A stretch of DNA of 64,000 nucleotides from Candidatus Omnitrophota bacterium (GCA_016928555.1 JAFGKM010000051.1:2315-66314), one strand, 5' to 3'. Numbered from the stretch's first letter, positions 1 through 64,000 are shown. Numbers and translations: made by a program. The notes: generated by a model not told the origin, from the letters alone.

Positions 1-1012
1 CCTCAACATTATACGGGTCAACCAGAATTGCGGCGCCGCCCGCCACCTCGGGCATTGAAGAGAGGTTTGACGTTATGACGGGACATCCGCATGCCATGGC
101 CTCAAGTATCGGAAGTCCAAAACCTTCATATAAGGACGGATACAGAGAAAGAGCCGCGCCGTTATAAAGATAAGGTATGTCATCAAGCGGAGTATATCCC
201 GCCAAAATTATGTCGTCCCTGATATCCGGCGGCAGTTTGCCGAGTTTTTCAAAAAAATCTTCATAAAGCCAGCCTTTCTTGCCTGCAATCACGAGCTGAT
301 AATCTCCAAAACGTTTTTTTATTTTTTCAAAACTTGAAAGCACCCTAACGATGTTTTTTCTCGGATGGAGAGTACCTACGAAAAAGATGTATTTCTTAGA
401 AATCTTGTATTTTTCAAGTATATTTTCCTTTTCCCCTGCATTTTCAGGGATGTGGAATATGTCAGCGTCCAATCCAAGATATATCACGCTTATTTTTGAA
501 GGGTCTACGGCGAAGTATTTCATAATATCATTTTTCGTGGATTCGGAATCAGCTATGAGCATATCGGATTTCAATATTGACTCTCTAAGTTTTTTTCTGG
601 TCTTTATGGACTTGCGGGGATAATGCCACTTATCGGTTTCGGGAACTACATGAATGAGGTCGTGGATGGTCGTAACGAGTTTTGCTTTCAGAGTTATGGG
701 AGAGGCCGGATGTGGTATGTGTATAACGTCGGCGCCGCCTGTCAGAAGCTCTAAGGGTATAAGTTTTTCCGTGAGTAAGCGGACAATTTCACTGGAGAAC
801 AGCTTTCCTGTAATACGGAAGTTCTTATGGCGTGAAAACCTTGATTTAATTTCCCTGTAATCTTTTATGAAATTGCGTGATTTGAAAAGATAGAGAAGAT
901 ATGAGTTTTCGTCATCGATTTTTGCCAGGTTGTGTACAAGGCTGTATGTATATAACGATATGCCTCCCTTGCGTTTTGAAGCAGCCATTCTGCAGTCAAT
1001 TGCTATTTTCAT
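1..1012 (-). CDS. Glycosyltransferase family 4 (partial, runs off left edge)
   Basis: Read manually: MKIAIDCRMAASKRKGGIS... start; later TIHDL, VGTLHPRKN and YPSLYEGFGLPILEAMACG GT-B motifs. Confidence 0.9.
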   Translation of the reverse strand, partial: MKIAIDCRMAASKRKGGISLYTYSLVHNLAKIDDENSYLLYLFKSRNFIKDYREIKSRFSRHKNFRITGKLFSSEIVRLLTEKLIPLELLTGGADVIHIPHPASPITLKAKLVTTIHDLIHVVPETDKWHYPRKSIKTRKKLRESILKSDMLIADSESTKNDIMKYFAVDPSKISVIYLGLDADIFHIPENAGEKENILEKYKISKKYIFFVGTLHPRKNIVRVLSSFEKIKKRFGDYQLVIAGKKGWLYEDFFEKLGKLPPDIRDDIILAGYTPLDDIPYLYNGAALSLYPSLYEGFGLPILEAMACGCPVITSNLSSMPEVAGGAAILVDPYNVE

Positions 1013-1940
1013 TTTTATGGTTTCTTTTCATTCTGCATTTAAGGAAAAGAAGCATTAAAAAAAGCCGCAGTTTTTTGCGGCGAAACATTCTTGTTCTACA
1101 TTCTTTGAGATGTTTTATTCCAAGTTTGAAATTGCCTGTCTCAATGCATTGTGCGACGGAACTCAGCCTTAATTTATTGGCATACTCTCTAATATAATCC
1201 CGCTTATCAGAATTTGCGTTGTCATTCAAAAATTTTTCAATGTTTTCCACTGCCCTGTAGCCGTAGATTGCCCTGTTGGTTTTAGAAACGCTCCCGGGAA
1301 TATCCATGTTATATAGCGCGCAGGGGCGTCTGCTGAAAACCACAGGATATTTGAGAGCAATTCTTACCCACATATCCCTGTCTCCGCCCTTGTTTACTCC
1401 CTCCGGGAACATCCCTGAAGAAGCAAAGACTGCTTTTGGTATTGCTGCTGCCGATGTGCATACAGGGGACGTTCCGTAGATGCACGACCTGAAATAATCC
1501 GGAACAATGCCTTCCCATCCGTTATCTTCCGGAATTTCTCTGATATCGGGGTTCTTGATTCTGCCGTCATTATATTTTCTTAAATATGCAGTTGCATAGA
1601 GACCCGCTCCGGGATACTTGTTTCTCAATCGCATTATTGTTTCAAGAAACTTTGGAGTCCACTCGTCATCGGCATCAAGGAAAGCGACCAGATTTCCAGA
1701 GGACTCTCTTATTCCCATGTTTCTTGCGGCATGGCCTCCCGGAGAAGGGGACGGCCTGTTGAACAGCTTTATCCCGCTTTTCTGGTACTCTGCGGCAATC
1801 CTTTCTCCTCCGTCGCTTGAAGCGTCATTCACTACTATAACCTCAAAGTCACTGAATTTCTGTGCAAGCACGGAATCTATGGCGCGGGCTATATACTCTG
1901 CCTTATTATAAAGCGAAATCACAACTGATATTTCAGGCAT
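996..1940 (-). CDS. Glycosyltransferase family 2
   Basis: ISVVISLYNK, VVNDASSD, ARNMGI, FLDADD (DxD). Confidence 0.92.
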   Translation of the reverse strand: MPEISVVISLYNKAEYIARAIDSVLAQKFSDFEVIVVNDASSDGGERIAAEYQKSGIKLFNRPSPSPGGHAARNMGIRESSGNLVAFLDADDEWTPKFLETIMRLRNKYPGAGLYATAYLRKYNDGRIKNPDIREIPEDNGWEGIVPDYFRSCIYGTSPVCTSAAAIPKAVFASSGMFPEGVNKGGDRDMWVRIALKYPVVFSRRPCALYNMDIPGSVSKTNRAIYGYRAVENIEKFLNDNANSDKRDYIREYANKLRLSSVAQCIETGNFKLGIKHLKECRTRMFRRKKLRLFLMLLFLKCRMKRNHKNENSN

Positions 1941-1950
1941 TTTTATTCCT

Positions 1951-2619
1951 TTATTTTAACCCATTGGCATAATCGCGAACGGCGTTTATTAAAGAAACAT
2001 CAAATTTTTCATTGTTATTATAAAATATAGCCCTTGTTAATTCCATTTTTTCGGCACAGAAAAGGTCTTTTCTTACATTTTCCTGATACTCCTTGAATTT
2101 CGCCGGTGTTTTCCTTTTCTTTCTTGGGGGCAGTCCTCTTATTTTCCTTCTGTTCTGCACCGTGTCAAAGTCTGCTTCAACAGATATGGTCAAGTCTGGA
2201 TAAAAGAAGTTTTTTTTAACTGAATCCGGGATTTTTGCGAAAACGAGCTTTTTAAGAGACAATCTTCTTATAATTGCAAACCATTTAAAAAACCCCTCGT
2301 CGGACAGAATAAAATTATAATCCAGAGTGCGTGCCTTTTTTATTTTTATCTGCACTATAAGCCACTTTTTTAACAGGGTGAACATGTGTTTCAAGTCTCT
2401 CGGAATATGGAAAAATATGAGATACAGGGAAGCTATAAAAGATTTTGGAGCTGTTAAAATAAAGACGAAATAATCGTGCAAGGGTACCTCGTAATCGGAA
2501 AGGTCAAAACATCTATAATCAGAGGAAAGATGTTTTAAAACCTCATTTTTAACATAAGTTTTGCCTGAACCGGATCTTCCGGCAAAATCTATTATAAAGG
2601 GTTTGGTTTTATGCTCCAT
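1951..2619 (-). CDS. P-loop (nucleoside monophosphate kinase-like) protein
   Basis: Walker A GRSGSGKT; later DEG and PDLTI motifs reminiscent of the thymidylate kinase fold. Confidence 0.6.
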   Translation of the reverse strand: MEHKTKPFIIDFAGRSGSGKTYVKNEVLKHLSSDYRCFDLSDYEVPLHDYFVFILTAPKSFIASLYLIFFHIPRDLKHMFTLLKKWLIVQIKIKKARTLDYNFILSDEGFFKWFAIIRRLSLKKLVFAKIPDSVKKNFFYPDLTISVEADFDTVQNRRKIRGLPPRKKRKTPAKFKEYQENVRKDLFCAEKMELTRAIFYNNNEKFDVSLINAVRDYANGLK

Positions 2620-2620
2620 A

Positions 2621-3682
2621 TTATTCTTTCAACAGCTCACCGTATACGCTCAGGGTTTTCTCCGTCATATGAGAGACTGTAAAGTTTTTAACCGCATTGT
2701 CAAAGGCGGCGTTGGCAATGGACGAGGCGGCATCAGGGTTGGTGAGAATAAACCGGATTCTGTCCGCCAGCTGGTCCGTATTGCCGGGCTCAACAAGAAA
2801 TCCCGTTTTGCCGTCTTCTATAAGTTCCGGCACGGCTCCGATGCCGGTGCCGATAACCGGCGTCTTTGACATCTGGGCTTCAGCCACGGTTCTTCCGAAT
2901 CCTTCCGGTTCAAGAGAAGGGACAACGAGAACATCCATGTTTTCAAGAGCTTCCCTTCCGTCCATGCGGACTATTTTTACGGCTTCGGCCATTCGGTTTT
3001 CCGATATCCGTTTTTCAAGTTCCGTCCTGTATCTTTCACTGCCGCTTCCTACTATGAGAACCTTGACGTTGAGGCCTTCTTCGCGTACTTTTTTGACTGC
3101 CTCCAGAAAGAAGAAATGCCCTTTCCATGTGCTGAACCGCGCAATCATTCCTATTGTCGGAGTTTCCCTGTTCGTTTTTTTAATGTTTAGGAAAGCGACG
3201 TCAATTCCGTTGTATACGACGCGTATTCTATCCTCCGGTATCCGCAGGTATTCCACCGCGTAGTTTTTCAACGCTCTGCTCACCGTTATCACCAGATTTC
3301 CTTTTCCGACGGATTTGCTGTACCATCGGGCGGTATGGAAATTGTGAATGCTGGTGACCCACGGCATTTCAGGGAACGATTTCATAACCCGGCAGGCAAT
3401 CCAGCATGGGAAGCGGCTCTGGGCGTGAAGGATGTCCGGTTTTTCTTCTTCTGTTATTTTTTTCAGGCGGCGGCAGGCCGAGAAAAACACGGCCGGATTT
3501 TTTCTCTCCATGGGAAGATTATGCCATTTAATCCCTTTTTCCTTTAATAGAGGGATAAACCTGCCGTTTCCGCTTACAACGACAACTTGATGCCCGAGTG
3601 CCGAGGCCTTCAAAGAAAAATCGTATACGCCTCTTTCTATGCCTCCGAAATCCATTGAGGGGAGAACTCTGAGTATTTTCAT
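2621..3682 (-). CDS. Glycosyltransferase family 4
   Basis: GGIERG, VVYNGID, KGH, EGFGRTVAEA. Confidence 0.92.
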   Translation of the reverse strand: MKILRVLPSMDFGGIERGVYDFSLKASALGHQVVVVSGNGRFIPLLKEKGIKWHNLPMERKNPAVFFSACRRLKKITEEEKPDILHAQSRFPCWIACRVMKSFPEMPWVTSIHNFHTARWYSKSVGKGNLVITVSRALKNYAVEYLRIPEDRIRVVYNGIDVAFLNIKKTNRETPTIGMIARFSTWKGHFFFLEAVKKVREEGLNVKVLIVGSGSERYRTELEKRISENRMAEAVKIVRMDGREALENMDVLVVPSLEPEGFGRTVAEAQMSKTPVIGTGIGAVPELIEDGKTGFLVEPGNTDQLADRIRFILTNPDAASSIANAAFDNAVKNFTVSHMTEKTLSVYGELLKE

Positions 3683-3686
3683 GGTA

Positions 3687-4703
3687 TTAAAGGTTGAAAA
3701 GGAGAGGCTGTTCTTTTTCGTCCATGATGAGCATGGCGGCTTTCAGCACCTGCTCGGGTTTGATTTTTTCAAGGCAGAGAAAATTTCTTCTGCAGTATTT
3801 TTTTGCCCTGCAGGGGAAACATTCAAGATTGCTGTGCACCACAATATTTTTTGTTCCAACGGGTCCGTACCTGTAGGGATTGCCGGGGCCGAATATGGCA
3901 ACCACAGGGCACTTTGCCGCTCCTGCCAGGTGCATATAGTCAAGACTGCCCGTGATTAGCAGGTCCGCCCTGTCCATAAGGGCGGCCGTTTCCTTCATGC
4001 CTGCGCCTGAATAATTGTAAACATGGCCGCCGCCGATGAGCGCTTTTATTTTTTCCGAGTATCTCCTGCTTTTTTCCGGACCGGCAAGGATAACCGTCGT
4101 TCCGTAAATTTCCATGAGCTCCTTAGCCGCCTTTGCGAATTTTTCGGCGGGCCACGGTTTTCTTCCCGCGTCCGCTCCCGGAGCAATGACGATAAATCTT
4201 TCCGAGCTTTTCACTCCGTCATTTTTCAGCCTCTCTGCCGCAGAATCCCTGTCCCGCGCCGTGACAGGGAAAAATACGCGCGGGGCGTCATCCCTGCCAA
4301 AGAAGGGTTCTATGAAATTCAGCGCAAGGTCTGACTCCATCGTGAAATTCTTGTCTGAGAAAAAATATTTCCAGAAAAAGGAAAGCCTGTATTTTCCCCG
4401 GAGGAAATAGGGCATGAGACGGCCTGAACCGAAGGACACGATTAAATCATATCTTCTTTTTCGCGCTTTTTTTAAAAACATGAAGGGGTTTCTGATGCTG
4501 TACGGGATGTAACTCCGGAAGAAAGGGTGTTCTGCGGCAAACTCAACCGCGGACGGACCTGCAACTATGTCCATCTCCGCCTCCCTGAAAGCTTCCTTTA
4601 TCTTTTTTATAGACGGAGTCAGCAAAAGATTGCGGGCAAGCGAATCCGAGCCGATGACAAGGATTTTTTTTATTTTAATGTCTTTAATATTTTTCGGGCA
4701 CAT
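3687..4703 (-). CDS. Glycosyltransferase family 9 (LPS heptosyltransferase-like)
   Basis: IAPGA..KPWP, MHLAGA, AIFGP, C-terminal CFPC..C..C. Confidence 0.8.
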   Translation of the reverse strand: MCPKNIKDIKIKKILVIGSDSLARNLLLTPSIKKIKEAFREAEMDIVAGPSAVEFAAEHPFFRSYIPYSIRNPFMFLKKARKRRYDLIVSFGSGRLMPYFLRGKYRLSFFWKYFFSDKNFTMESDLALNFIEPFFGRDDAPRVFFPVTARDRDSAAERLKNDGVKSSERFIVIAPGADAGRKPWPAEKFAKAAKELMEIYGTTVILAGPEKSRRYSEKIKALIGGGHVYNYSGAGMKETAALMDRADLLITGSLDYMHLAGAAKCPVVAIFGPGNPYRYGPVGTKNIVVHSNLECFPCRAKKYCRRNFLCLEKIKPEQVLKAAMLIMDEKEQPLLFNL

Positions 4704-5740
4704 TCTTCCGCCTCTCTGAGTTTATTGGATGAACGGCCGCCCGCCGTTTTTATCCTTTCATTTAGGGTATCAAGTCCGCATAATGGCAGGTATTCAGCAT
4801 AACCTTTTTCGGCAAATTTTTCAATAGTAAGGTCAAATATTAGTTTTCTCCGCTTCTTTCTTTCCACTCCAAGGATTATGACGGGTTTGCCGCAGGATGC
4901 GGCTTCAGAAATCATGTTTACGCTGTCTTCCGTGACGATTATAAGGTCGCAGAGAGACAGCATTCCGGGGTAATGCGACGTTTCGGAATATCCGGGAAAC
5001 TCGGAATATGCCGTTGAACGGCTCTCTTTCAAATAATTTTGAAGATAAAAGACAACTTCCATGCGCGTTCTTCTTGAGGTGGTATACAGGAAAACGCATT
5101 CTTTTTCATTTTTATGCAGTGCATCCAGAAGCTTTTTTATAAAATTCAGGGATATACCGTAGTTCTGGTCGTCGCCGCCGATGACAACCCCGACTTTTTT
5201 CTTGTCCGAGGGCAAGCGCATAATTTCTCCGAGCTTCATTTTTTCGTTCGCAAGAAAATCTTCGTTTATACGGTTGGTAGCTCCCATCGTTACAATGAGA
5301 TTGTTTAATCCTTTATTCTTTATTTTTAAATAATCGTGAAAAGGTATTACGAGAAAATCAAAAAATTTCAGGGGAACCATAGACGGCGTCATTATCTGGA
5401 CTGAGGCGGTTTTGTCGGATGTCTTACCCAGAAGGAGGTTTACCGGTGCAAGTACCGAGCCGGCGGAGATGATAATGTCAAAATTTCTGCCTGCGATTGT
5501 TTTTTGTTCTTTCAGCAGGCGCATCAACAGCTTTTCCCCGGGGTTCCACAGCCTCAGACAGCATAAGAACGAAAGCAGTTTTCCCGAAAGGGGATGGGTT
5601 CCTTTCCTTGACGGCAGGCGGTAGGAAGGGCCTTTCAGAGATACCCTGAATATCTCTGTTTTTCCCGCAAGGGCTTCCGCTATTCCCATCGCCTGGTTCA
5701 GGTTGCCTTTGATGCCGTCGTCCAATACAAGTATGTCCAT
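4670..5740 (-). CDS. ELM1/GtrOC1-family putative glycosyltransferase
   Basis: DGIKGNLNQ, PFHD, VIGG, TTSRRT, VTEDSVNMISEA. Confidence 0.85.
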   Translation of the reverse strand: MDILVLDDGIKGNLNQAMGIAEALAGKTEIFRVSLKGPSYRLPSRKGTHPLSGKLLSFLCCLRLWNPGEKLLMRLLKEQKTIAGRNFDIIISAGSVLAPVNLLLGKTSDKTASVQIMTPSMVPLKFFDFLVIPFHDYLKIKNKGLNNLIVTMGATNRINEDFLANEKMKLGEIMRLPSDKKKVGVVIGGDDQNYGISLNFIKKLLDALHKNEKECVFLYTTSRRTRMEVVFYLQNYLKESRSTAYSEFPGYSETSHYPGMLSLCDLIIVTEDSVNMISEAASCGKPVIILGVERKKRRKLIFDLTIEKFAEKGYAEYLPLCGLDTLNERIKTAGGRSSNKLREAEECARKILKTLK

Positions 5741-5766
5741 ATAAATATAGGGATTCTGGAAAGGCT

Positions 5767-5846
5767 AAATCCACCCTGACCCTCCTTTGCTAAAGGAGGG
5801 AAATTATTGTATCCCCCCTTTGGAAAAAGGGGAAATGGGGGGATTT
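5767..5846. repeat. 80-bp REP/MITE-like double-hairpin element (family A)
   Basis: aaatccaccctgaccctcctttgctaaaggaggg...cccctttggaaaaagggg...ggggattt; left half nearly identical to 37759-37794. Confidence 0.8.
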
Positions 5847-5867
5847 TTCCGCGTCACGTGTCATTAA

Positions 5868-6620
5868 TCAGCGGACTTCAAGTCCATGTTCCCTGAAGTA
5901 ATTTTTTATTTCCGCAATCGTGTATTTTCTGAAATGAAGGAGGGATGCGAGCAGTACCGCGCTTGCTTTGCCTTCCTTAACGATCGTTGACATATGTTCA
6001 AGAGTTCCAGCTCCTCCAGAAGCTATGACGGGAACGCGCACATTGTCGGCAACGGTTCTCGTCATTTGAATGTCGTAGCCTTTCTGCGTTCCGTCCATAT
6101 CTATGCTTGTAAGAAGGATTTCTCCCGCGCCCAGGCCTTCAACCTTCTTTGCCCATTCCTTGACTTCAATGCCGGTCGGGGTTTTGCCGCTTTCTATGCA
6201 CACTTCCCATCCGGAGGCGCTTTGTTTGCCGTCTATAGCCACGACTATGCACTGGCTTCCGAATTTTTCCGCGCCTTCTTTTATGAGCCCGGGGGTTTTG
6301 ACCGCGGAGGTGTTTATTGAAATCTTGTCTGCGCCGGCTTTCAAAAGTTTTTCTATATCCTGCAGGCTTGTTATTCCGCCGCCCACCGTAAGGGGTATGA
6401 AAACAACCTCCGAGACTTTCTTTACAACGTCAACCATTGTTTTCCTTCCTTCTATTGTTGCGCTGATATCAAGGAAAACAAGCTCGTCCGCTCTTTCCCC
6501 GCTGTAGAAAGCGGCGTGTTCAACGGGGTCGCCGGCTTCTATCAGGTTTTCAAAATGCACGCCTTTTACCACCCTGCCCTCTTTCACGTCCAGACACGGA
6601 ATTACTCTTATCGCAGCCAT
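5868..6620 (-). CDS. hisF: Imidazole glycerol phosphate synthase cyclase subunit
   Basis: [35 protein letters not shown]. Confidence 0.97.
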
Positions 6621-7228
6621 TTTCCCTCCAGAAAGTTTTTTAAGAAAAGGATGCCGGAATCGCCGCTTTTTTCGGGGTGAAACTGAACACCCGCAATGTT
6701 TTCCCTCCTGACGGCTGAAACAAATTCGTTACCGTAAAAAGTTTCCCCGATTATAACCCTTCTGTTTTCGGGAGCGGGATAGTACGAATGTGCAAAATAA
6801 AAATATTCGCAGTCAGGGATGTTTTTGAAAAGAGTTTCGCCGGGGGATGAGATTTTCACTCTGTTCCATCCCATGTGGGGAATCCTGAAAGCCCTGTCTG
6901 CAAAACTGAATTTTTTTACGCCTCCCTTTATCAAGCCGAAGCCGCCGCAGCTGCCTTCTTCGCTGTGGGAAAAAAGAAGCTGTAGCCCCAGGCATATTCC
7001 GAGGAAAGGCTTACCTTCTTTTATTCCGGTTATGAGAGGCTCGATTATTCCGGATTCAGTCAGGCTTTTCATGCCGTCGGCAAAAGCGCCCACTCCGGGG
7101 AGGATGACAATAGCCGCTTTCTTCAGGTCTGCCGCTTTTTCTATGACAAACGGCTCTTCGCCGCAGGTTTTCACTGCCGTAAAGACGCTGTGGATATTGC
7201 CGGCTCCGTAATTTACTATCCCTGTCAT
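6608..7228 (-). CDS. hisH: Imidazole glycerol phosphate synthase glutaminase subunit
   Basis: LPGVGAF, GICLG, PHMGWN, QFHPEKS; catalytic triad intact. Confidence 0.96.
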
Positions 7229-7301
7229 GGTAGTTATGAAAATTTCAGTTATATGCAAACTTCGTTTGCGCTATACTTTGTTAGAAATGGAATTAATACA
7301 G

Positions 7302-10300
7302 TTATTTATTTAAGTCTGCGTGATATTCCTGGAGACTTTTTACGCTGATTTTGTTTTCTTTCAGTTTTTTTATCGCAACCATTGTGGCTTTTGCCCCTGG
7401 AATTGTCGTTATAAGGGGAATATTTCTGTTTACGGCGATGTCTCTTATGGAAATGATGTCTTTTTTCGGCTTTTTGCCGGAAGGGGTGTTGATTATGATT
7501 GAAATCTGGTTGTTCTTCATGAAATCAACGACGTTCGGACGTTCTCCCTCGTAAACCTTGGGTATTATTCTTGCCGTTACGCCGTTCTCGTTAAGGATTT
7601 TGCCTGTTCCTGAACTTGCGAGAATCTCAAATCCTATGTCCTGGAAGCCTTTTGCTATGGCAACTACGGCTTTTTTGTCCTTGTCTTTTACGCTTATGAA
7701 GATTGTTCCGGAAACCGGAAGTTTCTGCCCCGCGGCGATCTGGCTTTTAGCGTATGCCATCTCAAAGGTTTTGTCCATTCCTATAACCTCTCCGGTTGAA
7801 CGCATCTCCGGTCCCAGAACCGCGTCTACTCCGGGGAATCTATTGAACGGGAAAACGGATTCTTTCACCGCAAAATAGTTGACGGATATTTCTTTTGTGA
7901 ATCCGAGTTCCTCAAGTTTTTTCCCCGTCATTATCTTCGTGGCGAGCTTGGCGAGGGGGACGGCTATCACCTTGCTTATGAAGGGGATGGTTCTCGATGC
8001 CCTCGGATTGACCTCCAGCACGTATACCTTGCTGTTTTTGACGGCATACTGGACGTTTATGAGACCCTTGATTTTCAGCTCGAGGGCGAGTTTTTTTGTC
8101 GCTGTTTCAATCTCTTTCACGATTTTTTTGTCGAGACTGTATGTGGGAAGAACCATGGCGCTGTCGCCTGAGTGCACGCCCGCTTCTTCTATGTGCTCCA
8201 TAATGCCGCCTATGACGCACTCTTCACCGTCGCATATGGCATCTGCATCCACCTCTATGGCGTCCTCAAGAAATTTGTCTATAAGGACAGGCCTTTCCTG
8301 AGATACGTCCACGGCTTTTTGCATGAACGATTCAAGCGTTTCCCTGTCATATACTATTTCCATCGCCCTGCCTCCAAGGACATAGGATGGCCTTACAAGA
8401 ACGGGGTAGCCGATTTTTTCTGCTATTGCCGCCGCCTGCTCAAAGGATGTTGCCGTCCCGTTGGGCGTCTGTTTTAACGAGAGTTTTTCAAGCAGCTGCC
8501 GGAAGAGCTCCCTGTCTTCGGCGGCGTCAATGGCCTCGGGGCTTGTTCCGAGTATGTTGATTCCTTCTTTCTGCAGGGGGATGGCAAGGTTTAAGGGGGT
8601 CTGCCCTCCGAACTGGAGAATCACGCCTATGGGTTTCTCTTTTTCCACTATATTGAGCACGTCTTCAACGGTGATAGGTTCAAAATAAAGCCTGTCCGAC
8701 GTATCGTAATCCGTGCTTACGGTTTCAGGGTTGCAGTTGACCATGATGCTTTCGTAGCCGTCTTCCCGCAGAGAGAATGAGGCGTGCACGCAGCAATAGT
8801 CGAATTCAATCCCCTGGCCTATGCGGTTAGGCCCTCCTCCCAAAATAACAACCTTTTTCTTTTTCCCCTGAACTGCTCCGGAGTCATGTTTTTCATTGGA
8901 GGAATAATAGTAGGGTTTTTCCGCAGGATATTCGCCGCCAACGCTGTCAACCGGCTTGAATACGGATGCAATGTTCTCTTTTTTTCTTTTTTCCCTCACT
9001 TCTTTTTCGGAGGAGTTCATAATGAAGGATATCTGCCTGTCGGAAAAACCCGATTTTTTGGCTTTCTCCAGTATTCCCGCAGGCAGTGCGTTTACGCCTG
9101 AATACCTGTAAAGTTCTTTTTCCATTTCAATAATCCCTTTTATGTTGTGAAGAAACCACGGGTCAATTTTTGAAAGGCCGTAGATTTCATCAACGCTCAT
9201 GCCTGCAAGCATCCCGTAGCGCAGGTAAAAGAGCCGTTCATCGTCCGGGACGGATATTTTTCTCGCTATAAGCTCTTTCTCTTCTCCCGTGAATTGATGG
9301 TTTATGTCCCAGACGTCTTTTTTATCCGAACCGAGTCCGTACCTGCCTGTTTCAAGGGACCGCAGTCCTTTCTGAAGGGCTTCCCTGAAGTTTCTGCCGA
9401 TGGACATTGCTTCACCTACGGCTTTCATGGATGTTGAAATCGTTTTATCCGCCGCCGGAAATTTTTCAAATGTGAACCTCGGGATTTTAAAGACGCAGTA
9501 GTCAACGGTGGGCTCCGCAAAACAGGTTGTCTTTCCCGTTATCTGGTTGTCTATCTCTTCCAGCGTCAACCCTACGGCAAGCTTTGTCGCTATTCTCGCT
9601 ATGGGGAAACCCGTGGCTTTTGAAGCAAGGGCGGAGCTTCTGGAAACCCTTGGGTTAACTTCAATTATAACCACCCCGCCGTCTTCGGGGTTCACGGCAA
9701 ACTGTATGTTCGCGCCGCCTACAACGCCGATTTTTCTTATGATTTTCTTTGAGAGGTTCACAAGGTTTGCGTATTCTCTAAGGCTTAAGGTCTGGGCAGG
9801 CGCCACAACTATGCTGTCGCCGGTATGTATGCCCATGGGGTCTACGTTTTCCATGGATGTGACCATTATTACGCTGTCGGCGCTGTCTCTCATAACCTCA
9901 AATTCTATCTCTTTCCAGCCGAGGACGGATTGTTCTATCAGCACCTCGCTTATCGGACTCGTGTCCAGGCCGAATTCAAGCTTTTTTTCAAGCTCTTCAA
10001 TGTTGTAGGCGACGGAGCCGCCCGTCCCTCCGAGAGTGTAAGCAGGCCTAAGAACCAAAGGGAATCCGAGCTTTTTCCCTATCTCAAGTCCGTCTTTGAG
10101 GTTGTAGGCGAGCGCGCTTGCGGGAACTTCTATGCCGAGTTCGGTCATTGCGTTTTTGAAAAGCTCCCTGTCTTCCGCCATGGCTATCGCGGATATGTCC
10201 GCTCCGATTACCTCTACGCCGTATTTTTCAAGGACTCCCTCTCTTGAAAGGAAGGTTGCGAGATTCAGCCCCGTCTGGCCGCCGAGCGTGGGCAGAAGCG

Positions 10301-10553
10301 CGTCCGGACGCTCCTTTTCTATTATTTTTGCGAGGAGTTCAACCGTCAGAGGTTCAAGATAGGTTATGCCGGCCATTTCAGGGTCGGTCATAATAGTCGC
10401 CGGGTTGCTGTTCACCAGAAGCACCTCATACCCCTCTTCCTTCAGCGATTTGCATGCCTGCGAGCCGGAATAGTCAAATTCGCATGCCTGTCCTATTATA
10501 ATAGGTCCGGAGCCAATAATCATTATTTTTTTAAGGTCTTTTCTGTGAGGCAT
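7302..10553 (-). CDS. carB: Carbamoyl-phosphate synthase large subunit
   Basis: [35 protein letters not shown], duplicated ATP-grasp, MGS tail; 1083 aa. Confidence 0.98.
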
Positions 10554-10554
10554 T

Positions 10555-11580
10555 TTACCTTCCTTTTATCAGAGAGAAAAACTCTTTGAAATTGACATCC
10601 CGGGGCAGAAAGCTCGTAGACATCATCCTCATGTCCTCGTCATACTGCCCTTCCTCGGTATCATCGTTGATATTGACAAACCTTGCCGTTTTACCCGCAG
10701 ATTTCTTTTCAAGGGACAGGCTGTGGCTTTGTTCCGTTATACAGCACCTGTTTTCCTTTGTGTCCGAGACAGGATGGTTTATGCCGTAATGATTCAGAAT
10801 ATCCCCGGAGATTTTTCTCCCCGAGGCAATGCCGGCGGCAAGATGCCCCGTCCCTGCTCCGAAAACGGGTATCCTGCCGAGGAATTTTTTTATAACTGAG
10901 GCGGCCTCCTCTATGACGGCCGGGTTTTCGGGTCCGGATGTGACGTATATTCCCGAGGCGCCGGCCATTATCTCGTCTCTTTCCGGCGCGCCCGGCGGGA
11001 AAAAAATCCAGTCAAACTCGGAATTTTTCAGCGCCGCGGTTTCGCTTTTCTTTACGCCGAGGTTGATGACGGCTATGTAAGGTCTGCCGGTTTTGAGAAT
11101 ATCCTGTTTCGTTTTGACCTGGGCGCAGGCAATGCCGGAGTTCTTCTTCATTTCTTTGAGAACCTTTTCGGTTTCAATGTCTGCCGGAGCGATTCCTGCC
11201 GCCATTCCCCTCCTGTTCCGTATTATCGCAGTCAGGTACTGCGTATCGGAACCTTCAAGCATTGATACGGGCTTGTCCTTCAGAAAATCTGCCAGAGAAC
11301 ATTGCGCCCTGAAGTTGCTGTAAATCTCGCTGTATTCCGAGATTATCACCGCCGAGGGAAAAACCTCTTCCGTTTCCGTGTCCTCATAGTTTATGCCGTA
11401 ATTTCCTATGAGAGGATAAGTAAAACAGACTATTTTGCCGGAGTACTCAGGGGAGGTCAGAACTTTTTCGTATCCCACGACGCGGGTGTCGAAAACCAGC
11501 CTTCCCGTTTTAACGCCTTTTCCGGAAATAATAGTCCCTTCAAAAATTTCCCCGGTTTCAAGAACAATTTTGCCTTTCAT
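10555..11580 (-). CDS. carA: Carbamoyl-phosphate synthase small subunit homologue with degenerate glutaminase site
   Basis: N-domain [10 protein letters not shown]; GAGTGHL replaces GICLGHQ and SFLPR replaces QxHPE. Confidence 0.85.
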
Positions 11581-11584
11581 GATG

Positions 11585-12919
11585 TTATAATTCCCTCTCT
11601 TTATCTTTTATCCTCTTTCCCGTAAAGCAGGAAAGGCATAGATGGTTTGCGGGCAGTCCTACTGCGCCTATGAAATCTTCAAGAGAGTTGTATCTCAGGG
11701 TATCGGCGCCTATCTTTTCCCGTATGCCCTCAAGAGAAAGCCTTTTGGCCGCAAGCTCCCTGTAAGAGCGGGTGGAGATGCCGTAGAAACACGGCGCTAT
11801 GAGCGGAGGACAGGCTATTCTCACATGGACCTCTTTTGCTCCCGCATGCTTGAGTTCCATGACTTTGAACTGTATCTGCGTCCCTCTTACGATGGAATCG
11901 TCGCACAGGACTATCCTTTTCCCCTTGACGTTTTCTTTTATTACCGACAGTTTTATGCGGGCCTCCTCGTCCCTGCTTTCCTGTGTGTGCCTGGTATAGC
12001 TTCTGCTGGCGAACCTGTCCAGAAGAAAAACCTCCTGGTAAGGTATTTTTGACTCCTTGTGGTAGCCCAGTGCGCATCCTATGCCGGACATCGGGACCGG
12101 CGCAACTATGTCGGCCTCAATTTTTCCGTCTTTTTTCGCAAGCCTTGAACCGAAGTTTTCGCGGACCCTTATAACTGGTATGCCTTCAATTATAGAGTCG
12201 GTGGAGGCTATGTATGCCCATTCAAAAGCGCAGAATGCGGGATGCCCGTTTTTTACTCTGGCAAGAGTTTTTACGCCGTCTTTATTTATGAAGACGATTT
12301 CTCCCGGTTCAACGTCCCTGTGCAATTCCAAGCCCAGCAGGTCAAACGGCCTTGATTCGGACGAAACGGCAAACCGGTTTTTCCCTTTTCCAAGTATCAG
12401 CGGTTTGAAGCCGTAAGGGTCCCTTGCGGCATAAATGCCGCTTTTTGTGAGAATGACAAGACTGTAGGCGCCTTTAACTTTACTGCTCAGATTTGCTATC
12501 CCCGTAAGAAAGTCCTTTTCATAGGAGATTAATTTGCCGAGAAGTTCAATATCCGTTTCGCTGTTGAAAGAATGGCCTTTCTCTTTCAGCCCGGCTCTCA
12601 GCTTCTTTCCGTTCATTATGTTGCCGCTGAACGCTATTGCGAATTTTCCCATGCGGGATATTAAAAAAATGGGCTGGCGTTCTTTTAAGCTGACGTGCCC
12701 TATTCCCGAGAAGCCTTTCAGGCAGCGGATTTCATCTTCCGAAAAGGTATGCCTTACAAAACCCTTGTGGGTTGTAAGATAGATGTTCCCGGAACGGGTG
12801 GCTATTCCGCAGTATCTCTGTCCGCGGTGCTGAAGCTTGAAGATTCCGTAATAAACGTCTTTGGCCGCATTTTCCCTGCCGGCATTGTACAAACCGAAAA
12901 TTCCGCAGTTCTCATCCAT
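11585..12919 (-). CDS. purF: Amidophosphoribosyltransferase (Fe-S type) with divergent glutamine site
   Basis: CGIFG, LQHRGQ, RDPYGFKPL, DDSIVRGT; Fe-S Cys in CAFE, PCFYG and CLSC. Confidence 0.92.
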   Translation of the reverse strand: MDENCGIFGLYNAGRENAAKDVYYGIFKLQHRGQRYCGIATRSGNIYLTTHKGFVRHTFSEDEIRCLKGFSGIGHVSLKERQPIFLISRMGKFAIAFSGNIMNGKKLRAGLKEKGHSFNSETDIELLGKLISYEKDFLTGIANLSSKVKGAYSLVILTKSGIYAARDPYGFKPLILGKGKNRFAVSSESRPFDLLGLELHRDVEPGEIVFINKDGVKTLARVKNGHPAFCAFEWAYIASTDSIIEGIPVIRVRENFGSRLAKKDGKIEADIVAPVPMSGIGCALGYHKESKIPYQEVFLLDRFASRSYTRHTQESRDEEARIKLSVIKENVKGKRIVLCDDSIVRGTQIQFKVMELKHAGAKEVHVRIACPPLIAPCFYGISTRSYRELAAKRLSLEGIREKIGADTLRYNSLEDFIGAVGLPANHLCLSCFTGKRIKDKEREL

Positions 12920-12937
12920 TGTGAATTTTTCAGATTA

Positions 12938-13876
12938 TTAAATGTATTCTATGGTGCTGGGTGGTTTCGGCGTTATGTCGTAAACGACTTTGACGACTTC
13001 CGGGACTTCTTCCAGAATCCTGTCGCGTATCTTGTAAAGAACGGGCCACGGAATCTTTGACGGCTGCGCCGTAAGCGCGTCTTTGGAATTAACGGCCCTC
13101 ACGGCGATAATATCTCCGTAGACTCTTTTACCGTTTACCATTCCGGTGGCTCTGTCCGACATAAGAACGGCAAGAACCTGGAATATGCTCTCGCCCGTTA
13201 TGGCAGTTTCCACGATTTTGGTAGCCTTGCGGACTTTTTCAACCCGTTCGGGAGTAACCTCGCCTATTATCCTGGTAGCCAGCCCGGGGCCGGGAAACGG
13301 TTTTCTGTCGGCGAATTTTTTTGGCATGCCGAGTTTTTTTGCGACTTCACGGACCTGATGTTTATATATTTCCCTCAACGGCTCAACTATTTTTAATCCG
13401 AAATGCGCCGGGTTTATTCCTATCTGCGAGAGCACGTTGTGCTGTGTTTTTATTCCTTTCTGCGTTTCGGCTATGTCCGCGGCTATGGTCCCCTGTATGA
13501 GGAAATCCACGGAATAGCTCTTGACCGCCTGTCCGAGGGTTTTATAGAAGAGGTCCCGGAAAACTATCCTTTTTTCCTCTGGGTCGGTCTTGCCTTTTAA
13601 GCCATCAAAAAACTTGTCTTTGACATCCCATATCTGCAGTTCAATGCCCGCGTTATCAAAAAACTTCCGTATCTCTTCAGGCTCTCCCTCCCTCATGAGC
13701 CCGTCGTCGAGAAAAAGCACTATGATGTTGCCGCCGAGGGCTTTTCTGGCAAGCATGGCGCACGTCATGCTGTCGACTCCTCCCGAAACGGCTATAAGCG
13801 TCCTTTTTGTCCTGCTGATTTTTTTCTGAAGCTCTTCGGTTTTCTGGTTGATGAATTTTACGGCCGCAAAACTCAT
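12938..13876 (-). CDS. guaA: GMP synthase ATP-pyrophosphatase subunit only (GuaAB-type)
   Basis: SGGVDS PP-loop, DPEEKR, PFPGPGLA, YDITPKPPSTIEYI; 312 aa with no GATase domain. Confidence 0.9.
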   Translation of the reverse strand: MSFAAVKFINQKTEELQKKISRTKRTLIAVSGGVDSMTCAMLARKALGGNIIVLFLDDGLMREGEPEEIRKFFDNAGIELQIWDVKDKFFDGLKGKTDPEEKRIVFRDLFYKTLGQAVKSYSVDFLIQGTIAADIAETQKGIKTQHNVLSQIGINPAHFGLKIVEPLREIYKHQVREVAKKLGMPKKFADRKPFPGPGLATRIIGEVTPERVEKVRKATKIVETAITGESIFQVLAVLMSDRATGMVNGKRVYGDIIAVRAVNSKDALTAQPSKIPWPVLYKIRDRILEEVPEVVKVVYDITPKPPSTIEYI

Positions 13877-13895
13877 GTTATTCTCCTTTACATTT

Positions 13896-13980
13896 AAGCG
13901 TATGGCGTATAGCGTTTAGCGTATAGTTAAAAGCTTTTAAGCTTCTAATTGTATTTTCTATGCGCTGTACGCTATCCGCT
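13896..13980. repeat. Heptamer-based inverted repeat element (family B)
   Basis: gcgtatg/gcgtata/gcgttta units, then complementary ctatgcg/ctgtacg/ctatccg units; shares 23 nt with 33589-33611. Confidence 0.75.
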
Positions 13981-14042
13981 GTTTTTATAAGGGGTTTCGT
14001 TTTATCAGCTTAGTTTCTCCATGGGGCGTTCTTTAAAGATTA

Positions 14043-14072
14043 ATTATAACATTCATGGAAACAGCGCGTCAA
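14043..14072 (-). promoter_or_regulatory. Putative sigma70 promoter of the guaA-purF-carAB operon
   Basis: TTGACG-18 nt-TATAAT with extended -10 TG. Confidence 0.6.
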
Positions 14073-15129
14073 AACCTTTTTTTCCTCCCGACAAATCCGT
14101 AAGAACGGCGTTAATCTTCAAATAAAAAAGAGGAATACCCTCGGGAAATTTCCCTTCCAGCTTGACATAATCCTTTTCAGTCGCAACTATATAATCCGTT
14201 TTCTTTCTCATGAACAGGCCGGTCAATTCGGCAATGTCAAAATCCCTGTAATTGAAGTGGTCCGGATATGCGGCCGCATATATTCTGTCAGGCGACAATT
14301 TGAAAAGAAGATGGAAAAAATTCATGGGGTTACCTATTCCCGCCGCCGCAATAATCCTTTTTCCGCAGACTGAAGAGGCGGGAATTTCAATTTCGGAATT
14401 TTTCAGGCACTCAATCTCATAATCCATGACAAATACGGGCCTTTTGAACCGGTCAAGGTAAGATACAAGCGTTTTTCTCTCCTTCTCTCCTGCCATATAC
14501 GGGTGCGTAAGCACAAAAACGTCCGCTCTTTTCAGTGAACCGAGCGGTTCTCTGAGCATCCCCGAAGGGATAACCCTTTTATTGTCAAAGGGGTTTGACA
14601 TATCCAGCAAGAGAATGTCAGCATCCCTGTATATTCGGCGGGAATGGAATCCGTCGTCTATCACGGCCGTATCGCCGGGCCTATTCATCTTTTCTTCCAG
14701 TTTTTTTATCTCCGCTGGATTTTTTGAGGCCAAATACAGTCCCGGGAAATTTCTGCCCATCATCCGGATTTCGTCGGCAGTTCTGGAAGAAGGCGCCGCC
14801 CCGGATGATAAAACGGCAATCCTGCGCCCTTTTTCCCTCAAGGTTTTGACCATGCCCATCACCATAGGCGTTTTTCCCGTACCGCCGGAAACAATGTTGC
14901 CTGCGCTTATGACCGAAAAACCGAATTTTTCAGGGGTAGTAAAAAGTCTCTTAAGGAAAATTGACGCAAGATAAAAAAGGGTGAAAGGAAGCAGGTATGC
15001 CGAAAGAATTTTAAAAAACAGCGATTTTCTGCGGAACAGGAACCTTCTATAGAAAAAATTAAAAAAGGGTCTGCTCGTTCTCAGAGACGCGGTTTCCAAG
15101 AGGTATTTCAACTTTTCCGAATTCTCCAT
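14053..15129 (-). CDS. lpxK: Tetraacyldisaccharide 4'-kinase
   Basis: GNIVSGGTGKTP, DDGF, PSGMLRE, AGIGNP, PDH, TEKDYVK; start uncertain. Confidence 0.88.
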   Translation of the reverse strand: MENSEKLKYLLETASLRTSRPFFNFFYRRFLFRRKSLFFKILSAYLLPFTLFYLASIFLKRLFTTPEKFGFSVISAGNIVSGGTGKTPMVMGMVKTLREKGRRIAVLSSGAAPSSRTADEIRMMGRNFPGLYLASKNPAEIKKLEEKMNRPGDTAVIDDGFHSRRIYRDADILLLDMSNPFDNKRVIPSGMLREPLGSLKRADVFVLTHPYMAGEKERKTLVSYLDRFKRPVFVMDYEIECLKNSEIEIPASSVCGKRIIAAAGIGNPMNFFHLLFKLSPDRIYAAAYPDHFNYRDFDIAELTGLFMRKKTDYIVATEKDYVKLEGKFPEGIPLFYLKINAVLTDLSGGKKGFDALFP

Positions 15130-16288
15130 CGTATCCAGGTACAATTTTTACTCTCCCTTTTCTGACCGCCCGTATCCCCTCAATGATATTTTCGTCTATT
15201 TTGCCGTACATCTCTTCTTCGGGAATTTCAAGAAGAACGGACAGTTCGGTTCCGAACCGTTCGATAATTTCTTTATATTTGTTTCTTACAAGAACGGAAT
15301 CAGGCTTTTTCCCAAGTATGCTGCCTATTATCTGGTCAAGGGGGACAAGTTTTTTGAAAGGGATGAACCTGTCGGGTTTTTCTCCGTATTTTCTGTCGGA
15401 GAGTTCACATACCCTGTTCATTACACCTATCGTGACCTTTCTTCCGCAGACCGGGCACAGATTGTTGTTTTTTCGCGTTTCCTCCGGGGAAAGGCACAGA
15501 TTGCAGTTCCTGTGGCCGTCAAAGTGGTATTTTCCCTCTTCCGGGAAGTATTCAACGGTTGATAGGAATTTTCCGCCGTCCTTGCTTTTTAATATGTTTT
15601 TCAATCCGGGCAGGTCAAATTTTCCGCCGAATATGTTGGCTTCCCTTCCGATTTTAGCCGCCGAATGCGCGTCGGAATTGGAGATAAATGAAAACCTGTC
15701 CAGAGAAGAGACCATCCAGTTCATTGCCGGGTCGCTGCTCAAGCCCGTTTCAAGCGCAAAGATTTCGGAAGCCATGTCTCCGAAACATTCCTGGATGGAA
15801 TCAAAACCGGAGTTGGAGCCGAAGAGGGAAAAATGGGGCGTCCAGATGTGGGCGGGTACCACGAATCCCTTTTCATCTGCGTCTTTTACTATTTTCACGA
15901 GCTCTTTCGCCTCCATCTGCAGTATCGGCCTGCCGTCGGCGTTTATGTCTCCGTAGCGCTCAAGCACTCTGTTAAGCTTATCGGCTCCGGCAAATGAGGA
16001 GAGAAAAAGGATGTTGTGTATTTTTTTCACCTTCCCTTTCTCGTCAAAAATGTTGCACGCTTCCCCCGTAAGGATAAAATCAATGCCTCCGTATTGATAA
16101 ATGCCTTCCCTGTCAGTCTCCTTGAAGAGGTTGGTTAATTCGTGGAACCACAGAAAGTGGGTTATATCGCCGGTGCCGAGAAGGTTTATTCCTTTATATT
16201 TAGCCCAGCGCGCCAGTTCGGGTATCTCCATGTTTTTGCTTGTGGCGCGGCTGTATTTTGAATGTATGTGAAAATCCGCTATGTACAT
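15059..16288 (-). CDS. Endonuclease Q family PHP-domain protein
   Basis: ADFHIHSKYSRATS, PAHIWTP, SNSDAHS, GKYHFDGHRNC, CPVC, PGYDGEFG. Confidence 0.88.
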   Translation of the reverse strand: MYIADFHIHSKYSRATSKNMEIPELARWAKYKGINLLGTGDITHFLWFHELTNLFKETDREGIYQYGGIDFILTGEACNIFDEKGKVKKIHNILFLSSFAGADKLNRVLERYGDINADGRPILQMEAKELVKIVKDADEKGFVVPAHIWTPHFSLFGSNSGFDSIQECFGDMASEIFALETGLSSDPAMNWMVSSLDRFSFISNSDAHSAAKIGREANIFGGKFDLPGLKNILKSKDGGKFLSTVEYFPEEGKYHFDGHRNCNLCLSPEETRKNNNLCPVCGRKVTIGVMNRVCELSDRKYGEKPDRFIPFKKLVPLDQIIGSILGKKPDSVLVRNKYKEIIERFGTELSVLLEIPEEEMYGKIDENIIEGIRAVRKGRVKIVPGYDGEFGKVEIPLGNRVSENEQTLF

Positions 16289-16849
16289 TTATCCCGAACT
16301 CCCCTTTGAAATTTTAAAATGCGAGGGATTTGGATTTAATGCTTTTCTGCCCTTTTTTATCTTTTTGAATTCGGCATAAAGAAGTCCGTAAAGCTGTTCA
16401 AGCGACTGTGAAATGATTTTAGTCTTGCACACAACAGGTGCGAAGTTGGTATCTCCGGTCCATCTCGGGACTACATGCATGTGTATGTGGGTCTTGAGGC
16501 CTGCGCCGGCGGCTCTGCCGATGTTGATGCCTATGTTGAAACCCTGCGGGTTAAGCACCTTTCCCAGTATTTTCACGGACGTTTTGATGAGAAACATGAA
16601 TTCCCTCTCTTCTTCAGGGCTCAAATTTTCAATCGTGCTTATATGCCTGTTGGGGACAACCATGATATGTCCGTTGTTATACGGAAACAGGTTGAGTATC
16701 ACGAAGCAGCGTTTTCCTCTGTATACGAGATAGTTTTTTTCGTCTCCGGCCTTTGCTTTGAGAGCTTTGCACAGGAAGCATCCCTTGGGCGGAATCTGCC
16801 TTATGTAAGCCAGCCGCCACGGCGCCCACAGGATATCTTTTTTATACAT
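16289..16849 (-). CDS. HIT-family hydrolase (Ap4A phosphorylase-like)
   Basis: LWAPWR, NLFPYNNGH, HIHMHVVPRW. Confidence 0.9.
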   Translation of the reverse strand: MYKKDILWAPWRLAYIRQIPPKGCFLCKALKAKAGDEKNYLVYRGKRCFVILNLFPYNNGHIMVVPNRHISTIENLSPEEEREFMFLIKTSVKILGKVLNPQGFNIGINIGRAAGAGLKTHIHMHVVPRWTGDTNFAPVVCKTKIISQSLEQLYGLLYAEFKKIKKGRKALNPNPSHFKISKGSSG

Positions 16850-18227
16850 TTTTCAAAAATCCTTCCCTGTTTTCTTTCAGGTATTTCGCAAGGTCTCTTT
16901 TCCTGTTTTTAATTATACCATCAAGGACCATGCCTTCAAGCGCTTTTTTTGCTTCTCCGACTTTTTTCCCGGGCTGTATTCCGAGCAGTTCCATTATCGC
17001 GTAGCCGTCAAGCGCGAGACTGAAAGAGGTAAGCCTGTCTTTTCTGTTAAGCTCCTTTACCCTGTTTTCAAGAAGGGTAAGCTTTTCCATGGCGTTTTTT
17101 ACCCTCGCGGGATTGTGGCTCGTCAGATCGGCTTTGGCGAGGGCGAAGAGAGGGCGCAGGTCTTTCCCGAGTTCCCTGATGAAACGCCTGAGTGCGTTGT
17201 CCGTGGGATTCTCTTTTGCCAGCAGGTGCGGCCTCAGGTGAAAACGTATCAGCCTGCCTATGTACCGGTTTTTTTCCTCCGGAATGTTCAGGCGGCGGCA
17301 GAGGGAATATGCCATTTTCTGCCCGACGAATTCATGCCTGTGGAAGCTTACCTTTCCCTTGTCCAGCATGAATGTTTTCGGCTTGCCGATGTCGTGCAGG
17401 AGAGCGGCCATTCTCAGATAAACGTCCTTCGTATGCCCGCTTACGTTGTCAAGCACCTTGAGAGTATGCGGAAAAAGTTCTTTGCAGGGTGCCGCCTGTT
17501 TTTCCTTCAGTCCGTGAACCTCCGGAAGTATAAGCGCAAGCGCGCCTGTCTCGTCAAGCAGATAAAATCCCCTTGAAGGCATGCGCGATTCGAGCATCTT
17601 CATTATTTCGTCAGATATCCTCTCCCTGCTGACGATTGAAAGACGGGAGACGTTTTTCCTCATGCCTTCCATCGTTTCTTTTTCTATGTTGAACATAAAT
17701 TTTGAAGCGAAACGTATGCCTCTGAGAATTCTCAGCGGGTCGTCATAAAAGGTCCTGTCCGGAGAAACGGGCGTTTTTATTATCTTCTTTTTTATATCCT
17801 CGCGTCCTCCGTAGAAATCAAGGATTTCGCCCGTTGCAAGGTTTTCGGCTATTGCGTTGACGGTGAAATCTCTTCTTGCGCAGTCCTCTTCTATTGTTGC
17901 CTTCCAAACGTCCGGCTTTCTTGAGTCTTCGGGATAGCTTTCCTTGCGGGCTGTCGCAAACTCAAGTTTGATTCCGGGGATTTCAATCATGGCTGTACCG
18001 AATTTTCCGTAGAAAACGGGGGGTGGGAAGCGGTGCTCCCGGGCGAATTTCTTTGCGAACGACAGGGCATCCTGCTCCATAACTATATCAATGTCGCTGC
18101 TTTTCCTCCTGAGAAGCCTGTCCCTTATATAGCCGCCAACAAGGTAAACATGGATGCTGTTTTTTCCCGCAAAAATGCGGATTTTCTCAAGAATTTCCTC
18201 GGAAGCGCTCTCTCTTTTTCTTTTCAT
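16842..18227 (-). CDS. cca: CCA tRNA nucleotidyltransferase with HD domain
   Basis: VGGYIRD, DID, RRDFTVNA, DDPLRILR, LLHDIGK. Confidence 0.88.
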   Translation of the reverse strand: MKRKRESASEEILEKIRIFAGKNSIHVYLVGGYIRDRLLRRKSSDIDIVMEQDALSFAKKFAREHRFPPPVFYGKFGTAMIEIPGIKLEFATARKESYPEDSRKPDVWKATIEEDCARRDFTVNAIAENLATGEILDFYGGREDIKKKIIKTPVSPDRTFYDDPLRILRGIRFASKFMFNIEKETMEGMRKNVSRLSIVSRERISDEIMKMLESRMPSRGFYLLDETGALALILPEVHGLKEKQAAPCKELFPHTLKVLDNVSGHTKDVYLRMAALLHDIGKPKTFMLDKGKVSFHRHEFVGQKMAYSLCRRLNIPEEKNRYIGRLIRFHLRPHLLAKENPTDNALRRFIRELGKDLRPLFALAKADLTSHNPARVKNAMEKLTLLENRVKELNRKDRLTSFSLALDGYAIMELLGIQPGKKVGEAKKALEGMVLDGIIKNRKRDLAKYLKENREGFLKNV

Positions 18228-18589
18228 TTTTCAATGCCTACGGCCGCTCCGTCAAGCTCTATTATTTCAACATGGGTATTCTTAAGCAGTTTTTTCAGCG
18301 GTTTTCTGCTTATCGTGCTTAATGCGGCCACCATGCTTTGACGGACGGCAAGGGTTTTACCAACCTTAACGGATGCGCCGTTTTTGCCCGTAATCAGCAC
18401 GCCTATGTAACCATTTTCAGATTTGAAAAGACGGCCTTCGGCCGGCGTGCAGGTGAAAGCCGAAGGATCCTGCCGTACCGTGGAAACCCTGAACCTTCTA
18501 AATTCCCCCTGTTCGTCGGGAACCTTTATGCTCCGTATTTCCACAAGTCTGCTTCCTACGCAAGAGTTGTTTTGTTTTATCCAATCCAT
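18224..18589 (-). CDS. Hypothetical protein (121 aa)
   Basis: ATGA overlap with cca; ATG at 18589 lies downstream of a promoter match. Confidence 0.6.
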   Translation of the reverse strand: MDWIKQNNSCVGSRLVEIRSIKVPDEQGEFRRFRVSTVRQDPSAFTCTPAEGRLFKSENGYIGVLITGKNGASVKVGKTLAVRQSMVAALSTISRKPLKKLLKNTHVEIIELDGAAVGIEK

Positions 18590-18618
18590 AAGTTTTCGGA
18601 GTGCTTTATATTTCCAAG

Positions 18619-18647
18619 AGTATAACAGCAATTCCCGAAAAAAGCAA
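18619..18647 (-). promoter_or_regulatory. Putative sigma70 promoter (hypothetical-cca operon)
   Basis: TTGCTT-17-TATACT with extended TG. Confidence 0.55.
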
Positions 18648-18700
18648 CCGTTCTTTTCCGCTTTTTACTTTTTTTTTCCGTCTAAAATCAGTCCGCATAT

Positions 18701-18729
18701 TTGACAGTATCCCCCAAATTTAATAAAAT
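18701..18729 (+). promoter_or_regulatory. Putative sigma70 promoter of nusA operon
   Basis: TTGACA-17-TAAAAT followed by GGAGGT SD. Confidence 0.7.
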
Positions 18730-18747
18730 GATTGCGGAGGTGTTTTG

Positions 18748-19965
18748 ATGAATCGGGAATTGATTGTTCTGCTTGAATACTGGGAAAAAGAAAAGGGGAT
18801 AGAGAAGAGTTTTCTTCTCAACGCCCTTGAGAGCGGTTTGTTGACCGTTTACCGGAAGAAGGCCGGGCTTGACGAGAATGTCAACATAAAGATTGACCCC
18901 GAAACGGGGGACCTTAAGTTTTTAAACGCAAAAGGCGAAGAAATCCCGCCCCCGAATTTTCCGTGGGAGAGGATTGCCGCCCAGACTGCAAAACACGTCA
19001 TTATGCAGCGTCTTCGCGAAGCGGAAAAATCCACCGTTTATAACGAGTTTAAAAAACTTGAAGGTTCGCTTATAAGCGGCAGGGTGGAAAGGTTCGAGGA
19101 GAATAACATAGTGGTCTCGATAGGAAAGACCGAAGGACTGCTCCCGCATCTCCATAAACTTGAAAACGAACGTTTCAGGACGGGTAACCCCATAAAGGCG
19201 TACATTATAGAGGTAAGAAAGCCGAACAGGGGCATGTACCAGGTGATTCTTTCCAGGACCCATCCCAATTTCGTAAAGGAACTGCTTGAAAATGAGATTC
19301 CCGAGATAAAAGACGGGACCATCAAAATAAAGTCTATTGCGAGGTTTCCGGGGGATATTGTTAAGGCGGCGGTTTTTTCAACGGACGAAAAGGTGGATGC
19401 CGTGGGGACATGCGTGGGGGAGAAAGCCCGCAGGATAAAGAACATAATGAAGGAACTGAACGGCGAAAAGGTGGAAATAATACTGTGGGACAAGGACATA
19501 GGCAGGTACATAATGAACTCCCTGAGTCCCGCTTCAGGCAAAAGGGTAATTGTTGACGATAAGAAGAAGGAGGCGGTAGTGATTGTAGACGACGGCCAGC
19601 TCTTTCTTGCGATAGGCAAAAGGGGACAGAACGTGCGTCTTGCCTCAAAACTTACGGGGTGGAATATACGCGTCCTCAGAGAATCCGAATATAAGAGCGA
19701 TGAAAAGCCTGCCGTGGGAATCATAGACGGGATTGACGAAAAAACCGCTCTTGAACTTGCAAAGTTCGGATACAGCTCAATAAAGTCACTCGCCGAGGCT
19801 GATGTTGACGAAATAAAAAAGATACCTGCCATAGGAGATAACCTTGCCCGGGAGATAGTTGACAGGGCGAAAAACTACAGGGAAAAGAAAAAGGAAGAAA
19901 CTCGCGGGAGCGAAATCCCTGAAGGGCAGGATAAAGGCGGAGAGAAGGAAGAAATCGGAGAATAG
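18748..19965 (+). CDS. nusA: Transcription termination/antitermination factor NusA
   Basis: RIAAQTAK, SRTHP, KH motifs, AIGKRGQNVRLASKLTGW. Confidence 0.96.
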   Translation: MNRELIVLLEYWEKEKGIEKSFLLNALESGLLTVYRKKAGLDENVNIKIDPETGDLKFLNAKGEEIPPPNFPWERIAAQTAKHVIMQRLREAEKSTVYNEFKKLEGSLISGRVERFEENNIVVSIGKTEGLLPHLHKLENERFRTGNPIKAYIIEVRKPNRGMYQVILSRTHPNFVKELLENEIPEIKDGTIKIKSIARFPGDIVKAAVFSTDEKVDAVGTCVGEKARRIKNIMKELNGEKVEIILWDKDIGRYIMNSLSPASGKRVIVDDKKKEAVVIVDDGQLFLAIGKRGQNVRLASKLTGWNIRVLRESEYKSDEKPAVGIIDGIDEKTALELAKFGYSSIKSLAEADVDEIKKIPAIGDNLAREIVDRAKNYREKKKEETRGSEIPEGQDKGGEKEEIGE

Positions 19966-20022
19966 CAAATACTAACCACTATTCACTATCCACTGGCTTC
20001 ATACACGGGGTAAAGGAAAAAA

Positions 20023-22329
20023 ATGAGAGTTCTTGAATTGGCAAAAAAATATAAACTGGGCAAAAATGAATTCCTTGAGATTATTGACAGGAACGTGGGG
20101 ATAAAAGGAAAGAAAACCACGAGCGGCCTGTCGGAAGCCGAAGTAAAAAGGATTGAAGAATATATAGGCAATAAGGTGAGAGAAAAACTGTCCGCCCAGA
20201 AAGCGAAAACAGAGGCTCTTAAAAAAACCGAGGCTGGCTCTGAAAAGAAGGCGGCTCCGGCAAAAAAAGCGGCAAAGAAGGAAAAGCCCGTTAAAAAAGC
20301 CGGGAAAAAAGAAACGAAAGAAAAAAAAGAAACGAAAAAAAAGAAAGCCAAAAAAACTTTACCCGCAAAAAAAACTCCAAAAAAAGCTCCTGCAAAGAAA
20401 CCTGAAAAAAAGAAGCCGGCTCCCGCCTCAGCAAAAGGGAAGCCTTCGGCTCCGCCCGAAGAAGCAAAGCCTGTTAAAGTCCCTGAAGCAAAACCCGTAC
20501 CTGCCGCCGCAGTGATTTCCGAAGAGAAACCGGCCGTAGAAATAAAGGAAAAGAAGCCGGCTGTTAAGCCTGAACCGGCGAAAAAAACCGTTTTGCTTGA
20601 AGGCTCGGAGAATATAAAACAGTTTTCAGAAAAGACAAATATCCCTTCCGCCGAGATAATAAAGTATTTCTTCCTGCAGGGGCTGGCGTTTAACGTCAAC
20701 CAGCCGCCGGGCAGGGAAAATCTGGAAAAAGCATGCGAAGTTTTCGGGTTCACCCCGGAGTTCAGCAGGGAGGAAGTCCCTGCCGTCAAAAAGATTCCGG
20801 AGGAAGAAGAAGGCACCCTTCTTCCGAGGCCCCCCGTAGTAACCATTATGGGGCATGTTGACCACGGAAAAACAACAATACTTGATACTATCAGAAAGAG
20901 CAGGATAGCGGAAAAGGAGCACGGGCAGATTACGCAGAAGATAGGAGCGTATAAACTTGATTCCAAGAAGGGTTCAATCGTTTTCTTTGATACTCCGGGC
21001 CATGAGTCTTTCACTGCCATGAGGGCAAGGGGAACGCTTGTTACCGACATAGTAATCCTTGTTGTTGCCGCAGATGAGGGAGTGAAGCCGCAGACGGTGG
21101 AAGCCATAAACCATGCAAGGTCTGCAAACGTGCCTATAATCGTTGCGGTAAACAAGATTGACAAGCCGAATATAAATCCGGACAAAATAAAAAAACAGCT
21201 GGCCGAATATCAGCTTGTACCGGAGGAATGGGGGGGCGACACCGTATTTGTAAACGTCTCAGGGGTTACCGGACAGGGCATAGACGAACTTCTTGAGATG
21301 ATAATTCTAATGGGCGAGATGCTTGAGTTAAAAGCTACTCCCGAGGGCTGCGCCAAGGGCGTAGTCGTGGAATCTTTTATCGACAGATCAAAAGGGCCGA
21401 TTGTAAACGTGCTTATAAGAAAAGGGACGCTGAAATCCGGGGACCCTTTTATCGCAGGCGATGTCAGGGGCAGGGTAAGGGCGATTATAGACGACTGGGG
21501 CAGGAAGATAGACAGCGCAGGCCCTTCAACCCCCGTTGAGATTCTTGGGGCAGGCGGCGTGGCTATCCCGGGAGAGAAATTCAACACCGTAAAATCGGAC
21601 AAGATAGCCAGGCAGATTTCCGAGGAAAGAAGGGAATCTTCGGGTTCGAGAAAGGAACAGGTTGTTAAAAAGGTGACTCTTCAGGACCTTTACGATGAAA
21701 TCCAGAAAGGCGAAGTGAAGGAACTGAAGCTTATAGTGAAAACCGATTATGCCGGAACAATAGACGCAATAAAGGACGTTATAGGCAAGATACCTTCAAA
21801 CGAGGTGAAGATTTCCGTCATTCATTCGGAAACCGGGGCTGTTTCCGAGTCGGATGTACTGCTCGCCTCCGCTTCAAATGCCGTTGTTGTGGGATTCAAC
21901 GTTCCGTTAAACCAGAAGGTTGAAGATATTGCGCAATCCGAAGGCGTGGAAGTAAGAACTTATAAAATAATATATGAACTCGCGGAAGACATTAAAAAAG
22001 CGGTTGAGGGGATGCTGGAGCCGGAAGAACAGGAAATACTTTCGGGACAAGCTGTTGTAAAGAAGGTTTTCCGTCTTTCGGACAAGTCGTCAATTGCCGG
22101 CTGTCTTGTGGTTGACGGGAAGATTGTGAGGAACTCCCTCGGAAAGGTTGTCAGGGGAGGAAGCGTGGTTTTCACGGGAACAATTTCAAGCCTGAAAAGA
22201 TTCAAAGAGTCGGCTAAAGAGGTAAAACAGAATACGGAATGCGGAATAGGGATGGACAATTTCACGGATTTCTACGAAGGCGATATAATCCAGTCCTATG
22301 TAAAAACTACGGTGGCTAAAAAACTTTAA
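20023..22329 (+). CDS. infB: Translation initiation factor IF-2
   Basis: [33 protein letters not shown]. Confidence 0.97.
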
Positions 22330-22330
22330 A

Positions 22331-22669
22331 ATGGAAGACTGCATTTTTTGCGGGTTAGCGTCCGGCAGGATTGAATGCGCAAAGGTTTACGAGGATGATA
22401 AGGCGATTGCCTTCCGCGACATAAACCCGCAGGCGCCGGTACATATCCTTATCGTTCCGAAAAAACATCTCGTAAAACTGCATGACGCCAAAGACCCTCT
22501 CCTTCTCGGCGGATTGATGGAAATCGCATCAAAACTTGCGGTCGGCGAGGGAATTGCCGAAACGGGGTACAGGGTTGTCATAAATACGGGACGGGATGCG
22601 GGACAGAGCGTTGAACATCTGCACGTTCATCTGCTGGGCGGCAGGAACATGAAATGGCCGCCGGGTTAG
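22331..22669 (+). CDS. hinT: Histidine triad nucleotide-binding protein (HinT-like)
   Basis: DCIFC, FRDINPQAPVH, HLHVHLLGGR..WPPG. Confidence 0.92.
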   Translation: MEDCIFCGLASGRIECAKVYEDDKAIAFRDINPQAPVHILIVPKKHLVKLHDAKDPLLLGGLMEIASKLAVGEGIAETGYRVVINTGRDAGQSVEHLHVHLLGGRNMKWPPG

Positions 22670-22753
22670 GAACGAGCGAATAGCGATAGTGAAAAGTGAT
22701 AAGAAAAAGCAGAAAAAAACAAACTTGAATTTCAAAAGCATAAGTGCACTCCC

Positions 22754-23569
22754 ATGGTTAGAGAGATAAAAATAAGAAACGTGAAAATCGGAGGAGGCGG
22801 CATTTTCTGCTTTATAGCGGGGCCGTGCGTCATTGAAGACGAAAAGACGGTCATGTATACAGCCGAAAGCCTGAAGAAAATATGCTCGGACGAGAATATC
22901 CCTTTTATATTCAAAGCTTCTTTTGACAAGGCGAACCGCTCTTCGGTCAAATCATTCAGGGGTCCCGGAATAGAGAAAGGCCTGCGGATACTGACCCGGG
23001 TCAGAGAGCTTTTTGACGTTCCTGTTACCACGGACGTGCATTCCGAAACACAGGTGAAAGATGCGGCCGATGCGGTAGACGTAATACAGATACCGGCATT
23101 TTTATGCAGGCAGACAGACCTGTTGGTTGCAGCGGGTAAGACAAAAAAACCCGTTAACGTAAAAAAAGGGCAGTTTCTTTCCCCTCCGGAAGTGAAAAAT
23201 GTAATAGAGAAAGTTGTCTCTACAGGAAACAGGAACGTGATTATTACGGAAAGAGGCACTACTTTCGGATACAATAATCTGGTTTCGGATTTCAGGGCGC
23301 TTCCGGTAATGAGGGGGTTCGGGTATCCGGTCGTGTTTGACGCCACTCACAGCGTTCAGGAACCGGGAAAGCTGGGGATAAGCTCCGGCGGCGACAGAAA
23401 TTTTGTGCCTTATCTTGCAAAAGCCGCCGTTGCGGTGGGCTGCGACGGGATATTCGCCGAGGTTCATCCCAACCCTGAAAAAGCGCTGTCGGACGGGGCA
23501 AATATGCTTAACATGAAAGAAATCGCGGTTCTTCTTAAAAAACTCAAAGGGATATATTATGCCTTGTAA
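22754..23569 (+). CDS. kdsA: KDO 8-phosphate synthase
   Basis: AGPCVIE, FDKANRSS, QIPAFLCRQTD, FDATHSVQ. Confidence 0.97.
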   Translation: MVREIKIRNVKIGGGGIFCFIAGPCVIEDEKTVMYTAESLKKICSDENIPFIFKASFDKANRSSVKSFRGPGIEKGLRILTRVRELFDVPVTTDVHSETQVKDAADAVDVIQIPAFLCRQTDLLVAAGKTKKPVNVKKGQFLSPPEVKNVIEKVVSTGNRNVIITERGTTFGYNNLVSDFRALPVMRGFGYPVVFDATHSVQEPGKLGISSGGDRNFVPYLAKAAVAVGCDGIFAEVHPNPEKALSDGANMLNMKEIAVLLKKLKGIYYAL

Positions 23570-24560
23570 AAAAATGAACAGGAAGGAATCCCTGAAGTAT
23601 GCAAGAAACGTGATTGACACGGAATGCAGGAATTTGAAGAAGGTGAGCAGTAAACTCGGAGACGGGTTTTTAAACGCGGTGGATGCAATATGTTCCTGCA
23701 GCGGCAAGGTAATCATAACGGGCATGGGCAAAAGCGGGATTATATGCAGAAAGATAGCCGCAACCTTTGCCAGCCTTGGGATACCGGCGGTATTTCTCCA
23801 TCCCGGGGATGCCGTTCACGGGGACCTCGGGACCGTAACAGGGAAAGACGTGGTGATAGTTCTATCCAACAGCGGAGAGACCGAAGAAATTTTAAGGATA
23901 CTGCCCGCGGTAAAAAAAATAGGGGCGGAAATAATATCTTTTACATGTTCGGGAAATTCATCGCTTGGCATGTACAGCAGCTGCGTCATTGAGACGGGAG
24001 AGATAGAGGAAGCCGATGTCTTCGGCATCATCCCCTCTTCAAGCACGACCTGCGCCCTTGTCCTCGGAGATGCGATGGCTCTGCTTATAATGCAGATAAA
24101 GGGCATCTGTAAAAGAGATTTTGCATTCTTCCACCCTGCGGGGAACCTCGGAAGGCGGCTGATGCTTAGGGTAAAAGACGTAATGCACACGGGCAGAAAA
24201 ATCCCCGCGGTGGGAACCGGCTCAAAGATGACGGAAATTTTGAGGGAGATAACCAGGGTAAACCTCGGTTTTACTCTTGTTCTGGACGATAAAGGACGAG
24301 TTGAAGGGATTATAACAGACGGAGATATAAGGCGGATACTGTGCAAGAAGGGCGTTCCTGCCGGAGAGCTTACTGCCCGCGAGTGCATGACCGGAAACCC
24401 GAAGACGATTGACGGGGAAAGTTTGGCCGTGGAGGCACTCAGCATCATGGAAAAGTCCGAGATTACCTGTCTTGTCATCATGGGAAAGGACGGAAAGCCC
24501 GAAGGAATCGTCCATCTTCACGACCTGCTCGGCAAGAAGGAGTTTAAAATTGAATACTGA
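23559..24560 (+). CDS. kdsD: Arabinose-5-phosphate isomerase (SIS + CBS)
   Basis: GMGKSG, HGDLG, SNSGET, FHPAGNLG, CBS pair. Confidence 0.94.
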   Translation: MPCKKMNRKESLKYARNVIDTECRNLKKVSSKLGDGFLNAVDAICSCSGKVIITGMGKSGIICRKIAATFASLGIPAVFLHPGDAVHGDLGTVTGKDVVIVLSNSGETEEILRILPAVKKIGAEIISFTCSGNSSLGMYSSCVIETGEIEEADVFGIIPSSSTTCALVLGDAMALLIMQIKGICKRDFAFFHPAGNLGRRLMLRVKDVMHTGRKIPAVGTGSKMTEILREITRVNLGFTLVLDDKGRVEGIITDGDIRRILCKKGVPAGELTARECMTGNPKTIDGESLAVEALSIMEKSEITCLVIMGKDGKPEGIVHLHDLLGKKEFKIEY

Positions 24561-25077
24561 CGCCGTTAAGAATGCCGGAAAGATAAAAATGGTCGTTACG
24601 GATATAGACGGGGTTCTTACGGACGGAAGGGTGTTTTTTATTGACGGGGCATTAAGCCGTTTCTTCAACATAAAAGACGGAGTTGCTTTTGTCCTGTTGA
24701 AGCTTTCAGGGATAAAGGCTGCCGTTATAAGCGGGAAGAGTTCCTCCGAATCCCAAAAAAGGCTTGAGGAGCTCGGCGTGGATTATTACATGGAAGGTGT
24801 GGCGGACAAGCTTGCGGCGATTGAAGGGATTATTGAGAAGACAGGGATGAAATGGGAAGACGTCTGTTACGTAGGAGATGACCTTCCCGACTTGCCGGTT
24901 ATGAAAAAGGCAGGGTTTTCAGCGGCTCCCCTTGACGCATGCGCCGATGTTAAGAATGCCGCAGACTATGTTTGTAAAAAGGAAGGCGGAAAGGGAGCTT
25001 TCAGGGAAACGGCCGAATTCATTTTAAGGGAGAGAGGGGTATGGGAAGAAATCCTGCAAAAGTTCTTATCATTGTGA
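24550..25077 (+). CDS. kdsC: KDO 8-phosphate phosphatase (HAD)
   Basis: DIDGVLTDG, GDDLPD, GGKGAFRE; TTG start after AAGGAG. Confidence 0.92.
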   Translation: MNTDAVKNAGKIKMVVTDIDGVLTDGRVFFIDGALSRFFNIKDGVAFVLLKLSGIKAAVISGKSSSESQKRLEELGVDYYMEGVADKLAAIEGIIEKTGMKWEDVCYVGDDLPDLPVMKKAGFSAAPLDACADVKNAADYVCKKEGGKGAFRETAEFILRERGVWEEILQKFLSL

Positions 25078-25613
25078 TGCTCCTTTTCCTTGCTCAGGGA
25101 TGTTCGAGAAGCAGGGAACCGGATAATAAGGCGGATAAGCCTCAGGAAGAAATAACCGGTTTCAGCCTCAGGCAGTTTGCCGGGGATAAGTCAAGTTTTA
25201 CCCTGAAAGGAGAAAGCGCCGAAATTTCTTCGGGCGGCAGGACGACAATAGCCGCACCCGCGCTTTCATTTTCAACCGGCGCGGAAGTTATAGAGATAAA
25301 CACCGGAAAGGAAGGACAGGGGGAGGTCAAGATTGTCCCTGACGAGAAAAAAGTTACTGCGGTTGTGATTACGGGAAACGTAAAAATTATTTACAGGGAT
25401 ATAAAGACCGGAGCCGTCACAATGGAGGGCTCCTGCAGAAAACTTACTTATAAAGACGCCGAAAAAACTCTTCTAATGGAGGGGAATCCCGTCATTAAAA
25501 GAGGGAAAAGCGTTTTTTCCGGCGACACCGTAATATACAGGTTCGACGAAAACACACTGGAAATAAAAGGCAATGTAAATGCGCAGATACATACGGAAAA
25601 AGATGCTGATTAG
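25041..25613 (+). CDS. LptC/LptA-like beta-jellyroll lipoprotein
   Basis: Lipobox LAQGC; beta-rich OstA-like pattern (EGNPVIKRGKSVFSGDTVIY); follows kdsC. Confidence 0.65.
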   Translation: MGRNPAKVLIIVMLLFLAQGCSRSREPDNKADKPQEEITGFSLRQFAGDKSSFTLKGESAEISSGGRTTIAAPALSFSTGAEVIEINTGKEGQGEVKIVPDEKKVTAVVITGNVKIIYRDIKTGAVTMEGSCRKLTYKDAEKTLLMEGNPVIKRGKSVFSGDTVIYRFDENTLEIKGNVNAQIHTEKDAD

Positions 25614-26553
25614 TTTTTTCCTGCTCGCCTCCGCAGTTTATGCGGGAAATATTTCGGTATGCCTCTGGCGCGGAAGCAGTCCCGACAGCGTACTGAATAT
25701 CTATAAAAACAAATACCCGGGCAGAATCAGGGTTGTTTCTTACAAAGGACAGTCTCTGATTATCAATACGCTTGATATTGAGGATTATCTTGCCGGCGTT
25801 CTTGCAAAGGAGATGGACTCTTTATGGCCTGCCGAGGCGTTGAAGGCCCAGGCGGTAGTCTCCCGCACTTTCGCTCTTTACACTGCAAAGGAAAACAAGG
25901 CGAAAAAACTTCCGTACGACATTGAAAATTCAATATTTCATCAGGTTTACGGCACAACCGGCTGTGAAAGGATAATAAAGGCGGTTAAAGAAACGGAAGG
26001 GGAAATTCTGACTTATCAGGGAAATACTTCCCAGGTTTTTTTTCACGCAAGCTGCGGAGGAGCCACGGCGAAAACATCGGACGTATGGGGTGGAAACCGC
26101 AGCCACATTGACTCCGTTTCATGCATTTACTGCGCTGAATCTCCGTATTACGCATGGGAAAAGACCTTCTCGTCATACCAGCTCTCAAGGATTTTCCGCC
26201 GGGCATCTCCCGTTGATAAAATAACGGTCGAGGAGACGGACTGCTCGGGCAGGGTAAAGGCTTTGAAGATTTTTTCAAAGGATGGTAAAATGTACAATTT
26301 AACGGGGCATCAATTCCGCATGGATGTGAATAAATGCGCTTCAAAGGTGCTGTTTAACTGCCCCGACATACTACCGAGCACCAAATTCAGGGTTCTGCAG
26401 ACAGGCGATAGATTTGTCTTTCAAGGGGAAGGGTACGGCCACGGCGTGGGAATGTGCCAGTGGGGCGCAAGGATAATGGCCGAAAAAGGAGATAATTACA
26501 TTAATATACTGCAATATTATTTTCCCTCGATGGAGATAACCGTGCTTGAATAG
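25579..26553 (+). CDS. SpoIID/LytB-domain lytic transglycosylase
   Basis: EDYLAGV..EM, EALKAQAV..RT, GYGHGVGMCQWGA, ILQYYF. Confidence 0.92.
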   Translation: MRRYIRKKMLISFFLLASAVYAGNISVCLWRGSSPDSVLNIYKNKYPGRIRVVSYKGQSLIINTLDIEDYLAGVLAKEMDSLWPAEALKAQAVVSRTFALYTAKENKAKKLPYDIENSIFHQVYGTTGCERIIKAVKETEGEILTYQGNTSQVFFHASCGGATAKTSDVWGGNRSHIDSVSCIYCAESPYYAWEKTFSSYQLSRIFRRASPVDKITVEETDCSGRVKALKIFSKDGKMYNLTGHQFRMDVNKCASKVLFNCPDILPSTKFRVLQTGDRFVFQGEGYGHGVGMCQWGARIMAEKGDNYINILQYYFPSMEITVLE

Positions 26554-26575
26554 CCTAAACAGGGAGGAGTAAGAA

Positions 26576-26869
26576 ATGGATATGCGGATTTATTCTGCTG
26601 TGGAGATTGACAAGAGGTTTGAGGAATACATAAAGGAAAAATTTGAACGGCTGCAGAAATTCATTTTTGACGAGGGGACTGCCGAATTCCATATAAAGAA
26701 AGAAGGCCCCATGTACATAAGCGAAATCAGAATCCATTCCAAAAACAACGACATTTTCCTTAAAGAAAAGGACAACGACCTGAACAAAAGCGTTGAGATT
26801 CTTTTTGACAGGGCGAAAAGACAGGTAAGAAAAGTTCACGATAAGGTGGTTGACAGGCCGTACAGGTAA
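26576..26869 (+). CDS. hpf: Ribosome hibernation promoting factor (short form)
   Basis: 97 aa, YIKEKF..L and RQVRK..K pattern; upstream of ptsN. Confidence 0.8.
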   Translation: MDMRIYSAVEIDKRFEEYIKEKFERLQKFIFDEGTAEFHIKKEGPMYISEIRIHSKNNDIFLKEKDNDLNKSVEILFDRAKRQVRKVHDKVVDRPYR

Positions 26870-26896
26870 AGAGCAAAAATCATACTCCCTCACTGC

Positions 26897-27041
26897 TTGT
26901 CATTGCGAGGCGAAGCCGAAGCAATCTCAATAAAAAGGTTGGGATTGCCGCTGAATATTCACCCCCTCCTTTTATCCTCCCCCCTCGAGGGGGAGGAAGA
27001 TAGGTGGGGGGGGGGCAATCTTTTCCGGCTCGCAACGACAA
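26897..27041. repeat. Palindromic REP-like element (family C) with a nested GC-rich hairpin
   Basis: ttgtcattgcgag...gaagcaatctc...gggattgc...ctcgcaacgacaa, enclosing cctcccccctcgagggggagg. Confidence 0.75.
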
Positions 27042-27074
27042 AAAGCGTCGGTTCGGGGTAAAGGAGAAGAAGCG

Positions 27075-27548
27075 ATGAAGATAACGGATTTTTTGAAGGA
27101 GGACTGCGTATTAATCGGTGTAAAAAGCAAGGATAAAAAGGGAGCAATTTCGGAGTTGCTGGAATTGCTCAAGGAAAAGAAACACATTAAAGACAGCCAG
27201 GATATTCTGGATAACGTGATGGAAAGGGAAAAACTCGGCTCTACCGGCATAGGCCAGGGCATAGCTGTTCCCCATACCAAGACGGAACAAATTGAGGACC
27301 TCGTCGGGGCGGTTGGGATTTCCGACGACGGGGTATCCTTCGACGCACTTGACGGAGAACCCGTACACATAATCTTTCTTATACTTGCTCCGACAAAGTC
27401 AATCGGGCTTCATCTGAAAGCCCTTGCCAAGATAGCCCGTCTTCTGAAGGATAAGACGTTCCGGAACGCTCTGCGCAAGTCAACCTCGGCTTCCGAGGTG
27501 GCAAGAATTATAAGGGAAGACGAAGAAAAGCTGAACCTGTCTTCCTGA
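27075..27548 (+). CDS. ptsN: PTS EIIA (Ntr/fructose-type)
   Basis: REKLGSTGIGQGIAVPH, HLKALAKIARLL. Confidence 0.9.
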   Translation: MKITDFLKEDCVLIGVKSKDKKGAISELLELLKEKKHIKDSQDILDNVMEREKLGSTGIGQGIAVPHTKTEQIEDLVGAVGISDDGVSFDALDGEPVHIIFLILAPTKSIGLHLKALAKIARLLKDKTFRNALRKSTSASEVARIIREDEEKLNLSS

Positions 27549-27560
27549 AAAAACTGAAAA

Positions 27561-29276
27561 ATGAAACAGATAAAAGGAATAGGCGTTTCTTCGGGCGTTG
27601 CAATCGGCAAGGCGTGGATATGGGAGAATTCCCTTTTGAAAGAGCCCGAATATGCAATAGACGAATCTTCCGTGGATGTTGAGGTGCAGCGTTTTAACAA
27701 AGCCTTGGAGTCTACCGAGATTCAAATCAGGGAGATGCAGAGAAATTTTGAAAGGCAGGTGGGCAATCAGTATTCCGACATTTTTTCTTTTCATCTGGCT
27801 TTTTTAAAGGACGCCGTTCTCAAGAATGAAACGGAAAATATAATCCGGGACGAAAAGATAAACAGTGAGAGCGCCCTTACGAAAGTCATACAGAAACTGG
27901 GCAGGGAATTCAGGAAAAAAGAGACGGATTTTTTCAAGGACAGGAGAAGAGACCTTCTTGACGTAATTGAAAAAATAGTTCTCAATCTAAGGGGTTCCTC
28001 ATCAGCCAGAATAAAAACGTTCAAGGACGAGATAATCGTTGCCAGAGATTTATCCCCGAGCCAGACCGTTTCGCTGGACAAGAACCGCGTTATCGGCTTT
28101 GTTACCGAGATAGGCAGTGAGACTTCCCATGCGGCAATAATCGCAAAAGCGCTGGAGATACCGGCTGTCGTGGCCGAAAATGCGGCCGGCGAGATAAAAA
28201 ACGGCGACGCCGTCATTGTAGACGGAACTGCCGGCATTGTGATTGTAAATCCAGTAAAAGAGGTTGTTGATAAATACAGGGGGAAAAAGAAAGAGATTTT
28301 CAGGATGAAGGAAAGACTTCTGCAAATAAAGAACCTGCCATGCCAGACGCTGGACGGAAAGAGGGTGCATCTTCACGCCAACATAGAGCTCCCGGAAGAA
28401 GTTGAGACCGCAAAAAAATACGGCGCAGAGGGGATAGGGCTTTACAGGACCGAATACCTTTATCTGAACAGGAAAGACCTCCCTTCGGAAGAGGAGCAGT
28501 TTCTTGCTTATAAAAATGTTGCCGAGAAAATTGGTGCGGGAAAGCCGGTTATCATCAGAACTATTGATATAGGCGGGGACAAGTTCATCTCTGCCCTGCC
28601 CGCCACTGTAGAGCTGAATCCCTTCCTCGGCTGGAGAGGGATACGCTTCTGCCTTGAAAGAAAGGATATATTTAAAATACAGCTTAGGGCAATACTGAGA
28701 GCGGCAGTCTACGGAAATCTTAAAATAATGTTTCCGATGATTTCGACGATAGAGGAAATAAGAGCCGCCAAGAAAATGCTTCAGGGCGTCAAAGCGGAGA
28801 TGAAGAAGGAGAAAAAGAGATTCAACGGCAAGATTGAAGTCGGAATAATGGTTGAGACGCCTTCGGCGGCGCTGATAACTGATAAATTTGCCGGGGAATC
28901 GGATTTTTTCAGCATTGGCTCCAACGACCTTGTTCAGTACACCCTTGCCGTTGACAGGGGCAACGAGAAGATATCGCACCTGTACCAGCCGTGCCATCCG
29001 GCGGTCCTGAAACTTATAAGGATGACCGTTGAAAACTCGCGCATGAGAGGTATCTGGACGGGACTGTGCGGAGAGATGGCTTCCATTCCGGAGATAGCCT
29101 GCCTTCTTGTGGGTACCGGCGTTGATGAATTGAGCATGGCCCCGGGAGCGATACCTGCGGTAAAAGAGAAGATACGCTCCGTGCATTACGGAAAACTTAA
29201 GGAAATTGCGGAAAAAGTTCTTGTGTTTGACACGCACGAAAAGGTTTACAACTATCTTTTAAGAGAAATTAAATGA
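27561..29276 (+). CDS. ptsI: PEP-protein phosphotransferase (Enzyme I)
   Basis: TSHAAI, GLYRTE, NPFLGWRGIR, SIGSNDLVQY, CGE. Confidence 0.96.
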   Translation: MKQIKGIGVSSGVAIGKAWIWENSLLKEPEYAIDESSVDVEVQRFNKALESTEIQIREMQRNFERQVGNQYSDIFSFHLAFLKDAVLKNETENIIRDEKINSESALTKVIQKLGREFRKKETDFFKDRRRDLLDVIEKIVLNLRGSSSARIKTFKDEIIVARDLSPSQTVSLDKNRVIGFVTEIGSETSHAAIIAKALEIPAVVAENAAGEIKNGDAVIVDGTAGIVIVNPVKEVVDKYRGKKKEIFRMKERLLQIKNLPCQTLDGKRVHLHANIELPEEVETAKKYGAEGIGLYRTEYLYLNRKDLPSEEEQFLAYKNVAEKIGAGKPVIIRTIDIGGDKFISALPATVELNPFLGWRGIRFCLERKDIFKIQLRAILRAAVYGNLKIMFPMISTIEEIRAAKKMLQGVKAEMKKEKKRFNGKIEVGIMVETPSAALITDKFAGESDFFSIGSNDLVQYTLAVDRGNEKISHLYQPCHPAVLKLIRMTVENSRMRGIWTGLCGEMASIPEIACLLVGTGVDELSMAPGAIPAVKEKIRSVHYGKLKEIAEKVLVFDTHEKVYNYLLREIK

Positions 29277-30331
29277 AGGAGGCTGCGATGTCCGGAAGAG
29301 TCACTTCGGAAGAAATCAAAAAACTGGATAGGCGGGATATGCTGGGAAAGCTTAAGGGGTTTTCCCTGCAGTGTGAGGAAGCCTATTCCCTGCCGGCCCC
29401 TGCCCTTCTCCCGGAAAAGGATTTCAACAGGATTATATTCTGCGGCATGGGAGGTTCCGCAATCGGAGGGGATATTATAAATGCGCTTGCTTTTGAGAAT
29501 TCCCGGATACCGTGTTTCGTAAACAGGGACTACTGCCTGCCTTTTTTTGCCGACGGCAAAACGCTCGCAGTAATCATAAGCTACTCCGGCAATACCGAAG
29601 AGACTCTTAGCGCTTTGGAAAAAGCGAGGGAAAGGGGATGTCCCGTCGTGTGTATAACAAGCGGAGGACAGGTTGAGAAAATTGCGTCTTCGGATAAACT
29701 GCCGCTGGTAAAGATACCCGGAGGATACCCTCCGAGATGCGCAATGGGATATTTGTTTTTCCCCTGCTATAAAATATTGAGCGCTCTGGGCGTTTTGCCG
29801 GAGCTTGATGCCTCGATTTTTAACCGCATAAGGCGCTGGTCCGAGGATTTTTTCCCTGAAAATGAAAAAAGTCTTGCAAAAGGCGCCGCCTTGAAGTTCT
29901 ACGGAAAGATACCGCTGATTTATTCGGGCGCGAGGTTTCTGCCCGCCTTGACAAGATGGAAAACGCAGATTGCGGAGAACAGCAAGTCTTTTGCATTCAT
30001 TAACGTTTTTCCCGAGATGAATCACAACGAGATTATGTCATGGCGCTATCCTGACTGGTTTATCGCCAGATCCGTGCCGGTTTTCATAACTTCGGAGAAA
30101 GAGCATCCGAGAACTGATAAGCGTTTTAAAATAACGAGAGAAATAATATCCGGTGTAAATACTGATATTCTTGACTTGAGGACGGAGGGAGACAGCCTGC
30201 TGGAGGAGATTTTTTACCTGATTGTGCTCGGAGACTGGATAAGCTTCTATCTTGCGGTTCTTAACGGCGCAGACCCGACAGAGATAAACGGAATAGACCT
30301 TTTGAAAAAAAGAATGGGAGGAACTTCATGA
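29273..30331 (+). CDS. Bifunctional phosphoglucose/phosphomannose isomerase
   Basis: [29 protein letters not shown]. Confidence 0.92.
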
Positions 30332-31464
30332 ACAACTCGTATCTTTTTACTTCAGAATCGGTTACGGAAGGGCATCCTGACAAGATATGCGACCAGATAT
30401 CGGACTCAATACTTGACGAAGTTCTGAAACAGGATAAAAACGGGCGGGTGGCTTGCGAATGCCTCACCACGAGAGGGCTCATTTTTGTAGCCGGAGAGAT
30501 AGGCACAAAGGGATATGTGGATATTCCCGCTGTAGTCAGGCAGCTGCTCGCAGAAGTGGGGTATACGGAACCTTCTTACGGTTTCCATTTTGATGCCAGC
30601 GCAGTCATCACTTCAATACAGAACCAGTCTCCGGACATAGCGCTTGGCGTTGACAAGGGAGGCGCCGGCGACCAGGGCATGATGTTCGGGTACGCCTCCG
30701 ACGAAACTGATGAATTTATGCCAATGCCCATATCCCTTGCGCATAAGCTTGTGAGGCGGCTTGCCGGAATCAGAAAGGAAAAAAAACTTGATTACCTCCG
30801 GCCTGACGGCAAATCGCAGGTTACCGTGCGCTATGAAAACGGCGTACCCCGAACGGTAGAAAGCGTTGTCCTGTCAACACAGCACAATCCCGGGATTCCT
30901 CAAAAGAAGATAAAAGACGACCTGACAGAGCTGGTTATAAACAGGGTTGTTCCCGCAGGCATAAGAAGCAGGAAGATGCAGATTTTTGTCAATCCCACCG
31001 GAAGGTTTATCATCGGAGGACCGCAGGCCGATACAGGCGTAACAGGGAGGAAAATAATCGTAGATACTTACGGCGGCGTAGGGAGCCACGGAGGGGGCTG
31101 TTTTTCCGGCAAGGACCCGACAAAGGTGGACAGGTCGGCTTCATATATGGCAAGATACCTTGCAAAGAACATAGTCGCTTCGGGGCTTGCAAAAAAATGC
31201 GAGATACAGATTGCCTACGTCATAGGCATGAAACAGCCGGTCTCCATTATGGTGAATACTGAAAATACCGGCGCCGTGCCTGACAGTGCCATTGTCCGGC
31301 TCATAAAAGACAATTTTGACCTTTCGCCCGGCGGCATCATAAAGAAGCTTGACCTGCGCAGGCCCATATATAGGAGGACTGCCTGTTACGGACATTTCGG
31401 GAGAGAGGAAGATGGGTTTGCCTGGGAGAAAAAAGACTCGGTTAAGATATTCCGGAAAGGATAA
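30328..31464 (+). CDS. metK: S-adenosylmethionine synthetase
   Basis: [30 protein letters not shown]. Confidence 0.98.
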
Positions 31465-31514
31465 TTTTACCCGCCTCCGCAGAAACCCGGAAATAAGAAG
31501 AGATATAGCAGTTC

Positions 31515-32150
31515 ATGGAACATTTTTACTTAAGCAGGACACAAAAGACGGACAAAAAACCGCTGACAATCGGGATAACGGGCATATTCGGCTCAGGCAA
31601 GACAACGGTTGCCGGAATCTTCGGCAGAGAAGGAATCCCCGTTATCTCATGCGACGCAATAGTCCACCGCCTTCTTAAAAAGAAAAACATCCTGGGAAAA
31701 ATACGGAAGCTGTTCGGCGAATCTGTTTTTGAAGGAGGAATGCTTGACAGAAGAAAAATGGGGAAATTAATTTTTTCCAGCAGTTCAAAGAGAATCGCGC
31801 TGGAGAAGATGCTTCATCCGCATGTCTTTAAAGAGATAGAAAAAAGAAAACTTGACTATGCCGGTAAAAGTGATATAATAGTAATAGAAGTTCCTTTGCT
31901 CTTCGAGACCAAATCAGAAATCCTGTTCGATAAAACGGTTGTCGTTTCCTCTTCTCCGAAGGAAATCAAAGAACGGCTGAAAGGAAAATTCAGCGAAGAG
32001 GAAGTAGCAGAAAGATGGAACAACCAGCTTCCATTGAGCGAAAAAGAAAAAAAAGCCGATTACATTATCCGTAATTCCAATGATAAAAGTGCCGGACGGC
32101 AGGTGCATCTTCTTATCGAAAAACTTAAAAGCGAAATTATTTCCGGCTGA
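31515..32150 (+). CDS. coaE: Dephospho-CoA kinase
   Basis: GITGIFGSGKTT, D.IVH, LHP, EVPLLFE. Confidence 0.93.
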   Translation: MEHFYLSRTQKTDKKPLTIGITGIFGSGKTTVAGIFGREGIPVISCDAIVHRLLKKKNILGKIRKLFGESVFEGGMLDRRKMGKLIFSSSSKRIALEKMLHPHVFKEIEKRKLDYAGKSDIIVIEVPLLFETKSEILFDKTVVVSSSPKEIKERLKGKFSEEEVAERWNNQLPLSEKEKKADYIIRNSNDKSAGRQVHLLIEKLKSEIISG

Positions 32151-32288
32151 AACACGCCAAGCATTTCAACGTACAATTCAGGATTTATTAAACGTTTATT
32201 AAAGCAATCCAGTATTCATAAAACAAAATCACACTTCTTCACGGTTTAAGAAATCCGGAGAAGGGTTCAGTATAAAGGAGGAATCATA

Positions 32289-33563
32289 ATGGAAGCAATA
32301 AAGGATGTGGACATTGCGGCGCTGAGGAAACTTACTATCCCGAAACTTCAGGGCATAGCAAAAACCCTCAAGGTTGACGGCGTGAGCAATCTGAGAAAGG
32401 AAGAACTGATTTATAAGATTATGGAATCCCAAACCCAGAGGGAGGGGCTTTTGTTCGGCGAGGGCGTTCTGGAAATTCTTCCGGACGGTTTCGGATTTCT
32501 GCGCTCGCCAAACTATAATTACCTTCCGGGTCCGGACGATATTTACATTTCCCCGTCCCAGATAAAGAAATTTGCTTTAAAAACCGGCGACACGGTTTCG
32601 GGGCAGATAAGGCCGCCTAAGGACAACGAAAAATATTTTGCGCTCCTTAAAGTGGAAAGAGTAAATTCCGAACCGCCCGAAAAGATTCAGTTCAGGGTTC
32701 CTTTTGAAGAGCTGACGCCTATTCATCCGGATAAACGGTTTATTCTTGAGACCACCTCCGATGAGATAACCACAAGGGTTATAGACCTTGTTACGCCCAT
32801 TGGAAAGGGGCAGAGAGGGCTCATCGTATCGCCTCCGAGAACAGGCAAGACCGTCATTCTCCAGAAGCTTGCAAACGCAATAGCGGCAAATACTCCCGAC
32901 GCGCATCTGATTGTCCTGCTCATAGCGGAAAGGCCGGAGGAGGTAACGGAGATGAAGCGCCTCGTCCGGGGCGAAGTAATCAGCGCAACTTTCGACGAAT
33001 CTCCCGAAAGGCACACCCAGGTTGCCGAAATAGTAATGGAGAAAGCCAAACGGCTCGTGGAGCACAAGAAGGACGTTGTGATACTTCTCGACAGCATTAC
33101 CCGGCTTGCGCGGGCATACAACGTTCTTGTGCCTCATACGGGCAAGATTATGACAGGCGGACTGGAGTCAAACGCTCTGGACAAGCCGAAAAGATTTTTC
33201 GGTGCGGCAAGAAACATAGAAGAAGGAGGAAGCCTTACCATTATAGGCACGGCGCTGATAGATACGGGAAGCAAAATGGACGACGTGATTTTCGAGGAGT
33301 TCAAAGGCACCGGCAATATGGAAATAAACCTTGAACGGAAGCTTTCCGACAGAAGGACGTTTCCCGCCATTGACATCAACAGGTCCGGTACAAGAAGGGA
33401 GGAGCTTCTTGTGGACGCCCAGGAGCTTCAGCTGGTGTGGCTGTTCAGGAAGGTTCTTGCTCCGCTGAATTCCGTTGAAGCGATGGAACTGCTTATAGCG
33501 AGGATGAAAGGCACAAAGTCAAACATAGAGCTTCTTCTTGCCATCAAAGCCCAGACGCAATAA
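32289..33563 (+). CDS. rho: Transcription termination factor Rho
   Basis: [32 protein letters not shown]. Confidence 0.98.
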
Positions 33564-33567
33564 ACTT

Positions 33568-33670
33568 CAGCGTATAGTAGAAAATACAGCGTATAGCGTT
33601 TAGCGTATAGTGGAGACTTAGCGTGGAGCGTTTATTTAAAAATACGCTGTACGCTATACCCTATACGCCG
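33568..33670. repeat. Heptamer inverted repeat element (family B), possible bidirectional terminator
   Basis: agcgtatagcgtttagcgtatag...tacgctgtacgctataccctatacgc between convergent genes. Confidence 0.75.
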
Positions 33671-33686
33671 CTTTTAATCTTGCCAT

Positions 33687-34763
33687 CTATGCCAGCAGTG
33701 CTTCAAGATTCACGTGTTTTTCTATAAGCTTCCGCGCCATATCTATCTTTTCAGCGTCTTCTTCTGTTATTTTCACAACAAGCTCATGTATCAGGGAAGC
33801 CGTTTCATACGTTCCCTCGGAAACTATGATTGTCGGGATATCGTATTTTTTAATCAGGTCAAGAATGCTCTTGTGAGGATAAAGACCTCCCGTAAGGACC
33901 AGCGCCCTGATTTCGCTTTCAGAAAAGCTTTCTATGGCGGCAAGTATCATATCCTCCCTGTCTCCGGGCGTAACGAGCAGGGAGTCCTGTTTAAAATAGT
34001 CCAGCGCATGCCTGGCAGTCATCGCTCCTATAACTATGTTTTTGATCTTAATATTAAAATTTCCTGCACCTGACAGTATTTTTCCGTTAATGCATTCGCA
34101 TATCTGATGAAGATTGGGCTGTAGAAGCGAAGCGGCAAAAGGGATTGCTCCGAGCAGGGGAATGCCTATCCTGCCAAAGCCTTTCCGCAGATATTTTTCA
34201 ACTATCTGCTGTTTCTCCGGTATTATCTTATTAACGACAACTCCCTTTACGGGAACTCCCTTATCTTTAAAAAGAGAGAGATTGAGGGAAACTTCATCAA
34301 TGGGTTTTCCTATGCCGCCTATGGATATTATGATTACGGGAGTTTCAAGAATGCGCGCGACTTCCGCGTTGCTCATGTCAAAAACAGCGCCTACGCCGGC
34401 ATGGCCCGTGCCTTCAACAACCACAACGTCCGCATCCGCCGAGATTTTACCGTACGCCGCCTTAATCTGTTCTTCAAGAGCACCTTTCTGCGGGTTGTCC
34501 AGATACTCCCTTGTAAATCCTCCTTCAACCGCAACCGGATTCAGGTTTTTCCAGTCTGCCTTTATCCCGCACACCCTCTGCATCAAAACGGCGTCCTTGT
34601 CAACCTTGACTCCGTCTACTATAAGGTATTTCTGCCCGACCGGCTTCATGAAGCCGACTTTTTCGAAATATTTCTTCAGGGTAAGCATCAAGCCTATGCT
34701 GAAAACTGTTTTGCCGTCATTCTGCCGCGTAGATGCTATGAAAATTTTTTTTGTCGCGCCCAT
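33687..34763 (-). CDS. BioD-like P-loop + DRTGG protein (phosphotransacetylase N-terminal-like)
   Basis: QNDGKT, MKPVG, VEGTGH, TPGDRED, LTGG. Confidence 0.85.
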   Translation of the reverse strand: MGATKKIFIASTRQNDGKTVFSIGLMLTLKKYFEKVGFMKPVGQKYLIVDGVKVDKDAVLMQRVCGIKADWKNLNPVAVEGGFTREYLDNPQKGALEEQIKAAYGKISADADVVVVEGTGHAGVGAVFDMSNAEVARILETPVIIISIGGIGKPIDEVSLNLSLFKDKGVPVKGVVVNKIIPEKQQIVEKYLRKGFGRIGIPLLGAIPFAASLLQPNLHQICECINGKILSGAGNFNIKIKNIVIGAMTARHALDYFKQDSLLVTPGDREDMILAAIESFSESEIRALVLTGGLYPHKSILDLIKKYDIPTIIVSEGTYETASLIHELVVKITEEDAEKIDMARKLIEKHVNLEALLA

Positions 34764-34770
34764 GCCTAAT

Positions 34771-34799
34771 ATATTAGCAAATTTTTCTGCGTGTTACAA
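34771..34799 (-). promoter_or_regulatory. Putative promoter giving leaderless mRNA
   Basis: TTGTAA-17-TAATAT-7 nt-ATG. Confidence 0.5.
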
Positions 34800-34870
34800 A
34801 AACATTATGTGTTTGACAGGTAAGATTTTTAATAGTAAGCTTTTCACATTTAGTGTGTCAGGGATATAAG

Positions 34871-35968
34871 ATGAACGTATTTACCGTAATTTATTTAGCG
34901 TCGTTTCTTATGGCGTGCGTGAATTATATTTTAAACATTTCCCTTGCGCTCTTTCTTGCGCAGGTGAAACAGGCGGGGCCTTTCATAATCGGGCTTGCGG
35001 GGTTTACGGGAAATGTCGCGTTTACTGCGGGGACTCTCCTGCTCGCGCGCTACTCGCAGAGAAAGAAAACATCCGTCTTTATCTATGTCCCGGCCGGAAT
35101 TGCGCTTCTTTACCTGCTGATTCGTTTTTCACCCATGCCCCTTATTTTCCTCTTTCTTTTTATTGCCGGTGCCCTGTATGCTTTTTTCTGGCCGGCCGTG
35201 CAGAGATGTTTTAAAGAGCCGGGGGATGAGCTTCACATCGGGATATACAACCTTGCATGGTCGGGGGGAGTAATATGCGGCGCTTTTTCCGCCGGTATGC
35301 TTTATGCGCTGAATTATACCGCCCCTTTTATCACTGCCTTTATCCTTTCCGCCTGCGCTTTTTTTCTGATTGTACTGTCAAGGGCGGAACTTCTTGCACT
35401 TAATAAGTATTCCGAAAAGGAGGAAAGCGAAAAAAGACTGCCGGCGGAAACGGTAAAAGAAGTGCGCCTGCTAAATTTCCTCCATTTCTTCGCCGCAAGC
35501 TCGATTTTTTTCCTGTATCCGAAGCTGGGGCTTGAACGTGGCTTCTCCCCGCAGTTTATCGGCTCTGCGGCGGGCATTCTTCTTATCTGCCGGTTCGTTG
35601 TCTTTTCGCTTCTTATAGACAAGCCTATGATTATGCATCCTGCAAGGTTTATTATCTCATGCTTCCTGTTTTTTGTCAGCTGCTGCCTCACAGGCTTGGG
35701 AGGCCAACCGTATGCCGTTATAGCGGGCGTGGCAATACTGGGCGCATCAGGAGCGGTTTCCTACCATAACAGCCTGCTGATGCATATAAAGCACGGCCTG
35801 AAAACTGAAATACACGAAAGCATTATAGGGATGGGGGCGCTTTCGGGAGCTCTGGTAACGGGACTGCTCGGGCAGATTCTCAATCTCCCCGTCGCTTTTG
35901 TCCTTGTCGGCGCGGGCATCCTGCTTGCCGGTGTATGGCACAGCAGAAAATATCTTTCACGAAGATAA
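34871..35968 (+). CDS. MFS-like transporter
   Basis: About 12 hydrophobic segments in two halves; TTGACA-17-TAAGCT upstream. Confidence 0.75.
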   Translation: MNVFTVIYLASFLMACVNYILNISLALFLAQVKQAGPFIIGLAGFTGNVAFTAGTLLLARYSQRKKTSVFIYVPAGIALLYLLIRFSPMPLIFLFLFIAGALYAFFWPAVQRCFKEPGDELHIGIYNLAWSGGVICGAFSAGMLYALNYTAPFITAFILSACAFFLIVLSRAELLALNKYSEKEESEKRLPAETVKEVRLLNFLHFFAASSIFFLYPKLGLERGFSPQFIGSAAGILLICRFVVFSLLIDKPMIMHPARFIISCFLFFVSCCLTGLGGQPYAVIAGVAILGASGAVSYHNSLLMHIKHGLKTEIHESIIGMGALSGALVTGLLGQILNLPVAFVLVGAGILLAGVWHSRKYLSRR

Positions 35969-35971
35969 AAT

Positions 35972-36874
35972 TTATGCTCCGGTAAACTCGGGGAAGTTCT
36001 TTTTCCATTCCCGGTAAAGGTTATTTTCTTCGGTTTCCGTCATGTTTTTTCTCAAAGGCTCTCTCGCACAGCCGGCGTCTATGCCCCTGAATTTCAAGGC
36101 CGTCTTCCATGCTTCCATTCCGCCGTATTTCTTGAGAAGAGAGACTGCAACCGTAACCCTTTCCTGGAGTTCCATGGCTTTCTTTATATCTCCCGCAATA
36201 AAATTTTTGTATATGCCCGTAAAAATCTCGGGCAAGACATTCTGTGTGGAGCCGATTGAGCCGGAAACTCCCATTGTCAGTGCCGGCAAGAACATCTCGT
36301 CCGGTCCGGAAAGCGCAATCCATTTGCCTTCCGCCTTCAAAAGCAAATCCTGGAGTATGTACATATCGGGATTGGTGTATTTAAGTCCTATGATGTTTTT
36401 TATGCCGCGAAGCCTTAGTATATCCTCGTTTGAAAGAATGACGCCGGTTGTTCCGGGTATATAGTAAATCAAAAAGGGAAGAGACGTGCTTTCGGCCACT
36501 CTCTTATAGTAGTCAAAAATCTCTTTGAATCCGATTTTGTAGTAAATGGGGGGGATTGAAGACACTGCGTCAAGCTTCATTTTTTCCGCATGCCTCGCAA
36601 GATCAATGGCGTTTTTCGTATTAAGGATTCCGCCGACATGGGTGATAAGGCGTACCTTGCCGCCCGCCTCTTCCCTTACCGTTTCAACCACCAGTTTTCT
36701 TTCATCCACGTCCATGGAAGGGCCTTCTCCCGTTCCCCCGCATATGTAAAGTCCATCAATACCCTTTTTTATCAAAAACCTGACAAGGTTTTTCAGCCGC
36801 GTCCTGGATATCCTGCCTTCTTTATCGAAAGGCGTCAAAAGTGCCGCATAGACTCCGCAAAATTTGTTTTTCAC
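35972..36874 (-). CDS. DHDPS/N-acetylneuraminate lyase family aldolase
   Basis: LTPF, GGTGE, YYIP, GLKYT Schiff-base Lys. Confidence 0.88.
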   Translation of the reverse strand: MKNKFCGVYAALLTPFDKEGRISRTRLKNLVRFLIKKGIDGLYICGGTGEGPSMDVDERKLVVETVREEAGGKVRLITHVGGILNTKNAIDLARHAEKMKLDAVSSIPPIYYKIGFKEIFDYYKRVAESTSLPFLIYYIPGTTGVILSNEDILRLRGIKNIIGLKYTNPDMYILQDLLLKAEGKWIALSGPDEMFLPALTMGVSGSIGSTQNVLPEIFTGIYKNFIAGDIKKAMELQERVTVAVSLLKKYGGMEAWKTALKFRGIDAGCAREPLRKNMTETEENNLYREWKKNFPEFTGA

Positions 36875-36912
36875 CTGTTTTCTCCCTTAAAAATGTATAC
36901 AAATTATCATGT

Positions 36913-37662
36913 TCAGACAGTTCTGTCAAAAAAAACAGCCGTTGAATTTTGATACCGCTTTCCGTAGAGTTTTGCGTTGTAGGGGGCGCGCCTGCCGGTG
37001 CATTTTTCCCTCGGGCAGAGCATACAGCTTTCAAAGGCGGTCCCGGTCGGGAACAGCAGGCCGGATACGGATTTTGAAGGGAGCATCAAGAAGCTTTCCG
37101 TCAGAACCACGCCGGCGGTTTCTTTCACGTTGCCCATCATTTTAAAAAAAGGCTTCTGTTCTTCTATCGGCCAGTCCTTGAGGGAGCCGGGAGCCATCCT
37201 TGCAGATTTCTTAAGGCCGTAAGTTTCCTTAATGTAATCGTAGAGAAAAGTTACGGCAGATTCAAGGGCCGACTGCTTGATATGGTCGGCGAAATAAGAA
37301 AAAAACGGGTCGGTATAATTTTTTGACCACTCCTCAAGCTCTGCTCCGCATGTTATGACATATAAAAACACCCTGTGAGCTTTTTCAAGGTTTACGGTTA
37401 ACACCCTGCTTTTGAAGGTTGTTTCACCGATAACCACGCTGTCTTCCGTTCTGCCGTTGATATATTCAATCCTGTAAACCGCTTTTGGCGCTCCCTTCAG
37501 CTCCGCCTCGGCGGCCATCTTTAAAATTAAATCGTATTCTTCGCTGTCCTGGGGTATTTTCAGTTTTTCCGCGGCCTTTACGGCATCAACCTTAAAGGGA
37601 ATATTGTTTAAAAAAAAGAGTCCGCCGTTGCAGATAACGTTTATATTATGGGAAATAGGCAT
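36913..37662 (-). CDS. Stand-alone B12 methionine synthase activation domain-like protein
   Basis: TCG..LE, PGSL.DWPIEEQ, MLPSKSVSG, C..CPR..C..RRAPY. Confidence 0.75.
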   Translation of the reverse strand: MPISHNINVICNGGLFFLNNIPFKVDAVKAAEKLKIPQDSEEYDLILKMAAEAELKGAPKAVYRIEYINGRTEDSVVIGETTFKSRVLTVNLEKAHRVFLYVITCGAELEEWSKNYTDPFFSYFADHIKQSALESAVTFLYDYIKETYGLKKSARMAPGSLKDWPIEEQKPFFKMMGNVKETAGVVLTESFLMLPSKSVSGLLFPTGTAFESCMLCPREKCTGRRAPYNAKLYGKRYQNSTAVFFDRTV

Positions 37663-37676
37663 TTTGTGTTCCTGTC

Positions 37677-37838
37677 AAATCCACCCTAACCCTCCTTTGC
37701 TAAAGGAGGGAACCTCCAAATCCACCCTAACCCTCCTTTGCTAAAGGAGGGAACCTCCAAATCCACCCTAACCCTCCTTTGCTAAAGGAGGGAACTGTTT
37801 AGTCCCCCTTTGATAAAGAGGGAATTAAAGGGAGATTT
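37677..37838. repeat. Three tandem copies of a 41-bp hairpin unit ending in a full family A element
   Basis: aaatccaccctaaccctcctttgctaaaggagggaacctcc starting at 37677, 37718 and 37759 (third copy truncated). Confidence 0.9.
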
Positions 37839-37843
37839 GTTCA

Positions 37844-38458
37844 TTATAATTCTTCAAGAAGTTTGACGGTTTTTACCGCGGTCTGCCTTTTGTCAAGCCG
37901 GCTGAATTTTTCAACCCTGCCGTCCTTGAGGATAAAAACAACCTTTGAGTCTTTACCTTTGAGGAAATCAGGGGTGTCTGCCACAATCAGGTCAAGTTTC
38001 TTTTCTTTCAGTTTCTCCCCTGCGTTTTTAAGTATATCCGAAGTTTCCAGGGCAAACCCTACTACTGTCTGATTTTTTCTTTTAATTCTGACTGCCTCTT
38101 TGAGTATGTCCGGATTGGGGACAAGTTTAAGTTCCCATGCCTTTTTCCGTTTCAGCTTTCCCCTGTGTTTTTTCGCAGGCCTCCAGTCGCTGACCGCCGC
38201 GGTCATGATAAGAGCGTCTGCCTTCGGAAACCGTTTCAGTATTTCTTTCCGCATTTCTTCCGCAGTCTCCACGCGCAAAAGTCTGGCTTTACCCGGCGGC
38301 TTAAGATGTGTCGGTCCGCTGACAATAACAACACTGTGCCCTTTTTTCAGGCATTCTTCAGCAATGAGATACCCCATTTTCCCCGTGGAAGGATTGCTGA
38401 TAAATCTCACGGGGTCAATGTATTCCCTTGTGGGTCCCGCGCTTATCAGTATTTTCAT
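37844..38458 (-). CDS. coaB: Phosphopantothenate-cysteine ligase (stand-alone CoaB)
   Basis: SAGPTREYIDPVRFISNPSTGKMG, AAVSD, NPDIL, GFALET. Confidence 0.92.
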   Translation of the reverse strand: MKILISAGPTREYIDPVRFISNPSTGKMGYLIAEECLKKGHSVVIVSGPTHLKPPGKARLLRVETAEEMRKEILKRFPKADALIMTAAVSDWRPAKKHRGKLKRKKAWELKLVPNPDILKEAVRIKRKNQTVVGFALETSDILKNAGEKLKEKKLDLIVADTPDFLKGKDSKVVFILKDGRVEKFSRLDKRQTAVKTVKLLEEL

Positions 38459-38476
38459 TTATCCCTAACCTTTTTT

Positions 38477-38526
38477 CTTTCTGCATCCCTGCCTGCTATC
38501 CGCAGGGATGACAGAAAGCGTCACTT
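38477..38526. repeat. Hairpin element overlapping the prfB stop codon
   Basis: ctttctg(t)catccctgc...gcagggatgacagaaag stem; 24 nt match (reverse complement) to 56849-56872. Confidence 0.65.
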
Positions 38527-39627
38527 CTTGGCCGCCCATTCAAGCTCCGCTTCTATAAAGCCGTCTATTTCCCCGTCCATTACCGCTTCAACGTTTCCCG
38601 TTTCAAATCCTGTCCTGTGGTCCTTGACCATGGTGTAAGGACAGAAGACATAAGACCTTATCTGGCTTCCCCACTCTATCTTTTTCTGCGTCCCCCTTCT
38701 TTCAGCTTCCGCTTTTTCCCTTTCTTCCAGTTCGCGCTGGTATAAACGGCTTTTAAGAAGCTTCATAGCAATCTCCCTGTTCTTGAACTGGGAGCGTTCA
38801 TTCTGGCACTGAACGACTATGCCCGAAGGAACGTGCTTTATCCTTACCGCGGTTGAGACCTTGTTTACGTTCTGCCCCCCTGCCCCGCCGGCCCTGTATG
38901 TGTCCATCTCAATATCGTCCTCTTTGATTTCAATGTTTATATCCGTCGGCACCTCGGGTATTACGTTTACGGCGGCAAAACTTGTATGCCTGCGCTTGTT
39001 TGAATCAAAAGGAGAGATTCTTACGAGGCGGTGGACGCCGTTCTCGCCTTTAAGGTAGCCGTAGGCATAGGCGCCCGATATGATAGCCGTAACCCTCTTC
39101 AGTCCGGCCTCCTCGCCCGGCAGAAAATCAACCACATTGACTCCGAAATTCTTGCCTGCGGCCCATTTGCTGTATAATCTCCACAGCATGCTTGCCCAGT
39201 CGCATGCCTCGGTTCCTCCCGCTCCGGCATGCAGTTCTATGATGGCGTTTTTTGCGTCTTCCTCGGCTGTCCACATAAGCTTTATTTTAATCTTTGCAAG
39301 GGATTTATCTATATCCGCAATTATAGAGGTGCCTTCTTTTTCCATTTCGATGTCTTCATCCGAGGAGAGAAGCTCTATTATGGTATTCAGGTGTTCAAGC
39401 TTCTTTCCTATTTCCTCGGTATCCGCAAGTTTTCCGCTCAGGGAATTCCACCTTTCCATTTTTCCCCTATCGTCGCGCGGGTTCCAGAACCCTTTTTTCT
39501 TGCGCTCCTCTTCAAGGGCGGAAAACTCGGCGCGCGCCTCCGTGATTCCGAACGTCTCTTTAATCTTCTCAAAGACTGCCGACAACTCGGAATGTTTATC
39601 TTTCATCCGGCTTATTTCGACTCTCAT
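38521..39627 (-). CDS. prfB: Peptide chain release factor 2 (no programmed frameshift)
   Basis: SPF motif, [11 protein letters not shown]. Confidence 0.96.
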
Positions 39628-40606
39628 TTATTTTTCTCCATGCGGCCTCCGTCAGCGGCTTAAGCCCTTTTTCCGCAAGGGCTGAAATAAAACAGACCTC
39701 TTTGAATTCTTTTTTGAAGATTTCAATGTTTTCTTTTGATGAGTGAATATCCGTCTTGTTGCCCGCTATAATCTCGGGTTTTTCCGACAGGCTTTTGCTG
39801 TATTTCTCAAGTTCCTTCCTTATATTATAATAGTTTTCAAGCGCGTCAGGAACGGATAAATCCACCATGTGAAGGAGTACCTTTGTCCGTTCAATGTGCC
39901 TGAGGAACTGATAACCCAGCCCTTTCCCTTCCGACGCTCCCTCTATAAGGCCGGGTATATCGGCTACGACAAAACTCCTTCCTTCCCCGAGTCTGACGAC
40001 TCCGAGATTGGGCGCAACGGTCGTAAAAGGATAATCCGCTATCTTCGGCTTTGCGGATGAAACCTTTGATATGAGCGTGGATTTTCCGCTGTTGGGATAT
40101 CCTATTATCCCCACGTCTGCAAGGAGCTTAAGTTCAAGTTTAAGATATCTTTCCTGTCCGGGCGCTCCTTTCGTCGCTGTTCTCGGAGCCTGATTAGTGG
40201 ATGATTTGAAAAATGCGTTGCCCCTGCCTCCCTTGCCTCCTTCGGCGGCAATGAAACTTGCGCCGTCATGCGCAAGGTCCGTCAGAAAAAGATTTCCGCT
40301 TTCTTTGATTTCTTCAATAACCGTGCCTACAGGCAATGGGATTACGAGGTTTTTGCCCGACTTGCCTTCCTTGTTTTTTCCGCTTCCGTGTCCGCCGCTC
40401 TCAGCGCTGAAATGCTTTTTGTAATGAAAATCAATCAGCGTGTGTATATTTTTCTCAGCCGTAAAAATTATATCGGCTCCCCTGCCTCCGTCTCCGCCCG
40501 ACGGACCTCCTCTGGGAACAAATTTTTCCCTTCTGAACGCAACGCATCCGTTGCCTCCGTCGCCGGCTTTTACCCATATCTTCGCTTCGTCTATAAATTT
40601 AGCCAT
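39596..40606 (-). CDS. obgE: GTPase ObgE
   Basis: [35 protein letters not shown]. Confidence 0.96.
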
Positions 40607-40607
40607 G

Positions 40608-41894
40608 TTACGCCTTTTTTTCCGCTGCAAAACGCACGTCTTTAACCCGCAGTTTCCGGTGGTATGAAACCGCGAACCTGTGGGCTTCGTCTCTGACCGC
40701 CTGCAAAAGATGAAGCTCGGGAGAATCTTCTTTGAGCCGCAGAGGGGTTTTCCCCCCGGGCAGGTACACATCTTCTGCCCTTTTCGCAAGGGATACCGCC
40801 GGAACCGCCGCCTTCATCTTCCGCAGGGTTTTTACCGCCGCGTTTAACTGCCCCCTGCCTCCGTCGACAAGTATCAGGTCCGGAATTTCTTTTCTTTCCT
40901 CTTCAGAGTCAAACCTTCTCATCAAAACCTCTTCAATCATCCTGCAGTCGTCTATCCCCCCGGACCAGCGTATCCTGTATTTTCTGTAATTGCATTTATC
41001 AGCCGCCCCGCCTTTGAAAGACACCTTGCCTGCAGTGGCATAAACGCCGGATATGTTGGAAACGTCATATCCTTCAATATGATACGGGATTTTTCCCAGT
41101 TTCAGGGTTTTACCGAGCTTCTCAAGGACGTTGCTTTCACTGTACAAAAGCAGGGATTTTTCATCTCTGAGAGGAAACCTTCCGCGCATATCTTCAAGCA
41201 TAAAAAGCCGTTTTTTTATCTCCTGCGCTTTTTCAAAGTCAAGGTTTTTAACCGCGGCCGCCATCTGTCTTTTCAGTTTTTTTGCAAACTCTCCGTAGTT
41301 TCCTCTGAAGAAGGCGGCCATTCCCCGCACGATATCCCCGTACTCCTTTTCGGATATCTTCCCCCCGCACGGGCCCGAACACCTGCCTATATGATACTGG
41401 GTGCACAGGCGGACCTTTTTCCTGTCCAGATTATGCCGGCAGTTTCTGACCGGATAGTACCTCCTGATAAATTTTATTATCCCTTTTAGCAGTTCAACAT
41501 TGGTGAAAGGCCCGAAATAAAGAGATCTTCCGTCTTTTTTCTCCCTGACAATCAGCAGGGACGGGAATTTTTCCGCGGTTATCTTGACCAGAGGATAACT
41601 TTTATCGTCTTTCATGTCCACGTTATACTTTGGCCTGTGCTTTTTTATCAGGCTGTTTTCCAGTATCAGTGCTTCGGCTTCCGAAGCGGCGGGGATGATG
41701 TCAAAATCCGCTATGTTTTCCGCAAGAGAAGGGTTTGCGGAGCCGCTTGGACGGAAGTACGAAGCTATCCTTCTTTTCAGGGACACGGCTTTGCCTATGT
41801 ATATGACAGAGCCTTTTCTATCCTTCATGAGATACACGCCGGGTATATCGGGCGTATCACCCAGTTTTTCCGGTATCTTCCGCTTTCTTTTCAT
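40608..41894 (-). CDS. uvrC: Excinuclease UvrC (short form)
   Basis: GVY..YIGKA GIY-YIG, DDKSYP, DGGRGQ, RDEAHRFA. Confidence 0.9.
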   Translation of the reverse strand: MKRKRKIPEKLGDTPDIPGVYLMKDRKGSVIYIGKAVSLKRRIASYFRPSGSANPSLAENIADFDIIPAASEAEALILENSLIKKHRPKYNVDMKDDKSYPLVKITAEKFPSLLIVREKKDGRSLYFGPFTNVELLKGIIKFIRRYYPVRNCRHNLDRKKVRLCTQYHIGRCSGPCGGKISEKEYGDIVRGMAAFFRGNYGEFAKKLKRQMAAAVKNLDFEKAQEIKKRLFMLEDMRGRFPLRDEKSLLLYSESNVLEKLGKTLKLGKIPYHIEGYDVSNISGVYATAGKVSFKGGAADKCNYRKYRIRWSGGIDDCRMIEEVLMRRFDSEEERKEIPDLILVDGGRGQLNAAVKTLRKMKAAVPAVSLAKRAEDVYLPGGKTPLRLKEDSPELHLLQAVRDEAHRFAVSYHRKLRVKDVRFAAEKKA

Positions 41895-42171
41895 CCGGTT
41901 TTTTTTCTTCGCCTCCGGGCGCCTCTTTTTTCAATTCGTCAACATAATTCAACTGCAGTTCGGCGATAACTCCGGTCAGCATCTTCGACTCGGCATCCGT
42001 GAGGTTGCCCTTTGTTTTTTCCCTGAGCATCTCGGTTATGTCAATAATCTGCTTCGCGAGCTCAAGGTTCCGCTCAACCTTTCCCGTAACGGGATTGGGA
42101 ACTTTTCCAATCGCCTGCCATCCCCATCCTGCAAAAAACGTAACGACGAAATTAAACAGTCCTTCAGACAT
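41857..42171 (-). CDS. DUF1844-like protein
   Basis: GKVPNP.TG, AKQIID, KTKGNL..E, L.LNYV. Confidence 0.8.
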   Translation of the reverse strand: MSEGLFNFVVTFFAGWGWQAIGKVPNPVTGKVERNLELAKQIIDITEMLREKTKGNLTDAESKMLTGVIAELQLNYVDELKKEAPGGEEKKPDEKKAEDTGKTG

Positions 42172-42229
42172 CGCTGCCCTCCTTGATTTTTTTTAGTTAA
42201 TTATAACATACCCGTACAGGATTGGCATT

Positions 42230-42850
42230 TCAGGAACCGGCAAGCGTGCTTGCTATTTTGTATGCCATGGGATAGATTAAACCGAATCCGCCTAGGAATA
42301 AGAATGCGAAGACGAGCATGAATCCGTATCTTTCCAGCTGTTCGTACCGGTAACGGATGTTTCCCGGAAGAAAAACGCCGAGTATCCTTGAGCCGTCAAG
42401 GGGAGGTATGGGTATAAGATTAAAGAAAGCAAGAACGAAGTTTATTATGCCTCCGAAGAAGAAGACGTCTTTAACAATGCCCGCCGTGAAGTTTTTTGAC
42501 AGGAGCGCCAGTATCGTCCCGAGAATGATGTTGCTGGCAGGCCCCGCAAGCCCCACAGTGAGCATCCCCCTGTCGTGGTCCCTGAAATTTAAGGGGTTTA
42601 TGGGAACGGGCTTCGCCCATCCGATAATGAACAGCCTGCCGCCGGTAAACACAGAGGCTACAATCAAAATCAGCGGAAGAAGAACGGTGCCTACCGGGTC
42701 TATATGCGGTATGGGATTAAACGTCAATCGCCCCAGAAGGCGGGCCGTGTCATCCCCGTTAAGGTATGCCACATACCCGTGGCAGAACTCATGCACGATA
42801 ACCGAGAAGAAAAGTATAAACAAAAAGATTACCAGATAGATTGCCTGCAT
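42230..42850 (-). CDS. Site-2 protease family (M50) metalloprotease
   Basis: HEFCH, AGP, FNLIPIPPLDG. Confidence 0.93.
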   Translation of the reverse strand: MQAIYLVIFLFILFFSVIVHEFCHGYVAYLNGDDTARLLGRLTFNPIPHIDPVGTVLLPLILIVASVFTGGRLFIIGWAKPVPINPLNFRDHDRGMLTVGLAGPASNIILGTILALLSKNFTAGIVKDVFFFGGIINFVLAFFNLIPIPPLDGSRILGVFLPGNIRYRYEQLERYGFMLVFAFLFLGGFGLIYPMAYKIASTLAGS

Positions 42851-42851
42851 A

Positions 42852-44372
42852 TTACCCCTTTATGTTTTTAATTCCTATGAGGGCGCTCAAGGATAAAAAA
42901 TAGACTAAAGCCGCTGTAATTATACCTGAAAAGAGCACGGCAGGCAAGGAACAGAGTCCGGAAACCTGATTTTTAAAGGCATATGCCGCAAGCCCCATAA
43001 TTGCGGAGGAAAGAAAGGTTTTCCGAAAAAAAGGCGCCGCTTTCCGGAAGTCAAACCGGAGGTGTTTTCTGTTAAACAGAACCGCAAGAAGAATGAAGTT
43101 AGAGATCCCCACGGCGGAAGTTGCAAGGGCAATTCCGTTATGCCCCATGAACCTCATAAGCGCAATATCCGCAACAAAATTTACCAGTATGCTGATTAGT
43201 CCGACCTTAACCGGCGTTGCGGTATCCCTGCGGGCGTAAAACGCCCTGGTAAGGACGGATACGCCGCCGTATCCCAGCAGTCCTATTGCATAGAAGGCAA
43301 GCGGCGAAGCGGCGAGGGGTACGGATGCGGCGCCGAACATGCCTCTTTCAAAGAGGAAAGAAACTATCTCCGTTCTAAATATAACCAGCCCGAACGTGAA
43401 AGGAATCAGCAGTATTGCAAGCATGCGGAAAGAAAAATCAAGGTTTTTAATAAATCCTGCGTGGTTTTGGGAAAAGGCATCTTCTGAAAACCACGGCAAA
43501 ACAGCCGTTGAAACGGCAATGGCGAAAACTCCGAGAGGAAGCTGGAATATCCTTGTGCTGTACCAGAGCCCCGATACCGCTCCTTCGTAAAGGAGGTTTG
43601 CGAGCGTCATGTCGACAAGGATATTTATGGGCGCGACAGCCACTCCGATAACGGCAGGCGCGAGAAGTTTCCCCATCAATTTTACAACGGGATGGGTAAA
43701 GTTGCAGTTGAACCTTATTCTGTACCCCCTTTTAAGTACGGGTATAAGGGTAAAAAGGAACTGCCCTGCCCCGCCAATGACAACCGCCGCGCATAAAACG
43801 AATATCCTGTCCTGAACTGCACCTCCGAAAAACGGGATGAAAAGAAAGAGAGCCGCAATCCACACAACGTCCAGTATGACCGGAGAGAGAGACGGCAGAA
43901 GGAATATCTTATGGGCGTTCAGGACGCCCATGTTGAGAGCGGTAAGCGATATAAATACAAGATACGGAAAAGTGAAACGGAGCAGAGTCCACGTCCACCA
44001 CCACTTTGAATTTTCGCTTAACAGCGAAGAAGAAAGAAAGCTTGCGCCGAGCGCCGCGATAAAAAGGGCAATTGTTGCAAAAAGGGATAAGGTGAAACAT
44101 ATGTTGAATATTTCAGTCCCTTCCTTTTTCCTTGCGGGCCCGCCGGCCGCATATTCGGTGAAAACAGGTATGAATGCGGCATTTAACGCGCCTTCCCCGA
44201 GAAGCCCCCTGAAGAAATTGGGTATCATGAAGGCGATGAGGAATGCGTCGTATATATAAGTGGTCCCGAAAAAATTAGCGGTTGAAACTTCTCTTGCAAG
44301 CCCGAATACCCTCGCTATTATTGTGCCGAGGGAAATCAAAGATACCGCCCGCAATATCTTTTTTGAACTCAT
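42852..44372 (-). CDS. murJ: Lipid II flippase MurJ
   Basis: G..RE, IPNFFR..GEGA, RIFQLPLG, FERG.F. Confidence 0.93.
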   Translation of the reverse strand: MSSKKILRAVSLISLGTIIARVFGLAREVSTANFFGTTYIYDAFLIAFMIPNFFRGLLGEGALNAAFIPVFTEYAAGGPARKKEGTEIFNICFTLSLFATIALFIAALGASFLSSSLLSENSKWWWTWTLLRFTFPYLVFISLTALNMGVLNAHKIFLLPSLSPVILDVVWIAALFLFIPFFGGAVQDRIFVLCAAVVIGGAGQFLFTLIPVLKRGYRIRFNCNFTHPVVKLMGKLLAPAVIGVAVAPINILVDMTLANLLYEGAVSGLWYSTRIFQLPLGVFAIAVSTAVLPWFSEDAFSQNHAGFIKNLDFSFRMLAILLIPFTFGLVIFRTEIVSFLFERGMFGAASVPLAASPLAFYAIGLLGYGGVSVLTRAFYARRDTATPVKVGLISILVNFVADIALMRFMGHNGIALATSAVGISNFILLAVLFNRKHLRFDFRKAAPFFRKTFLSSAIMGLAAYAFKNQVSGLCSLPAVLFSGIITAALVYFLSLSALIGIKNIKG

Positions 44373-45799
44373 TTCTTCTGTCTCAGAAGGGGGAAAAATA
44401 TCACTTCCCTGATGGAAGGAGAATCCGTCATAAGCATAACGAGGCGGTCAATCCCTATCCCGAGGCCACCTGCCGGCGGCATGCCGTATTCAAGCGCTTC
44501 AACGTAATCCTCGTCGACCGTTTTTTCCCTGTTTCCCGAAGCGTTACCGAGGGCTTCTACAAACCTTTTATGCTGTTCGACCGGGTCGTTGAGTTCCGAG
44601 TACGCGTTTGCGACCTCAAGCCCTCCCATGAAAAGCTCGAACCGCTCGGTCATCCCCGGATTGCCGGGACAGGATTTTGCAAGAGGGGATACTTCCGCGG
44701 GGTATTCATAGATGAAAGTCGGGTTTACGAGGTTCGGCTGAATTTTTTTCTTGAAAAGCGCGTCAAGGACTTCATATTTGTCAGTTTTGTCTTCCTCGGT
44801 TATTTCAACTCCGAGTTCCTCCGCTTTTCTTATTATTGCATCTTTATCTTTCCAGTCTTCAACCCCGAGAGATGAAAAAATCTCTGTCCATTTAATCATT
44901 TTCCACGGCAAAGTCAGGTCAATTTTCATTTTCTGGTATTCAATCGCAAGCCCGTTGTTGATTTTCTCCGCGAGCATGGTAATCAGCGATTCGGTTATCT
45001 CCATCATCTGTTTGCAGTCCCCGTAGGCGGAGTACAGCTCAAGCATTGTGAACTCGGGGTTATGAAGAGGCGAGATGCCTTCGTTCCTGAAGGAACGGTT
45101 AATCTCATATATCCTTTCAAAATTTCCCACAAGGAGACGTTTAAGGTAAAGTTCCGGCGCAATCCTGAGGTAAAGGTTCATATCCAGCGCATTGTGGTGC
45201 GTGATGAAAGGCCTTGCGTCAGCCCCCCCCGCTATGGGATGCATCATGGGCGTGTCAACCTCTATGAAATCCCTCTTGTTCAGAAATTCCCTTATGTACT
45301 GGAGTATTTTCACGCGCTTGTTAAAGACTTCTTTCGCCTCGCTGTTCATTATAAGGTCGAGGTAGCGCTTCCTGAATCTTATTTCCACATCCTTGAGCCC
45401 GTGCCATTTTTCAGGGAGCGGATTGAGGGATTTTGAAAGTATGGAAAGATGTTTTATCACGATTGTAAGTTCGCCTGTTTTTGTACGGAAAACATCTCCC
45501 TCGGCGCCTATTATGTCTCCGATATCAAGATTTTTAAATATGGATAATTCCGCTTCGCTGACAGCATTCCTTTTAAAATACAGCTGTATCTTTCCCGTGC
45601 TGTCCTTTATGTCAAGGAAGGAAGAGCCGCCGTGTTTCCTTACGGCCATAATTCTTCCGGCTGCTTTAACGTCTGTTTCGCCTTCGGTTATAAGCGCAAT
45701 GTCTTTTTTGGAAAAAGCCCTTCCGTAAACGTCGACTCCCTGCTTTTTTAATTCCTCAAGCTTTTCAACTCTCTGGCTGCGTATATTTTCTTCACTCAT
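44369..45799 (-). CDS. lysS: Lysyl-tRNA synthetase (class II)
   Basis: LRIAPELYLKRL, FRNEG, HNPEF, GIGIDRL. Confidence 0.98.
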   Translation of the reverse strand: MSEENIRSQRVEKLEELKKQGVDVYGRAFSKKDIALITEGETDVKAAGRIMAVRKHGGSSFLDIKDSTGKIQLYFKRNAVSEAELSIFKNLDIGDIIGAEGDVFRTKTGELTIVIKHLSILSKSLNPLPEKWHGLKDVEIRFRKRYLDLIMNSEAKEVFNKRVKILQYIREFLNKRDFIEVDTPMMHPIAGGADARPFITHHNALDMNLYLRIAPELYLKRLLVGNFERIYEINRSFRNEGISPLHNPEFTMLELYSAYGDCKQMMEITESLITMLAEKINNGLAIEYQKMKIDLTLPWKMIKWTEIFSSLGVEDWKDKDAIIRKAEELGVEITEEDKTDKYEVLDALFKKKIQPNLVNPTFIYEYPAEVSPLAKSCPGNPGMTERFELFMGGLEVANAYSELNDPVEQHKRFVEALGNASGNREKTVDEDYVEALEYGMPPAGGLGIGIDRLVMLMTDSPSIREVIFFPLLRQKK

Positions 45800-47075
45800 C
45801 TTCTTTATCCCCTTCCAGCTTCCTTATTTTAACAAGCCGCACTTTTTTGGTGTCGGCTTCCTGTATGGCGAACTCATAGCCGTTATAAACAAAACTTTCG
45901 CCTTTAACGGGAAATTTTCCGAGCCGGTCAAGCACAAAACCCGCCACGGTCTCAAATTCCCCTTCGGGAATATCCAGTCCTATCTCTTCGTTGACTTTTT
46001 CAATCTCCATCCCGCCGGATACAAGGAAGCTTCCGTCCTCCTGCAGATGGAGCTCCTTGACTTCCTTTTTGTACTCGTCGGAGATTTCACCCACGATTTC
46101 CTCCACAAGGTCCTCCATGGTGACAAGGCCGGCGGTGCCCCCGTATTCGTCCATGACTATCGCCATCTGCATCTTCTTTTCCTGGAGCTCCTTCATCAGT
46201 TCGCTGACTTTTTTGCTCTCGGGTACGAAATAAGGCTGGCGCATGAAATCTTTTGCTTTTACCTGAACCGGCTGTCCCGAGTTTTTTACCTCGTGCGCCA
46301 CAATGTCCTTTATGTAAACTATGCCGGATATCCGGTCAATATTGTCTTTGTAAACGGGAAGTCTCGAGTATCCTTCCCGCGCAATTACGTTGGTTACTTC
46401 CTCCATAAGATTTTCTTCTTTTACCGCGACGATGTTAACCCTGGCCGTCATGATTTCCCGAACCATTTTGTCGCCAAGTTCAAATATGCTGTCAATCATG
46501 TCGCGCTCTTCTTCCTCAAGAATGCCTTCCTCTTCGCTCGCGATTATCATAGCCTTGAGGTCCTCCTCGGTCAAAACAGGAATGATTGATTCCAGCTTCG
46601 CTCCGAAAATCCTGACAAAGAATTTGGAAAAAACAAGCAGTATTTTTATAAGCGGCGTGAAAATAACGCAGAAGAATTTTAAGGGGTTTGCAAAAAGATA
46701 AGCGGCCGCTTCAGCGTGTTTTTTTGCAAAGCTCTTGGGGATGATTTCTCCAAAGACAAGGATAAGAAAAGTCATTATGCCCGTGACAATGGCGGCGCTG
46801 AAAAGATGGTAATACCTGTAGCTCAAAGATGCCGCCATGACCGAAGCGGAAATGTTTACTATATTGTTTCCGACAAGGGCGGTAACCAGAATCTTGTTCG
46901 GGTTTTCAAACCAGAACCTCAGCCGTTTGGCCTTCTTTTCGTCTTTTTCCGCGATTTTCTGGAAATGATGCCGGCCGAAAGAGATAAAAGCGGTTTCCGA
47001 TGCGGAAAAAAATGCGGACATCAATATGAATATGCCTATGGTTATAAGATATAACAATAAATCGGGTTCGTTCAT
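45792..47075 (-). CDS. CNNM/CorC (DUF21-CBS-CorC) hemolysin-family protein
   Basis: FFSASETA, GEIIPK, SRLPVY, DEYGGTAGLVTMED. Confidence 0.92.
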   Translation of the reverse strand: MNEPDLLLYLITIGIFILMSAFFSASETAFISFGRHHFQKIAEKDEKKAKRLRFWFENPNKILVTALVGNNIVNISASVMAASLSYRYYHLFSAAIVTGIMTFLILVFGEIIPKSFAKKHAEAAAYLFANPLKFFCVIFTPLIKILLVFSKFFVRIFGAKLESIIPVLTEEDLKAMIIASEEEGILEEEERDMIDSIFELGDKMVREIMTARVNIVAVKEENLMEEVTNVIAREGYSRLPVYKDNIDRISGIVYIKDIVAHEVKNSGQPVQVKAKDFMRQPYFVPESKKVSELMKELQEKKMQMAIVMDEYGGTAGLVTMEDLVEEIVGEISDEYKKEVKELHLQEDGSFLVSGGMEIEKVNEEIGLDIPEGEFETVAGFVLDRLGKFPVKGESFVYNGYEFAIQEADTKKVRLVKIRKLEGDKEDE

Positions 47076-47635
47076 TTTATAAGGTAGTTACTCCATTTTT
47101 GCAGGTAAGCTTCGGGATTTTCGGAAAACGCCTTTTTGTAAGCAAGGAATGCTCTGATGAAACTTTCAAGCACTTCATGCTTTTCAACGGGCCTGCCGGC
47201 AATCTCCTTCATTGAAACCCTTTCCCGGCCGTCTCCGGCAGCGTTGTTGACGTTAATTCCGACGCCCGCTATATAAACCCCCTGTTTTTTTAATATAAGT
47301 ATGCCGGATATTTTCCTGCCGGAAGTTATTATATCATTAGGAAGCTTGATTCTGCAACTTATCCCGTATGTTTGTAAGGATTCAACAATGGACAAAGAGA
47401 GAATTTCCGAAAGAAAAAGAGAGAATCTTCCTTCTTCAAGTATCCATGAAAAATAAAGACCGCCCGGCGGAGAAAACCATTTCCTGCCGTACCTGCCCCT
47501 GCCTTCAAACTGTTCTTCGGCGCATATTATGCCGTTTTTACCTTTCGCCAGAAGCTTCTCCGCCTCTTCCATCGTGGAGGATACGCTTCCGAAGATGTAA
47601 ACCGGAATTCCGCATATTTCCTTGCTGTGTTTCAT
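47072..47635 (-). CDS. birA: Biotin protein ligase (no HTH)
   Basis: SSTM, GRGRYGRKW.SP, K.PND, KISGIL, GIN. Confidence 0.88.
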   Translation of the reverse strand: MKHSKEICGIPVYIFGSVSSTMEEAEKLLAKGKNGIICAEEQFEGRGRYGRKWFSPPGGLYFSWILEEGRFSLFLSEILSLSIVESLQTYGISCRIKLPNDIITSGRKISGILILKKQGVYIAGVGINVNNAAGDGRERVSMKEIAGRPVEKHEVLESFIRAFLAYKKAFSENPEAYLQKWSNYLIK

Positions 47636-47643
47636 TTCTTCCG

Positions 47644-48381
47644 TCAAAATTTATCCGCAGTTTCTTGCAATACCATTCCGATGCCTTCCATCGTGAGATG
47701 TCTCCGCACTTTTTTGCCGTGCCTGATACGGTTTTTCAGGATACCGCTCCCTCCGCCGGTTAAAACAAGCACGGCTGAAGGGCGCCTGCGGAAGGATATA
47801 TCGAGAATATTGTTTACGGCCCCTTCCATTCCGTATTTGAGCCCTCCGAATACGGCTTCGTTCGTATCTCTGCCAGGGAATTTAACGCCGGCAGGCCTGA
47901 TATCTTTTATCATCGCCGTATTTTTCAAAGAATTAACCCATAATTCCGCGCCGGGGAGTATCGCTCCTCCCAGAAAGCCTTCTTTTTCTGAGGCAATATC
48001 GACTGTTAAGGCCGTTCCTATGTCAACAACAATAACCGGCGAGCCGAAAATTCTGATTGCGGCTTTGCAGTTTAACATTCTGTCAATGCCCGCCTTTTCA
48101 GGATTTTTGATTTTGAGCGGAATGCCGCAATTCTTATGATTGATAAGCATAACCCGTTTTCCGAATGAGTCCCGGAATTTGCTTTTAATAGCTGAATTCA
48201 AGGAGGGGACTACCGAAGCCATGCCTATCAATTGAGGTTTTATTTTCTTCCATCCCGCGGGAATATCGGGAATGAGACTGCCTTTGCGCGGAAAGGTATA
48301 AATCTCTTTTAGTTTACCGTTTTTGAAAAGGCCCAGCTTTATCCTGCTGTTTCCGGCCTCAATACCGATTGTATACATCAT
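47644..48381 (-). CDS. coaX: Type III pantothenate kinase
   Basis: GNSRIK, SVVP, GIDR, DIGTA, GGAILPG, TGG. Confidence 0.9.
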   Translation of the reverse strand: MMYTIGIEAGNSRIKLGLFKNGKLKEIYTFPRKGSLIPDIPAGWKKIKPQLIGMASVVPSLNSAIKSKFRDSFGKRVMLINHKNCGIPLKIKNPEKAGIDRMLNCKAAIRIFGSPVIVVDIGTALTVDIASEKEGFLGGAILPGAELWVNSLKNTAMIKDIRPAGVKFPGRDTNEAVFGGLKYGMEGAVNNILDISFRRRPSAVLVLTGGGSGILKNRIRHGKKVRRHLTMEGIGMVLQETADKF

Positions 48382-48405
48382 CCCTTCATTTATTCCAGGC
48401 TTTAT

Positions 48406-49140
48406 TTACTTGGTATGCTTGTAATAGTCTTCGGGAACACTGCTTACAATCTCGTTTATGGCGTTTTCCAGCATTATCATGACGGCTTTTTCCATCGGCG
48501 TGTTCTGATAGCTCTCAAATCCCGCCCCGAGCGCCACTCCTCCTATAACTCCCCCTCCTATTAACCCAAGGCTGGATTTTGAAGAATAACCTTCAACCGT
48601 GCCGCTCTTCAGTATTCTTCTCGTCCTGACGTCTACGAGCCGGATGCTTGCCGCAATGTACGCTTCTTTCTTTGATACCTTTACTCCGCCGCCTATTTTC
48701 CATGGAAGCGGTATCACAACCCCTCCGCCGCTTTTGCCCTGGTAGTCCGGTTCAAATGCCGTGATGGCTCCGGTCAGGAGAATGTCGGCGGTTTCAAAAG
48801 TTCCCTTTTCCGGAGCGTTGGCCGCCCATCCGCTCTGTCCCAGTTCATACTCGCCCTTTATATCCTGAAGGGCTGCGCTTTCAAGGACAATGAACCTGTT
48901 TGTCTTAAAAAGCGCGTCAATAATCATCTCCTGCATGCCGTCGCCTATCCTTCCGTACGCTCTGCCTGCCTTAACGTCAAAATTGCCGACCGTAATTCTC
49001 GCCTTGGGACCCTCGTAAGCGGCAATTTCCGTAACAGACGCCCCTCCGGTCGTAACCTTTGTTTTCACTCCCGTATCGGATGTCGCGCACGAAGCGCACA
49101 AAATTATCATTGCCAGACTGAACAAATATTTCCTGAACAT
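48406..49140 (-). CDS. CsgG/HfaB-family lipoprotein
   Basis: Lipobox CASC; TNRFIVLE, GAITAFE, IRLVDV.T. Confidence 0.8.
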   Translation of the reverse strand: MFRKYLFSLAMIILCASCATSDTGVKTKVTTGGASVTEIAAYEGPKARITVGNFDVKAGRAYGRIGDGMQEMIIDALFKTNRFIVLESAALQDIKGEYELGQSGWAANAPEKGTFETADILLTGAITAFEPDYQGKSGGGVVIPLPWKIGGGVKVSKKEAYIAASIRLVDVRTRRILKSGTVEGYSSKSSLGLIGGGVIGGVALGAGFESYQNTPMEKAVMIMLENAINEIVSSVPEDYYKHTK

Positions 49141-49200
49141 AATGCCCTCCCTTTCCAATAAATATACCACCGACCGCTTTTTTTTGCAATATGCGCAGAT

Positions 49201-49228
49201 TTGACGGGATTTTAAGAGAGTGTAAAAT
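49201..49228 (+). promoter_or_regulatory. Putative promoter giving leaderless mRNA
   Basis: TTGACG-16-TAAAAT-7 nt-ATG. Confidence 0.5.
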
Positions 49229-49235
49229 ATGAGTC

Positions 49236-49493
49236 ATGAAAATATTATATGTGCTTACGGTGATTTTTATATCGGCCATGATAGGTACGGCGCTGAATGA
49301 ACTTCTCCTTCTTCTGGTGCCGGGGCACTGGCCTGCTTATGAAATACTGGCATCTTCCTTAAGCCCCGCGTGGAGGGTGGAAGAACTGGACGTTATCGTG
49401 GCAACTTTCAACTTCGGGGTTGTTTTCAATTTCAGCATCCTTACCCTTCTGGGTATAATCACGGGATGTTTTTTAAGCCTGCGCAAATTATAA
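49236..49493 (+). CDS. Small membrane protein (DUF4321-like)
   Basis: Two hydrophobic segments flanking an LDVIVATFNFG hairpin. Confidence 0.6.
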   Translation: MKILYVLTVIFISAMIGTALNELLLLLVPGHWPAYEILASSLSPAWRVEELDVIVATFNFGVVFNFSILTLLGIITGCFLSLRKL

Positions 49494-49566
49494 GAACAGA
49501 AGGATGTTTCAGGAAGAAAAAGTATTGGCAATATGAACCGGCAATTACGGGTGCCATTTTTTCGGT

Positions 49567-50514
49567 CTAGAAGCTATAGCCGTATTTTTTTCCGAATTCC
49601 ATAAGGTCATCGTAAGAGGTAATGCCTGCGGTCGTGCCGATGGCGGTGGCGGTCTTAGACCCCGTAAGGTTTGCCAGCATCCCGCATTTTTCAAAGGAAA
49701 ATCCCCTGATTATGCCGGCGATGAACCCTGCGGCAAAGGCGTCCCCGCAGCCGGTCGTATCCACGACGTCAATATCCAGGGCCTTGAACCTGAAAGATTC
49801 TTTTTTCCCGCTGCATATGAAAGCCCCTTCCTTTCCCATTTTCAAGCCCACGTTCTTCACGCCTTTGTCCATGAGAAATGCCGCTATATCCGCCGGACTC
49901 TCTCTACGCGTTATCATTCTTGCCTCTTCTATGCTCGGGAGGAAGTAGTCAACGTACGGCAGTGATTCTTCAACCAGCTCCATCCACCTGCCGGTGGAAT
50001 CCCATGCGGTGTCAAAGCAGGTTACGAGCCCCGCCTCTTTTGCTTTCCTGAAGGTTTCCGCAAGGGGCTTGCCGTCAAAACCCGGCATGAGAAATGTTCC
50101 CGCGATGTGCAGAAGCGGGAACTTTTTCATACGGCTGAAATCAATGTCTTCCAGCCTAAGGTCCCCGTTTGCCCCGGTAGAATGGATAAACGACCGTTCT
50201 CCGTCGGAATGAATGAGGACAATCGTTCCCGATGTTGTTTTATCCCTGCTTATTTTAATTCCTTCCACGTCAAGCCGCTCTTGTCTAAGCTTGTTTATAA
50301 CAAATCTTCCGAGTTCGTCATCGCCTACCTTACCGATGAGCGAAACCTCCGTACCGAGTTTTCTTAATATTACGCCCGTATTGGAAGCGCATCCGCCGAT
50401 ATGAAGTTCCGTCCGTTCAGTCAACGTCAGTTTTCCCCTTTCGGGGATTTTTTCTATGGGTTTCCCGAGAAAATCCGCGACAATGATGCCCAGGCAAAGA
50501 GCCCTGTTTTCCAT
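49567..50514 (-). CDS. PfkB-family carbohydrate kinase
   Basis: GGCASN, GKVGDD, DTTGCGDAF. Confidence 0.93.
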   Translation of the reverse strand: MENRALCLGIIVADFLGKPIEKIPERGKLTLTERTELHIGGCASNTGVILRKLGTEVSLIGKVGDDELGRFVINKLRQERLDVEGIKISRDKTTSGTIVLIHSDGERSFIHSTGANGDLRLEDIDFSRMKKFPLLHIAGTFLMPGFDGKPLAETFRKAKEAGLVTCFDTAWDSTGRWMELVEESLPYVDYFLPSIEEARMITRRESPADIAAFLMDKGVKNVGLKMGKEGAFICSGKKESFRFKALDIDVVDTTGCGDAFAAGFIAGIIRGFSFEKCGMLANLTGSKTATAIGTTAGITSYDDLMEFGKKYGYSF

Positions 50515-50529
50515 CTCATCCTCCGTTGT

Positions 50530-51447
50530 TTAACCGCAACTGCATATTTTTCCGGCAGAGCCCGCGATGCCGAGTTCTTCGGCAATAACTTGAACGGCCG
50601 CTTTATAAACTTCTTCCTGCGCAAGTTTCAGAGACCTGTCTATGCTGTTTTCATACGGCTTGCGAACCGCAGTGCCTATGTTAATCTTGGCGATGCCGGC
50701 TTTTATCCCTTCCCTGATAAACTCCTTTTTTATACCTGTCCCTCCGTGTAAAACCAGAGGGATGTTTACTGCCGATTCAACCCTCTCTATGTGTTTGATA
50801 TTCAGCCGCGCTTCGGGTTTCTTTATGTCTTTCAATGAAGATTCTATGGCGCCGTGTATATTGCCTGCCGCAACCGAAAGCCAGTCAACCCCTGTTTCCT
50901 CCGCAAAGCGGAGCGCTTCATCAGAGTCGGTAAAACCCTTTCCGGACGAAAAGATTTCTTCGTACGGGAGCAAAGGGCCGGCTTCATGCCCCAAAACAGC
51001 TCCAAGTTCCGCCTCAACGGGTATGCCGTATTTGTGGGCCGCAGCGACAACCTTTTTCACCGCGGAGATATTCTCTTCGAGAGAAAGGCGGGAGCCGTCA
51101 ACCATAACGGACTGGTATCCGAGAACAAGGGCTTCATTTATTATGCCCATGTAATCCACCCTTTTCCCGTCTTCGTCAATTACGGGCACATGGTCTAAAT
51201 GAAGCCTTATATGCGGCTCGCTTCCCGCCAGGGAAATAAACTCTTTATAAACCGCCGATGGACTTTCCGCTTTGAATTTCATCCACTCTAAACGCGCAAC
51301 CTCTATCAGTCCGAAAATACGGGTGTCTTTTATCGCTTTTACCAGAGGTTCCATGAGAGGAAGGTAGGGAACGTTAAACGCAGGGATTACCGTTCTGAGC
51401 TTCCATGCATTCTTCACCGCTTCCGCCGTTGTTATTTTGGATTTCAT
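50530..51447 (-). CDS. Class II fructose/tagatose-bisphosphate aldolase
   Basis: HLDH, MVDGS, EAELG, GNIHG, LHGGTG, KINIGT. Confidence 0.92.
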   Translation of the reverse strand: MKSKITTAEAVKNAWKLRTVIPAFNVPYLPLMEPLVKAIKDTRIFGLIEVARLEWMKFKAESPSAVYKEFISLAGSEPHIRLHLDHVPVIDEDGKRVDYMGIINEALVLGYQSVMVDGSRLSLEENISAVKKVVAAAHKYGIPVEAELGAVLGHEAGPLLPYEEIFSSGKGFTDSDEALRFAEETGVDWLSVAAGNIHGAIESSLKDIKKPEARLNIKHIERVESAVNIPLVLHGGTGIKKEFIREGIKAGIAKINIGTAVRKPYENSIDRSLKLAQEEVYKAAVQVIAEELGIAGSAGKICSCG

Positions 51448-51453
51448 AGCATT

Positions 51454-51539
51454 ATTATATTTTATAACCCTGTTTTTCTCAAATGATAATTGAGGCTTTG
51501 AATTTTTGTTTTGCCGTTTTGAAGAAAAAACTATAAAAT
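51454..51539. promoter_or_regulatory. Back-to-back divergent promoters, both positioned for leaderless mRNA
   Basis: Minus: TTGAGA-17-TATAAT-6 nt-ATG; plus: TTGCCG-17-TAAAAT-6 nt-ATG. Confidence 0.6.
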
Positions 51540-51545
51540 ACAGCA

Positions 51546-52010
51546 ATGAACAAATGGATGGCGGAGGCGGTCAGGGAGGCTTTTTCGGGCATGCGGAAAA
51601 ACGAAGGCGGACCGTTTGGAGCTTTAATTGTGAAAGACGGCAAAGTTGTTTCAAAAGCACATAACAGGGTTCTAAAAACCAACGACCCTGCGGCGCACGC
51701 GGAGATACTCGCCATAAGGAAAGCGTCAAAAAGACTCGGCAGGTTCGACCTTTCGGACTGTGAAATATATTCCACCTGCGAGCCCTGCCCGATGTGCATG
51801 GCGGCGATACTCTGGGCGCGTATAAAAAAGCTCTGCTACGGCTGTACCAAGAAGGATGCCGAAAAGACAGGATTTGACGACAGGCGGTTTTACAATGTGA
51901 TAAATATAAAGAACGATAAAAAACTGCTTGTGAAAAAGCAGATAGACAGAAAATCATGTCTTGCCCCGTTCAGGGAATGGGACAAAAAACCCGATAAAAT
52001 CATCTATTAG
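51546..52010 (+). CDS. Nucleoside/guanine deaminase (CDA fold)
   Basis: GGPFGA, HAE, PCPMC, GFDD. Confidence 0.88.
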   Translation: MNKWMAEAVREAFSGMRKNEGGPFGALIVKDGKVVSKAHNRVLKTNDPAAHAEILAIRKASKRLGRFDLSDCEIYSTCEPCPMCMAAILWARIKKLCYGCTKKDAEKTGFDDRRFYNVINIKNDKKLLVKKQIDRKSCLAPFREWDKKPDKIIY

Positions 52011-52053
52011 CTATGACAATGCTCTGTTTTAGAGATATATAAAACCCTGCTGA

Positions 52054-53373
52054 ATGGAAGGAAAGACGCCGGTGAGAAAAATATACATAAAGACATACGG
52101 GTGCCAGATGAATTTCTATGATTCGGAAAAGATAAAGGCGCTCATGGTGAAAAAAGGCTATGGAATTGCGGATTCACCCGGGGAAGCGGATTTTATTGCC
52201 GTTAACGCTTGCAGCGTCAGAAAACACGCTGAAGACAGGGCAATGGCGTTTTTGAGCTCGCACATGCCGTTAAGGAAAAAAGGCGCCCGTCTATGCCTCC
52301 TCGGATGTACAGCGAACCTTTACGGGGAAGATATCCTGAAGAAGCATCCTTTCATTGATATCGTATGCGGCGCCGGCAATTATGAGCGCCTTCCTGAAAT
52401 GCTCGGAAACACGAAAAGAAAAACATGTTCTGCGGGGGAAAGCGAAAATCCTTTTATAGAAGACCCTGTTATTGCATGCGGAGATATCTCGGCTTTCGTA
52501 ACGGTAACCAAGGGATGCGAAAATTACTGTTCTTACTGCGTCGTGCCTTTTACGAGGGGGAAACTGGCAAGCAGGAAACCCAGCGACATATACGCTGAAG
52601 TTCGATCTCTCGCGGGACGGGGCGTAAAAGAGATTGTTTTGCTGGGCCAGAATGTCAACGAGTACGGGAAGGACTCCGAAGCGCGGTTTACGGACCTGCT
52701 TGAAAAGATACACAACATTGAAGGGATATTGAGAATATGGTTTCTTACCTCCCATCCGAAGGATATTCCGGACGAACTCCTGCTATCTTTCAAAAATCTG
52801 CCAAAGCTGTACAGGCATCTCCATCTTCCCCTTCAGTCAGGTTCAGACAGGTTGCTTCTGCTTATGAACAGGAGATATACTCTCGCACGGTATCTTGAAA
52901 TCATAAAGCGTGCGCGGGAGATTGCTCCTGACATTACAATAACCTCGGATATAATAACAGGCTTCCCTTCTGAAACGGAGAAGGATTTTGAGGATACCGT
53001 TTCGGCGGTAAAAAAAATTGAGTTTGACGACCTGTTCATATTCAAATACTCGGAAAGGCCCGGCACGGCGGCTTCCGGAATGCAAAATGACGTTCCTCAG
53101 AAAGAAAAAGAGAGGAGGCATAAGGTTTTGCTTGATATTCAGGAAGATATATCGCTGAAGAGGAATACCCTGTTTAACGGCAGAACCGAAAATGTTTTTG
53201 TTGTTAAGCCGAGCACCAAGAAAAACGGATGTTTCATGGGCAGGAGCGAGGGGAATAAATCCGTCATTTTCAGGGCTTCGCATTCCGCGCCCGGCACGCT
53301 TGAATCCGTAGTTTTCAATTATGCGGACCGCCGGTACCTTTTCGGTGCTTCATGCGGTGGGAATGATAAATGA
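52054..53373 (+). CDS. miaB: tRNA methylthiotransferase MiaB
   Basis: TYGCQMN, CSVR, CENYCSYC, LGQNVN, TSHP. Confidence 0.9.
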   Translation: MEGKTPVRKIYIKTYGCQMNFYDSEKIKALMVKKGYGIADSPGEADFIAVNACSVRKHAEDRAMAFLSSHMPLRKKGARLCLLGCTANLYGEDILKKHPFIDIVCGAGNYERLPEMLGNTKRKTCSAGESENPFIEDPVIACGDISAFVTVTKGCENYCSYCVVPFTRGKLASRKPSDIYAEVRSLAGRGVKEIVLLGQNVNEYGKDSEARFTDLLEKIHNIEGILRIWFLTSHPKDIPDELLLSFKNLPKLYRHLHLPLQSGSDRLLLLMNRRYTLARYLEIIKRAREIAPDITITSDIITGFPSETEKDFEDTVSAVKKIEFDDLFIFKYSERPGTAASGMQNDVPQKEKERRHKVLLDIQEDISLKRNTLFNGRTENVFVVKPSTKKNGCFMGRSEGNKSVIFRASHSAPGTLESVVFNYADRRYLFGASCGGNDK

Positions 53374-53821
53374 AGATTATTGTAATCAAACCCAGCAGAA
53401 CGCTTAAAATGATTTTATCGGTTTCCAGCTTTTCTTCAATGCGCCTGCCTTCTTCAACAATTTCAATTGTTTCAGCATGAATGTCCCTTTCTCCGTAATG
53501 AAGGGGACAGTGGACATTGTATATTCCGGAAACTCTGACAATGTCGCCTTTCACCCTGTATCTGCCGAGGTTTTTAACAAGCCCCTTCTGCCGGGAGTCA
53601 AGCACGATCCCAATGAAAAAATCTCCGTCTTTGACGTTTACCCAGTATGTTTCCCCGTCGCCCATAATATCGCCGACCGCCTCTCCTTTCACCTCAACTT
53701 TCTGACCTTCGTACCTGTCTGCTTCCTCAAAAAGTTTATGCATGGGCACAATCTCCGAAGCATACGCCCGGCAAGACAGTATTGAGAGAAACAGTAAAAC
53801 CTGCATGTGTTTTATTTTCAT
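53315..53821 (-). CDS. Exported OB-fold-like protein with C-terminal TM anchor
   Basis: Signal peptide; GQKVEVKGE, GDIVRVSGIY; hydrophobic tail. Confidence 0.65.
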   Translation of the reverse strand: MKIKHMQVLLFLSILSCRAYASEIVPMHKLFEEADRYEGQKVEVKGEAVGDIMGDGETYWVNVKDGDFFIGIVLDSRQKGLVKNLGRYRVKGDIVRVSGIYNVHCPLHYGERDIHAETIEIVEEGRRIEEKLETDKIILSVLLGLITIIFIYHSHRMKHRKGTGGPHN

Positions 53822-53886
53822 TTTCTATTCCCATAAAACAGTGCGATAAATCCGTCAGTCCGCCTAAGCTTTGTGGCGGAGCACCG

Positions 53887-55386
53887 CTACTGGGGGCTCT
53901 TCAACGAAAGAATGAATTTAAAAAGCACGAAAACAGATATGAACTCAAGCCGTCCCAGCCACATCTGCATAATGTAAACTATCTTTAATCCGTTGGGCAT
54001 TAGAGGGGAAGTAATGCCCATGGAAAGCCCGACGTTTGCCGTTGCGGAAACCGATTCAAACAGGGCAGGAAGGAAAGGATACCCGTAAAAACTGCCTATG
54101 ACTCCCCCGGCAAGATAGACCGCAACGTACAAAATTATTATTATGGCCGACATCTTTATGTGGTTGTCCTCAACCGATATGTCCCTGATGTGGTGAAACC
54201 TCTCTACAATAACTGCGGATTCCGGGGACGTAAGAATCCTGATTTCTTTTTTTATCCCTTTGAAGAAAAGCCCTATCCTAAGTATTTTAATGCCGCCCGC
54301 CGTTGAGGAGGAACTGCCTCCCAGCCCCATCGCAAGGATTATTCCGAGAAGAGCGAGAGGGGGCCAGAAATAAAGAAAATGCTGAACGGTTATGTTTGAA
54401 TAACCCACTCCCGTATGTGCGGAAATCAACTGGTAAAAAGCTTTGCGGAAAAACGGCACGTACCCCGGAAACGGAAACTGCATTATGAATCCGATGCAGA
54501 CAAGAGAAAACAGCGCCAGTATGCTGAACATATAAACCTTAAGTTCAAAATTTCTGACAAGTTCATGCGGCCTGCCTGTCCATACCGCGTAATGAACGCC
54601 GAAATTAACTGCTCCCAGAAGAAAAATCATAGCCGTGACTATTTCTATCGCAGGACTGTGATAGTAGAGGATATTCTGCGACTGGACGGCAAATCCCGCC
54701 GTATCCCATCCCGACATAAAAAGGCATATTGAATGAAATAACGCCCTGCCGGGGGAAATGTCGCGCAGAAGGTTTATAAATAAAAGAATTGAAGTTCCTA
54801 TAACCAGGTAGGTTAAGCTTACCAGCCATATAAACCTTGCCGTCTGTATGATGTTCGGCATGATTTTTTCTTCGCGCGCCTCGCCGACATAAACCTTGAA
54901 TGCGCTTCCTCCCTTTACGAAAAGCGTGAGGGCTACGAGAATTATTCCCTGCCCGCCTATGAAGCACATGAAGTGCCTCCAGAAATTGTAGGCGTAAGCC
55001 ATGTGGTCAACGTTGTTCACCAGAACAAGTCCTGTTGTGGCAAAAGCGCTCATGGCTTCAAACAATGAATCCAGATAACTGTTGTAGTGCCCTGAAAGAT
55101 ACAGAGGAATTGCGCCGAAAAACATTGCCATTACCCATGACAGGGCGACAAGGCTCATTCCCTGGCGCCAGTTAAGGTCGCGTTCCTCGTTGAATTTAAG
55201 AAGGATGAGGCTCCCGGCACAAAGGCATATCAGGGAAGAGAGGATGAAATCAATTGAAGGCGCCCATTCCATATTTATTACGCCGACAAAAACAGGCACG
55301 AGCATCACTATCCCCATGCCGTATATCAGCCTGCCGAGATAATGCAGAATGGAGCTTACATCCTCGCGGGAAAAATGGGGTATCAT
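53887..55386 (-). CDS. trkH: Trk K+ uptake membrane subunit
   Basis: Pore loops SAFATTG, TAGF, GVGY, SATANVG; GGIK; GRLE. Confidence 0.93.
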   Translation of the reverse strand: MIPHFSREDVSSILHYLGRLIYGMGIVMLVPVFVGVINMEWAPSIDFILSSLICLCAGSLILLKFNEERDLNWRQGMSLVALSWVMAMFFGAIPLYLSGHYNSYLDSLFEAMSAFATTGLVLVNNVDHMAYAYNFWRHFMCFIGGQGIILVALTLFVKGGSAFKVYVGEAREEKIMPNIIQTARFIWLVSLTYLVIGTSILLFINLLRDISPGRALFHSICLFMSGWDTAGFAVQSQNILYYHSPAIEIVTAMIFLLGAVNFGVHYAVWTGRPHELVRNFELKVYMFSILALFSLVCIGFIMQFPFPGYVPFFRKAFYQLISAHTGVGYSNITVQHFLYFWPPLALLGIILAMGLGGSSSSTAGGIKILRIGLFFKGIKKEIRILTSPESAVIVERFHHIRDISVEDNHIKMSAIIIILYVAVYLAGGVIGSFYGYPFLPALFESVSATANVGLSMGITSPLMPNGLKIVYIMQMWLGRLEFISVFVLFKFILSLKSPQ

Positions 55387-55526
55387 TTTTTAATAATAAC
55401 CGCCATGTAGATTAAAAAGCAGACTATTGCGGCGGCGCTGAATGTGATGAACGGATAGATAAGCTCAAAAGTCACGCCGATAATCCATCTGTAAGTGATT
55501 CTCAGGTATTTTAGAAGCCGCTCCAT
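55383..55526 (-). CDS. Uncalled 47-aa membrane peptide
   Basis: MERLLKYLRITYRWIIGVTFELIYPFITFSAAAIVCFLIYMAVIIKK; TAATG overlap with trkA and ATGA overlap with trkH. Confidence 0.7.
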   Translation of the reverse strand: MERLLKYLRITYRWIIGVTFELIYPFITFSAAAIVCFLIYMAVIIKK

Positions 55527-56194
55527 TACTTATCCGTCACCTCTCCTATAAGCGATTTAAACAGAAGCGATTCGTTCTCTACTTTTGTTATTGCGATAAC
55601 CTCGTCTTTTTCCTTGAGAACCGAATTGTTGCGCGGTATCGTTATCTCCCCGTTTCTTATTATGGCGACGAGAACGGAATCTTCGGGAAGCTCTATGCTG
55701 CCGACCGCTGTGTTTATTACTGGAGAGGTTTCCGGAAGGTCAACCCTCACTATTGAAAGGTTTCCGCGCTTGAAAGTAAAAAGGGTTATGAAATCGTCCC
55801 AGCTTACCTCATCCTCTATAACCTTGGCTATAATGGCGGTACTGCCTATGGCAACGTCCACGCCCAGCTGGTAAAATATCTTCTCGTTTTTCGGGTCGTT
55901 TACCTTTGCCACCGTCCTTTTGACATGGAAGATATCCTTTGCAATCTGGCAGATGACGAGGTTGTCCACATCGCTGCCCGTAACGGCCGCAACGATATCG
56001 GCCTTGTTTATCCCCGCCTTTTTCAGGATATTCGTATCACAGCCGTCTCCGCCCATGACAAGAATATTTATTTTTCCCGCGAGCTTTTTCCCTATCTCCG
56101 GGTCTTTTTCAATAAGCGTTACGTAATTGCCCGCGCTTAAACGCTCTGCAAGGTTGTAGCCTACATTTCCTCCTCCGACTATTATTATATTCAT
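55526..56194 (-). CDS. trkA: TrkA/KtrA RCK regulatory subunit
   Basis: GGGNVG, GDG, D..NL, TrkA_C domain. Confidence 0.92.
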   Translation of the reverse strand: MNIIIVGGGNVGYNLAERLSAGNYVTLIEKDPEIGKKLAGKINILVMGGDGCDTNILKKAGINKADIVAAVTGSDVDNLVICQIAKDIFHVKRTVAKVNDPKNEKIFYQLGVDVAIGSTAIIAKVIEDEVSWDDFITLFTFKRGNLSIVRVDLPETSPVINTAVGSIELPEDSVLVAIIRNGEITIPRNNSVLKEKDEVIAITKVENESLLFKSLIGEVTDK

Positions 56195-56835
56195 GATATC
56201 TTCAAGACCTTTTTCACTTTTTTAAGAGAAGAAAGCTTAACAACGCCCACTATTATATCCCCTTTCTCAAATGCCGTTTTTTCCTCGGGGATAACGGGTT
56301 CCTGGCCTCTTACCACGGTGACAACCTGAAACTCTCCCGGCATATTTAGCTCCTTGACGGTCTTTCCCGAATAACCGCCCGTATCCTTTATTTCCAGAAG
56401 GCTTACCTTATTGCTTTCAAACATGTACGTAGTAAAATTCCGTTCTATAATCTTCTCCCTGAGCAGTGTTGCGAAGATGGAGGTACTGTTTACGGGGTCC
56501 ACTCCGAGGTTCCTGTAAACCTCCGCTTTACCTATATCCGATACCCGCGCTACAACCTTGGGGACGTTGAAAACCTTCTTTGATATCTGCGCAATCACTA
56601 TATTTGTATTGTCATTGCTCGTGGTCACCGCCACCGCATCCGCTTTTTCTATCCCTGCTTCTTTCAATACATCCATATCAAGGGCGTCGCCCACGATTGA
56701 AAACCCGTTGAAGTTATCGCCCACCTTGGACAGGTTTGCCGCTTCCCTGTCAATCACGACCACGTTATGGTCGTCCTGAAGCAGGTTTGCCAGATAAGAC
56801 CCTATTTTCCCGCAGCCCACGATTATTATATACAT
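56191..56835 (-). CDS. trkA: TrkA/KtrA RCK regulatory subunit
   Basis: GCGKIG, GDA, DNTN, TrkA_C domain. Confidence 0.92.
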   Translation of the reverse strand: MYIIIVGCGKIGSYLANLLQDDHNVVVIDREAANLSKVGDNFNGFSIVGDALDMDVLKEAGIEKADAVAVTTSNDNTNIVIAQISKKVFNVPKVVARVSDIGKAEVYRNLGVDPVNSTSIFATLLREKIIERNFTTYMFESNKVSLLEIKDTGGYSGKTVKELNMPGEFQVVTVVRGQEPVIPEEKTAFEKGDIIVGVVKLSSLKKVKKVLKIS

Positions 56836-56947
56836 GATATTAAGGCAAAAGTGACGCTTTCTGTCATCCCTGTCCCAGCCTAATACAAATAGGGATAAAC
56901 TTAGCAGGGATTCGGAGTAAAAAAAGTTTACCCTATATTATACTCCC

Positions 56948-57850
56948 TTATTCAATAATTTTCCATTCCGTGCGGCCTCCGGGGGAAAAGATGCGGACGT
57001 CTCCGCTCAACTTTTCATCGGTTACAGCTTTTTTAACGGCGCAAACGGCTTCTTTTATATTCCTGAAGTCGGCAAAAAAAGCAACCGAAGGGCCTGCCCC
57101 GCTGAGGCATGCGCCGATTATATGAGGCGATATTTCACGGGTAAGAAAACCTTCAAGATGCGGTATGAGCTTTCCTCTGTACGGCTGATGAAGCTTATCG
57201 CAGAGGCCAATCTTTAAAAGATTAAGGTCTTTTATAAAAAATGATGAGCACAGCATTCCGTAGCCGGCAATGTTATACACCGCATCGGAAAACGGAACTT
57301 TTTTCGGAAGCACATCGCGGGCAGATTTTGTTGAAAGGCCTTCCGCAGGAATAAAAACTATAATTCTGAGTCTTTCGGGAGCAGGCGAGGCAACTATGGG
57401 GCTTCCTGCAGGTCCGCCTATGGCAAAACCCCCGTAAAGAGAGGCCGCAAGATTGTCAATGTGCCCTTCAAAAGGAAGCGATAGCTTCAGAATTTCCGTT
57501 TTGCTTATCTTCCTGCCGCCAAACAGGAATCCCGATATAACTCCGGCAAGGACTACCGTTGCACTGCTTCCCAGCCCCCTTTTGAAAGGTATCCTGTCCC
57601 TGATTTCAATTGCTGCGGGAAAAGCTTTTCTGCCGGAATGCTTCAGGCCGGCTTTGAATGCGTCGGTGAAAAGGTCAAGGACCATACCCGATGACACTGA
57701 AAGGCATGCTTTCGAAAAACTTATTTCCGTTCTGCCTGATTTTGAAACTGTGAATTCGTTGTAGACTTTCAGGCTAAGGCCCGCGCAGTCAAAACCGCTT
57801 CCCATGTTTCCTATGCTGGCAGGCACTCTGACATGAATTTTTTCAGCCAT
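56948..57850 (-). CDS. thrB: Homoserine kinase
   Basis: PASIGNMGSGFD, P..RGLGSS, EGH.DN, HQPYR, SGAGP. Confidence 0.92.
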   Translation of the reverse strand: MAEKIHVRVPASIGNMGSGFDCAGLSLKVYNEFTVSKSGRTEISFSKACLSVSSGMVLDLFTDAFKAGLKHSGRKAFPAAIEIRDRIPFKRGLGSSATVVLAGVISGFLFGGRKISKTEILKLSLPFEGHIDNLAASLYGGFAIGGPAGSPIVASPAPERLRIIVFIPAEGLSTKSARDVLPKKVPFSDAVYNIAGYGMLCSSFFIKDLNLLKIGLCDKLHQPYRGKLIPHLEGFLTREISPHIIGACLSGAGPSVAFFADFRNIKEAVCAVKKAVTDEKLSGDVRIFSPGGRTEWKIIE

Positions 57851-59060
57851 TATCACCTCTTCCCAGCAGTTTATTGATAAACGTGTTATCCTCAACAAGG
57901 CCGTAAGATCCGCTGGCGCAGGCGGTCTCGTCAAAAGTTTGGACGCTGTCCGGCTCCTTAAGCGGATTGTATATCATGAAAGGCACGGGTTCCGGAGAGT
58001 GCGCTTTAGTGAAAACCGGCGTATAGTGGTCGGGCAGAAAAGCCATCGCGGTATTTTTAATGTTGATTCCTTTCAGGATATTTCCGGTTAGCCTGCGGTC
58101 TATGTCCTCAATGCACTTTACCTTTAGGCGGGCATCTCCTTCATGGCTCGCTTCATCCGGCGCTTCCACGTGGACGTAAACAAGGTCGTGGTTTTCAAGA
58201 GCCCTTATGCATCCTTCGGCTTTGCCTTCATAGTTTGTGTTGTAAAGCCCTGTCGCCCCTTGTACGTTGATAATGTCAAACCCCCCGTACAGGCCAAGCC
58301 CCTTTATCAGGTCCACGGCAGATATTACCGCTCCCTTAATGCCGAACCTTTCCTGAAAAGTTTTCATCGCCGGTTTTTTTCCCGGCGACCACGGCCAGAG
58401 CATGTTGGCCATATCCTTTCCGGCTTTTGCTCTTGCTATATTTACGGGATGTTTTTCCATGATGCGCTCCGAATCATCTATGATTTTGTTCAGAAGCCCG
58501 GCGGTCTCTTTTGCCTGTTCATTCTTTGGTTTTACGAAAAGTTCTTTATAGGGGATTCCCGTATAGTCATGCGGAGGATAGCATTTCACATCCGGAGAAA
58601 ATCCGCCTTTTAAAACAAGAAGATGCCTGTAGCTTACCCCCTGATGGAAAACTATCCTGTCGGACCCGAGTTTCTCGTTGGCATATGCAATAAGGACGGA
58701 TGCTTCTTCCGACGATATGTGTCCGGCAGAGTGATTTTTTATCTTTCCGTCTTCCGATACGCATATCGTATTGCACCTGAAAGCGACATCCGTTCCGTCC
58801 AGAGGAACGTTCATTGCGGCCGCTTCAAGGACACCCCTTCCGTGAAAATGCTCAATCGGGTCATATCCGAGTATGGAAAGGTTGGCCACGGCAGAGCCGG
58901 TGGAAAAATTCCGCGGTATGGTCCTGAAAAGCCCGCATCGCGATTTTTTCGCCAGCCCGTCTATATTGTCTTTTTTTGCCGCCTGCAGAGGCGTCTTCCC
59001 GCCGAGTTCTTCCATCGGCCTGTCTGCGGCGCCGTCCATTATTACTATTATGTATTTCAT
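57843..59060 (-). CDS. apgM: Cofactor-independent phosphoglycerate mutase (ApgM-type)
   Basis: DGAAD, GS.VAN, GRG.LEA, HVEAPDEASH, PDH.TP. Confidence 0.88.
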   Translation of the reverse strand: MKYIIVIMDGAADRPMEELGGKTPLQAAKKDNIDGLAKKSRCGLFRTIPRNFSTGSAVANLSILGYDPIEHFHGRGVLEAAAMNVPLDGTDVAFRCNTICVSEDGKIKNHSAGHISSEEASVLIAYANEKLGSDRIVFHQGVSYRHLLVLKGGFSPDVKCYPPHDYTGIPYKELFVKPKNEQAKETAGLLNKIIDDSERIMEKHPVNIARAKAGKDMANMLWPWSPGKKPAMKTFQERFGIKGAVISAVDLIKGLGLYGGFDIINVQGATGLYNTNYEGKAEGCIRALENHDLVYVHVEAPDEASHEGDARLKVKCIEDIDRRLTGNILKGINIKNTAMAFLPDHYTPVFTKAHSPEPVPFMIYNPLKEPDSVQTFDETACASGSYGLVEDNTFINKLLGRGDNG

Positions 59061-59074
59061 GAAAGCCTCAATAA

Positions 59075-60448
59075 TCAGCGCGGGAATTTTTTGCGCAGCA
59101 GATTTTTAAATTCCGCATAATCGCTTTCCATGGTCGCAAAATCCTCCCTCACGCCGTCAAGCCCTGAAAGCGAGAAAGGCAAAGGCGGTTCAAGATTCAG
59201 CAGAGCCCTGATTTTTTCCGGGAACTTGGCGGGATCTGCGGTTTCTATGCATACAACGGGCGAAGAACAGTCATCCTTTTCCGCCGCCCTTATTCCCACC
59301 GCGCCGTGCGGTTCTATCAATATCCCGCAATTTTTAAAGTATGCCGTTATGGTTTCGTCCACCTCTTTTTCGGTAACGGAATACGACGAAAAATCCGTTC
59401 TCATTTTTTTCATGTCGGGCTGTATCTTCAGGACTCCCTTTTTCAATACCGTTCCGATTTCATCCCTCTCGTCTGTCAACCAGCCGCCGTAAATGTCCAT
59501 GAGGCGCGACAGGTTGCTGGGATGCCCTACGTTCATTGCATTGGAACTGCACTCCCTTGACGGCACAACGGGTTTATAGACGCCGGTTTCCATGAATTCG
59601 GGAAACTCGTCGTTTTCATTCACTGCCGCAATGAATTTTTTAACGGGCAGTCCCATTTTTTTTGCAAAGACTCCTCCCATAATGTTGCCGAAATTGCCCG
59701 AAGGCACTGAAAAAACAACCTCGTCCTTTTTCAGGCGGGAGTATGCGTAAAAATAGTAAACTATCTGCGGCATGAGGCGTCCGAAGTTTATTGAGTTTGC
59801 CGAAGTGAGCCCGAGACATTCCAGTTCGCTGTCGTTGAAAGCGCGTTTTACAATCGCCTGGCAGTCGTCAAATTTACCTTTTACGGCAACGGGAAAGACG
59901 TTGTCTCCCAGGGTTGTCATCTGTTTTCTCTGCCTTTCCGTAACTTCTCTAAAAGGAAAAAGAACAACAACATTCGTATTATCCAGCCGGTGAAAAGCAT
60001 TTGCCACTGCGCCGCCCGTATCGCCCGAAGTTGCGACCAGAACAGTCAGTTTTCTGCTCTCTCTGCTCGCGAAATACTGCATGAGTTGTGCCATCATGCG
60101 CGCCGCAAAATCTTTAAACGACGCGGTAGGGCCTTTGGTAAGCCAGAGGATGTAAAGATTATCTCGGACGTATTGAACGGGAACATCAAAGTTGTAGGCG
60201 GAAACGGCCATTTTTCCAAGAAGCTCACGGGGTATATCCTCACCCAGAAACTTTTTCATTATAGTGCAGGCGATGTGCGGATAATCCATTCTGTCGAAAG
60301 CGGATATTTCTTTTTTTGAAATTACGGGCATTTTAACCGGCATATAAAGGCCGTAATCGGGCGCCTGCCCTCTCAAAAGCGCTTCGCTGAAATCAACTTC
60401 CGACGATTGTCTGTTCGTACTTCTGAATAAGATTCTTTCCATGTTCAT
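59075..60448 (-). CDS. thrC: Threonine synthase
   Basis: GPTASFKDF, ATSGDTG, ANSINFGRL, PSGNFGN. Confidence 0.95.
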   Translation of the reverse strand: MNMERILFRSTNRQSSEVDFSEALLRGQAPDYGLYMPVKMPVISKKEISAFDRMDYPHIACTIMKKFLGEDIPRELLGKMAVSAYNFDVPVQYVRDNLYILWLTKGPTASFKDFAARMMAQLMQYFASRESRKLTVLVATSGDTGGAVANAFHRLDNTNVVVLFPFREVTERQRKQMTTLGDNVFPVAVKGKFDDCQAIVKRAFNDSELECLGLTSANSINFGRLMPQIVYYFYAYSRLKKDEVVFSVPSGNFGNIMGGVFAKKMGLPVKKFIAAVNENDEFPEFMETGVYKPVVPSRECSSNAMNVGHPSNLSRLMDIYGGWLTDERDEIGTVLKKGVLKIQPDMKKMRTDFSSYSVTEKEVDETITAYFKNCGILIEPHGAVGIRAAEKDDCSSPVVCIETADPAKFPEKIRALLNLEPPLPFSLSGLDGVREDFATMESDYAEFKNLLRKKFPR

Positions 60449-60517
60449 TGCCTTTTAAAATTGAATTGTATTATAATAACATAAAACCCGCGCATCCGGT
60501 AAAAAAAGGAAGCGTTT

Positions 60518-61507
60518 ATGAAGAGGCTGAAAATCTTACAGGCAGGCTTGGGAGGATTCGGGAAAAGCTGGGTTAAAATCATCGGCGAATCGGGTGAATG
60601 GGAACTTGCAGGCATAGCAGATGTAAACAGGGAGAACCTTGATGGAGCTGCTAAGGAATACGGAATACCTGCTGAAAAGTGTTTTACCTCTTTCGATGAG
60701 GCAGTTAAAAAAACAGAGCCTTCGGCGCTGTTGAACGTAACGCCTCCCGAATTCCATAAGGGACTTTCAATAAGAGCGTTCAAGGCAGGGCTTGATGTGC
60801 TTGTTGAAAAACCCCTCTCTGATAATATGAAGGATGCCGAGGAAATGGTTGCATCTGCCGAGAAAACCGGAAGAAAATTTATGGTGAGCCAGAATTACAG
60901 GTATAGAAGCCGGCCGAGGACATTAAAGAAACTGCTTGACGAGGAAATTGCGGGAAAAATAAGTTACGTCAAGGTTGATTTTCAGAAAATGGCGGCATTT
61001 TCCGGATTCAGGGCGGAAATGGATTACCCTCTCCTTATTGACATGGCAATTCATCATTTTGACCTGATGAGATATATAACGGGAAAGAATCCGGTCAGGA
61101 TTTACACCGACAGCTGGAACCCTTCATGGAGCAGGGCAAAGGGGGATGCCGCCTTTAATATTATGATTGAGTTTGCCGGCAATATCCATCTTTCTTATTC
61201 AGGAAGCTGGGTCAGCGCGGGAAAAGAAACCTCATGGGACGGCACGTGGGAAATCTACGGCGAAAAAGGTACGCTGTCATTGCAGGACGGAACAATATTT
61301 TTTATTACTGAAAAGGGTATGAAAAAAATCTCTGCGTTGAAACTTGAAAGGGAAGACAGATATATGGCGCTTTATGAATTTTATTCCTCAATAAAGGAAA
61401 ATCGGGAACCGGAAACCAGCGGGAGGGATAACCTCAACAGCCTGTCCATGGTCTTTAACGCGTTAAAATCGGCAAAGAGCGGACAGGCGGTTGCATTCTG
61501 CAAATAG
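60518..61507 (+). CDS. Gfo/Idh/MocA-family oxidoreductase
   Basis: GLGGFG, EKP, QNYRY, DMAIHHFD. Confidence 0.92.
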   Translation: MKRLKILQAGLGGFGKSWVKIIGESGEWELAGIADVNRENLDGAAKEYGIPAEKCFTSFDEAVKKTEPSALLNVTPPEFHKGLSIRAFKAGLDVLVEKPLSDNMKDAEEMVASAEKTGRKFMVSQNYRYRSRPRTLKKLLDEEIAGKISYVKVDFQKMAAFSGFRAEMDYPLLIDMAIHHFDLMRYITGKNPVRIYTDSWNPSWSRAKGDAAFNIMIEFAGNIHLSYSGSWVSAGKETSWDGTWEIYGEKGTLSLQDGTIFFITEKGMKKISALKLEREDRYMALYEFYSSIKENREPETSGRDNLNSLSMVFNALKSAKSGQAVAFCK

Positions 61508-61583
61508 AAAGCGAAAGGGAAAATACGCACTCCTCCCATTCCGATTTTACTTATTATTCTGAAGGAAAGACATAAAACGCCTG

Positions 61584-62870
61584 CTATTCTTCAACCCTTA
61601 GAAGTACGGTGGGCTTTTTGATGAAGGCAAGCTTGTCTATCTCGCTTATGGCATCCCTCATGGATTTTTCTTTCGCCCTGTGGGTAAGTATCAGAACGGG
61701 TACCGCTTTTTCCGGGCTTTCCTCTTTCTGTATGACCGATGCGATGCTTATGCCGTTTTTCCCGAGTATCCCGGATATGCCGGCAAGAACTCCCGGCTTG
61801 TCAAGAGCGGTAAACCTTAAATAATACCTCGTGTAAATGTCTTCCATGGAGACAGTCGTCAGTTTTTCATCTTCATAAAGCAGTGTGCTGCACGGAAGAT
61901 TTTTCTGGGCGATTTCTTTGCATATGTCCACGATATCCGCCACAACCGCGCTTGCCGCGGCTCCTCCTCCCGCGCCCTCCCCGTAAAAAAGAGACTTCCC
62001 CGCCATATCCCCTTCAATATAAACCGCGTTGTAAACGCCTTCCACCATTGACAGCAGGTGTTTCATTGGCAGAAGGGCCGGATGCACCCTTAAATCAAGC
62101 GTGTTGTCTTTTTTCTGCGCTACGGCGAGCAGTTTCACTCTGTAGCCGAATTCGGCCGTAAATCCGATGTCTATCGGCTCAACCTTTTCTATGCCTTCGA
62201 CCGGTATCTGCTTCCAGTGAACGAATTTGTTAAATGCAAGGCCCGAAAGGATTGAAAGCTTGTGGGCCGTATCAATCCCTTTGATGTCAAGGGTGGAATT
62301 TGCCTCGGCATAACCCATTTCCTGAGCCGTTGAAAGCGCCTCGGAAAAATCAAGGCGGTCCAGCGACATCCGCGTGAGAATATAATTGGTCGTCCCGTTG
62401 AGAATGGCCAAAATCCTTGATATATTGTTTCCTATGAAACTCTCGCGGATAGTCTTTATGGCGGGAATGGCTCCGGCCACGCTTGCCTCAAACCCCATGT
62501 AAAGATTTTTTTCTTCGGCAAGGCCGAATATCTCTTTAACTTTTTCCGCGATAAGCGCCTTGTTGGCGGTAACCACCGACTTGCCGTTTTTGAGAGCCCT
62601 GGTTACTATACCGTGCGCATAATCAACCCCGCCGATGAGTTCCACGACAATATCTATCTCTGGGGCGTTTACGATGTCTTCGGCAGAAGATGTGAATATG
62701 GAAGGAAATTCTTTTTGCCTGTTTTTATCCTTATCAAACGCTTTAACCACGGAGATGTCAATGCCCGTTTTTTTCTTCAGCGCCTGCCTGTTTAATTTAA
62801 GGGATCTTATAACAGAACCGCCTACAGTCCCGCATCCGATAACCCCGATTCTCAGTTTCTTTTTCTCCAT
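61584..62870 (-). CDS. hom: Homoserine dehydrogenase (with ACT domain)
   Basis: GCGTVG, VTANKA, NGTTNYIL, GYAE, DKPGVLA. Confidence 0.96.
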   Translation of the reverse strand: MEKKKLRIGVIGCGTVGGSVIRSLKLNRQALKKKTGIDISVVKAFDKDKNRQKEFPSIFTSSAEDIVNAPEIDIVVELIGGVDYAHGIVTRALKNGKSVVTANKALIAEKVKEIFGLAEEKNLYMGFEASVAGAIPAIKTIRESFIGNNISRILAILNGTTNYILTRMSLDRLDFSEALSTAQEMGYAEANSTLDIKGIDTAHKLSILSGLAFNKFVHWKQIPVEGIEKVEPIDIGFTAEFGYRVKLLAVAQKKDNTLDLRVHPALLPMKHLLSMVEGVYNAVYIEGDMAGKSLFYGEGAGGGAAASAVVADIVDICKEIAQKNLPCSTLLYEDEKLTTVSMEDIYTRYYLRFTALDKPGVLAGISGILGKNGISIASVIQKEESPEKAVPVLILTHRAKEKSMRDAISEIDKLAFIKKPTVLLRVEE

Positions 62871-62877
62871 CTTCGTG

Positions 62878-63600
62878 TTAATACAAACGCGGGGGTATTG
62901 TATTCTCGGTAAGTTCTTTTGAGCCTAAGAAAAGCTCTTTCTGCATTTCCCTGATTACATCTTCTTCGTCAGACATTGTAAGCTTGTATTCCTGCCGCAG
63001 TCGTATAGCCTTGTCAAGATGGTCGCGGCTTGCCAGATAATAAAATTCAACATGGCTCCCCTTTTTACCTTCAAGTGCGTTTTCCTTTGCAAGAGCTATT
63101 TTAACAAGGTATTCGTTCTGGTACGTTTTTCTTAAAACGGCGTTCCGTCTTTCTTTAAGTTCCTGCCAGTCCGGCACTTTAAGGGTTTCGGTACGGACGT
63201 AAAAGTACTTGTAAATATCACTGTTCATCCTGTCCAGATCTTCCAGCTTCGCAAGGTTTTCCGCCACATCCATAAGCCGGAATATCCGGTATATTTCGTC
63301 CGTCTCAAAATTGTATTCTTTCGCTATGGCAAGGGCTTTATACCCTGCCTCCCTGGCTTTTGGAAAATCTCCCGCTTCATAATATCTCTTCATAGCCGCA
63401 ACAAGCGCGTCAAACTCCCTACGTTTTTCCTCAAGAAGCTTTCTCAGCCGCTCCTTTTCAAGCTCTTCCAGCCTCCTCTGCTCTTCCATGGCGGCAAGCC
63501 TTCTCTGCTCCTCGACGTACTGGCGGTAAAAATAAAGGCCTCCTCCCACCGCGGCGAGAAGCACTAAGACAACTATCATTCTTACCAGTTTCTGCTTCAT
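62878..63600 (-). CDS. Hypothetical membrane-anchored helical protein
   Basis: N-terminal TM, E/R-rich coiled coil; ATGA overlap with trpA. Confidence 0.65.
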   Translation of the reverse strand: MKQKLVRMIVVLVLLAAVGGGLYFYRQYVEEQRRLAAMEEQRRLEELEKERLRKLLEEKRREFDALVAAMKRYYEAGDFPKAREAGYKALAIAKEYNFETDEIYRIFRLMDVAENLAKLEDLDRMNSDIYKYFYVRTETLKVPDWQELKERRNAVLRKTYQNEYLVKIALAKENALEGKKGSHVEFYYLASRDHLDKAIRLRQEYKLTMSDEEDVIREMQKELFLGSKELTENTIPPRLY

Positions 63601-64000
63601 TCCAGTTCTTTTTTTAGGTTTTTGATAGTTTCCCATAGTTCCTCTATTTTACCATCTATAATTTTTTTTACAAGAAAACTTCCTACAATTACTCCGTCCA
63701 CGCTGCTTCTTATTTTTTTGACCTGCTCCGGCGTTGAAATCCCGAAACCCGCAGAAACAGGGACGTCCGTCATTTTTCTGAACTTCTTCAATGCCTTTAA
63801 AGTTTTATCGGGCATGGCCGCCTGCCGTCCGGTCACTCCGGCATAAGTTACGAGATATACAAAACCTCCCGCATCCTTCAGTATCTTTTCCGCTCTTTTT
63901 ACAGGCGTGAAGGGTGTCAGGAAATCAATCAGCGCTATCCCGTATTTTTTTAAACTTTCCCTTGCCTCTTCACTTTCCTCCCACGGAAGGTCTGGGATTA
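63597..64000 (-). CDS. trpA: Tryptophan synthase alpha chain (partial)
   Basis: IPDLP.EE, GFVYLV...GVTG, GFGIS, DGVIVGS. Confidence 0.93.
   Translation of the reverse strand, partial: IPDLPWEESEEARESLKKYGIALIDFLTPFTPVKRAEKILKDAGGFVYLVTYAGVTGRQAAMPDKTLKALKKFRKMTDVPVSAGFGISTPEQVKKIRSSVDGVIVGSFLVKKIIDGKIEELWETIKNLKKELE

Follow-up and report, generated by a model that had tools for sequence, protein, structure and literature searches.

A second operon of GuaA, PurF and CarA paralogues with absent or altered glutaminase sites in a Candidatus Omnitrophota bacterium: possible ammonia-using isozymes

Glutamine amidotransferases are the textbook route of nitrogen into nucleotides. The window analysed here, a stretch of 64,000 nucleotides from a Candidatus Omnitrophota bacterium (GCA_016928555.1, JAFGKM010000051.1:2315-66314), carries an operon, guaA'-purF'-carA'-carB(-hisH-hisF), in which the glutaminase part of three such enzymes is missing (GuaA'), rebuilt around a retained nucleophile (PurF') or deprived of its catalytic triad (CarA'). 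From their sequences, these proteins are proposed to be isozymes that use ammonia; CarA' would be retained as a dead CarB partner, much as in mammalian carbamoyl-phosphate synthetase I (CPS I). We give this reading about even credence.

All the genes lie on the minus strand. The first, guaA' (12938-13876), encodes a stand-alone GMP synthase ATP-pyrophosphatase subunit of the archaeal subunit-B type, without a glutaminase domain. It is followed after 18 nt by purF' (11585-12919), an amidophosphoribosyltransferase paralogue recognized by family scan and site alignment, after 4 nt by carA' (10555-11580), encoding a carbamoyl-phosphate synthase small subunit without the catalytic triad, and after 1 nt by carB (7302-10553), encoding a full-length large subunit. 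Reading frames and gaps agree with the tight packing given in the preliminary description. After carB come hisH (6608-7258) and hisF (5868-6620), for the glutaminase and cyclase subunits of imidazole glycerol phosphate synthase, which overlap by 13 nt. Both are intact: HisH scores 210 bits with TIGR01855 (cut-off 105.4) and keeps the Cys/His/Glu triad (GICLG and FHPE), and HisF scores 350.7 bits with TIGR00735 (cut-off 294.55). The start of hisH is likely an ATG 30 nt inside the ORF. The upstream neighbour lpxK (14053-15144, minus, PF02606) is probably a transcription unit apart from the guaA' operon, and the lpxK-guaA' adjacency recurs at loci L051-L055, L058, L095, L096, L105 and L116. The single promoter match described earlier is present, as a consensus match only: a sigma-70-like TTGACG-18-TATAAT (14043-14072, minus; 11/12 with TG), 167 nt upstream of guaA' and overlapping the end of lpxK. 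It is the best consensus match in 4500-15500, a region with 18 matches in total versus 10.7 +/- 3.4 in shuffles. Scanned against Rfam, neither the complete window (at gathering scores) nor the interval 13700-14300 (with E allowed to reach 1) yielded a riboswitch or leader. One DNA sequencing run, perhaps the source of this DNA, was found to contain the sequence; no RNA run was listed as containing it, and two RNA runs from the study of that DNA run have next to no sequence in common with it.

The same genome also has a canonical cluster elsewhere, purL-purQ-purF-carA-carB(N half only)-pyrG-guaA, in which purF, carA and the two-domain guaA are intact, as well as two glutamine synthetases. The operon is therefore a parallel paralogous set and not the sign of a glutamine-independent organism. 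In the window, CarB scores 1475.9 bits with TIGR01369 (cut-off 1027) and has all Pfam domains (two ATP-grasp halves, an oligomerisation domain and an MGS-like domain), with a dN/dS of 0.04-0.065. It holds the sole CarB C half found in this 94%-complete genome, so the operon is not redundant. Neither a second C half nor a carbamate kinase was found elsewhere in the genome, and a separate carB C half was not found in the window's genus or in two sister genera. A split carB is known from Aquifex and Methanocaldococcus, and the canonical cluster of the phylum likewise has separate N and C halves, at L097, L101 and L110. Unlike in those split systems, the only C half in that genus and its two sisters is that of the full-length carB beside CarA'. 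In a tree of C halves, built to ask if the full-length carB arose by fusion to the canonical C half, SH-aLRT values were 84-85. The canonical cluster of this genome thus pairs a live CarA with a CarB N half that has no C half, and the two sets may interact.

CarA' consists of a CPSase_sm_chain domain (PF00988, 119 bits) and a weak GATase match. Its score with TIGR01368, the model for glutamine-hydrolysing CarA, falls short of the cut-off (229.9 bits vs 307.35), and it passes the looser model NF009475 (238.8 vs 221). The reported triad loss is borne out by alignment with CarA chains of E. coli and with the canonical copy of this genome: Gly replaces the nucleophile Cys (FGAGTGH), and Leu and Arg replace His and Glu (SFLPRD). 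Among the E. coli chains, 1C30 and 1C3O have Ser at the nucleophile where the others have Cys. The 65 related genomes contain 80 CarA-family matches, and the triad was read in 77: Gly stands at the nucleophile in 27/27 CarA'-type sequences (26 genomes), only two of which keep the His, and Cys-His-Glu is found in 50/50 canonical CarA. As an outgroup control, the triad is intact in 31 of 33 CarA from other phyla. Christensenellales CarA (37% identity, L060 and L087) were considered as further dead copies and rejected on their intact triads. Although carA' changes at two to four times the rate of carB, its dN/dS is 0.11-0.25, compared with 0.14 for the adjoining live hisH, and by this measure CarA' is not decaying. 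Judged from profile matches, CarA without the nucleophile is widespread, the Cys being absent from 73 of the best 150 representative clusters matching the CarA' profile. At least one nucleophile-lacking CarA record is publicly named "glutamine-hydrolyzing", and relatives of GuaA' carry the names QueC or ExsB. In the open-access literature searched, nothing was found on a bacterial CarA without the triad or on an operon of this kind.

Conserved positions of CarA' are concentrated where CarB is predicted to bind, 15 of 34 invariant positions falling in a predicted 45-residue interface (4.5 expected, hypergeometric p = 2e-6). The predicted complex of CarA' with the CarB N half scores 0.83 vs 0.01 for the best of three controls, a pass that may reflect likeness to the solved E. 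coli CPS. The mark used, reached by 58/80 solved complexes and 2/110 mismatched pairs, applies only roughly, as the alignment was custom-made. At least 96% of contacts are common to the model runs, with a partner pLDDT of at least 87. E. coli CarA mutants at Cys269 lose glutamine use and keep ammonia-dependent synthesis. The position replaced is the same as in CarA'; however, these mutants are laboratory-made and have His and Glu intact, whereas the change in CarA' is natural and fixed in all 27 sequences, most of which have lost His and Glu as well. Mitochondrial CPS I (PDB 5DOU/5DOT, 6UEL) also has a nucleophile-less glutaminase-like part beside a full synthetase and uses ammonia as substrate, and CarA' matches its N-terminal region with E = 1.7e-29. 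CPS I is one fused polypeptide, whereas CarA' is a separate subunit that has lost the whole triad, in a bacterial host with a second, live CarA. According to the abstract of PMC4655335, CPS I requires N-acetylglutamate.

PurF' scores 352.9 bits with TIGR01134 (cut-off 350) and shares 40% identity with the canonical copy elsewhere in the genome. Aligned with that copy and with B. subtilis PurF (1AO0), it lacks 8 residues, Arg73 and Tyr74 among them, and has Ser in place of Asn101. The glutamine-binding residues had been described as lost; this is correct but not the whole picture, since Cys1, Arg26, Gly27 and Asp127 are retained, the nucleophile Cys following a short propeptide (MDEN before CGIFG). 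Across the family, Cys1, Arg26, Gly27 and Gly102 are invariant in 51/51 members and the Arg73/Tyr74 glutamine loop is deleted in all of them (5 residues vs the canonical 13), while Asn101 is replaced in 43 and Asp127 in 32. An invariantly kept catalytic Cys1 is not what a plain loss of glutaminase would predict. Of the 51 members, 50-51 have the PRPP aspartates (motif DDSIVRGT) and the four B. subtilis-type 4Fe-4S cysteines; like the SGGVDS motif of GuaA', these bear out the statement that the synthetase motifs are intact. The dN/dS of purF' is 0.06-0.07, and its Ntn domain, at 0.06-0.09, is as constrained as the PRTase domain. Mean pairwise identity of Ntn vs PRTase is 0.57 vs 0.74 in PurF' and 0.67 vs 0.74 in canonical PurF of the same phylum, so that, relative to PRTase, the constraint on Ntn is somewhat looser in PurF', the taxon sets being unmatched. 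PurF' also has conserved residues of its own near the old site: THKGxVRHTF, SLK(D/E)RQP and SESRxF (canonical SESCAF). As far as these residues indicate, PurF' is remodelled, not simply broken. In excerpts of the literature, R73 is described as salt-bridging the glutamine carboxylate and Y74 as a wall of the NH3 channel (PMC7953260), and ammonia use is said to persist in E. coli PurF without Cys1 (PMC3261824). The excerpt (PMC3261824, Brown et al. 2011) likewise describes a crenarchaeal PurF', an additional paralogue that is encoded close to purine genes, is defective at the glutamine site and is proposed to use ammonia. Compared on that description, it has lost the N-terminal Cys, whereas the bacterial PurF' keeps it in all members and has the glutamine loop deleted.

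GuaA' (312 aa) comprises GMP_synt_C and PP-loop domains only. The absence of a GATase domain noted before is thus correct and corresponds to the known archaeal two-subunit architecture, though no partner was found. Indeed, an unfused PP-loop ATP-pyrophosphatase with GMP_synt_C of about 310 aa is what a subunit B looks like. The protein scores 323.1 bits with TIGR00884, just below the cut-off of 338.75, has a dN/dS of 0.04-0.07, and among solved structures is closest to 2DPL (278.5 bits) and 6JP9 (266.2 bits). A separate GMP-synthase subunit A reaching the TIGR00888 cut-off was found neither here, where the two-domain GuaA alone passes, nor in five relatives, a negative that holds for these models and is not proof of absence. 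TrpG scores 95.6 bits with TIGR00888 (cut-off 172.15), and HisH and TrpG are both far under subunit-A cut-offs. Archaeal subunits B (P. horikoshii 2DPL/3A4I, M. jannaschii 6JP9) resemble GuaA' in length and domains. As given in an excerpt of PMC10526850, isolated ATPPase subunits accept external ammonia in vitro, the M. jannaschii subunit having a Km(NH4+) of 4.1 mM and a kcat equal to that with glutamine; such enzymes usually have a Km for ammonia in the millimolar range or above, and the separate glutaminase of two-subunit GMP synthases is bound only transiently. Because of this transient binding in the solved relatives, an unrecognized partner of GuaA' could exist. GuaA' differs from the archaeal subunits, which have a subunit A glutaminase, in its lid motif, IKTQHN in 119/120 family members rather than IK(T/S)HHN (IKSHHN in the solved subunits), and in its C-terminus KPPSTIEYI, a family signature. 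Unlike them, it also shares 39 of its 57 carrier genomes with a two-domain GuaA.

Of the 65 related genomes, 26 carry Gly-CarA', 45 carry PurF' and 57 carry a stand-alone GuaA'; purF' and carA' occur together in 23 genomes and are direct neighbours in 21 of these. The site changes are common to five families, synteny is conserved, and dN/dS of the operon genes ranges from 0.04 to 0.25 in four genome pairs, on which ground a reading as pseudogenes is rejected. Since orthologues share the degenerate sites and all genes are under purifying selection, neither sequence-based objection to the preliminary description (isolated decayed copies, or genes free of purifying selection) holds, and the clustering it looked for in relatives is found; its interpretation overall is partly supported. 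At the level of sequence, the parallel set is old and under selection. Canonical PurF coexists with PurF' in 36 of the 65 genomes. A prime version alone was seen in 7 genomes for Gly-CarA', 9 for PurF' and 18 for GuaA', and purD was found in four of five PurF'-only genomes tested. As proof of function these cases are only suggestive, because the canonical genes are clustered, so that one missing contig suffices, and the genomes are incomplete: they are MAGs, the PurF'-only and triad-only cases being 83-93% complete, and the PurF'-only share (9/45) is about that expected from incompleteness. In G010, the canonical purF lies at a contig end.

The operon may accordingly be pictured as an additional, glutaminase-less trio of enzymes that add nitrogen in nucleotide and arginine synthesis and would run on free ammonia beside the canonical glutamine-dependent set. 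GuaA' would aminate adenyl-XMP using external ammonia. In PurF', loss of the glutamine-binding loop, which is also a channel wall, would let ammonia reach PRPP directly. CarA' would be a pseudo-glutaminase retained for binding CarB and for a part in its ammonia entry, the pair forming a two-subunit analogue of the ammonia-dependent CPS I. The presumed benefit would be the saving of the ATP of glutamine synthetase where ammonium is plentiful. The millimolar-or-higher ammonia Km cited above counts against ammonia use, and the invariance of Cys1 with the constraint on the Ntn domain counts against an ammonia-only PurF', because such an enzyme should not need a glutaminase nucleophile.

These last two features belong to the main rival, which we regard as unlikely: PurF', and perhaps the whole set, would still take nitrogen from an amide through an active Ntn hydrolase with a rebuilt pocket, whether glutamine bound in a new way or another, non-amino-acid amide. 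The invariant Arg26, Gly27 and Gly102, the PurF'-specific residues near the old site and the loss of Cys in the crenarchaeal enzyme proposed to use ammonia point the same way. Yet the three residues serving the carboxylate, amino group and oxyanion of glutamine are either deleted or, in most members, replaced, the deleted loop is, in the excerpt cited, also a channel wall, and the Ntn domain is somewhat relaxed in the unmatched comparison above. Because the nucleophile is invariant while the glutamine-recognizing parts are deleted, PurF' may be an amidotransferase re-tooled for some other amide, small or anionic. Distinctly doubtful as it is, this proposal at its boldest takes carbamoyl phosphate or carbamate from CarA'-CarB as the donor; if true, that would make the operon an ATP-driven line of ammonia capture and delivery, beyond simple ammonia use.

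It is improbable that a glutaminase acts in trans, with canonical CarA docking on the full-length CarB, or HisH or TrpG serving GuaA', and CarA' being regulatory or place-holding. The want of a C half or carbamate kinase to complete the canonical CarB, the transient association of two-subunit GMP synthases and the position of an intact hisH, behind carB here and directly behind guaA'-purF' in G028, would fit such an exchange. The shared glutaminase suggested earlier nevertheless found no support beyond the intact HisH in the same operon. CarA' itself is predicted on the CarB site, where its invariant residues map, and HisH and TrpG score far under the subunit-A cut-offs. PurF is not known to have a separate glutaminase subunit, which also counts against it. 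Very improbably, the three proteins have different chemistry, with other acceptors or in a pathway outside purine, pyrimidine and arginine synthesis. Their scores at or under curated equivalog cut-offs, the altered lid and C-terminus of GuaA' and the long coexistence with canonical PurF, suggestive of non-redundant functions, would agree with this, but the substrate-site motifs are kept in all three synthetase parts, CarB is a strong equivalog, the genes are grouped with carB and hisHF, and some genomes show prime versions only, plus purD. Finally, redundant copies heading for loss are scarcely credible and contradicted by the data: canonical copies in the same genome and the faster evolution of CarA' might suggest them, but all frames are open, and the dN/dS values, the site changes common to five families and the conserved synteny speak against them.

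A phylum-level group of uncultured sediment bacteria thus keeps up to three glutaminase-less versions of these enzymes under purifying selection, often in one operon and usually accompanied by the normal ones. Metabolic reconstructions from annotations such as "glutamine-hydrolyzing", QueC or ExsB misstate nitrogen use here, and the invariant Cys1 of PurF' poses a sharp, testable question of enzymology. If the set is run on ammonia, these energy-limited anaerobes could, at high ammonium, make purines, pyrimidines and arginine without passing through glutamine synthetase, and CarA'-CarB would be a counterpart of CPS I occurring naturally in bacteria.

The window carries a real, conserved and selected operon on its minus strand, in which guaA' (12938-13876; 312 aa ORF), purF' (11585-12919; 444 aa ORF), carA' (10555-11580; 341 aa ORF) and carB (7302-10553; 1083 aa ORF) are separated by 18, 4 and 1 nt, exactly the coordinates and gaps of the preliminary description. 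The operon continues after carB with hisH (6608-7258), whose triad is intact (GICLG and FHPE), and hisF (5868-6620). The upstream neighbour of guaA' is lpxK, and the region's best sigma-70-like consensus match (11/12) sits between both genes. Upstream of lpxK and overlapping it by ~85 nt, a 409-aa minus-strand ORF (15059-16288) gives no Pfam match, and an Elm1-like gene (PF06258; 4670-5740, minus) closely follows hisF. In the distant relative G062, a gene of comparable size precedes hisF by two genes (L112:3678-4772).

The GuaA' protein stands alone, without the fused GATase domain. Indeed, as already proposed, only the PP-loop and GMP_synt_C domains are detected with Pfam/NCBIfam. Its best structure matches are archaeal B subunits (2DPL, 278.5 bits; 6JP9, 266.2 bits), whereas two-domain bacterial enzymes reach at most 207 bits, and archaeal GMP synthase subunit B is its known analogue. 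The family signature IKTQHN occurs in 119 of 120 members, with KPP(S/G)TIE(Y/F)(I/V) at the C-terminus. According to PMC10526850, the isolated ATP-pyrophosphatase subunit of two-subunit GMP synthases takes external ammonia, the M. jannaschii subunit having a Km(NH4+) of 4.1 mM and a kcat equal to that with glutamine. No subunit A partner of GuaA' was found here. Its relatives P0124-P0243 (59-94% identical), some labelled Altiarchaeales or Firmicutes, are publicly named QueC / 7-cyano-7-deazaguanine synthase, ExsB family regulator or ATP-binding protein, which look like misannotations.

PurF' passes the NCBIfam PurF equivalog cut-off only barely (352.9 vs 350 bits). Compared in alignment with the genome's canonical PurF and with that of B. 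subtilis (1AO0), it has lost Arg73 and Tyr74 through an 8-residue deletion and carries Ser instead of Asn101, so the announced loss of glutamine-binding residues holds for Arg73 and Asn101 but not for Cys1, placed behind a 4-residue propeptide, nor for Arg26, Gly27 and Asp127, all retained. Among 51 members selected from 120 listed and covering 54-81% identity, every one keeps Cys1, Arg26, Gly27 and Gly102 and lacks the glutamine loop; Asn101 is replaced in 43 and Asp127 in 32, while the PRPP aspartates and four 4Fe-4S cysteines are kept in 50-51. PMC7953260 describes a salt bridge from Arg73 to the carboxylate of glutamine, and a wall of the ammonia channel made by Tyr74 together with Ile335; deletion of Arg73 and Tyr74 would be expected to end normal use of glutamine and to leave the PRPP site open. 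PMC3261824 states that PurF of E. coli continues to use ammonia when deprived of Cys1. The invariant Cys1 of PurF' is one of two facts that the ammonia reading leaves unexplained.

CarA' falls below the NCBIfam TIGR01368 cut-off (229.9 vs 307.35), and CarB is a strong equivalog (1475.9 vs a cut-off of 1027). Alignment with CarA chains of E. coli and with the canonical copy of this genome confirms the loss of the catalytic triad: Gly stands for the nucleophile Cys, Leu for His and Arg for Glu. Near the C-terminus, 8 residues are absent. In E. coli, CarA with this Cys replaced no longer supports the use of glutamine but still supports that of ammonia. Among the 34 invariant positions of CarA' are the Gly that took the nucleophile's place and the old-pocket motifs NH(Y/F)G-N-PV and IT-Q-H, and 15 of the 34 fall in the 45-residue interface modelled with the CarB N half (4.5 expected; p = 2e-6). 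This complex model scores 0.83, the highest of 3 controls reaching 0.01, with at least 96% of contacts common to the runs and a partner pLDDT of at least 87, a pass that may reflect nothing more than likeness, since the E. coli CPS structure is solved. The mark is reached by 58/80 solved complexes and 2/110 mismatched pairs, counts that are only approximate because the alignment was our own.

CarA' has diverged more quickly than the proteins encoded around it (47-81% identity in relatives where carB keeps 77-94%) and is clearly constrained all the same. N halves taken from full-length CarB adjoining CarA' form one clade spanning three families (SH-aLRT 99) and split N halves adjoining live CarA form another, separate one (99), which makes the enzyme with the dead subunit a paralogue of long standing and not a recent accident. 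The C-half tree (84-85) is too weak to tell whether fusion or exchange occurred. Since the triad is lost, the CarB-binding surface retained and CarB fully conserved, CarA'-CarB is, judging from sequence, most likely an ammonia-dependent carbamoyl-phosphate synthetase, and would amount to an analogue of CPS I built from two subunits.

The same genome also possesses an intact glutamine-dependent set. On contig C46 lies the cluster purL-purQ-purF-carA-carB(N half)-pyrG-guaA (L019:3424-14183, minus), with all products well over cut-offs and intact at their sites; most of the glutamine amidotransferases that serve nucleotide synthesis are grouped in it, and the prime paralogues are 31-40% identical to its copies. 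One of the two glutamine synthetase genes (C46:40199-41197 and C65:38128-39126) lies ~6 kb from it. With these intact purF, carA and guaA and two glutamine synthetases the genome is not glutamine-free; the observation stands, and the dedicated module first inferred becomes a parallel glutaminase-less set. The canonical carB stops cleanly past the oligomerisation domain (ending ...YYSTYE), and neither a separate CarB C half nor a carbamate kinase was found in the 94%-complete genome, so the window carB holds the only C half. The ammonia reading also does not account for the way in which live CarA would yield carbamoyl phosphate from an N half alone. A second, very divergent purL (purL'; contig C29, L102:5947-9441, minus; 791 aa) lies beside the only purM, without a purQ of its own; it is 23% identical to canonical purL, scores 450 bits, under the cut-off, and occurs in 11/65 related genomes, being followed in G061 by a CarA with Gly in the nucleophile position and retained His and Glu.

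The comparison group comprises 65 related genomes of five families, close relatives being labelled Candidatus Omnitrophota or Ratteibacteria. The order lpxK-guaA'-purF'-carA'-carB-hisH-hisF recurs, whole or as the contig allows, in eight loci and L096; purF' is missing from it in one genome (L095), and another has guaA'-purF'-hisH-hisF without carA'-carB (L105). PurF' (59-100% identity) is present in 45/65 genomes and canonical PurF (37-44%) in 51/65, with both in 36, PurF' only in 9, canonical only in 15 and neither in 5. Gly-CarA' occurs in 26/65 and canonical CarA in 49/65 (both 19, Gly-type only 7, canonical only 30), stand-alone GuaA' in 57/65 (18 with it only) and two-domain GuaA in 45/65. 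The CarA triad could be read in 77 of 80 matches, of which 27 have Gly in the nucleophile position and 50 are complete, the remaining 3 being fragments short of the site. The proposed check of co-occurrence and clustering shows that 23 of the 26 Gly-CarA' genomes contain PurF', with purF' and carA' adjacent in 21; guaA' lies next to purF' in 17 genomes.

In other genera (L097, L101, L110) the canonical carA-carBN-carBC-guaA includes the C half as a gene of its own, and no such gene was seen in the genus of the window or in two sister genera. G028 and G025 (L104 and L107) encode a full-length CarB of yet a third kind, 52-54% identical and with no adjoining carA, beside a split canonical enzyme. 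Five genomes, G027 (93% complete), G023 (90%), G062 (93%), G021 (91%) and G019 (83%), have PurF' without canonical PurF, no two-domain GuaA and only Gly-type CarA, and purD in 4/5. Because the canonical genes are clustered, a single missing contig accounts for each prime-only case, and PurF'-only genomes (9/45) are near expectation from incompleteness; they are only suggestive that prime enzymes carry the pathway.

Judging by sequence matches, CarA without the nucleophile extends outside this phylum. In an outgroup control, 31/33 CarA of other phyla have an intact triad, the exceptions (L066, L068), one from a Bacillota MAG and one from a Dethiobacteria MAG, carrying Gly in the nucleophile position and being encoded next to carB. 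When 1.84 billion representatives were searched with the CarA' profile, the best 150 (P0245-P0394) included 73 without the Cys, 54 of them Gly, and 72 with a full triad, proportions that are no frequency because the profile favours Cys-less proteins. The Cys-less CarA of a Limnochordia member is publicly named 'glutamine-hydrolyzing'. CPS I is a known analogue of the dead-subunit CarA'-CarB element, and the crenarchaeal PurF' of Brown et al., proposed in PMC3261824 to be ammonia-dependent, that of PurF'. The open-access literature searched yielded no report of a bacterial triad-less CarA family, of a PurF family with Cys kept and loop deleted, or of a conserved operon uniting both with stand-alone GuaA beside a canonical set.

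Decay of the prime copies is contradicted and can be considered most improbable. The proposed check by gene and domain reveals purifying selection, with dN/dS (Nei-Gojobori, three genome pairs with unsaturated dS) of 0.04-0.07 for guaA', 0.06-0.07 for whole purF' (Ntn domain 0.06-0.09, PRTase domain 0.02-0.075), 0.11-0.25 for carA' and 0.04-0.065 for carB, next to 0.14 for hisH. New chemistry for the paralogues appears remote. A glutaminase in trans, the variant also raised at the outset, would include live CarA acting on full-length CarB; CarA' itself is modelled on the CarB N half, and such a supply is rather improbable. That PurF' still hydrolyses an amide would suit its invariant Cys1 and sits poorly with its deleted loop, and is unlikely without being negligible.

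In the preferred ammonia-dependent reading, CarA'-CarB would make carbamoyl phosphate from ammonia, CarA' keeping the CarB-binding surface, GuaA' would take external ammonia without a subunit A, and PurF', devoid of Arg73 and Tyr74, would have lost normal glutamine use and gained an opened PRPP site. A plausible benefit of the prime set would be to save the ATP of glutamine synthetase where ammonium is abundant.
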